A DNA stretch of 35,795 nucleotides from a virus, in UHGV virus genome UHGV-0238106, one strand, 5' to 3'. The first letter of the stretch is position 1; every line of letters starts with the position of its first letter. The notes under the pieces are model-generated. The model searched no databases. It was not told the origin of the DNA and was given only the letters and a program-made list of their open reading frames with translations. Below, in pieces: positions 1 through 35,795 of the stretch. The translations under genes and the position numbers were made by a program.

Positions 1-733
1 TAATTGACGCTATTCTGTCAACGGTAGTTTTGTATTTCTTTGCAATTGAAGTTAGAGTATCCCCGCTTTTCACTGTGTATTTAAAAGATGTTTCAGTAGA
101 AGTTTTAACTTTTATAAATCCATTTAACCCATTTCTTTTCATGATTTCGGGGTAATCTTTATATGAATAATCAAGGTCAACATTTCCATGAACGCCGCTA
201 ACTGTGCCAGATTCGCTAAATTGCCAAATCCCGCAATTTTCTGCTGGTCTTGAACCAGACCATTGTGTAAGCCATAAATCATATTTACCTAGCAATTCAT
301 CTTTAAACAAATAATTTCTTAGCCAATTTAAACTGCAATAAAGCATGGCATAGTACCCAGCTTTTTCTATTTCATCACAAAAAGCTTTTACTATATCCGT
401 TCTTTTCCTGTTTGATAAAACCAGCATTTCCGAATCTTCAATATCAAAGCATATCGGATACTCAAATTGTTTACCCGAAATGTTTTTTAAACAAAATTCA
501 GCTTCCGCTTTTGCGTCGTCTACGCTAGACGCATAACTGTAATGATAAACACCAACATTAAGCCCGACTGCTTTAGCTTCTGAGTAATTGTATTTAAATC
601 TTTTGTCAACTTGCGTAGGGCTTTCTTTGCCATATCCATCACGCAATATAACAAACTCAATGCCAGCTTTTTTCACTTTCTCAAAGTTGATTAAACCTTG
701 CCATTTGCTTACGTCAATTCCACGTCTGTTCAA
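1..733 (-). CDS. Endolysin, GH25 muramidase + C-terminal LysM (5' part; continues across the genome junction into 35795..35743)
   Basis: Not in the ORF track. TTG start at 733 after an AAAGGAG RBS. Translation MNRRGIDVSKWQG...GVYHYSYA...YPICFDIED...GIWQFS...GNVDLD matches GH25. It is followed by YTVKSGDTLTSIAKKYKTTVDRIASI (LysM). Confidence 0.93.
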   Translation of the reverse strand, partial: MNRRGIDVSKWQGLINFEKVKKAGIEFVILRDGYGKESPTQVDKRFKYNYSEAKAVGLNVGVYHYSYASSVDDAKAEAEFCLKNISGKQFEYPICFDIEDSEMLVLSNRKRTDIVKAFCDEIEKAGYYAMLYCSLNWLRNYLFKDELLGKYDLWLTQWSGSRPAENCGIWQFSESGTVSGVHGNVDLDYSYKDYPEIMKRNGLNGFIKVKTSTETSFKYTVKSGDTLTSIAKKYKTTVDRIASI

Positions 734-746
734 TTTAATCACTCCT

Positions 747-995
747 TTATTTGTTTAGGTTCTTTATACCGCTAAATAAACCACACCCGCTTAGTCCTAA
801 CGCTACACCAATTATTACAGATTTTAATGTTCCGTATTCTTTTGAATATACTATTAAACCGCAAATTATGCCTAAAACAACGTCGATTATTGGTATATAC
901 TTACTTGCTAGCCCCGCTTGCTTTATCGCTTCAGCTATACCCATTATTATCATCACTTGAGACGTTGGTGATAATATTTCTTCTAGCTTACTCAT
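747..995 (-). CDS. Holin
   Basis: 82 aa with 2-3 hydrophobic segments (KYIPIIDVVLGIICGLI; GVALGLSGCGLFSG), immediately upstream of the endolysin. Confidence 0.85.
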   Translation of the reverse strand: MSKLEEILSPTSQVMIIMGIAEAIKQAGLASKYIPIIDVVLGIICGLIVYSKEYGTLKSVIIGVALGLSGCGLFSGIKNLNK

Positions 996-1021
996 AATTC
1001 ACACCCCTTATTTTTATTATA

Positions 1022-1050
1022 ATTATAGCATTTAAACAAATATTTGTCAA
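1022..1050 (-). promoter_or_regulatory. Consensus sigma-A promoter for the holin-endolysin cassette
   Basis: TTGACA (1050-1045), 17 nt, TATAAT (1027-1022). Confidence 0.75.
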
Positions 1051-1059
1051 TTAGGCAAA

Positions 1060-2040
1060 TCATTCATCATCAAAAATGCTATAATTTTGGAACTCATCCA
1101 AATTATATGATTGATGAGGGCGGTTTTTTCTCTTGGCATTCTTATCGTCATAGTTGCCTTCTAGCACCTTGACAATGTTGTCTTCTTTGACAAGCCAATC
1201 AAACGTAGCCCCAGACCATTTGTCCGTGCTACCGTTTAAAAATGAGCTCTCCTGCGCTTTCTTGAAAACAGTTCTTATATCTTCCATGCTAAATTTACTA
1301 GAGATCTTCTTTAATGCCCTATTCCGCTTGTCTGTTATTTTTGCGACGCGCGGTAACGAAACGCATGTTTCGTTATATGCATCAACTATCTCTTGAGATG
1401 TTGGTGCATTTTTTTCTGGTTTTTCTTTTTTATCATCTATATCTAACTCTTTCTCTGTGTAACAGTTTGGTAACGATTGGGTAACGGTGTTACCGTTACT
1501 ACTCTTACCATATCCATTACCATATCCATTACCATATCCATAGGGGGTGGTATCGTTAGACGTATCGTTAGACGTATCGTTAGAATATTTTAAATTTCCA
1601 TTTTTATTTTCATAATCATAAATAAGTTTTTTTATAGTTTCATTTAACGATTCGTAATTTTTGATGTGTGAAAAGACAAAAGAAATAAGAGATTTATCTT
1701 TTACGGCTTTTATTTCTTTAACTAAACAATCTCTTACAGGAGCACCGCCTTTTATGATTGAATATTTTAAAAAGTTTTTAATTGCTAATTCGTTTGTTGT
1801 CTTTGATCTGAGTATAATTCCGTATTTTGTTTCAAAGCGGTCAAGTAATACTGATACTGCTTCTACTGAATATCCTAATTCAAAAGCCATTACTCGTTTA
1901 TTGAACTCATAAATTCCTAATAATGTTGTATGTGAATTAGTTAGAAGATACAACATAAAATACTTATCTTCTGGGCTAAATAAATCTACTACTTTATTGT
2001 CACTCCAAAATCTCGTGTCTACTATTCTTTTAAGTCCCAT
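1060..2040 (-). CDS. Phage replication initiator / replisome organizer (Rep1)
   Basis: N-terminus KRIVDTRFWSD...FSPEDKYFMLYLLTN is typical of Firmicute phage replisome organizers. Repeat-rich linker, then C-terminal W-x-ATFDWL...KVLEGNY. ATG at 2040 follows AAAGGAG. Confidence 0.82.
   Translation of the reverse strand: MGLKRIVDTRFWSDNKVVDLFSPEDKYFMLYLLTNSHTTLLGIYEFNKRVMAFELGYSVEAVSVLLDRFETKYGIILRSKTTNELAIKNFLKYSIIKGGAPVRDCLVKEIKAVKDKSLISFVFSHIKNYESLNETIKKLIYDYENKNGNLKYSNDTSNDTSNDTTPYGYGNGYGNGYGKSSNGNTVTQSLPNCYTEKELDIDDKKEKPEKNAPTSQEIVDAYNETCVSLPRVAKITDKRNRALKKISSKFSMEDIRTVFKKAQESSFLNGSTDKWSGATFDWLVKEDNIVKVLEGNYDDKNAKRKNRPHQSYNLDEFQNYSIFDDE
1459..1584. repeat. Iteron-like repeats inside rep1 (putative origin)
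   Basis: GTATCGTTAGA(C) x3 (1550-1584), TTACCATATCCA x3 (1505-1540), GTAAC/GTTAC repeats (1459-1499). Confidence 0.7.
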
Positions 2041-2216
2041 TTCTATTCTCCTTTTACACATAAAAATACGCCTATTAATAGATTAGTGCCTAAAGGTTAA
2101 CAAACAAAACCTATCTAATCTATTAATAGACGTACTATTATAAAATATTCGATTTTTATATCATTTGTTAATTTTTTAGGCATTTATATTATAACACACT
2201 CAACTTGGTTTGTAAA
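2041..2216 (-). promoter_or_regulatory. Promoter and structured leader (attenuator/pseudoknot) of rep1
   Basis: TTTACA(2216-2211)-17-TATAAT(2193-2188). A 20-bp stem at 2067-2134 is followed by a U-tract. Its loop (2087-2104) is complementary to the leader 5' end (2164-2182). Confidence 0.7.
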
Positions 2217-2244
2217 GCCCTTTTTAAAAAAAATTTAAAAAATT

Positions 2245-2275
2245 CTCTTAGGGCGGTGAATTCGAACCCTAAGAG
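2245..2275 (-). terminator. Intrinsic terminator-like hairpin
   Basis: CTCTTAGGG-N13-CCCTAAGAG followed by AATTTTTT on the minus strand. Confidence 0.6.
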
Positions 2276-2428
2276 GTTTATAACTACAAAAGGTTGCGTG
2301 ACTGTGACTGCCATTAATATATATTTTTTCAAAAAATATATCAAGTAAAATTTTAGTAAAAGTTTCATATAGATAATTAACAATGATACATTTTTTCGTA
2401 AAAAGTTGTTAACTTGACTTTTGAGTAA

Positions 2429-2785
2429 TCAGTGGTATATTTTTTCCGTTGCACAATTACTAATAATACAATCGTCAAAGATACAGTTAAAACAATCCCC
2501 ATTGCATTTAACGCCGATTTTGTTTTTTTCGTGATATTCTCTTTGATAGGCTTTCATCTTTTCCTTGTTTTTTTCGTAATATTTTCTTTTTTGGTTTTTT
2601 ATCTTCTCTCTATTTTTTTTACGATATTCTCTATTTTGATCTTTTATCTTCTCTCTGTTTTTTTCATGATACTTTTTTGATCGTTCTGCTATCTTTTTCT
2701 TATTTTTTTTACGATATTCTTTTTGATAGGCTAGTATCTTCTCTATGTTTTTTTTGTAATATTTTTTCTTTTTGTTTGATTCCAT
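2429..2785 (-). CDS. Lys/Tyr-rich repeat protein with C-terminal CNxDCFNCIxDDC motif
   Basis: Probable ATG at 2785 after GAAAGGCG. ~15-aa repeats (K/E)YxxKN(R/K)EKI. Paralogue of 7104..7397. Confidence 0.7.
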   Translation of the reverse strand: MESNKKKKYYKKNIEKILAYQKEYRKKNKKKIAERSKKYHEKNREKIKDQNREYRKKNREKIKNQKRKYYEKNKEKMKAYQREYHEKNKIGVKCNGDCFNCIFDDCIISNCATEKIYH

Positions 2786-2876
2786 AATACGCCTTTCGTT
2801 AAAATAATAACTTGACTTTTTAAAAGTATGGGTTATAATATTATTGAAGTATTTGAATATGCCGTTTGGAGTACAG

Positions 2877-2911
2877 AAAAGCACCGCTGATTAATCACAG
2901 TGGTGCTTTTT
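2877..2911. terminator. Terminator hairpin downstream of the Rha-like gene
   Basis: AAAAGCACCGCTG...CAGTGGTGCTTTT with T-tracts on both strands. Confidence 0.7.
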
Positions 2912-2912
2912 A

Positions 2913-3560
2913 TTACTTACAATGTTTGTATATTATTTCTGATATATGTGGTATATCAACGCCGAGGGATTGTGCTTCCATCAAAGACGAAACTTTTTGA
3001 ATGATCTGGTTTCTGAATAATATCATTTCTTTAGTCATATCTTCAACTTTAATCATCTTATCAATCCCAAATTTAATGCTAGTGGCTTTATTAGCAATTG
3101 TATTGGCTTTTATGTATTGCCTTGGTTTTATATCACTTATGCTATTTTTAAGCAATTTCATGCTGTTTTTAGTTATTTCCTTGCTTGTTTCTCGTATAGC
3201 TTTATATTCGGGTGTTTTTAATTCATCAAGAACCTTTTTAGCTTCATAAAATTGTCTAACGAGTAATTTTTTAAAGTCTCTTACTGATTGAGTATTTTTT
3301 AAGTAAGTCAACAATAAAGTGGCTTGTTGCTCATTGTATAAATATACATTTCTTGCCCTGCCCCTACCAAATTTGTCTATTTTATAGCTGTAATGCTTTA
3401 ATTTACCAAATTCTTCGAAATCTGACTTATATTTTTCTGTTATCTGTTGTACCGTACGATGTGCAATGCCTGCGTGAATGGATATAATTTCGCTATTAGT
3501 AAAAGCGTTTTTATTCTGTATAAACACCAGTTCATCATCGCCTTTTATTATTTTATTCAT
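2913..3560 (-). CDS. Rha-family phage regulatory protein
   Basis: FTNSEIIS...H..VQQI..KYKSDFEEFG...GRGR..VYLYNEQQATLLLTYLKNT..VRDFKKLLVRQF is a Rha-like pattern. GGAGG RBS. Confidence 0.82.
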   Translation of the reverse strand: MNKIIKGDDELVFIQNKNAFTNSEIISIHAGIAHRTVQQITEKYKSDFEEFGKLKHYSYKIDKFGRGRARNVYLYNEQQATLLLTYLKNTQSVRDFKKLLVRQFYEAKKVLDELKTPEYKAIRETSKEITKNSMKLLKNSISDIKPRQYIKANTIANKATSIKFGIDKMIKVEDMTKEMILFRNQIIQKVSSLMEAQSLGVDIPHISEIIYKHCK

Positions 3561-3685
3561 GTTACCTCCTGTATGTAACTACCTGATTTTAAAATAAGGG
3601 GAAACGGCTCAGGTAACCGCTTTTCATGTTGCAATCACTATCCCCCATCAATATAGATTATGCCATAATTCTAGGTGGTATTCAA
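3561..3685 (-). promoter_or_regulatory. Promoter and structured 5' leader of the Rha-like gene
   Basis: TTGAAT(3685-3680)-17-CATAAT(3662-3657). The leader has a GGGGA/TCCCC closing stem and an AAGCGGTT/AGCCGTTT hairpin. The TACCTGA element at that loop is complementary to downstream TCAGGTA. Confidence 0.6.
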
Positions 3686-3849
3686 ATTAATTATTTGATT
3701 TTTTGTTTTAACGTTATTATTTGTATTCGGATTTTGGATACTTACTATTTTATCTTTTACTACTTGTTTGTTTATTTAAATCTTTTTCTAATCTTTACTA
3801 TATTTCTTGTTGGTTTTATGATTTGCTTTTTGGTGGATATCAAGAAATA

Positions 3850-4343
3850 ATGCACCCCCTCATCGATTTTGGTTGAGGGGGCGTTTTTATCTTTTCAAAA
3901 CGTATGTGCTTCTCGGAGCCATATCGAAGTTTCTAACGCTGGATTTTATCCCATCAGTCTCAAACGGTCTAAGGTCGCTCGAAAAACCGCAATCACCACA
4001 ATATTCGACTGATGCCTTAGTGTTTCCACTAGCAACGGGGTGAACTGTTTCTTATGTAGTCCAAATCTTAATTTTATGTCTTGTGCTAAGACAAACCGCC
4101 AATTGGATCAGCCTCTAACGCTCGGTAAACCGCTGGTTAGGCGGCACGTTATTTTTTGCCTTGGTTGTCAGTCAACAAGTGTTGTTTTTACCTGGTTTGC
4201 GTTCAACAGGAAATAAACCGCAAAAAAATAGCGCTCATCGCAATCCACTCGATTTACGCTACCTCTTACGGTTTACCATATCCAATTGTCCGCATTTACT
4301 GAGGTGGATTGAACACAGTAAACCGTCTGAGTCTTTAAACTCT
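3850..4343 (-). ncRNA. Large structured non-coding RNA (~490 nt; possibly ROOL/GOLLD-class, family not established)
   Basis: GC-enriched region with no credible ORF, bounded by TTTACA-17-TATATT (4378-4350) and a CCCCCTCA/TGAGGGGG terminator (3853-3883). Contains many long-range complementary helices (see findings). Confidence 0.72.
3853..3890. terminator. Intrinsic terminator hairpin
   Basis: CCCCCTCA-TCGATTTTGGT-TGAGGGGG with T-rich flanks on both strands. Confidence 0.75.
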
Positions 4344-4473
4344 ATTTATAATATAACACAAATATTTTAATTTGTAAAGCACTTTTTAAAAAAAAATTAA
4401 AGTTTCTCATATGGAACTAAAATTAATCTATACAGACATTATTTTAGTAAAATTATCATAATCCCCCTAAAGA

Positions 4474-4722
4474 TTAAAAAATATATTTTTTATCTTTTAG
4501 CTCTTGTAATTCGCTATTATTATCCAATCCAACAATTTCAATTAATTCCTCTTCTGTTATTACTGGGTTTGATTTCAATATGCAAAACCTAGCAATCTTT
4601 TTAAATATTTCCTTTGATTTTCTACTGATACTTTCTTTTTCAAAAAACATAGGAGTTTTAAGCTGACCCCTATCATCAATTACAAACCCCATAATTTTTA
4701 ATTCATTTATTATATGGTTCAT
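4474..4722 (-). CDS. Hypothetical protein
   Basis: 82-aa ORF with an AAAGGTGG RBS. Confidence 0.6.
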   Translation of the reverse strand: MNHIINELKIMGFVIDDRGQLKTPMFFEKESISRKSKEIFKKIARFCILKSNPVITEEELIEIVGLDNNSELQELKDKKYIF

Positions 4723-4851
4723 ACATATTTACCACCTTTCTTGGCTGTAAATTATATATTAAAATTTATAACATTTCAATATATATATTTTATTTTTTAT
4801 ATTTCTTTGATATAATTAGAAGTATAAAATTAAAGAAAGGATTGATATATT

Positions 4852-6087
4852 ATGCCACAGTTGCCTGAGCCTATAAGTCGTAAAGACGCATTGCTTCATA
4901 ATATAGCAGATGGCACACCGAGCATTAAAGATTTAATCCCTATTAGCCGTGAAGAAACATTTCTTCATAACATAGCTGATGGGACACCAGATATAAACGA
5001 TTTAATCCCTATTAGCCGTGAAGAAGTATATTTGAAATATATAGCCGAAAACGGAAGCGGTGGCGGCGGTGCTGATGTTTCGGGCGTTACGGCTACCGCT
5101 GATGATGTAGACACAGGGAAAATATTTGTCGATTCTAGCGGTAAAGAAGTAACAGGAATAAGCACCGCTAAAGCTGATTTAAAAGAACTTAAAGAAAATA
5201 TCGAAGCGCTTAATGACGAATTAGAGCCAGTAATTTTAGGTGATGGAAGCGGTGGTGGTTTTCAATTATCAAATGTTATAGGGATGATTGATAGAACGGC
5301 AACAGAGATAACGCTTCCTAGTGGGCTGACGAAAATTGGGAATTATGCTTTTTATAATTATTCAACCTTACCTTCGATTGATATCCCTGAGAGTGTTACC
5401 AATATTGAAAATAGTGCTTTTAGAGAGTGCAACAAACTAGCTTTAACTTCTCTTCCTAGTGGTATAACTAGTATTGGGGAGGGCGCTTTTCAAAGTTGCA
5501 CGAACCTAGCCCTGACTTCTCTACCTGAGGTGCTTACAAGTATAGGAAGCGATGCTTTTAAAGAGTGCAGAAACTTAGCCTTAACTTCTTTACCCAGCGG
5601 TTTAACTAGTATTGGAAGTGGTGCTTTTCAATACTGTGAAAAACTAGCTTTAACCTCTTTACCGAGTGGCGTCACTAGTATTGGAGGCTATACTTTTGGA
5701 TATTGCAAAAACTTAGCCTTAACTTCTTTACCGAATGGAGTTACGACAATAGGGCGTTATGCTTTTGAATATTGCACCAACCTTGCTTTAACTTCTTTAC
5801 CCAGTAGTTTAACTAGCATTGCATACAGTACTTTTGACAGTTGCAAAAAACTAGCTATAACTTCAATTCCAAGTGGTATAACTAGTATTGAACCCAATGC
5901 TTTTTCTAGTTGCACAGGCCTAACCGAAATTACTTTCGAGGGCACACCTAAAACTTTAAATTCAACCGCTTTTGGCGGCTGCACCAACTTAACTACTATT
6001 CGTGTTCCGTGGAACGAAGGCGAAGTAGCTGGAGCTCCCTGGGGCGCTACTAATGCAACAATTGTCTACAACTACACATCACAATAA
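4852..6087 (+). CDS. BspA-type (LRR_5) leucine-rich repeat protein, possible receptor-binding or accessory protein
   Basis: About ten 23-aa repeats LPSGxTSIGxxAFxxCxNLALTS. N-terminal PISREExxLHNIADGTP repeats and a VTATADDVDTGKIFVDSSG motif resembling phage fibre N-termini. Confidence 0.85.
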   Translation: MPQLPEPISRKDALLHNIADGTPSIKDLIPISREETFLHNIADGTPDINDLIPISREEVYLKYIAENGSGGGGADVSGVTATADDVDTGKIFVDSSGKEVTGISTAKADLKELKENIEALNDELEPVILGDGSGGGFQLSNVIGMIDRTATEITLPSGLTKIGNYAFYNYSTLPSIDIPESVTNIENSAFRECNKLALTSLPSGITSIGEGAFQSCTNLALTSLPEVLTSIGSDAFKECRNLALTSLPSGLTSIGSGAFQYCEKLALTSLPSGVTSIGGYTFGYCKNLALTSLPNGVTTIGRYAFEYCTNLALTSLPSSLTSIAYSTFDSCKKLAITSIPSGITSIEPNAFSSCTGLTEITFEGTPKTLNSTAFGGCTNLTTIRVPWNEGEVAGAPWGATNATIVYNYTSQ

Positions 6088-6102
6088 AGGAGGTAAAATC
6101 AA

Positions 6103-7089
6103 ATGGCAACTAATACAATAAATGAAAATGTTGAACAAGCAATTCTTGATTTTGGAACTATTAAGCAAGCAATTATAGATAAAGGCGTTGAAGTTCCAGA
6201 CGGAACTCCTACAAGCCAATACGCTACTAAAATTGGCGAAATCCAAAGTGGTGGAAGCTCTAGTGATGATTTTAAAGGAATGGTTGAAAGAACGGCGACG
6301 GAGGTTGCTCTTCCGAGTGATTGCACTAAAATTGGAGATTATGCTTTTGCTATTTATATAAGTTTAACCTCTGTTGACATTCCTAAGAGTGTTACTAGTA
6401 TTGGAAGCTATGCTTTTCAACTCTGCAAAAACCTAGCTTTAACTTCTTTACCTGAGAGTGTTACTAGTATTAATGGCCATGCTTTTTCAGAGTGTACCAA
6501 ACTAGCTCTAACCTCTTTGCCTGAGGGGATTACTAGTATTGGAGAAAATGCTTTTTATGGCTGCACAAACCTAGCCTTAACCTATTTGCCTAGTGGGATT
6601 ACTAAAATTCTGGGTAGTACTTTTCATGGATGTTCAAACCTAGCCTTAACTTCTTTGCTTGAGAGTGTAACTTATATTGGATATAGTGCTTTTAGCAATT
6701 GCACAAACCTAGCCTTAACTTCTTTACCGAGTGGAGTTACGAAGATAGAAAATTATGTTTTTAACAATTGCGTCAACTTATCCTTAACATCTTTGCCTGA
6801 TGGTGTAACTTATATTGGAAACTATGCTTTTGCCAATTGCACCAACTTATCCTTAGCATCTTTGCCTGATGGTGTAACTAGTATTGAGGACTATGCTTTT
6901 AGAGGTTGCACAGGCCTAACCGAAATAACTTTCGAGGGTACACCTAACTCTATAGACTCAACCGCTTTTTCTGGTTGCACCAACCTAACAACCATCCGTG
7001 TTCCGTGGGCTGAGGGCGAAGTTTCAGGCGCACCCTGGGGAGCTTCGAACGCCAGCTTAATATATTCATACACCCCCGAAACCACATAA
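6103..7089 (+). CDS. BspA-type (LRR_5) leucine-rich repeat protein, paralogue of 4852..6087
   Basis: Same 23-aa repeats and the same C-cap (TTIRVPWxEGEVxGAPWGAxNA). N-terminus IKQAIIDKGVEVPDGTPTSQYATKI. AAAGGAGG RBS. Confidence 0.85.
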   Translation: MATNTINENVEQAILDFGTIKQAIIDKGVEVPDGTPTSQYATKIGEIQSGGSSSDDFKGMVERTATEVALPSDCTKIGDYAFAIYISLTSVDIPKSVTSIGSYAFQLCKNLALTSLPESVTSINGHAFSECTKLALTSLPEGITSIGENAFYGCTNLALTYLPSGITKILGSTFHGCSNLALTSLLESVTYIGYSAFSNCTNLALTSLPSGVTKIENYVFNNCVNLSLTSLPDGVTYIGNYAFANCTNLSLASLPDGVTSIEDYAFRGCTGLTEITFEGTPNSIDSTAFSGCTNLTTIRVPWAEGEVSGAPWGASNASLIYSYTPETT

Positions 7090-7103
7090 TTTAGGTATTG
7101 AAA

Positions 7104-7397
7104 ATGAGAAATAGTAAATACTATCATGATTACTATTTAAAAAACAAAGATAAATTAAGAGAAAATCTAAAAGTTTACTATTTTAAAAACAGAGAAAAAA
7201 TTAAAGAATATTCAAGAATTTACTATATTAAAAATAGAGAAAGACTATTAGAATATCAAAAACAGTATTACATGAAAAACAAAGAAAAAATAAATGCAAA
7301 GCAGCGTGAAAAACGCAGAAAAGACAAGGGATTGAACAAGCAAATTTGCAATATGGATTGTTTTAATTGTATTTATGATGATTGTATTTTAAAATAA
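7104..7397 (+). CDS. Lys/Tyr-rich repeat protein with CNMDCFNCIYDDC motif
   Basis: YYxKN(R/K)EKI repeats; paralogue of 2429..2785. Confidence 0.7.
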   Translation: MRNSKYYHDYYLKNKDKLRENLKVYYFKNREKIKEYSRIYYIKNRERLLEYQKQYYMKNKEKINAKQREKRRKDKGLNKQICNMDCFNCIYDDCILK

Positions 7398-7415
7398 TAA
7401 AAAGGAGAAATGAAC

Positions 7416-7577
7416 ATGCAAAAATTAGTAATGTACAGACTTATAGCAGATGAAGGTAAACTTATAACCAATGGAGAAATAACAGGCCCCGTTATAGACG
7501 TAGCACCTAATTTATATGTAAATGACTTTTATGAAATTGACGAACCTAAAGAAGAAAAAAAAGAAGAAGAAAAATAA
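7416..7577 (+). CDS. Small hypothetical protein (53 aa)
   Basis: Not in the ORF track. AAAGGAG RBS; MQKLVMYRLIADEGKLITNGEITGPVIDVAPNLYVNDFYEIDEPKEEKKEEEK. Followed by a terminator. Confidence 0.7.
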   Translation: MQKLVMYRLIADEGKLITNGEITGPVIDVAPNLYVNDFYEIDEPKEEKKEEEK

Positions 7578-7585
7578 AATCAATA

Positions 7586-7612
7586 GACCGCAAAAGCGGT
7601 CTTTTTTTGTTT
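7586..7612 (+). terminator. Rho-independent terminator ending the LRR operon
   Basis: AGACCGC-AAAA-GCGGTCT-TTTTTTG. Confidence 0.85.
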
Positions 7613-7640
7613 TGTGGATTATTGATTAAATTTTAATAAT

Positions 7641-7699
7641 TTAAAAAAAATTAATTTTTTTAAAAAATAGTTGACAAATATAAAATAATATGTTATTAT
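7641..7699 (+). promoter_or_regulatory. Early sigma-A promoter with upstream A/T inverted repeat
   Basis: TTGACA(7671)-17-TATTAT(7694), preceded by a TTAAAAAAAATTAATTTTTTTAA near-palindrome. Confidence 0.7.
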
Positions 7700-7729
7700 A
7701 TAAACATGAGAGCAAAAGAGGTGAAATAA

Positions 7730-7975
7730 ATGCTTAATATGATTGATTATCTAACAGAGGAAGAAATATTCAAGGTTATAGATATATGTCAAGAGTTTAT
7801 AAACGGAATAAACCGCAATGATATTTATAATCTGATATCAAACTACGATAGTGCCATAATGAAAAAGAAATTTAAAGAAGCCGCAACCATGGAACTTGCT
7901 TTATATTATATTTATCATTATTCAAAGCGTAAATGTAAAAGAATAAGTCCAAGAAAAATTCAAAACAAAAAATAA
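7730..7975 (+). CDS. Hypothetical protein
   Basis: 81 aa, GAGGTG RBS, first gene after the promoter. Confidence 0.7.
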   Translation: MLNMIDYLTEEEIFKVIDICQEFINGINRNDIYNLISNYDSAIMKKKFKEAATMELALYYIYHYSKRKCKRISPRKIQNKK

Positions 7976-7987
7976 GGAGCAATTAAA

Positions 7988-8194
7988 ATGTACTCAAACT
8001 ACGATTATGACAGATACTTAACAGAAAAACAGGCAGAATATGAAGACAGGTGTAGCAAACCAGTAGAAACTTGTTTCGAATGTGATGAAGATTTATATGA
8101 AAATGAAGAATGTTATTATATAAACGGTCATTATTATTGCAAAGATTGCATAAGAAGATCCGCAGTAGTATTAGAAGAAGAATCTTACTTATAA
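7988..8194 (+). CDS. Small zinc-finger protein
   Basis: CFEC...YYCKDC (two CxxC motifs); AAGGAG RBS. Confidence 0.75.
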   Translation: MYSNYDYDRYLTEKQAEYEDRCSKPVETCFECDEDLYENEECYYINGHYYCKDCIRRSAVVLEEESYL

Positions 8195-8223
8195 GAATAA
8201 ATTTAAAAAGTTGGTGAGTATAA

Positions 8224-8478
8224 TTGGAAAATAAAAAAACAACAAAAAGAAAAGTTAAATCGAGAAAAAAACTTCAATTTAAAATTTTAGATAAATATAC
8301 AACAATAAAAGAATTTTGCGAAGATATAGGATATTCATATGCAAATGCTTATGGTGTAGTTGTAGGAAAAAGAGACGGGACTTTAAAATTTTGGTCCCTT
8401 GCTCAAAAAGCTCTCGATATACCAGATGAAGAAATGTGGAGTTATCAAAAAAGAGAAGGTGAACGATCAGATGAATAA
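8224..8478 (+). CDS. XRE/Cro-like helix-turn-helix protein
   Basis: TIKEFCEDIGYSYANAYGVVVGKRDGTLKFWSLAQKALDI fits an HTH_3 pattern. Confidence 0.65.
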   Translation: MENKKTTKRKVKSRKKLQFKILDKYTTIKEFCEDIGYSYANAYGVVVGKRDGTLKFWSLAQKALDIPDEEMWSYQKREGERSDE

Positions 8479-9256
8479 TTTTAAAAATGAAAAAGAAATA
8501 ATAACAGTTACCCAGTTGCCAGTAATAGAGCAAGCGCTTGATAATATAAGCTCAAAAATAGAACACGAAATTCAAGAAGCTAAAAACACACTACCATCAG
8601 ATTTATCAAAAACAACTGTTCACCTTAAAAAATTAAGAGCCAAACTTAAAAAAGAATTTGAATGGATTGAATCTCAAAGGAAAACAGTTAAATCTGAAAT
8701 TTTAAAGCCTTATTTAGATTTTGAAGTTTTGTATAAATCTAAAATATCAGACAAATTCAAGGAAGCAGACAAATATTTCAAATCTAAAATATCAGAAATC
8801 GAATCCGAAATAAAATCAGAAAAAGCAGCTAAATTAAAAGATTATTTCATTGATGTAGCTACTTCTAAGGATATAAAATATATTAGCTTTGAAGATTTGA
8901 ACTTAAAAATAAATTTATCAGATAGCTTAAAAAGTTATTATTCTAAGATAAATGAAATTACTGACAATATTTCAAATGATTTAAAGGTTCTAAATGATAA
9001 TATTAGCGATGAAAAAACTAGGTATGAAATTATACTAGATTACAAAAAAACTCTTAATTTAGCTCAATCTATGCTTCTCATGACCGAAAAACAAAACCAA
9101 ATTAAAAAAATAATGGAAGATAAAAATCAAAAAGAAGTATTAGAAGCCCCATCTTTAGAAAATGAAGAAAAATTTGAAATGTCTTTTACTGTAACAGGAA
9201 CAAAAAAGCAACTTAAAGCACTTAAAGATTATTTAATTCAAAATAATCTGATTTGA
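8471..9256 (+). CDS. DUF1351-like coiled-coil protein of the recombination module
   Basis: ITVTQLPVI...KKLRAKLKKEF..IESQRKTVK..ILKPY..FE; C-terminal FTVTGTKKQLKALKDYL. Probable ATG at 8471. Confidence 0.7.
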   Translation: MNNFKNEKEIITVTQLPVIEQALDNISSKIEHEIQEAKNTLPSDLSKTTVHLKKLRAKLKKEFEWIESQRKTVKSEILKPYLDFEVLYKSKISDKFKEADKYFKSKISEIESEIKSEKAAKLKDYFIDVATSKDIKYISFEDLNLKINLSDSLKSYYSKINEITDNISNDLKVLNDNISDEKTRYEIILDYKKTLNLAQSMLLMTEKQNQIKKIMEDKNQKEVLEAPSLENEEKFEMSFTVTGTKKQLKALKDYLIQNNLI

Positions 9257-9289
9257 TTTTTGATAAATTTTTAAAAATAGGTGTAAAAT

Positions 9290-9577
9290 ATGCAAGAAAA
9301 AATAGAAATAGAATGCGAAAAAGTCGCCAAATTATTAAAAGAAAAAAATAAAAAGTACGGGAATAGTTTTAAAAAAACTGTCGATGAATTTGGGTATGCG
9401 TGTATAGTTATTAGGTTGTTTGATAAATTAAATAGAATAAAAACGTTGCTAATAGATAAAGAAAAAGACGATATGGAAGATGAAAGCATAGAAGATACAC
9501 TAACAGATTTAGCAGGATATGCAATTCTTTCTAAAATATATTTGAACGAAAAAACAAGTATTGATAATGAAATTTAA
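9290..9577 (+). CDS. DUF1599 / nucleotide-modification-associated domain protein
   Basis: KNKKYGNSF...IRLFDKLNRI...DESIEDTLTDLAGYAIL. Confidence 0.75.
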   Translation: MQEKIEIECEKVAKLLKEKNKKYGNSFKKTVDEFGYACIVIRLFDKLNRIKTLLIDKEKDDMEDESIEDTLTDLAGYAILSKIYLNEKTSIDNEI

Positions 9578-9608
9578 TGTTTACAAATGTAAACATTTAT
9601 GATATAAT
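9576..9608 (+). promoter_or_regulatory. TA operon promoter with palindromic operator
   Basis: TTTACA(9580)-17-TATAAT(9603), overlapped by the inverted repeat AATGTTTAC-AAAT-GTAAACATT (9576-9597). Confidence 0.8.
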
Positions 9609-9631
9609 ATAAATAAAAGCGAGGTGAGCAC

Positions 9632-9892
9632 ATGGCTGTAATAGCAATTAGAGTTCCAGATAATGAATATAAATATGCAGAACAACTTGCAAATTTTAAA
9701 GGTGTTAAATTATCGACTTATTTTAGAAACTTATTAGCGGAACAAATAGAAGATTTTGAAGATGAACAAATTTTAAAAGAAATGGAAGAAGATATGATAA
9801 TTAATCCAGAAGAATATAGCGGCGGTAAACCATTTCAAGAATTTGTAAAGGAATTTGAAAGTGAAAAAATACACGGTAATAATAGAGCCTAA
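9632..9892 (+). CDS. Type II antitoxin, RelB/DUF6290-like (ribbon-helix-helix)
   Basis: MAVIAIRV..E....A...GVKLSTYFR..L.EQIEDFED, acidic tail; overlaps the toxin gene. Confidence 0.8.
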   Translation: MAVIAIRVPDNEYKYAEQLANFKGVKLSTYFRNLLAEQIEDFEDEQILKEMEEDMIINPEEYSGGKPFQEFVKEFESEKIHGNNRA

Positions 9893-10133
9893 AGCTCAGA
9901 AACAATTAAAAAAAATAGATCCCATTCAATCAAAAATGATTCAAAAATGGATCTTAAAAAACCTTGTAAATTGTTCCGAACCCTGTTTTCAAGGGAAAAT
10001 GCTTAAAGGTAACTTAAAAAACATCTGGAGATATAGAGTAGGCCAATATAGAATATTCGCTGAAATCGACAGAGAATATATTGTAATAAAAATAATTAAA
10101 ATAGGTCATAGGCAAAGCGTCTATAACGATTAA
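9861..10133 (+). CDS. relE: RelE/ParE-family toxin
   Basis: YTVIIEPKAQKQLKKID...P..QGKMLKGNL..IWRYRVGQYRIFAEI...IKIGHRQSVY. Probable GTG start at 9861. Confidence 0.88.
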   Translation: MKKYTVIIEPKAQKQLKKIDPIQSKMIQKWILKNLVNCSEPCFQGKMLKGNLKNIWRYRVGQYRIFAEIDREYIVIKIIKIGHRQSVYND

Positions 10134-10153
10134 AAATAGGAGAATTAAAAATA

Positions 10154-10858
10154 ATGAAGAATGAATCAGCAGAATTAATAGTAAAATACAATATAGGAGA
10201 AACAGAAATAAAGCTTACTCCTTCGATAGTAAAAGAATATGTTTTGGGAAATTCAAACGCAAACATTACAATGTCAGAATTCAAAACATTTACCGAACTT
10301 TGTAAATGTAGAAAATTAAACCCATTTATAAAAGGAGAAGTCCATCTTATAAAATACGGTTCTTCCCCAGCTCAAATAGTAGTAGGTAAAGACGCAATTC
10401 TAAAACGTGCAACTCTTCATCCCCAGTTTAATGGCTTTAAAAGCGGCGTAATAGTACATACTGAACAAGGCAAAATAGAAAAAAGAGATGGTTGTTTTAA
10501 ACTTGATAGTGATGTATTAGTAGGTTCATGGTGTGAGGTTTTTAGAAAAGATTGGGCTAACAGTATTTATGTTTCTTGCACTTTTAGCGAAATTAAAAAG
10601 GATAGTAATCCAAGTTGGAAAATACAACCTTGCCTCATGGCAGAAAAAACTGCAATTGTAAGAGCTTTAAGAACCGCTTTCGTTGAAGATCTAGGAGGTT
10701 TATATGAAAGTGACGAAATCGAAAGGCCTCACACTTCAGGGTTTTCAGAATCTGATTTAAATTGCTCTTGCGAACCTGAAATAGTTGATATTGATAAATC
10801 TACAGGAGAAGTAAAAGTATCAGAAGAAACTAATAAAATTGATTTAGCGGATTTATAA
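10154..10858 (+). CDS. RecT/Bet-family single-strand annealing recombinase
   Basis: F.ELCK.RKLNPFI..VHLIKYG..PAQIVVGKDA.LKRA..HPQFNG...W...P.LMAEKTAIVRALR.AF...LGGLY..DE. Confidence 0.88.
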   Translation: MKNESAELIVKYNIGETEIKLTPSIVKEYVLGNSNANITMSEFKTFTELCKCRKLNPFIKGEVHLIKYGSSPAQIVVGKDAILKRATLHPQFNGFKSGVIVHTEQGKIEKRDGCFKLDSDVLVGSWCEVFRKDWANSIYVSCTFSEIKKDSNPSWKIQPCLMAEKTAIVRALRTAFVEDLGGLYESDEIERPHTSGFSESDLNCSCEPEIVDIDKSTGEVKVSEETNKIDLADL

Positions 10859-11022
10859 CCGCTAAATTAATTGTTATAATTCATAATTTAATTTAACAAC
10901 TAATCAAAATATTTTAATCACGGTTAAGAAAAGTAACCAAAATAAGGTCCGTTTCGTTCAGTTACGTTAAGTCATGGTTTCAAAATGGTTCCATGCATAC
11001 TGTATATTAAAAATTAACTGGG

Positions 11023-11697
11023 ATGTTTAGCAAAATGTCAGAAAACACAAACAAAAAAATAAATTTTGATATAATTTCAAGTGGATCTTCTGGTAACTGT
11101 GTTATTTTAAATGAATCAATAGCGCTTGACATGGGCGTACCATTTAAAAAAATAGAACCCTATTTAAACAAAATAAAACTAATATTTATTTCACATGAAC
11201 ATCAAGACCATTTGAAAATGTCTACTTTAATTAAAATACATAAGTTACGCCCTACGGTTCGTTTTGCTGTTGGTTTTTGGCTTAGGGATAAATTAGTCGA
11301 ATATGGTATAAATCAGTCGAATATAGACGTTTTAAGGCATAATATGATTTATGATTATAAACTTTTTAAAATATGTCCTTTCATACTTATTCATGATGTT
11401 TTTAATTATGGGCTTAAATTATTTATTAATAATAAAAAAATACTATATGCCGTTGACACGAATAGCATTGAACATGTAAAAGCTGAAAATTATGATTTAT
11501 ACTTAATTGAAGCAAATTATGATGAAACGAAATTACAAGAAAATATAAATTTTGATAAAGAAAACGGTTTTTTTAGCTACGGTGATAGAGTTAAAAGCAC
11601 TCACTTATCTTTGCAGCAATCAAGCAAATTCTTACTTGAAAACATGGGTGACAATAGCGAATATAAATTTTTACATTGTTCTAAAAGAAACTTTTAA
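11023..11697 (+). CDS. MBL-fold metallo-hydrolase (probable exonuclease partner of RecT)
   Basis: SSGSSGNC, HEHQDH, HDV, DT, EANY, THLS and LH motifs. Confidence 0.85.
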   Translation: MFSKMSENTNKKINFDIISSGSSGNCVILNESIALDMGVPFKKIEPYLNKIKLIFISHEHQDHLKMSTLIKIHKLRPTVRFAVGFWLRDKLVEYGINQSNIDVLRHNMIYDYKLFKICPFILIHDVFNYGLKLFINNKKILYAVDTNSIEHVKAENYDLYLIEANYDETKLQENINFDKENGFFSYGDRVKSTHLSLQQSSKFLLENMGDNSEYKFLHCSKRNF

Positions 11698-11716
11698 AGA
11701 AAAGAGATGGCGCTAA

Positions 11717-12055
11717 TTGAATTGTCGTAAAACTTTAAGCCAATTGACAAAAAATCAACGCATTAAACTTGCTAAAGAACTAGAAAAAATAAATCATGAC
11801 ATTTTAAAAGCAGAATCAAAAAAAATGGGTTTAAGAATAGCCAATAGTTTATTTAAAATAGCCATCGTTTCAGCTAATGAATCTTTAGGCCTTGGAAAAA
11901 GCAGAATCGAAAGACTGCTAGAAGCAATAAATTTAAAAATGTCAAAACTGGAAAACGATGAGGAATTTTGGCTACTAACTGAAGAAAAGTGTAAAAATAT
12001 ATTGACCGAAAAAGTGTATTCCGAATATTTTACAGACGAACCATTTTCAATATAA
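11717..12055 (+). CDS. Hypothetical protein
   Basis: 112-aa ORF; last gene of the rightward early unit. Confidence 0.65.
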   Translation: MNCRKTLSQLTKNQRIKLAKELEKINHDILKAESKKMGLRIANSLFKIAIVSANESLGLGKSRIERLLEAINLKMSKLENDEEFWLLTEEKCKNILTEKVYSEYFTDEPFSI

Positions 12056-12086
12056 AAAATAGCGGTATTTTTGAACCGCTATTTTT
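12055..12086. terminator. Bidirectional terminator between the convergent early and late units
   Basis: AAAAATAGCGGT-ATTTTTGA-ACCGCTATTTTT. Confidence 0.85.
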
Positions 12087-12093
12087 AATTTAA

Positions 12094-12579
12094 TTATCTT
12101 ATTTCAGCCATTTTCCTAAAATATTTTTCAAGTATTTTTCTCTCTTCTTCTGAATCTGTGTCATGATATACATCTTCCATTAATCTACATAAATGATTCA
12201 TCATAACTTCTAATCCATCATATAAATCTTCTTTAGGTGAAGCCCCGTCACGATATCTTCTTTTTGACCCCATATATTCTTCATATCCATCTTCAATAGG
12301 TCTGAAGCCGTCTGCATATCTTCCTCTTGAATCTCTACGGGCATATTCTCCTCTTCCCCTTGCCCCATATCTTGAATCGTATTCTCTTCCATACCTTCTG
12401 TCTCTTCTGTCTAGTCTTTCATCATATATCATGCTTTCTAGTTCCTCCTTTTCAGATTTATTCAGATTTTTGTAAGTCTCAGCTAATTTTGATATATACT
12501 CAATGTTACCTGTTTTTACTCCGTCTTTGCTCACGTCTTTAAGCTCGCAAATTAAATCTTCTTTTAGTTTATCAAGCAT
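12094..12579 (-). CDS. Hypothetical charged helical protein with Arg/Gly/Tyr-rich centre (module gene 6)
   Basis: 161 aa; RYGARGRGEYARRDSRGRY. Confidence 0.75.
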   Translation of the reverse strand: MLDKLKEDLICELKDVSKDGVKTGNIEYISKLAETYKNLNKSEKEELESMIYDERLDRRDRRYGREYDSRYGARGRGEYARRDSRGRYADGFRPIEDGYEEYMGSKRRYRDGASPKEDLYDGLEVMMNHLCRLMEDVYHDTDSEEERKILEKYFRKMAEIR

Positions 12580-12598
12580 TTATTTTCCCCCCTAAATT

Positions 12599-12985
12599 TT
12601 AAACTGTAGGTGCTGTGCCGTTTACTGACTGTAAATCATTGTTAGGCTGGCAACAAGGTTTTCCAAGCATTTTAAATATTGCCGTGGTTGATGTTGTTTC
12701 AACTACAGTTGAGTATCTCGTTCTAGTACGCACGCCGCATGCTGTAACAGGTTTGCAGCACTTATTTACAAGTGCATATTGTTCTGTACCGTCACCTATT
12801 GTAAAAACAACGGGTGCAGAAATTGTAGTCGTCGTTGGTATTGATTGTGCTAAAACAATGCAATATTTACCACAATTGTTGTAACTTCCAGCTGGAAGAT
12901 TTACAACTAAATTCCCGCCAGTAAATGAAATTGATTGACTTATTACAAGTCTAGAGCAAAGTTTACAAATATTATTACAAGCCAC
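12599..12985 (-). CDS. Cys-rich beta-rich hypothetical protein (module gene 5)
   Basis: 128 aa; MACNNICKLC...KCC...KPCC; GAAAGGA RBS. Confidence 0.75.
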   Translation of the reverse strand: MACNNICKLCSRLVISQSISFTGGNLVVNLPAGSYNNCGKYCIVLAQSIPTTTTISAPVVFTIGDGTEQYALVNKCCKPVTACGVRTRTRYSTVVETTSTTAIFKMLGKPCCQPNNDLQSVNGTAPTV

Positions 12986-13088
12986 ATAATCAGTCCTTTC
13001 TAATAAAAATAGGATAGAATCCGCTTTTACACATGATTCTATCCATATATCACGCTATATTAGCGGAAGAGTATTTTTTAATCAATTA

Positions 13089-13907
13089 TTAGCAGCCGCA
13101 ACCAGAGCATGAACTATATCCACAACAATATGGATTTTGAACAGTGTATGCAGGAACAGGGCATGGTCTTAATTGATTTACAAGGTAGTTGTTTTGCGCT
13201 TGCTGTGAAGCTGCTAACTGTAAAGCATTAATTTGATTTTGTTGTGCTGTGATTTGAGCGTTTTTATCTTCAATTCTATTTGATACGATTTCATCATGCA
13301 ATGCTCTGTAATTTGCGTTTTGACTGTCTATTACATCCCTAAAACCATTGCATAAAGTTTGATTGATTGAATTTGTCTGCATTGCTATGTTATAGTTTAC
13401 ATCTTTGATTGCTGATTGGGTTTTGCAGCAACAATCAGATAATTGACTTGAAACGCCATTAATAGCATTTCTGGTTTCATATCCGCTTGTATTTATAGCG
13501 GAATTTACTCCATTAAATCCTTGGCAAAGTGTTTGCTGTACACTAGCGGTTGTGCTAGCTATGTTGCTATTTACTCCATTAATCAACTGTGCTTGTGAAT
13601 AAAGTCCATCACACAGACCATTATTTATAGCATCACCTTTTCTTTCAAGAGAAGATATGCCACTGTCAATTTGCCTTTGCAATGTTGCAAAATCACTTGC
13701 TAAAACATAGTTGTCCATTGCTCCGCTTCCCGAAGTTCCTACACCTCCTCTGTTTCCAAATCCATTCCCCCAGCCACCAAAGACAAAGAAAAGAACGAAC
13801 ATAACGATCCACCAGGCCCCATTTTCGCCGCCAACTCCAGAGCCATTTCTGCTATTGCCTGTTAATGCAGCGATATCAGCAGGACTTAAGTTTTCACCCA
13901 TTGACAT
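13089..13907 (-). CDS. Hypothetical protein with hydrophobic/Gly-rich N-segment, long Asn/Gln coiled coil and Cys clusters (module gene 4)
   Basis: ATG at 13907 after AAGGAG. WWIVMFVLFFVFGGWGNGFG, DCCCKT, and C-terminal YCCGYSSCSGCGC. Confidence 0.8.
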   Translation of the reverse strand: MSMGENLSPADIAALTGNSRNGSGVGGENGAWWIVMFVLFFVFGGWGNGFGNRGGVGTSGSGAMDNYVLASDFATLQRQIDSGISSLERKGDAINNGLCDGLYSQAQLINGVNSNIASTTASVQQTLCQGFNGVNSAINTSGYETRNAINGVSSQLSDCCCKTQSAIKDVNYNIAMQTNSINQTLCNGFRDVIDSQNANYRALHDEIVSNRIEDKNAQITAQQNQINALQLAASQQAQNNYLVNQLRPCPVPAYTVQNPYCCGYSSCSGCGC

Positions 13908-13962
13908 TTCCAACACTCCTTTAAACTTTTTATATATATTTAAACACAAGATGTGTGTTTAG

Positions 13963-14196
13963 CTATTTTGGTGACATATCATTCATAAATGTATTGAATT
14001 CTTTGTCAAAATCCATTCCTTTTTCTTTCATGATATTTCTTGCAAAATTTTCAACTCCTTTGTTGTCTCCTTTTTCTGCCATGTCAATTAAATTTTTCAA
14101 CATTGGGTTAGATCCCATTGTGTTTTTAATCATATTCATAACAATATTCTTTGGATTACCGCCTTTAAACATTTGCAACATTTGAAATGGATTCAT
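13963..14196 (-). CDS. Small Met/Asn-rich helical protein (module gene 3)
   Basis: MNPFQMLQMFKGGNPKNIVMNM...NPMLKNLIDMA..G...GVENFARNI.KEKG.D. Confidence 0.75.
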   Translation of the reverse strand: MNPFQMLQMFKGGNPKNIVMNMIKNTMGSNPMLKNLIDMAEKGDNKGVENFARNIMKEKGMDFDKEFNTFMNDMSPK

Positions 14197-14198
14197 TT

Positions 14199-14699
14199 TT
14201 ATTTACCCCCTTTATTTGATGATTTAGAATGGAAATCATTTTGAAAACTATCAATTTTTTTTAGAACATTCGAAAAGTTGTTTTCAATACTTTTTTTAAC
14301 TTCTACTATGTCGCTTGTTATTTTCTCAATATCTTCTTTCTTTATATCTGAACCTTGCGTAGGTTTTTGTTCTTCATTTGTAGTATCTGTTTTTAATTTA
14401 AATGTGCATATTTTGCTAGTTCCATCTTTTTGTAATTGCTTTGTGTATATTTCTGTGCCATCTGTTTTCGGAAAGTATATTATAGATCCGTCAAGTGGCA
14501 CATCCATAGCCTTTACAACATCTATGCTGTCAACCGCTTTGCCTTGTAAGCTAAATGCAGATTGTTGCATATTTTGGTTTGCGTTTGGATAAGAGTTACT
14601 CATAAAAGATTGATTATATGGCTCAGGCTGATTTATTCCCTGGTACCTGGGTGACATATAATTTGGAACATTAAAATAATATGGATTATAAGGTTGCAT
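14199..14699 (-). CDS. Hypothetical protein with Tyr/Pro/Asn/Gln-rich N-terminus (module gene 2)
   Basis: MQPYNPYY...GKAVDSIDVVKAMDVPLDGSIIYFPKTDGTEIYTKQL..DG. Confidence 0.75.
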   Translation of the reverse strand: MQPYNPYYFNVPNYMSPRYQGINQPEPYNQSFMSNSYPNANQNMQQSAFSLQGKAVDSIDVVKAMDVPLDGSIIYFPKTDGTEIYTKQLQKDGTSKICTFKLKTDTTNEEQKPTQGSDIKKEDIEKITSDIVEVKKSIENNFSNVLKKIDSFQNDFHSKSSNKGGK

Positions 14700-14779
14700 G
14701 CTTCCACCGCCTTTTAATCCATATTACATATTTTTAATATTAAATTGTTTGCATTTTTAGTGTTAATATAAATAAAAAA

Positions 14780-15031
14780 TCATATCAATTTAGTTGCTTT
14801 TAAGTATTCAAATGTTTTAATAAGTGCTTTTTTAAAATGTCTTTTCACTGTGAATTCTGACATATTCATCTCCATAGCAATTTTATAAATTGGAAAATCA
14901 TTTACAAAATGTAAATCCATTATTTTAAGTTGTAAAGGAGTTAACAATACGTTTTGTCTGATATGTTTCAATTTTTCTACAGAATAAAGATTTTTCAAAT
15001 ATCTTTTTGCTATCATTGCTTCTGACATCAT
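14780..15031 (-). CDS. Sigma-70 region-4-like HTH regulator (module gene 1)
   Basis: LTPLQLKIMDLHFVNDFPIYKIAMEMNMSEFTVKRHFKKALIK. GAGGTG RBS before the ATG at 15031. Confidence 0.7.
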   Translation of the reverse strand: MMSEAMIAKRYLKNLYSVEKLKHIRQNVLLTPLQLKIMDLHFVNDFPIYKIAMEMNMSEFTVKRHFKKALIKTFEYLKATKLI

Positions 15032-15042
15032 TAAAATACACC

Positions 15043-15441
15043 TCATTTAAAAATTTTCAACCTATCTTCTCTTGCTCTTAAATTGTTATCGCTACAGAAT
15101 TTAAAATAGTTTTCTTGCTGTTTCTTTAGTAATGATTTTTTTAATTGAAATTGTTTTTTTAATGTTTGTTCTAGTTGCAAATTCTCTGAATTTTTAATAT
15201 TGTCTTGTATTACCTTAATAACCCTTTTTGTATTTCTTATATTTCTTTCTAAATACCTTTGTTTTTGTGATTTTATATAAGCTTCTTTGTTTTCTTCCAT
15301 ACCATACTTAGCAATGTTATTTGTCATTGTTTTTGGATCAAAAGGTATAAAATTATGGCGACAGTTCCAGCCGCAAAGTCCGCCACCTGTTCCATAACCT
15401 GTTGATTGTATGAAATCTTGGTACTTTTCATTACTAGCCAT
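15043..15441 (-). CDS. Phage minor capsid protein, C-terminal half (split gene)
   Basis: ATG at 15441 after AAGGTGG. KYQDFIQSTGYGTGGGLCGWNCRHNFIPF...SQKQRYLERNIRNTKR is the C-terminal signature of the A118-type minor capsid (Phage_min_cap2) family. Confidence 0.8.
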   Translation of the reverse strand: MASNEKYQDFIQSTGYGTGGGLCGWNCRHNFIPFDPKTMTNNIAKYGMEENKEAYIKSQKQRYLERNIRNTKRVIKVIQDNIKNSENLQLEQTLKKQFQLKKSLLKKQQENYFKFCSDNNLRAREDRLKIFK

Positions 15442-15475
15442 TGCCGTCACCACCTTTAAAAACATTTTACATCTT

Positions 15476-15763
15476 TTAACAGTTTTTTGCCATATAAAAA
15501 TCATCTAATGTTTTTAAATATGCATATGCAGAAACTATATCTAAATCAGAGGTATATTCTTTACTAATGTATGTTGGTTTTATAAATACGCTCATTGGTT
15601 TTTGATTTTTTAATGCTTCTTTTTCTTCTTCACGTTTATCCGAGTTTATATAACTCGCAACTTCTATAATGCTTTCACAATTAGTAATATTATTAATGCT
15701 AACTATTCTATGATAATTCAAAGTTATTCCATTAGCTAAAACCAATTCTTTATTTAATGCCAT
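15476..15763 (-). CDS. Small tail-fibre-associated hypothetical protein
   Basis: MALNKELVLANGITLNYHRIVSI...AYAYLKTLDDF; follows the fibre gene; AAGGAG RBS. Confidence 0.6.
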   Translation of the reverse strand: MALNKELVLANGITLNYHRIVSINNITNCESIIEVASYINSDKREEEKEALKNQKPMSVFIKPTYISKEYTSDLDIVSAYAYLKTLDDFYMAKNC

Positions 15764-15782
15764 TTTTATTTCTCCTTTTTAA

Positions 15783-16397
15783 TTAATATTTGTAACCTAT
15801 TACTTTTGATATTGCTAGGTCGTTAGTATCAGATACAATAGGAGCGCCGTTATTCGTAATATATCCCCACATTGTCCTTGTGCCAAGAAAAACAATAGAC
15901 TGATAATTAACCTTAATTGCGCAAGTTCTCCATAATGTCATTATGTCATTGTTATTTACGTATCCAGCAGTTTCAGATAACGTAGTTGTTTTGTGATACG
16001 GTTCATGAATTCTGCTTATCATTGTTCTTCCTTGAACTGTATATTCTATTTCAAAAAACTCATATCCAGTTGATGGGGTAGACAATGGAACGGTGTTTTT
16101 CGTGCCATCAGAATTTTCATATAAAACTTCACTTGTAAGAACACCAAAATTTTTACGAGCTTCAGAAGCCGTGGCAGCTCCTGTACCACCGTCACTTATT
16201 TTGCAAGGGAACATGCTGTATATTCTATTTTCTAAATCATTCATATTAACGGAAGAAAAAGAAGTTCCAACCCTTGAAACATTTCCCTCCGCTCTTTCAA
16301 CATCGACAGTCGTTTCTTCTCCTGTTTCTGTATTTGTGAGCTTTCTTCTTCCTGGGTTTTCTGTGATCCTATCTTCCCATGTTTTTTTCTCAAACAT
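15783..16397 (-). CDS. Putative tail fibre / receptor-binding protein
   Basis: N-terminal KKTWEDRITENPGRRKLT; GGTGAATASEARKNFG fibre motif; located at the end of the tail module. Confidence 0.65.
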   Translation of the reverse strand: MFEKKTWEDRITENPGRRKLTNTETGEETTVDVERAEGNVSRVGTSFSSVNMNDLENRIYSMFPCKISDGGTGAATASEARKNFGVLTSEVLYENSDGTKNTVPLSTPSTGYEFFEIEYTVQGRTMISRIHEPYHKTTTLSETAGYVNNNDIMTLWRTCAIKVNYQSIVFLGTRTMWGYITNNGAPIVSDTNDLAISKVIGYKY

Positions 16398-16414
16398 ATT
16401 TAATCACTCCAAAA

Positions 16415-16906
16415 TTATAAAATACCTATGTTTTCACCGCTATAAATTTCAATTTGAGACGTGTTTGTACCCTCACCACAATAATATTGTTCTTGATGTA
16501 TTAAAAGTTCATATATATCGAATATTATTCTTTCTATATCATTTATTTTAGAGTAGTAATTATACGGCAGCCCTGGAACGTTAGGGGTGTATTTATCTAA
16601 AATATATGACAGTTTAGACCTTAAATTTAATAAATTAGATCTTATCCTTGAAAAGTCAGTTTGCAAAGGAATATCGGTTTCTTTCCAATTGGTTTTTGTT
16701 GTTACTGTATCATTTAATTTTTCGGCAATTACTGCAATATTATTCTCAATTCTGTTTAAATCACTAATATTTAAAGCGCCTTTTAAATTATTTTTCCATT
16801 CAAGTTTTTCTTCTTCTGTAAAATTTTTATATCCTTTTTGAAGTAATATTTTAAGTGAATTAACATTCTCGAGTGTTCTGTCAAATATAGGTGTTTCAAA
16901 CTCCAT
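16415..16906 (-). CDS. Putative baseplate/tail protein
   Basis: TPIFDRT...KGALNISDLNRIENN...KTNW...NDIERII; located after the hub gene. Confidence 0.6.
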   Translation of the reverse strand: MEFETPIFDRTLENVNSLKILLQKGYKNFTEEEKLEWKNNLKGALNISDLNRIENNIAVIAEKLNDTVTTKTNWKETDIPLQTDFSRIRSNLLNLRSKLSYILDKYTPNVPGLPYNYYSKINDIERIIFDIYELLIHQEQYYCGEGTNTSQIEIYSGENIGIL

Positions 16907-18665
16907 CGTTAACAACCACATCCCCTATAACTTTTGCTTTGCTTATCATTCCACCGCTCAAACTTATATTTTGTTCTATTAAATATCCTTTTATTTTATA
17001 CCCTAAATCAGTTTCGACAGTTACAACATCACCTGTTTTTATTGTTCCGTTATTTATAAATTCGAACTCAACCATGTAAGGAACATTCACATAGTATTTT
17101 TTTATGTTTTCAATAAATTCATTGTCATTTCCGTTATCGTCTACACCATGGAAAATTAATGGATCAGAATCAATTTTTATTACATTTTCCACTTGGTTGA
17201 TTTTATTACTTATATTGAAAATACGAAATCCTGCATTATCTGATTCCATTTCTATAATTTGGAATATATATGTAGCGGTTTCAGCAGGAGTGAAATAAAA
17301 GCAATATAATCCATAATCGTCTAAATAAGTCCATTGACTATCTCCTGATTTTTTGTATCTTACATATTCAATTGGTTTTGAAGATGCTATTTTAGTCTTT
17401 ACTCCTTTTATCAAGTCAAGTCTAGTAAGATCTTTATACTTATCGTCTTCACTTTGGTCATGGATTTCATAATCATAACAATGCAATTCAACAGAAGATG
17501 GCGACTCAATTAAACTTACTTTAATTTCTCCGAGAATATTATTTAGGTTTATTTCTGATGAAGATTCATTTTCTATAATTCTGGAAACTTTTATAACGCC
17601 ATCTCTAGTGTCATTCACACTTGCACATGAGCAAAAAGCTATTGCTTGAATTACTTTTTTATAGTCTCCATATGGTATAGTTCCAAACAATGGAGTTGTT
17701 AAGTTTTCAGACACACTATAACTTAAATTTGAATAAATATCTGATGTATAATTGTCAAATAATTTTTTAAGTGCTGAATAAACAGTATCACCTTCACGAT
17801 ATGGTATTTCTATTGGATTCAAACAAAGCCATCCGTCATAGCAAGTTATCCTTGAAAGTATACCAATTGGTGAAATCAGATTGAATTTTATTACATTTTT
17901 GATAGATGCGTCCCATGTGTCAAGGAAAAATAACCCAAAATTATATTCTGTTCCATCACAATCAACATATAATTTTATTTTTTGGTTTTTACCTAGATAT
18001 CTAAATGGCCCATTTGGATCTAGAGCATTAAATTCATTTTTTTCTGAATAAACACTAATCTCGCAAGTATTTGTTTTTATTTCTTTTGATATTGGATTTA
18101 CATTTTCAGTTATTTCACAAGAAATAACCTCATCATCCCAGTTATAAATTTTACCAAGATATAAATATTGCATTTTTGTAAACATGCCTGGGAATCTAGT
18201 ACTTTTAAATTTAATAACAATTTTGTTAAATGATTCAGCTGAAATATCCGCCGTATAATATCTATAATCAGGATATAAATCATAAGATTTTATGATTTCA
18301 CTATCTTTCATGTAATCTACACTTATTTGATCAAGAAAATCAATATTCCCAAAATCGAATGTAATTCCATATATGCTTTGCGTTTCTGCTAAACTAACAA
18401 CTATTTCATTAGTAGAAACGCAATTTTCATCAGATAAGTTTTTGCTGAAATAAGAAAGGTCATAACTTGAACTATTAAAAGTTTCTAAAGTACCGTCTAG
18501 AACATTTATATTATGTTCTAACGTCATAAATGGTGTATATTCAGCTATATTTGTTTTTAATTTTGATATATTACAAAAATCACTATTATTGTCTGCAGAT
18601 AACGTTGCATTTTTTAAAGCTGATTCCTCAGCTAACTCAAACGAAGCCCTAACAGATGTTTTCAA
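16896..18665 (-). CDS. Tail tip / baseplate hub protein
   Basis: 589 aa, two genes downstream of the tape measure gene; C-terminal GDVVTVET...G.LIEQNISLSGGM. Confidence 0.7.
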   Translation of the reverse strand: MKTSVRASFELAEESALKNATLSADNNSDFCNISKLKTNIAEYTPFMTLEHNINVLDGTLETFNSSSYDLSYFSKNLSDENCVSTNEIVVSLAETQSIYGITFDFGNIDFLDQISVDYMKDSEIIKSYDLYPDYRYYTADISAESFNKIVIKFKSTRFPGMFTKMQYLYLGKIYNWDDEVISCEITENVNPISKEIKTNTCEISVYSEKNEFNALDPNGPFRYLGKNQKIKLYVDCDGTEYNFGLFFLDTWDASIKNVIKFNLISPIGILSRITCYDGWLCLNPIEIPYREGDTVYSALKKLFDNYTSDIYSNLSYSVSENLTTPLFGTIPYGDYKKVIQAIAFCSCASVNDTRDGVIKVSRIIENESSSEINLNNILGEIKVSLIESPSSVELHCYDYEIHDQSEDDKYKDLTRLDLIKGVKTKIASSKPIEYVRYKKSGDSQWTYLDDYGLYCFYFTPAETATYIFQIIEMESDNAGFRIFNISNKINQVENVIKIDSDPLIFHGVDDNGNDNEFIENIKKYYVNVPYMVEFEFINNGTIKTGDVVTVETDLGYKIKGYLIEQNISLSGGMISKAKVIGDVVVNDGV

Positions 18666-19060
18666 GATACTCTCCTCCTGTTAGGGAGCTTTGCAACTAA
18701 TTCGCATGACAACCCATTAAATTGACGTTCATATCCATTATTTGGATTTGCATAAATAATTTCGTCACTAACATCAGAAATATATCCTTTAAATGTCATC
18801 ATTTCTACCGTATCGGCTATAGTTATATCATGGAATTCCGTTGGCTCTGTCAATTTATCCCATAAAATCTTATATCTTTCGGGTTCATCATTATACGCAA
18901 ACGTTAATGAATAGTTGTAATATGTGCCTATGACTTCTCTTCTTAAATCTCCGTCGGCCGTTCTTCTTGCGTACTTATCTAAAATATTTGCTTTTCTGTT
19001 TATTTTAGTAAGCATCACGCCAAATTTATTCCCATCAATTATTAAAAGATGTTCTGTCAT
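18662..19060 (-). CDS. Distal tail (Dit-like) protein
   Basis: Directly after the tape measure gene; ILDKYARRT.DGDL.REVIGTYYNY. Confidence 0.65.
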   Translation of the reverse strand: MTEHLLIIDGNKFGVMLTKINRKANILDKYARRTADGDLRREVIGTYYNYSLTFAYNDEPERYKILWDKLTEPTEFHDITIADTVEMMTFKGYISDVSDEIIYANPNNGYERQFNGLSCELVAKLPNRRRVS

Positions 19061-22000
19061 ACATAAACACTTCCACTGATCATATTATCACCTATTCTAG
19101 AATTTTCTTTTTTAAGTTCGAAATGCAAATAGGAAATTAATTGAGAAATATCCCCAGACGCTTGAATAACAACATTATTCATGCCCTTGTTGTCTATTGC
19201 TTTATTAAATGCCTCTATCATTGTATTTAGCGGAGTTTCGATATTAGTTTGGCCTTTAGGTTGATCATTAAGCCATGCTAAAAATGGACTGCTTCCATCT
19301 AGGACCGCTCCTTGAGCTAATTCTGGTATTTCAGGAAGTTGTAAAAAACCTGCAGGGATGGTAGGTATTCTCGGAAGATTAAGTTTAAACTCATGCCCTC
19401 CAAGCCAATCAGGCAACTTGAACCCAACTTTATTAATTGAGTCTATAGCATAGTTAATTCCTCCTACAATAAAGTTCATAACAGTGCGTAGTGCACTTGA
19501 TACTGTATTCATCGCACCTATCAATGTGTTAAGTATACCTATTACAATGTTGACGGAACCTTTCCACATCCTGTCCCAATCTCCAGAGAATAGGCCACCT
19601 AAAAAGTCCATCCAACCTTTGAAATAAGTTTTAAGGCCGTTAAATGTTTGTTTTAAGTCATCAATTGTTTTTTTAGCGTTTTCCCATGCATCATTAAAGT
19701 AATCTTTCATTTCATCCCAATGTTCAGAAATACCAATAATTGCAGCAATAACAAGTCCAATACCTATTACTACTGGTGTCCAAGGGTTCGCAAGGAGCGC
19801 TGCATTCATAGATAAAAGTGCAGTTACTAATTTTGTTGATATGACAACGGCTAATTTGCCAAGTCCTACAGTAATTGCTGCCGCTGATATACCTATCAAA
19901 AATTTTGATATAAATTCAAGCATTGGTTTATTATCTCCATCAGACAACCAATTTGCTAAGTTTTCTAATCCATCTTTTAAGTTATCTAAAAACTCATTTA
20001 TTTTAGACCCAGCCCATGTAGCAACAGGCTGTAAAAAATTATCATATATAAACTTTAAATCTTTTCCAACTTGCCCAGCTATTGGCTGAATAACTTTAAG
20101 CGCAGCATTAAATACATCCAAAAATCTTGGAAGAGCTTCTGAAATAGTCCATGTTGCAAACGGTGCTAACACATTTTCATATATCCACCATAATCCCTCT
20201 GATATACCTGGTCCAAATCCCGAAAGTGTGGCTTTAAGTCTTTCAAAAGAATCAATAAGATTAGACAAATCAATATTTTGAAATGGCGCTTTTAATCTTT
20301 CAGCTATTCCATTCCAAAATGCTGAAACTTCATCATCAACTTTTTTAAATGATTCTCTATCTATACCAACAGAAACTTGATTGCCATTATTATCATTTTG
20401 ATTAGCAGGGCTTTTTTCTAATCCTTTATCTATATTTAAAACTTCGATTTTATCAAACGAAGCTAGAACGTCTGCCGTATTTTTCGCTTCTTTAGAGACT
20501 GATTTTAAACCTTTTTTTTGCTTTTTTGTTGATGAATCAATTACTTTACTTATCTGCTGAGCTGATTTTTGGCTTTGAGATAGTGTTTTACCGAACAAAG
20601 CAGATATAAAAGTAGCAAGTTGTGAAGAAATCCATGACAAAAACTTCCCAAGTTCCCTTAGCGCAGGCAATACTGCTTCATATATTGGTGCGAATGCTGT
20701 TAACAAATTTGCTTTTATTTCTTGCAAAGATCTTGATAAGTAATCGTCGCTTTTAATTAATGAAATTAATCCTTCGGATAACTTTCTAAACCCAGATCTC
20801 AAGATATTAAAAACAAAAGCTGCTTTTGCTAAATTTAAAACTCTATTTGAAAATCCTAAAACAGATTTACCAGCATTTTTCATTCCATCAGATATCCTGC
20901 TACCAAATCCAGAAAAACTTGTGCTTGCATTTTTTATTGTATTAGCCAAATCTGATTTTAATGCACTACCAAGTCCAATAAGTGAATTTCTAGCCATATT
21001 ACCAAATTTCCCAATTGGCCCACTAATTTTTCCAAATCCAGATTTTAATGCGTCTAGTGCATAAGATCCGTATTTTAATCTTATATCTAATCCTTTAAGA
21101 CCATCTTTTAAATTTTTTATACTATCGTCGAATGCTGTCGTCCTTACATTTTCTAATGCTGCTTTCAATTTTTTTATATTTTCTTCTGAATTTTTAGTTT
21201 TTATATTTTCTAAAGCTTTGCTTACTTCTTTTAAATTTTCAGATTTTATATTTCCAACTGTATTCTCTAAATTTTTAATTTCATTACCTAAATCTGATAA
21301 ATCTTTTTGCGACTTACCAGTATTTATGGCATTTTCTAGCCTTTTAAATTCCCCTTCTAGTTTTTCAGTTTTTATACTGTCAACCATGTTCTTTAGGTTT
21401 TTCAATTTATTTTCAAACTTAACTGCATTTATTTTTAATAGTGCATTTATTAATTCGGATATTTTTTCTTTGGTTTTTTCTAACCTTATTTCTTCATTTG
21501 CTTTTTGTATCTTTTTTAATTTTTCTGCAAACAGTTCAGCTTTTATATTATCTAGTATACTTTTTAAATTTTTTAATTTTGATGATAATGTATCGACTTT
21601 TATTTTTTCAAGTATTTCTTGTATCTTTTTTAATTTTGATGATATTTCCAAACTTTCAATTAATTTTTTAGATTTATCAATATTAGAATAATTAAGTTCC
21701 AATGCATCAGATATATTTTTTAATTCTTTAGTTATTTCTGTAGAAGATTGATTTGTATTTTCAATTTCTCCCTTTAGTTTTTTTATTTTATCAGCTATAA
21801 GATCTAAGTCCATTTCAAAATGCTTTATCCTAGTTTCTTCTTCTTTAGAATAAATATTCATAGCAGAAAAATCTGTGCTACTTTTAAATAGATCCAATTT
21901 GTCTTTTATTTTTTGATATCTATTTTCTTGTGTTTTAAGTCTTTCGTTTAATGCATCTTGCTGTCTAATAAGATTACTATTTTGTTTTTCATATTTAGAT

Positions 22001-22131
22001 TGGCTTTTTAATAATTGTTCTCTTTCTTTTGATAATTCTTTATAGGCATTTTTTTGATTTGTCAAATCTTTTTCTATACTAGTAGAATCTACTACGGCTT
22101 TTATTCTTATTTCTCCATCATATTCTGCCAT
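19057..22131 (-). CDS. Tail tape measure protein
   Basis: ~1020 aa; MAEYDGEIRI start, long coiled coil, Trp/Phe-periodic repeats, C-terminal IPELAQGAV. Confidence 0.9.
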   Translation of the reverse strand: MAEYDGEIRIKAVVDSTSIEKDLTNQKNAYKELSKEREQLLKSQSKYEKQNSNLIRQQDALNERLKTQENRYQKIKDKLDLFKSSTDFSAMNIYSKEEETRIKHFEMDLDLIADKIKKLKGEIENTNQSSTEITKELKNISDALELNYSNIDKSKKLIESLEISSKLKKIQEILEKIKVDTLSSKLKNLKSILDNIKAELFAEKLKKIQKANEEIRLEKTKEKISELINALLKINAVKFENKLKNLKNMVDSIKTEKLEGEFKRLENAINTGKSQKDLSDLGNEIKNLENTVGNIKSENLKEVSKALENIKTKNSEENIKKLKAALENVRTTAFDDSIKNLKDGLKGLDIRLKYGSYALDALKSGFGKISGPIGKFGNMARNSLIGLGSALKSDLANTIKNASTSFSGFGSRISDGMKNAGKSVLGFSNRVLNLAKAAFVFNILRSGFRKLSEGLISLIKSDDYLSRSLQEIKANLLTAFAPIYEAVLPALRELGKFLSWISSQLATFISALFGKTLSQSQKSAQQISKVIDSSTKKQKKGLKSVSKEAKNTADVLASFDKIEVLNIDKGLEKSPANQNDNNGNQVSVGIDRESFKKVDDEVSAFWNGIAERLKAPFQNIDLSNLIDSFERLKATLSGFGPGISEGLWWIYENVLAPFATWTISEALPRFLDVFNAALKVIQPIAGQVGKDLKFIYDNFLQPVATWAGSKINEFLDNLKDGLENLANWLSDGDNKPMLEFISKFLIGISAAAITVGLGKLAVVISTKLVTALLSMNAALLANPWTPVVIGIGLVIAAIIGISEHWDEMKDYFNDAWENAKKTIDDLKQTFNGLKTYFKGWMDFLGGLFSGDWDRMWKGSVNIVIGILNTLIGAMNTVSSALRTVMNFIVGGINYAIDSINKVGFKLPDWLGGHEFKLNLPRIPTIPAGFLQLPEIPELAQGAVLDGSSPFLAWLNDQPKGQTNIETPLNTMIEAFNKAIDNKGMNNVVIQASGDISQLISYLHFELKKENSRIGDNMISGSVYV

Positions 22132-22732
22132 TATTTTCACCACCAATTAAATTATAAAATTCATCTATTAATTTATTTTGTTCAGGGGTGTAAACTTTTT
22201 CTACATTTACTTTATTTAATTCAAATTTTCTTTTTTGGCGTTTAATTTCAGCTATTGCTTCTTTCCCATAATGTTTATATTCAGACGGCTTCATCATTCT
22301 TATATTTACGACTTCTCTAAATGCAGTTTTATTTAAATCATTAAATAAATAAATAAATTCAAACCAATGCAATTTCTTTTCAGTAGCTAAATTAATATTG
22401 TATTTTACTTTGAAAGCAGAATAAATCCTTGGCGCATCAATTAAAAAGTCAAAATATTCTTTGTTATCTTTATTTGAATTGTCCTCTTCTTCATTACCAC
22501 AATTTAAAAACCATCCAAGGCCCTTTAAAGCCAATTCAAACGGTGGGATACCATTACCATATAGCATAGTGAACGCCGTGTAAATCTTTTGAATTTTGCT
22601 ATAATCATCATTACCAAATAAATCATTTCTGTCTTTTAAACATTCACTTATAAATATACCATTAAAAAACTCAGGGTTAATTAAATACCCTTCATATTCT
22701 GTCGGTAACCCATCAGTCAAAATATTAAACAT
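22118..22732 (-). CDS. Bacteriophage Gp15-family protein (tail assembly chaperone)
   Basis: NILTDGLP...FDFLIDA.RIYSAF..KYNINL...LHWFEF..LF.DL..TAF.EVV.IR. Confidence 0.82.
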   Translation of the reverse strand: MFNILTDGLPTEYEGYLINPEFFNGIFISECLKDRNDLFGNDDYSKIQKIYTAFTMLYGNGIPPFELALKGLGWFLNCGNEEEDNSNKDNKEYFDFLIDAPRIYSAFKVKYNINLATEKKLHWFEFIYLFNDLNKTAFREVVNIRMMKPSEYKHYGKEAIAEIKRQKRKFELNKVNVEKVYTPEQNKLIDEFYNLIGGENNGRI

Positions 22733-22734
22733 AA

Positions 22735-23178
22735 TTAACCACGACGTCTGTTATTTAATTTATTCAAATAATTGGACTTGACAGATTCTATTGATTTTAA
22801 TTTTTCGCCTGTAAATTTTTCAAGTAAATCTTGATAATTAATTAAAAATTCAAAAACAGAATCAGCTGTAGGATATTTCACTCCAAATACTTTTATGCAA
22901 GTACCATCACCAATGTATTTGTCTACTGTTTCGGCTATTTTCTTGTGAATTGATAATGATTTTTTTATTGAGTTTATTGTTTCTTCTATATTGTCGCTAT
23001 TTACTTCTGTATTTTCATTTGAAACTTCAGTTTTAGAATAATTTGAGATTTCTTGGACCATGTTTGTATAATTTTCAAGTAATTCAGAATCGTTCAAGTT
23101 TATTTCTATATACTCGTCATTATCATTTACTTTTATTTTTTTTATATAGCTACTTGATTTTATTTCTCCGTCAAACAT
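22735..23178 (-). CDS. Tail assembly chaperone
   Basis: Between the major tail and Gp15 genes; VDKYIGDGTCIKVFG; ends NNRRRG. Confidence 0.65.
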   Translation of the reverse strand: MFDGEIKSSSYIKKIKVNDNDEYIEINLNDSELLENYTNMVQEISNYSKTEVSNENTEVNSDNIEETINSIKKSLSIHKKIAETVDKYIGDGTCIKVFGVKYPTADSVFEFLINYQDLLEKFTGEKLKSIESVKSNYLNKLNNRRRG

Positions 23179-23250
23179 TTAAATCATTCCTTTTAATAAT
23201 TTTAAGTTTGTCCAGCCAATTTAATAATACTGGCTGGACATAATAATTGT

Positions 23251-23787
23251 CTATTCTGGTTTTTGTGTAGACCATGTATAAACAGGAGTTCCAGTTGTTT
23301 TATCGACTGTTACATATCCTTTTGTTTGGTCGCCTTTTCCATTTATAGTAATTTCAGTTGAAAGATAATCTTCAGCACTTCCGCCAATGTTTCCTATTGA
23401 AATACTAGCGCTTCTTCTATATCCAATATAATAAGCTTTATTAGCGGTTGGAGTTACATCATCAGCCTTATCTAATAAACAGAACCTAATATATTCAGTG
23501 TCAGAATTAGCTCCAACTGGAAGTTCATTGATTTTTTTTCTGATATAGTCGCATACTGGATCATCAGCAACGACGGCCGCAGAAATAGAAATCGACGGTG
23601 CATATGATTTTACAAAACTTGTTTTAGCGTCTTCAGCCACATATTTTAAAGTTTCTTCATCAGGGTTGAACTCTTCTGTGAGGTCTGTAACGCCTTCATT
23701 TATAAGAGCAAATGTTTCGCTACTTCCTGATTCAGACACAAGTAAAAGGTGTTGAACCGCAGATCTTTGTTGAGGAGTTTTAGCCAT
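23251..23787 (-). CDS. Major tail (tube) protein
   Basis: GVTDLTEEFNPDEETLKYV.E......VKSYAPS; position in the operon; hairpin follows at 23210-23239. Confidence 0.75.
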   Translation of the reverse strand: MAKTPQQRSAVQHLLLVSESGSSETFALINEGVTDLTEEFNPDEETLKYVAEDAKTSFVKSYAPSISISAAVVADDPVCDYIRKKINELPVGANSDTEYIRFCLLDKADDVTPTANKAYYIGYRRSASISIGNIGGSAEDYLSTEITINGKGDQTKGYVTVDKTTGTPVYTWSTQKPE

Positions 23788-23794
23788 TACAATA

Positions 23795-24283
23795 TCATCC
23801 TTTCTTATGATACATTAAATTTAAATCTATTATACTATCTTCAATACCATTTTTATTTTTATCAACCAATATTGCCCTATTTTCTTCCGATATTTCTATA
23901 ATGTCAATTTTGTCACTAACATACGGATATGATTCCAAAACATAGGTAGTGCCATCGGAATTTATTATAGTATTGCCCCCAAGCCACTCGCTTATAGTGC
24001 TTAGTAATGATTGTTTGCTAAGCCTTTCATCGGAATTTTTAGTAGCATATCTATAATGCATTCTAAAACTATATTTGCCTATATATGAGTTACCTATATA
24101 CTTTCTAAATATTTTAGCACCGCCGTTTGTCCCTATACCTATGCATTCATTGTCTGGCAACATATCATAAAACATTATATTTTTAACGGATTTAGGCAAA
24201 GCTGGGAAAGTTTTTATTAAATCAATTAACGACTTAATAATTAATTCTTGTTCTGAGTTACTAACTAATTTGTATTTATCCAT
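23795..24283 (-). CDS. Tail terminator / completion protein
   Basis: Synteny (immediately before the major tail gene); 162 aa. Confidence 0.6.
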   Translation of the reverse strand: MDKYKLVSNSEQELIIKSLIDLIKTFPALPKSVKNIMFYDMLPDNECIGIGTNGGAKIFRKYIGNSYIGKYSFRMHYRYATKNSDERLSKQSLLSTISEWLGGNTIINSDGTTYVLESYPYVSDKIDIIEISEENRAILVDKNKNGIEDSIIDLNLMYHKKG

Positions 24284-24671
24284 TTTTCACAACATCCTTA
24301 ACAAGTTTTACCCATTTATCTTGGTAGCGTTCTTTTGCTTTTTTATACCAAAAGCTGGTTGCATTTGGATGTCTATCTTTAGTATAAACAAGATCTTTAT
24401 TTATAACGTGTTTTTTACCACCTGGTCTAGCATATGTGCTTCCTCTTTCATCAACCATTACCTTACCATAATACTGGAACCTTGCATAAGGTCCATTATA
24501 CACAAGCTCAGTATTTTTATTCTCAGCATGTGCGGAATTAGACAAAGTTAAATCCAAAGCTGGAACATATTGTTCTGTATCTATTCTAATTTGATTGATT
24601 AGAGCAGCTTGGGCTTTTTTAATATTCCCATTTATTCTTCTTAAGTTAATTTTGAATTCAAAATCACTCAT
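24276..24671 (-). CDS. Neck protein (Minor_capsid_2-like)
   Basis: YVPA..LTL.NSA......LVYNGPYARFQYYG...HPNATSFW..KAK. Confidence 0.8.
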   Translation of the reverse strand: MSDFEFKINLRRINGNIKKAQAALINQIRIDTEQYVPALDLTLSNSAHAENKNTELVYNGPYARFQYYGKVMVDERGSTYARPGGKKHVINKDLVYTKDRHPNATSFWYKKAKERYQDKWVKLVKDVVKNG

Positions 24672-24680
24672 AAAATGCCT

Positions 24681-25094
24681 CTAACTCGCATATATTTCAA
24701 AATGTTTTAATTCGTCGAAAAAAGTCTTAAATTGATTGATTACAAAAACATCATCAATAGAGTTTTTCATTTCATTCAAATTAGCCTCTTCAATATTCGT
24801 ATAATCACCAATTATTACGAAGTCGGTATTATTTTGGATTGTAAACTTTCCAGATGATATATCCCAGCTTTTAGGTTTGGAATAATATATTTTTTTACCT
24901 TTGCTATAAATATACTTTCCTGTTTCATCTTCTGAATACTCAAATATTATTAATACACTAGTATTGCTATCTGTTTGGCTTAAATTAGGCACAGTTTGGT
25001 AATTTGGCTGAACTTCTACATTTTCTATTAAAGTTTTAAAATACTCATCTTTATCAGAAGAATAATTAAATAGAGTTATTGTCTGATTATACAT
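24681..25094 (-). CDS. Head-closure protein
   Basis: Probable ATG at 25094 (MYNQTITLFN...LKHFEI); synteny. Confidence 0.65.
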   Translation of the reverse strand: MYNQTITLFNYSSDKDEYFKTLIENVEVQPNYQTVPNLSQTDSNTSVLIIFEYSEDETGKYIYSKGKKIYYSKPKSWDISSGKFTIQNNTDFVIIGDYTNIEEANLNEMKNSIDDVFVINQFKTFFDELKHFEIYAS

Positions 25095-25095
25095 A

Positions 25096-25536
25096 TCACA
25101 CCACCCATGATGTAATATTATAATATTTCCCATCAATCATACATGGATAAAGCCAAAAATTAATGACGTTACCTATTTTTAAGTTAACTGTGGCTGAATT
25201 TAAAAGCTTTTCAGCCACGGCAACATTCTCATAAGTTTTTGAAACAGCACCAGCCGTTTCACTCTTAACTATTCCAGAAGATTTTTCATCAGAGATGGCA
25301 TTAATATATCTCTTATTAACTTTATCTATTTCGAAATATAGATCAGCAAGCTCGCAAGCACATTTTTTTATTTTAGAAACAAGTAACGGCGGGAATCTAT
25401 TTATTGTTATGTCGTTTACTCTATCAAATGTATATATAGAAACGGTGTTCTCTGCCTTTTCAGCGTATCTTTCAAAATCATCTTCACTTATAAGATTTCC
25501 ACCATTATTTTTATAAAACTCATAATCTATATACAT
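25096..25536 (-). CDS. Head-tail adaptor protein
   Basis: MYIDYEFY...G...F...A..A...V..YTFDR...IKKCACELAD...VKSETAGAVSKTY. Confidence 0.8.
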   Translation of the reverse strand: MYIDYEFYKNNGGNLISEDDFERYAEKAENTVSIYTFDRVNDITINRFPPLLVSKIKKCACELADLYFEIDKVNKRYINAISDEKSSGIVKSETAGAVSKTYENVAVAEKLLNSATVNLKIGNVINFWLYPCMIDGKYYNITSWVV

Positions 25537-25596
25537 ATTTATACCGCCTATTCTGAAATTGTTTTACTTGTCTTTCTTGCTGATTTTTTCAAAGAT

Positions 25597-25670
25597 TTAA
25601 GTGCATTTGTTTTGCTAACGGTATTTGCACTCAATGTTTTTAAATTTTCACCGTTAGCAGTTATTCCCCC
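25597..25670 (-). promoter_or_regulatory. Predicted -1 ribosomal frameshift signal (G GGG GAA + H-type pseudoknot)
   Basis: Slippery heptamer 25670-25664 and a 5-nt spacer. Stem 1 is GCTAACGGT/ACCGTTAGC; stem 2 is TTGAGTGCA/TGCACTTAA. The -1 frame is open to TAG at 25550-25548. Confidence 0.7.
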
Positions 25671-26032
25671 AATAGTGTAATTGCAATGTCTTTGTTCGAG
25701 GTTTCAACTGTCACTTTGCCCATATTTGCCTGTTTTCCAGGTGCAGTTACCGCATATGTTGCAGTTGTATTAGCTGGAACAGTGAAAGAAGCTTCGCCGC
25801 TTGAATTTGTTGTTTTTTCTTGACCTGCAAATATTACTGTTGCATTTTCAATTGCTACAGGTGATGAAGCGGTATCATCTTTTACAGTGAATTTGGCAGT
25901 GTATGTTGTCATAGCTCCAGAAGATGGAACAACAACAGAGAATGGGAATCTTGTAGAATTGTCTGGGTTCTCTGAAGTTATTGGGTTCGGTACTTCCCAG
26001 CCAATTCTCATTACTGCTCTGATGGCGATCAT
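25661..26032 (-). CDS. Major capsid protein exon 2 (end of HK97 fold + Ig-like domain)
   Basis: MIAIRAVMRIGW completes the capsid motif NLPQQD|MIAIRA. It is followed by a beta-rich FTVKD...IENATV...TTNSSGEASF domain. Confidence 0.85.
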   Translation of the reverse strand: MIAIRAVMRIGWEVPNPITSENPDNSTRFPFSVVVPSSGAMTTYTAKFTVKDDTASSPVAIENATVIFAGQEKTTNSSGEASFTVPANTTATYAVTAPGKQANMGKVTVETSNKDIAITLLGE

Positions 26033-26352
26033 CAATTGTGTTATCGTAAGGGCTTTTTATCCCCTACTTCTGTATATTGCTATACAGTTCGGCTCATATC
26101 TTCACATATTATGTGTTGGGCACTCTTGAACTTATTATATTCTCTAAAAGAGTTTCAAAGTCTGAGCTCTGAACCTTCGCTAACCATTTAAATTAACGCT
26201 TGGCTGCTGATTATCCAATCATTTTGATTTTTAAACATTCACGCTTATCGTTTCCAATTACGTTGTAGTTCAAAATGCTCTAAGGTTTTTCCAGCAGTTC
26301 ACCCAATTTATACAGGACAGATCACTTAAGCAGCCATCAGCTCGTTTTGTTT
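26033..26352 (-). ncRNA. Group I self-splicing intron (320 nt, no homing endonuclease ORF)
   Basis: P1 ACAGGAU/GUCCUGU with U.G at the splice site. P element GAACUGCUGGAAA, Q element AAUCAGCAGC. P7 AGAGCUCA/UGAGCC after AAGAUA. Terminal G at 26033; P10 GUGAUC/GAUCGC. Removal fuses the exons in frame (386 aa). Confidence 0.92.
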
Positions 26353-27141
26353 ATCCTGTTGCGGTAAGTTATAAAGTAATTCTTTAGTGACAGGGTCATT
26401 AATGCAACCTTGATCAATAATTTTGAATGTTACATCTTGTCTAATTGCATATACTGCTTGTGAGAAGTCACCAACCATAAATTTAGCTCTAGTTTTATCC
26501 CATGCACCGTTGTCCATGAATAACTTAGGAATAGAATCAATTTCGGTTCCTTTAATTGGTTGTCCTGTACTATCTACAAGCATTCTGAAAGCTGATTTAA
26601 GAGCAACGCTTCCCATAATTGCACTTGGGTTAAAGTCGCTTTCTTCAACATATGCCATAGCGTCATTGATATCTTTATATAAGTTAGTAGTTTCTGTTAC
26701 TGTTGCGCCTGCATTTATAGCCGAGTCAATAAGTGACATTCTGAAATGTTGAGGTTTATCAATACCCATGATAATTGCTTGGTCAATCTTTTTGCCAAAA
26801 GCTTCAATTATTCTAGGTTTAATTTCTGCCCATAAATCTCTACCGCTATCAGCGAGATAATTTTCAGCTATTGGAACGATTACCGCTAATTCTTCAGGAA
26901 TTATGTACTTGTTTCTCCATGCCATAGACGTAACTCTTTTGAATGCTGTGTCACTTGTCTGCCAATATGCAATCGGAAGATTGTCAAGAACAGTCATTTG
27001 AGTTTGGTTGCTAGTCATGTCTGGAAGTCTTCTAAAATATTTTAATACTGCTGACTCTTTAACCGCTCCTTCTATGATTTCGTCCATTACTTGCGTTCTT
27101 ATTAACGCTTGAATATCTTGTTTTGTTATTTCGTTACCCAT
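26353..27141 (-). CDS. Major capsid protein exon 1 (HK97 fold)
   Basis: EIIEGAVKESAVL...PEELAVIVPI.E..LADS...WAEIKPRI.EAFGKKIDQAI..G...GDFSQAVYAIRQDVTFKI...NLPQQD. Confidence 0.9.
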
Positions 27142-27640
27142 TATATTTCCCCCTAATAAAATTATTTATTACTTCATTTGACGACCCATTAAACTCGGTT
27201 TTATTCCCAATATTTGGGGTCGTTGAAAGTTTTACAGAGTTTTGAGATGATGTCATATATTGAGGGTTTTCTTTACTATATTCTTCAAAAGCACTCTTAA
27301 AATCTTTTTGCTCATCAGTTTTATTTAATACTTCACTTGTGACAAAATCTAAAAATTTTTCATCTATGCCATTTTTAAGTGCATATAATTTATATTCATT
27401 AGATTTACCAGCTTCATAAAGTTTATATAACTCATCGTTTTTAGTTTTAAGAGCTTCCAATTGTTTCTCAATATCGGAATATTTTGAATTTTCTTCTGCT
27501 TTTTCTTCAAGTTTTCTTTTCAAGTCTGAGAATTCAGCAATTGTCTTGTATTCTGAAGCTATTTTTTTATTAAGCCTCTTTCTTGCTTCTTCTCCAACTT
27601 CTATTCCCTCAGATTCTAGCATTTTAAAAATTCCTTCCAT
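27134..27640 (-). CDS. Capsid scaffolding protein
   Basis: Coiled-coil, acidic 168-aa ORF directly upstream of the capsid gene; ends INNFIRG. Confidence 0.75.
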   Translation of the reverse strand: MEGIFKMLESEGIEVGEEARKRLNKKIASEYKTIAEFSDLKRKLEEKAEENSKYSDIEKQLEALKTKNDELYKLYEAGKSNEYKLYALKNGIDEKFLDFVTSEVLNKTDEQKDFKSAFEEYSKENPQYMTSSQNSVKLSTTPNIGNKTEFNGSSNEVINNFIRGKYNG

Positions 27641-27658
27641 TTTACCTCTCCTAATCTT

Positions 27659-27770
27659 AAATTTTTTTATACTGTACTTTCTACAGTGCGGATTTTACTC
27701 TGCATATTATTTTACAACTAAAATTTTTTATACTGTACTTTCTACAGTGCGGTTGCACTATTATTCTACA
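27659..27770. repeat. Imperfect ~61-bp tandem duplication upstream of the scaffold gene
   Basis: TTTTTTATACTGTACTTTCTACAGTGCGG occurs at ~27663 and ~27724. Each copy contains the hairpin ACTGTA-N5-TACAGT. Confidence 0.8.
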
Positions 27771-27815
27771 TATTTATAATATCAAAATCAACATACTATT
27801 TTTTACATTCAGTAT

Positions 27816-28550
27816 TTATTTATTAAGTTTGTACACTTTGCCTTGCCACAAATCATGCGATAAATATTCTGGTACAGGGTTGTCTATATGTCTTGCTCCC
27901 ATATGAGCACTAACTAAAACATATTCGAATCCATTTTCTAAAGCTCTTTGATAATTCATTTCGCCAACGCATTTATTTACTCCCGTATGTATGGTGCGTC
28001 TTACATATGATTCAATACTTTCATTTCTTCCATTAATGTTTTTTACAGTAATACCTTTTTTACCAATATCATTTATAACTTCTTTTATAACTTCTGATTG
28101 TGACTTCATACCTGATACGACCGAATAATGCACTTTATCCATTGAAGCTATTAGCGTATTATATGATGAATCTACTATCCTATCACCAAAATTTGAAAAT
28201 TCATTTTTTGTAGAAATAAGATTTGAATTAATAATTTCAAGAATTAAATAATTTATAAAAAAATCATCATTTTTTGAGCTTATTTTATTTAAGAAATTTA
28301 TGTCCTCTATACCTGCTTCTTTAAAAATCCTGTCAATTTCATTATTGCTTTTTTTAGTTATTGACTTTATTTTTTTCTTTATTTCTATTAAATGGATTCC
28401 TGCTTCCTGCATCCTATATATTCTATATTTAGCCGTTTCGGTTATAACATCATTTTTGATTATTCTTTTTACTATATCATTTATAGCCCAAGTATTTATA
28501 TCTTCATAAATGTCAATCAACCTATCTTCTTTATTCGTTAGATCAACCAT
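27816..28550 (-). CDS. Phage minor capsid protein, N-terminal half (split gene)
   Basis: Follows the portal gene. IESYVRRTIHTGVN...VLVSAHMGARH...SHDLWQGKVYKLNK* stops before the GLCGWNCRH motif. Confidence 0.82.
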   Translation of the reverse strand: MVDLTNKEDRLIDIYEDINTWAINDIVKRIIKNDVITETAKYRIYRMQEAGIHLIEIKKKIKSITKKSNNEIDRIFKEAGIEDINFLNKISSKNDDFFINYLILEIINSNLISTKNEFSNFGDRIVDSSYNTLIASMDKVHYSVVSGMKSQSEVIKEVINDIGKKGITVKNINGRNESIESYVRRTIHTGVNKCVGEMNYQRALENGFEYVLVSAHMGARHIDNPVPEYLSHDLWQGKVYKLNK

Positions 28551-28552
28551 AA

Positions 28553-30004
28553 CTAATTAATCTCGCCCTCAATAAATCTTATACCCTCATTCGCTGATTT
28601 TTCATTGTCTATCTCTTGAGCTTTTATAGCCGCTTCTTCTTTGCTTATTCCTCTCCATTTAGAAATATAATCAATCCTAGATAGTGTGTCTTGGGCTAAA
28701 TCTTGCCTGTCTTCACTTCTTTCTTGCGACTTGTTTTCAATTATTGAATCATCAAAATCAATATTAATTTGCGATAAATCAAGTTTGAATTTACCAGTTA
28801 ACTCGCCAATTGAGTTAATGGCTTTTATAATTCTAATTAAAGCCGATTCTAGTAATATTTCATGCTTTTTTATTGTTCTGAAAAGTTCTGAATTTTCAGA
28901 AATTACTTCTGTTGCAGTTTTGGCTGACAAAGTTTTTTCATCAAATGCAAAATAATCTCCGCCGAACCCAGTTTTGTCGCCTAAAATTCTAAGTTGAGAA
29001 TTTAAAGATTTTAAATGTTCATCAATTCTAAGGTTTCCGTTTATTTCTTGTATTATGGAATTCTTATTATCTCCCAAAAGTGTAGAATCACCAAGAACAT
29101 GAAAAACAACATCATTAGGATCAAAATTAAGTTGTGGTTCTCCAGTAGTGCTATTGAATCTTAACGCTTCTTTTGTCGCAAAAAGTCGTTTTCTTCCTAA
29201 ATTAATTTCATTGTTTAAACTGTCATAAACAAGATCAATGCCTTTTAATACATCGATAGAGTTAGCAAATATTGAAATTCCGTAAGGAGAATATAAATCA
29301 ATGTTATTAACTATGTTTGGAGAAATTATAGCGAACCACGGAACATTTGTATTAGTCTCAAATTCTTTTAAATACGTCTCAGGGGTTTCAACTATATTAT
29401 TATTTTTATCAATTGTAAATTTGTAATTATATATAGTGTATTTAAGTCTTGGGTTAAGCATATACATTTTCAAAATGCATACTGCCGTACCATCTGACTT
29501 CATATTGTACTCAACTATAGCAAGTTCTTTTATACCATCTTCGTCCCAAGAAATAGGAAATATATTTTCAGCATTTACATAAGAAATTTTGACGTTTGAA
29601 TTATTATAATCAATAACAGACTCATTAACCATAATATCTTCAATGTCTAAAACTATACAACCAGTACCCAAGGCAAACGATTTTTCAATAGCTCTGTTCA
29701 TTTTGAGTTGGAAGTTATTATCATCTAAAACTTTTTGTAATATCTTGGTGCTCTCTTCATTTCCTAAAGTGATTTTAACTTTTTCGTTGTACAATAAATC
29801 AGCCATTTTTTCGCAAATAAACTTAGCCACTTGCAATGATGCGCGTTCCTTTTTTACATCTTTTATGCCATTGTAAATCGTATAATTGTGAAATGAAGCA
29901 TTTTTGCCTTTATACCATGATACCCACAAATTTAAATATTTACTCCAATTCACATATGCATCAGGGTTTAAACCCATTTTCTTTAGTACATTTTCAATGT
30001 TCAT
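28553..30004 (-). CDS. Portal protein (A118/SPP1 type)
   Basis: 483 aa after TerL; SPYGISIFANSID.L..ID..YD....E..LG...KTATEVISENS...IDFDDSII. Confidence 0.9.
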   Translation of the reverse strand: MNIENVLKKMGLNPDAYVNWSKYLNLWVSWYKGKNASFHNYTIYNGIKDVKKERASLQVAKFICEKMADLLYNEKVKITLGNEESTKILQKVLDDNNFQLKMNRAIEKSFALGTGCIVLDIEDIMVNESVIDYNNSNVKISYVNAENIFPISWDEDGIKELAIVEYNMKSDGTAVCILKMYMLNPRLKYTIYNYKFTIDKNNNIVETPETYLKEFETNTNVPWFAIISPNIVNNIDLYSPYGISIFANSIDVLKGIDLVYDSLNNEINLGRKRLFATKEALRFNSTTGEPQLNFDPNDVVFHVLGDSTLLGDNKNSIIQEINGNLRIDEHLKSLNSQLRILGDKTGFGGDYFAFDEKTLSAKTATEVISENSELFRTIKKHEILLESALIRIIKAINSIGELTGKFKLDLSQINIDFDDSIIENKSQERSEDRQDLAQDTLSRIDYISKWRGISKEEAAIKAQEIDNEKSANEGIRFIEGEIN

Positions 30005-30016
30005 TTTATTTCCCCT

Positions 30017-31270
30017 CTATCTATTACTAATTATTAATTTATCTGCAAAATTATTGATACTATACTCGAATGCATCGAGGTAGTCAATTTCAATAGTTCC
30101 ATCGTCTAAACGTGTGTCGATTTTTTTGCTATCCCATATGGAGTTCTCAAAGGCGCAAATTATTCCGCTGCAGTTTTTAAGTATTTTAAGCCTTGATTGC
30201 GCAAATAGTTTACAAGTTAAAGATATTCGGTCCATTATTGTATTTTTAACACAATCATATATATTTATAGGTATCATTTTTTTATAGCATCTATTTTTAA
30301 GCCCAGCAGTCAAAACTTGTCCTAATGCCCCATAATCAGCAAACACCATGTTTGGTTTACCATATGTTTTCAAAACATCTTTGTAAAAATTTTCAAAGCA
30401 ATTGTAAAGCTCTTCAGGGTCATGTATTCCTTTAACGGATTTCTCCATTAATATATAAACCTTTTCAAATCTCTCACTTATTCCCGACGCTATAAATACA
30501 GTTTTACTTTTACTAGCGCCGTAGTCTATCCCTATAGTTATAAATGAAATATTTTCTAAAACCTCATTAGCAATAATATTATTTTTATTATCTACAAAAG
30601 AGCGATATATGAGGCCCTCAGCATTTACCCATTTCCCAAGAATAAACCTATCATAAAACACGCCAGTATATTCTTTTTTCATATTTTCAATGATTTCTTT
30701 CGGTATGGTTTCATTATCATCAAGATAAAAATCCCATATTTTCATGCTTATGTCATTTTGCCTATTAATATAATTTTTCATAAGCCAATGATATGGCGTA
30801 TCTGGGTTAGTTGTTGCTACTAATTTGGCATTTGGCATGGTGAGCCTTGACAATAGCATAGAAAAAAAGTCCTCAGAAAATAGTGTAAGCTCATCACAAT
30901 ATGCCGCTTGTAAGGTCATACCTCTTATTTTGTTTTCTGCCCTTTTATCATTTACACCTTCTAAAAATATTCTTCTTCCAAAAAGTGTAGCCTCTTTTTT
31001 TGAAATAGAAACAGAAAAATCTTCTTTCGGACAAAGTTCTTCAAGCAAGCATAAGCAATTTCGTTTAAGTGATGTCAATGTTTTGCCTACCATTAAAAAA
31101 AGTGCGTTTTTCGGATATTCACACACCATTATAATCCAAGCAATTAGACTTATATATGTTTTTCCGCTACGCACTGAGCCTTGTAATAAATTTATTCTTT
31201 TCGTTTCGTTATTTATAACTTCTAATATAAATTTTTCTTGTTTAGGATTTAGCTTTTCTAACATTGTCAA
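30017..31270 (-). CDS. terL: Terminase large subunit (PBSX family)
   Basis: Walker A GSVRSGKT, Walker B AYCDE, TTNPD.P.HWL, YDRFILGKW..AEG, GIDYG nuclease motif. Confidence 0.93.
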   Translation of the reverse strand: MTMLEKLNPKQEKFILEVINNETKRINLLQGSVRSGKTYISLIAWIIMVCEYPKNALFLMVGKTLTSLKRNCLCLLEELCPKEDFSVSISKKEATLFGRRIFLEGVNDKRAENKIRGMTLQAAYCDELTLFSEDFFSMLLSRLTMPNAKLVATTNPDTPYHWLMKNYINRQNDISMKIWDFYLDDNETIPKEIIENMKKEYTGVFYDRFILGKWVNAEGLIYRSFVDNKNNIIANEVLENISFITIGIDYGASKSKTVFIASGISERFEKVYILMEKSVKGIHDPEELYNCFENFYKDVLKTYGKPNMVFADYGALGQVLTAGLKNRCYKKMIPINIYDCVKNTIMDRISLTCKLFAQSRLKILKNCSGIICAFENSIWDSKKIDTRLDDGTIEIDYLDAFEYSINNFADKLIISNR

Positions 31271-31670
31271 TCACCTTAACTAATGCGTTAAATGATTCAT
31301 TTTGATTGTTTCTTTCAGATTCATCTCTTGGTTCTCTTTGTCCTAAAATTTGTTTCCCTAGCCATATTTGCATGGGAACATTTCCGCTTAACGCACTCTT
31401 AAATTGAGCTCTTCTTAGTGAGTTTTTGGCTATACTTTGACCTTTTTTTTGAGCTCTCGAAAAACGTTCAATATTGTGCTCAGCTTTCAATGTTTCTATA
31501 TCAGCACCAACTATTCCTTCTACTTCATCATCTTTGCACATTACGCTATATAACTTTTCAATTAACTCTTCTCCGTCTTGATTTAATACTAATCTAGGTC
31601 TGCCACCCTTACTTCCACCGCTTGCCTCTTTACGAAAATAAATATTATTCTTTTTCACACTTCTTGCCAT
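31242..31670 (-). CDS. terS: Terminase small subunit
   Basis: GGRPR...SLRRAQFKSAL.GNV.MQIWLGKQ.LGQR; directly upstream of terL. Confidence 0.8.
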   Translation of the reverse strand: MARSVKKNNIYFRKEASGGSKGGRPRLVLNQDGEELIEKLYSVMCKDDEVEGIVGADIETLKAEHNIERFSRAQKKGQSIAKNSLRRAQFKSALSGNVPMQIWLGKQILGQREPRDESERNNQNESFNALVKVIDNVRKAKS

Positions 31671-31688
31671 AAATTAATCCTCCTGGTC

Positions 31689-32069
31689 TTATCTATATAT
31701 TTTCCATATAGCCCATGCGTATTTGTCTCTCGGGTCCCATGTATCATATATTACACCATCTATCATACAGGTTATATGCCCTTGCATTGTTATTAAATAA
31801 GTGCCATTTCTGTATTTTAGGCAAAGTTCCCCGACGGTTATTTTCTCGCCTTTGCATTTATAACATTCGTAATTATACATGGATTTTAAAAATCTATCAA
31901 TAAAAGGCACATCATCTATTAGCAAACATTCCCTGCGTGCATAATCTGACAATATGTCAAAAGATTCATACCAAGTTATCCCATGAGCCATTGCAAAAGC
32001 CCTAACAGTGCAGTCAGATACTTTTAAGCCTTTTGGATTTAGGTTTTTATATTCATACCCCATTTGCAC
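31689..32069 (-). CDS. Hypothetical protein with possible papain-like Cys-His-Asp triad
   Basis: NPKG..VSDCTVRA...GHITCMIDGVIYDTWD. Confidence 0.6.
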   Translation of the reverse strand: MQMGYEYKNLNPKGLKVSDCTVRAFAMAHGITWYESFDILSDYARRECLLIDDVPFIDRFLKSMYNYECYKCKGEKITVGELCLKYRNGTYLITMQGHITCMIDGVIYDTWDPRDKYAWAIWKIYR

Positions 32070-32085
32070 TCACCGCCATTAAAAT

Positions 32086-32163
32086 CTAATCCATCCCAAA
32101 AATTAAAATGAATAATATCAAAAAGAAATATATTAAAGCCCAACAAATGAAATTAAAAAGCAT
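32086..32163 (-). CDS. Possible 25-aa single-pass membrane peptide
   Basis: AAGGTGTGG upstream of ATG; MLFNFICWALIYFFLILFILIFGMD*. Confidence 0.3.
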   Translation of the reverse strand: MLFNFICWALIYFFLILFILIFGMD

Positions 32164-32182
32164 ACCACACCTTATATTTTTA

Positions 32183-32521
32183 CTAAATTTTCACGTCTAT
32201 ATCCTTTTTAAAATTGTCTTCATATTCTTTTATTTTACTATCTATTTGTTTTTTTATTTTATTATACTTTTTCTTTGATGCTTTTTCCTTTTTCTCTTTT
32301 TTTCTCCAAACATAAATCCCTCTTATTGCCCAAAGAAAATATAGTGCAAACAAAACGCCTTGAGAATATTCGCCAATATAAAAGAACCTTACAGAAAAAT
32401 AAGCATTTGAAATAAGCCAAAATAAAAAGCCAACTTTGCTCCTCTCAGCATTTATAATCGTACCTGTAAATGCTATAGCAGACATTAAAACTGATAAAAT
32501 ATCCCAAACCATTTCAAACAA
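32183..32521 (-). CDS. Small PnuC-like three-TM membrane protein
   Basis: GFLFWLISN...YSQGVLFALYF.WAIRGIYVW resembles half of a PnuC nicotinamide riboside transporter; basic C-tail. Confidence 0.6.
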   Translation of the reverse strand: MFEMVWDILSVLMSAIAFTGTIINAERSKVGFLFWLISNAYFSVRFFYIGEYSQGVLFALYFLWAIRGIYVWRKKEKKEKASKKKYNKIKKQIDSKIKEYEDNFKKDIDVKI

Positions 32522-32618
32522 TCCTTTCTAAAAAATCCGAAAGGCATAAAGCTTTCGGAATTTGATTGAAAATAGAAAAATTAACTAAATATATAAATAG
32601 AATGTCTCAACAATTATT

Positions 32619-32647
32619 ATTATACATCATAAAAACAATAATTACAA
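32619..32647 (-). promoter_or_regulatory. Promoter of the leftward packaging/structural operon
   Basis: TTGTAA(32647-32642)-17-TATAAT(32624-32619). Confidence 0.6.
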
Positions 32648-32657
32648 GTAAAAAATT

Positions 32658-32686
32658 AAAAAACAGGCGGAGATACTTCTCCGCCT
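32658..32686 (-). terminator. Intrinsic terminator
   Basis: AGGCGGAGA-AGTA-TCTCCGCCT-GTTTTTT on the minus strand. Confidence 0.8.
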
Positions 32687-32915
32687 AGCTTACGATATAA
32701 TTGATTGAATACAAATCTAACATAAATTATATTATATTCTTTTGAGGTGAATATCAATTCATATCATGTAGAAAATGATGTTACAAAACATAAATTCTTT
32801 GTGCATCTATACAATTTTGATACCGCTCCTCGGCAAGCAGAGGACTCTCATCGAGGAGCATTACATAGATTTAGAGATTCGACTATCGTATCAATATTTC
32901 AGGTATAGGGTACTC
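32660..32915 (-). ncRNA. Candidate ~250-nt small RNA
   Basis: TTGAAA-16-TACAAT promoter (32947-32920). Nested stems CTATAC/GTATAG, TTGATAC/GTATCAA and GCTCCTCG/CGAGGAGC. Ends at a terminator; no credible ORF. Confidence 0.45.
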
Positions 32916-32993
32916 CTCTATTGTACTATATTTCTTTTTGTTTTCAATTGGTATTTTTAACAAATTTTTTCAACTTATTACTCCATCATTTAC

Positions 32994-33160
32994 TTTACAT
33001 TATAGGGGCGTTTTGGTATAATGAAGGTGTTGGAAGATAAAAAAGAATATTTTAATACATAGGTGTTTTGTATCTGGTTATTGTTGGGTATCTTCCAACA
33101 TTAACCCCCGACAATAGTCAGATACAAGGCACTTATTTTTGTGTGTAAAAGGAGAATCGC
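32994..33160 (+). promoter_or_regulatory. Promoter and structured leader (attenuator/pseudoknot) of the HNH-rep2 operon
   Basis: TTTACA(32994)-17-TATAAT(33017). A long G.U-containing stem at ~33060-33135 is followed by a U-tract. Its loop TATCTTCCAACA is complementary to 5' TGTTGGAAGATA. Confidence 0.72.
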
Positions 33161-33165
33161 TTGAA

Positions 33166-33924
33166 ATGATTGATATTGATTATATAAAATCAGTAATTAA
33201 TCCAAAATACGAAGATGAAAGAAAAATTGGTACAGAAGATATTATAAAGTCTGAAATAGTAGAAATTTTAAGAAATGGTTTGATAAGCCAAGTTCCAAAA
33301 TGCTTCAAATGCGTTGAAAATTCGGGACAAAAATTCAAAGTCCTCTCGACATGTAATAAATGCAAAAAGGAAGAAGTTTTATCCGAATTTAGCAAAACGA
33401 AGTTGTTACAATACTTGCACCCAAAGTATTATCAAGAAATCGAAAAAAATATATTATGCCCAAAATGTTATGAATTAAGAAAAGCTGAAGAAGAAGTTCT
33501 AAAAAAGCAACAGGAAGAAAAACATATAAAATTTGAAGAAAGAAGAAAAGAAATAATCGAAAGTAATACGAATTATTTTATTGAAAACTTTTTAGACCAT
33601 AACTGCTCATGGAATCAAGGAGTTACATTACAAGCCAAAGTTAAATATGTAATATATCGTGATTATTTAATTGATGATGAAGTTGTTTGTAAGGTTATAA
33701 ATAACATGACTTATAAAGAATTTTTAGAAACGCCATACTGGTCTGCAATTTCGTTATATGCCAAGTCAAGAGTTAAATTTAAATGCCAATTATGTAATTG
33801 TGGTGACGACTTAAATACTCACCATAAAACTTACGAAAGACACGGATATGAACATTTACCTGATGTTATAAAATCAGATCTGATAGTTTTATGCCAAGAT
33901 TGCCATAGCAAATTTCATGAATAA
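33166..33924 (+). CDS. Zinc-binding HNH endonuclease-like protein
   Basis: Several CxxC motifs; C-terminal YKEFLETPYW...CQLC...LNTHHKTY..HG.E......DLIVLCQDCHSKFH. Confidence 0.8.
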   Translation: MIDIDYIKSVINPKYEDERKIGTEDIIKSEIVEILRNGLISQVPKCFKCVENSGQKFKVLSTCNKCKKEEVLSEFSKTKLLQYLHPKYYQEIEKNILCPKCYELRKAEEEVLKKQQEEKHIKFEERRKEIIESNTNYFIENFLDHNCSWNQGVTLQAKVKYVIYRDYLIDDEVVCKVINNMTYKEFLETPYWSAISLYAKSRVKFKCQLCNCGDDLNTHHKTYERHGYEHLPDVIKSDLIVLCQDCHSKFHE

Positions 33925-33958
33925 TATTTTTCAAGATGATGTAACGGAGGAATAACAT

Positions 33959-34273
33959 ATGCAACAGAATTTTATTGAAAATGAGTTAGTTATACTTACT
34001 AAGCAAACTTTAGATATATTTTTGAAACAAGAAAACCCTGCAGAGCTTATATCCTTGTACACATTTTATTATTATACGGCTAAGTGCCAACAAACAAATC
34101 AAGTTAAATGCACAACGGATTATGTTGCAAAAGGTTTGCACTGGAATAGAAACAAAGTTATAAAAATAAAAAAACAACTCATTGAATTTGGTCTTATTGA
34201 AGATGCAAGAATTGTTGATGAAAACACGAAAAGAGTAACAGGTTACTATATAAATTTGATAAAGGAGAATTAA
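33959..34273 (+). CDS. Winged-HTH protein resembling an isolated initiator N-domain
   Basis: LISLYTFYYYTAK.QQTNQVKCT.DYVAKGLHW...KV.K.KKQLIEFGLIE; GGAGG RBS. Confidence 0.6.
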   Translation: MQQNFIENELVILTKQTLDIFLKQENPAELISLYTFYYYTAKCQQTNQVKCTTDYVAKGLHWNRNKVIKIKKQLIEFGLIEDARIVDENTKRVTGYYINLIKEN

Positions 34274-34276
34274 AAT

Positions 34277-35164
34277 ATGAAGTTTACAATAGAGGGATTT
34301 TCTCAAGAGGCTGCTTTGTCAATGCAAAAAGAAGTAAAAGTAAAAAATAGTAGAGGAAAAGAACAGACAAAAATTTTAATGTTAGACCAAACAGATTTGA
34401 CATTATTGAGATGGTTTGTAGATTTTTACCCTAAAATGAAGAAAAAAATAATAGGAGAAACTCAATATGCATGGGTAAATTATCAATCAATAATTAATGA
34501 TTTGCCACTTTTAAGAATTGAAAAAAGACCAGTTTATAACAGGTTTTCAAAAATGTGCGAATTGGGTATTTTGGTCCATTACCATGATAAGAGTGGTGGA
34601 TCTTACTCTTATTATGGTTTTGGTGAAAAATATAGTCTATTAATAGAAACTAACCCTATAAATTCAAATTCCGAGGGGTATGTATTCAAATACATAGGGG
34701 GTATGTATTCAAATTCCGAGGGGGTATGTATTCAAATTCCGACCAAAGACTCATCTATTAATAACTCATCTATTAATAACTATTGTAGTAAGAAAGAAAG
34801 CAAGAACGCCGAGTACTCAAACGAGCCAAAAAACAGTAGAAAGACATTCAACGAAATAATTGACGATTACACTGAAAATGAGGAATTAAGAAAAGTATTA
34901 AGAGAACACTTAAAAACCAGAAAATTAAAAAGATCCAGTTTAACCAATCAAGCTATAATTTTAGGTCTTAAAAAATTAGATACTTTAGCAAATACTGATG
35001 AAGAAAAAATTCTAATCGTGCAGAATTCAATTGTGAACGGTTGGACTGAATTCTTTGCGCTAAAAAAATCCGAAAACCGCTCAAAAAAATCGAAGCAAGA
35101 ACCCCAATCGTATTCGATCGAAGATTTTGCTTCGTACAACATATTTGATAGTATGGAAGAGTAG
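34277..35164 (+). CDS. Second phage replication initiator (Rep2)
   Basis: MKFTIEGFSQ...D.TDL.LLRWFVDF...YAWVNYQ....DLPLL winged-helix N-terminus, iteron-bearing linker, C-terminal L.EHLK.RK....LT..A....L.KL...IVQNSIVNGW..FF.LK. Confidence 0.8.
   Translation: MKFTIEGFSQEAALSMQKEVKVKNSRGKEQTKILMLDQTDLTLLRWFVDFYPKMKKKIIGETQYAWVNYQSIINDLPLLRIEKRPVYNRFSKMCELGILVHYHDKSGGSYSYYGFGEKYSLLIETNPINSNSEGYVFKYIGGMYSNSEGVCIQIPTKDSSINNSSINNYCSKKESKNAEYSNEPKNSRKTFNEIIDDYTENEELRKVLREHLKTRKLKRSSLTNQAIILGLKKLDTLANTDEEKILIVQNSIVNGWTEFFALKKSENRSKKSKQEPQSYSIEDFASYNIFDSMEE
34662..34780. repeat. Iteron-like repeats inside rep2 (putative origin)
   Basis: AGGGG(G)TATGTATTCAAAT(T/A)C x3 plus a partial copy (34662-34742); ACTCATCTATTAATA x2 (34749-34778). 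Confidence 0.78.
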
Positions 35165-35302
35165 TGACTGTTCCGAATACTCATACATCGTCAAAAAAGT
35201 ATCAAATTCAAACTTTTTTGATGATTTGATGTAATTTAACATTTGGAGGAAAACTCTCCTAAAAAATTAAATTACAGCCATTAATATAAATTGCAAAATG
35301 TA

Positions 35303-35332
35303 AAAGCATGACGTGTCCTTTTGTCATGCTTT
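35303..35332. terminator. Hairpin/terminator between the convergent rep2 and VRR-NUC genes
   Basis: AAAGCATGAC-N10-GTCATGCTTT. Confidence 0.65.
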
Positions 35333-35392
35333 CGGAAAAATTTTGCAAAATATAAGTTTATTATAACTCGTATTTTCAAAATGTCAATAGGT

Positions 35393-35731
35393 TTATTTTA
35401 AATTTACATAATCATTAATGGCGTCAATAGCTTCATTTGCACCATAACAAACTAACGCTAAATATCCTGCACCATTTAAATATTCGAGCCATCTCTTTTG
35501 GTTTTCTGTTGGTTTATTTTTACCGTATTTCATTTCGATAAATAATCCATGATATTTTTTATTTGGAATCGGGAAACATAAATCAGGAACGCCTGGAGAA
35601 ACTCCTTGGCGCTTTAAGTTTATAGCTTCAATTTTATTCCTACTTCCACCATTTGGAATATGAAACACTAATATTTTTCTAAGATTGCAATATTGTATGA
35701 CTTTCGCTTGTTCTATTGATTCGTATTGCAA
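35393..35731 (-). CDS. VRR-NUC domain nuclease (putative Holliday junction resolvase)
   Basis: ESIEQ...FHIPNGGSR..IEA..LKRQGV.PGVPDL...GLFIEMK.GKNKPTENQ..W. Confidence 0.9.
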   Translation of the reverse strand: MQYESIEQAKVIQYCNLRKILVFHIPNGGSRNKIEAINLKRQGVSPGVPDLCFPIPNKKYHGLFIEMKYGKNKPTENQKRWLEYLNGAGYLALVCYGANEAIDAINDYVNLK

Positions 35732-35742
35732 AATATCACCCG

Positions 35743-35795
35743 CTAGATTTTTAAAACTTGACCTATAAATATTTTATTTTTATCTGCAATACCGT
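35743..35795 (-). CDS. Endolysin LysM C-terminus (joined to 733..1 across the window ends)
   Basis: Reading across the junction gives ...RIASI-NGIADKNKIFIGQVLKI* in frame (733+53=786 nt, 261 aa), a canonical LysM ending. Confidence 0.92.
   Translation of the reverse strand, partial: GIADKNKIFIGQVLKI

Follow-up and report, generated by a model that had tools for sequence, protein, structure and literature searches.

A predicted non-coding RNA of an SPP1-like siphophage with a hypervariable, likely two-fold 5' domain and three loop-pair alleles

We analysed a phage DNA of 35,795 nucleotides (the window) and found on its minus strand a stretch that likely encodes a non-coding RNA, whose 5' 125 bases are predicted to act as a switch with two folds. 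The sequence and its complementarity, the three alleles of one loop-loop pairing and the concentration of change in the 5' domain are direct observations, and the element is confirmed as real and as belonging to an SPP1-like siphophage, its transcription being predicted from sequence. The analysis supports a strand-specific, structured, non-coding element outside Rfam, with two mutually exclusive folds and compensatory change among relatives. By analogy with P4 CI, P1 c4 or IsrK, the RNA might be a self-recognition (immunity or incompatibility) switch; this is the explanation we prefer, tentatively and with somewhat less than even confidence. The features are collected in Table 1.

Table 1. 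Features of the predicted RNA and of the adjoining genes (window coordinates).
Feature	Position	Strand	Evidence or remark
82-aa orphan gene	4722-4474	minus	upstream neighbour of the ~490-nt RNA
Predicted sigma-A promoter (-35 TTTACA, TG, -10 TATATT, upstream A/T tract)	4350-4378	minus	10/12
Predicted long RNA form, ~490 nt, non-coding	3850-4345	minus	folding z -4.7
Predicted short form, ~125 nt, hypervariable switch domain	4222-4345	minus	z -7.2; 23/32 variable columns
State A 19-bp rod, hides part of loop 1	4326-4308 / 4286-4268	minus	-22.8 kcal/mol
State B hairpin H1, displays loop 1 (4311-4304)	4323-4294	minus	8 invariant pairs
State B long hairpin H2, displays loop 2 (4249-4241)	4277-4212	minus	folding, alignment
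Attenuator-like hairpin (top part of H2), then U7	4261-4229, to 4222	minus	overlooked in the sequence-only reading
Loop 1-loop 2 pairing, 8 bp, three alleles	4311-4304 / 4249-4241	minus	compensatory changes
P1, long-range 5'-3' helix, 13 bp	4331-4319 / 3971-3959	minus	13/13 pairs in all five relatives
Possible pseudoknot	4014-4007 / 3959-3952	minus	one C-G to U.G change only
CGGUUU boxes, n=5	starts 4325, 4220, 4132, 4098, 3989	minus	acceptors near 4276-4268 and 3971-3964
End hairpin, 10 bp	3853-3883	either	weak U run on minus, good U run on plus
Rha predicted promoter and leader	promoter 3685-3657, region to 2913	minus	promoter scan
Rha-family gene	2913-3560	minus	PF09669, E 5e-11; possible read-through target downstream

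The window comprises most or all of the phage (31% G+C). PHROGs and Pfam searches on its ORFs recovered terminase, portal, capsid, tape measure, holin, a GH25 endolysin and RecT, together with two replication-initiation gene sets and a ParE-type pair; neither an integrase nor a classical repressor turned up in the ORFs scanned (PHROGs, 51; Pfam, 28 and 18), the repressor scan covering part of the 97 ORFs of at least 60 aa. A plasmid-like state is hinted at, because the ParE-type pair is present and no integrase was found. The RNA lies between the 82-aa gene and the Rha-family gene, all three on the minus strand, and a replication initiator gene also follows downstream on that strand. The protein clusters of Rha and of the 82-aa protein have 46 and 52 members, respectively. 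Neighbour-protein scans of viral contigs yielded no relatives of the 82-aa protein, Rha or RecT, and the scan of species genome contigs no capsid relatives. The replication-initiation sets occupy 1060-2061 and 33139-35164, and initiator genes have been swapped among relatives (L011, L015) beside a conserved 27-bp inverted repeat at 2060-2141. The ParE-type toxin is paired with a DUF6290 gene at 9632-10133 (plus strand), and two tandem BspA-type leucine-rich-repeat genes, whose repeat content varies among relatives, lie at 4852-7089 (plus strand).

A sequence-only reading of the region had proposed a large, independently transcribed RNA between a promoter and a terminator, and every motif that it named was found in place. 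The promoter TTTACA-17-TATATT (4378-4350) is present, its score including the TG, and a transcription start is expected near 4345-4343. Since the window has 19 such sites (14.8+/-4.3 in shuffles), which is chance level, the consensus alone is weak support; better support seems to come from similar stretches that precede two protein-coding genes (2182-2239, 83% over 58 nt; 7655-7704, 74% over 50 nt). The promoter is unchanged in the five relatives, whose flanks are near-identical anyway. As for the proposed terminator, the hairpin exists, its stem invariant and its loop changed twice among relatives, but the terminator scan did not call it and its U run is better on the plus strand, so that the 3' end of the RNA is uncertain. 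Given that U run, something may be transcribed from the plus strand at 3626-3850. On the opposite strand, the promoter scan found nothing that could drive a classical antisense RNA.

Folding of the 501 nt from 4345 (4345-3845, minus strand) gave -150 kcal/mol, a value reached in 0/100 shuffles, in line with the earlier expectation of a fold better than shuffled controls. The z score was -3.4 without the end hairpin and only -0.6 for the plus strand, and the structure is therefore strand-specific. The enrichment in G+C that had been noted is real as well (42.5% in the RNA vs 30.9% in the window; 16-31% in other spacers and 36% in the capsid intron). Of the large structured RNA, the first 125 nt stood up to scrutiny, by fold and by double-sided changes; the 126-nt prefix accounts for the z of the short form, and its minimum free energy structure coincides with the centroid. 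The 3' body alone (3945-4211) did not, folding no better than chance (z -0.6). All of the folding signal and every double-sided change are thus confined to the 5' 125 nt, as would be expected if these were the whole functional small RNA and the rest a GC-rich, functionless remnant, an explanation that we regard as quite improbable: P1 is among the strongest helices and is kept in all copies, three of the CGGUUU boxes fall in the body, and a G+C of 42% exceeds the 16-31% of the other spacers.

Two folds compete for the 5' domain. The rod is the strongest helix of the RNA, is predicted to form first and excludes P1, H1 and the loop-loop contact; the alternative pairing of the 5' strand, suggested earlier as a conformational switch, is part of this rod. 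In ensemble folding the rod had a probability of 1.00 in 5/5 short forms, and P1 and H2 reached at least 0.99 in 5/5 long forms, in which loop 1 was unpaired for 0-66% under nested folding (kissing lying outside the model). Among relatives the rod keeps 19/19 pairs in L008 (with four changes), 18 in L015 and 17 in L011; 92/95 cells are paired, with one double-sided and four single-sided pairs, which is not above the shuffle control (178/500). H1 extends to 10 bp in L008, L011 and L015. The attenuator-like hairpin has a modest core (-10.6 kcal/mol), and its U run lengthens to U8 in other copies. The claimed 13-bp long-range helix is present as P1, with one G.U to A-U change among relatives; a helix of such strength occurred in 7/150 shuffles, and the RNA holds two.

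Other helices of the sequence-only reading fared less well. The geometry of its pseudoknot holds, but G3959 is shared with P1 and 4175-4168 is a rival partner, and helices of this strength are common in shuffles (9 real; shuffle mean 3.1, maximum 12). The listed helices cannot all coexist, because CAAUCCAC/GUGGAUUG crosses both CAAUUGGAU/AUCCAAUUG and GGUAAACCG/CGGUUUACC, and 3/9 pairs of CAAUUGGAU/AUCCAAUUG are broken in some relatives with no compensatory change. Five of the eight minus-strand copies of CGGUUU in the window lie inside the RNA (five of any hexamer in 5/2000 shuffles). Two-part complements flank the segment 4288-4268, one upstream (4326-4308) and one downstream (4133-4123 and 4108-4100); the downstream one has no double-sided change, loses pairs in some relatives and has a predicted probability of 0.00. 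In all five sequences the loop 1 region has a further potential partner, the G/U-rich segment 4001-3984 (minus strand), and this pairing might be a third fold that would extend P1.

In hok-type mRNAs, an early metastable hairpin is followed by 5'-3' closure, and the predicted layout of this RNA is the same. It could be a tightly folded mRNA for a tiny peptide, for which 5/5 sequences keep two short frames open, one of 16 aa that starts with UUG and has GAGG 9 nt ahead of it and one of 17 aa that starts with GUG, or the antitoxin RNA of the T-rich, hydrophobic plus-strand ORF at 3626-3850, which converges on the shared end hairpin and terminates there. Type I toxin-antitoxin function is nevertheless the least probable of the explanations weighed here. 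The earlier view that the RNA has no credible ORF was borne out: the sole internal ORF of at least 60 aa, which starts with TTG and has 69 aa, lies on the plus strand and has no Pfam match, and no internal ORF of at least 18 aa is intact in all five sequences. The ORF at 3626-3850 is frameshifted in 3/6 copies, has no Pfam match, is absent as an exact sequence from the protein collection and overlaps the RNA at the hairpin only; two substitutions in it are synonymous in the final frame. Small-peptide and type I toxin readings were rejected, with ORFs broken among relatives and no intact hydrophobic ORF with an overlapping antisense RNA found.

The metagenome scan returned 11 loci, of which five are true copies (L008, L009, L011, L014 and L015) and six match the pattern only. 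Alignment A2 leaves out L009, which is identical there to L014, and the comparison rests on five distinct, near-identical sequences with three alleles. Of 504 columns, 32 are variable: 23 fall in columns 1-119, four in the next 328, which form the 3' body, and five in the 3' linker and terminator loop. Compared with the window, L008, L011 and L015 have an identity of 86.6-89.1% in the 5' domain (first ~120 nt) and L014 one of 100%; at the same loci the identity is 97.5-99.3% for the 3' body, for Rha and for the 82-aa gene. From these identities, the 5' domain is hypervariable and the 3' body has no conservation beyond kinship; purifying selection on the body was not detectable, its conservation being no higher than that of the flanks, and none of its four variable columns is double-sided. 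Covariation among relatives, which the sequence-only reading had named as a check, is present as compensatory change in the 5' domain (n=5 sequences). At L008 a 373-aa ORF, which by its start resembles an IS605-type TnpB, lies between Rha and the promoter copy (565-1686 of the reverse-complemented locus).

The fast, compensated, allele-forming change is confined to one pairing, that of loop 1 with loop 2, which reads CAAUCCAC/GUGGAUUG in the window, CCGUUGCU/AGCAACGG in L011 and L015 and CCAUCACU/AGUGAUGG in L008. Four pairs changed on both sides and one base was lost on both sides (a paired indel), giving eight double-changed cells vs 3.2+/-1.2 in shuffles (reached in 0/500), a control that kinship can inflate. 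In the state B model 390/392 cells are paired, although the pair count alone is not significant (132/500 shuffles). The second allele was met again in independent run contigs, X15 and X18 showing both of its loops and X19/X20, which are from one sample, its loop 2; the third comes from a single contig. The matched duplexes have predicted energies of -11.5, -12.4 and -13.5 kcal/mol and the six mismatched ones -1.2 to -8.8 kcal/mol, so that the alleles appear largely orthogonal. Because each half lies in a predicted hairpin loop (H1 and H2), the pair would be a kissing pair. An invariant segment at 4038-4031 (minus strand) has the same 8 nt as loop 1 of L011 and L015, and loop 2 of these two can therefore pair with either; for the other alleles the pairing with 4038-4031 is weaker.

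Diversification at ten times the rate of the flanks would be unexpected in a purely structural pair, and a pair that holds a fold would gain nothing by differing from that of a relative, whereas a recognition pair would. This is why we lean towards self-recognition, although the loop changes cannot by themselves separate pairing within one molecule from pairing between two. In the mechanism that we propose, the nascent RNA would first form the 19-bp rod and the terminator-like hairpin with its U7-8, so that a short form could be released in which loop 2 is accessible and loop 1 hidden; upon read-through, the CGGUUU boxes would exchange partners between the two acceptors, P1 would then close the long molecule, and loop 1 could meet loop 2. 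The RNA of a resident phage would pair intermolecularly with the newly made RNA of a phage of the same allele and so influence how that RNA folds and terminates, or what becomes of the long form. Control would be exerted on the Rha and replication genes downstream, or on the task of the 370-nt body, and the outcome would be immunity or incompatibility toward phages of the same allele. This proposal is favoured by the position of the RNA upstream of, and on the same strand as, the Rha-family gene and the replication initiator, by two exclusive folds that depend on transcript length (short vs long form), and by the presence of a ParE-type pair in a phage whose scanned ORFs include neither an integrase nor a classical repressor. 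It is weakened by a downstream complement that does not covary, by a loop 1 that is mostly paired in the long form under nested folding, by P1 closing the RNA like a self-contained molecule, and by Rha having its own predicted promoter and a leader that is kept in G001, a complete relative lacking the RNA. The modest core of the attenuator-like hairpin, the failure to find an antisense promoter and the small set of sequences (five, with three alleles) also speak against it. We consider rather unlikely a more specific version, in which selection has made the 8-base loop pair an interchangeable RNA key with orthogonal alleles, the short isoform would gate a 490-nt RNA machine in a phage with no detected integrase or repressor, and a shared 12-mer would possibly couple it to replication.

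G001 is a 35,810-bp record rated complete, with a capsid protein 98% identical to that of the window. BLAST, nhmmer and the 5'-domain model all gave no match to the RNA in it, and it retains a homologue of the 82-aa gene. Although it lacks the RNA, its Rha leader is 80% identical; the RNA is therefore accessory, and Rha is independent of the promoter of the RNA. In G001 this leader precedes a truncated copy of Rha. In the window the leader (3581-3685, minus strand) carries a 13-bp palindrome across the predicted -10 as well as a hairpin, and has a weak match to int-alpA (E 0.21).

Structures of ROOL, GOLLD and similar large phage RNAs have been solved, and their job is unassigned. Possible too, and ranked close behind the self-recognition switch, is that the present RNA is a stand-alone ornate RNA like these, a single transcript of 450-490 nt in which the loop pair would be a tertiary contact in the chain or a bridge in a homo-oligomer, and the rod just an intermediate in folding, by which the 5' strand is kept in place before P1 forms. 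P1 joins the 5' and 3' ends, promoter and end hairpin bracket the RNA, the single-sided changes are compatible with P1, the pseudoknot and a 6-bp helix 4036/3974, and the five repeated boxes could give multivalent contacts. ROOL has a covarying intermolecular kissing loop, and ROOL itself is non-essential (PMC12286853), which would fit the absence of the present RNA from G001. On the other hand, the pile-up of change in one loop pair is left unexplained, and the 3' body neither folds better than chance nor has double-sided change nor is conserved more than the flanking genes.

The sequence-only reading had taken the RNA for a divergent member of the ROOL or GOLLD class or for a new class. Rfam was scanned at gathering score on the whole window and down to E=10 on 3700-4500, and the RNA region gave nothing at gathering level and nine weak, unrelated rows to E=10. 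ROOL and GOLLD had no covariance-model match down to E=10, and hence the RNA is neither by this test; nor does it, although phage-borne, have the tRNA neighbours that these RNAs frequently have in phages and prophages (0 tRNA genes in the window by ARAGORN). Rfam and ARAGORN agree with the earlier statement that it is not a tmRNA, RNase P RNA or group I or II intron (the only such row is alpha-tmRNA, 7.9 bits, E 3.4). As a positive control, the E=10 mode found the group I intron of the window (E 7e-10). The models of c4 and CI were likewise not among the nine rows, and those of ARRPOF and GEBRO had no match to E=10 on 3700-4500. By the available tests, the RNA thus appears to lie outside ROOL, GOLLD, c4/CI, ARRPOF, GEBRO, tmRNA, RNase P and self-splicing introns. 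As described in PMC12286853 and PMC5737381, ROOL and GOLLD resemble it in being large, phage-borne and apparently dispensable, with a long-range helix, a possible pseudoknot and a covarying kissing loop. ROOL, with a mean of 581 nt, six multistem junctions along with three pseudoknots according to PMC5737381, compares with ~490 nt, one covarying loop-loop pair, one possible pseudoknot and few variants here. Unlike ROOL and GOLLD, the RNA has no model match or nearby tRNAs, is confined to one lineage and has its support limited to the 5' domain.

RNA-based phage immunity is, to our knowledge, known only from enterobacterial phages. Should the RNA act in trans, such immunity would extend to a phage of Firmicute type, in another architecture, and its alleles would be orthogonal RNA switches supplied by nature; should it be an ornate RNA, they could probe whether kissing loops enforce self-only assembly. 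Alleles in otherwise near-identical phages are a handle that ROOL and GOLLD lack, and because they are natural and largely orthogonal, matched and mismatched pairs are directly testable. According to PMC4825925, P4 CI RNA pairs both upstream and downstream (seqA, seqC) and causes premature termination, a layout that 4288-4268 with its two-sided complements resembles; P1 and P7 owe their heteroimmunity to minor differences between their ImmI sequences (PMC6906374). P4 CI and P1/P7 c4 are phage leader RNAs upstream of anti-repressor or replication genes, with same-strand complements on both sides. The present RNA differs in having no Rfam match and a Firmicute-type host phage, in a covarying pair that is loop against loop within 70 nt while the downstream site does not covary, in a downstream gene with its own predicted promoter beyond an intervening end hairpin, and in the 370-nt body closed by P1 that follows. 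IsrK of Gifsy-1 has a terminator-ended short form and a read-through form with alternative structures, and the former works in trans on the latter, upstream of an anti-repressor (PMC4825925). Here too the RNA lies upstream of a Rha-family gene, its two isoforms and their trans action being predicted only, but the read-through part has no credible orf45-like ORF, and there is no sequence likeness to IsrK. On the best reading the RNA might thus work as same-strand immunity RNAs do, with a different architecture, an analogy that we draw with about the same reserve as the switch itself.

ColE1 RNA II and RNA I are plasmid replication RNAs. The element could also control replication of a plasmid-like phage, as a primer precursor like ColE1 RNA II, an ARRPOF- or GEBRO-like RNA or a single-stranded DNA structure; we judge this improbable. 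The replication initiator gene holds, at 1505-1540, three tandem copies of the 12 nt found at 4273-4284 (a 12-mer is shared with any local repeat in 9/3000 shuffles, a post hoc test), and the lack of an integrase among the scanned ORFs fits as well. However, L011 holds the 12-mer with no copy in its different initiator gene, the repeat also encodes a Gly-Tyr-Gly-Asn peptide repeat, and G001 is devoid of the element. ARRPOF and GEBRO are motifs of 223-349 nt tied to plasmid replication (PMC5737381), and IncL/M uses a counter-transcript and a pseudoknot (PMC5880898). These RNAs and those of ColE1 likewise owe their specificity to loops that vary and lie close to the 5' end of a long leader. The present RNA differs from them in that no opposite-strand promoter was found, the plus strand folds poorly, and there is neither an adjacent rep gene nor an Rfam match.

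As far as the searches reach, the RNA is known from one phage lineage. Pattern scans for distant homologues gave 5, 3 and 27 loci in viral contigs and 0 and 28 in species genome contigs, none of them homologous. INPHARED gave eight matches and PLSDB three, all of ~30 nt or less; those in PLSDB (27-31 nt, three records) are at chance level, with no true plasmid match. Among genomes of the order of G005, 3/239 had matches of 31-34 nt, and four capsid-related phage loci had matches of 15-24 nt among the 50 searched of 56 (G001-G004, L151 and L154 were left out). The 5'-domain model R1 had hits in 0/38 records and found solely the six known copies in 17 sources; its reach is short because it was built from five near-identical sequences. 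Literature searches gave no published description of the RNA. Three short motifs did not occur in those supplements of PMC10690425 and PMC8040213 that could be searched, and these large candidate catalogues, like that of preprint 10.64898/2026.10.21.760802, may contain part of the RNA. Runs of 12 studies, labelled wastewater, manure or pig, contain near-identical DNA; two runs marked as possible RNA are from one sample, have short contigs and are probably DNA.

A group I identity of the RNA was rejected, with no RF00028 match at 3700-4500 and no split gene there, as were a group I origin, whose alignment to the phage's own intron was at chance (85/300 shuffles), and an antisense action on the capsid intron, whose score was equalled by 153/866 genome windows. 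That intron, 320 nt long, lies within the major capsid gene (26033-26352, minus strand). Its RF00028 match (44.7 bits, E 7e-10) is below gathering score and was missed by the whole-window scan. With the intron taken out, the frame is open and, at the junction, agrees with capsid proteins of the same cluster that have 386 aa and no intron. In G001 (L031 10772-13206), the gene matching window positions 13089-13949 is in pieces with inserts, one of which has 42 nt in common with the capsid intron at 90%; by sequence, these inserts are probably further introns.
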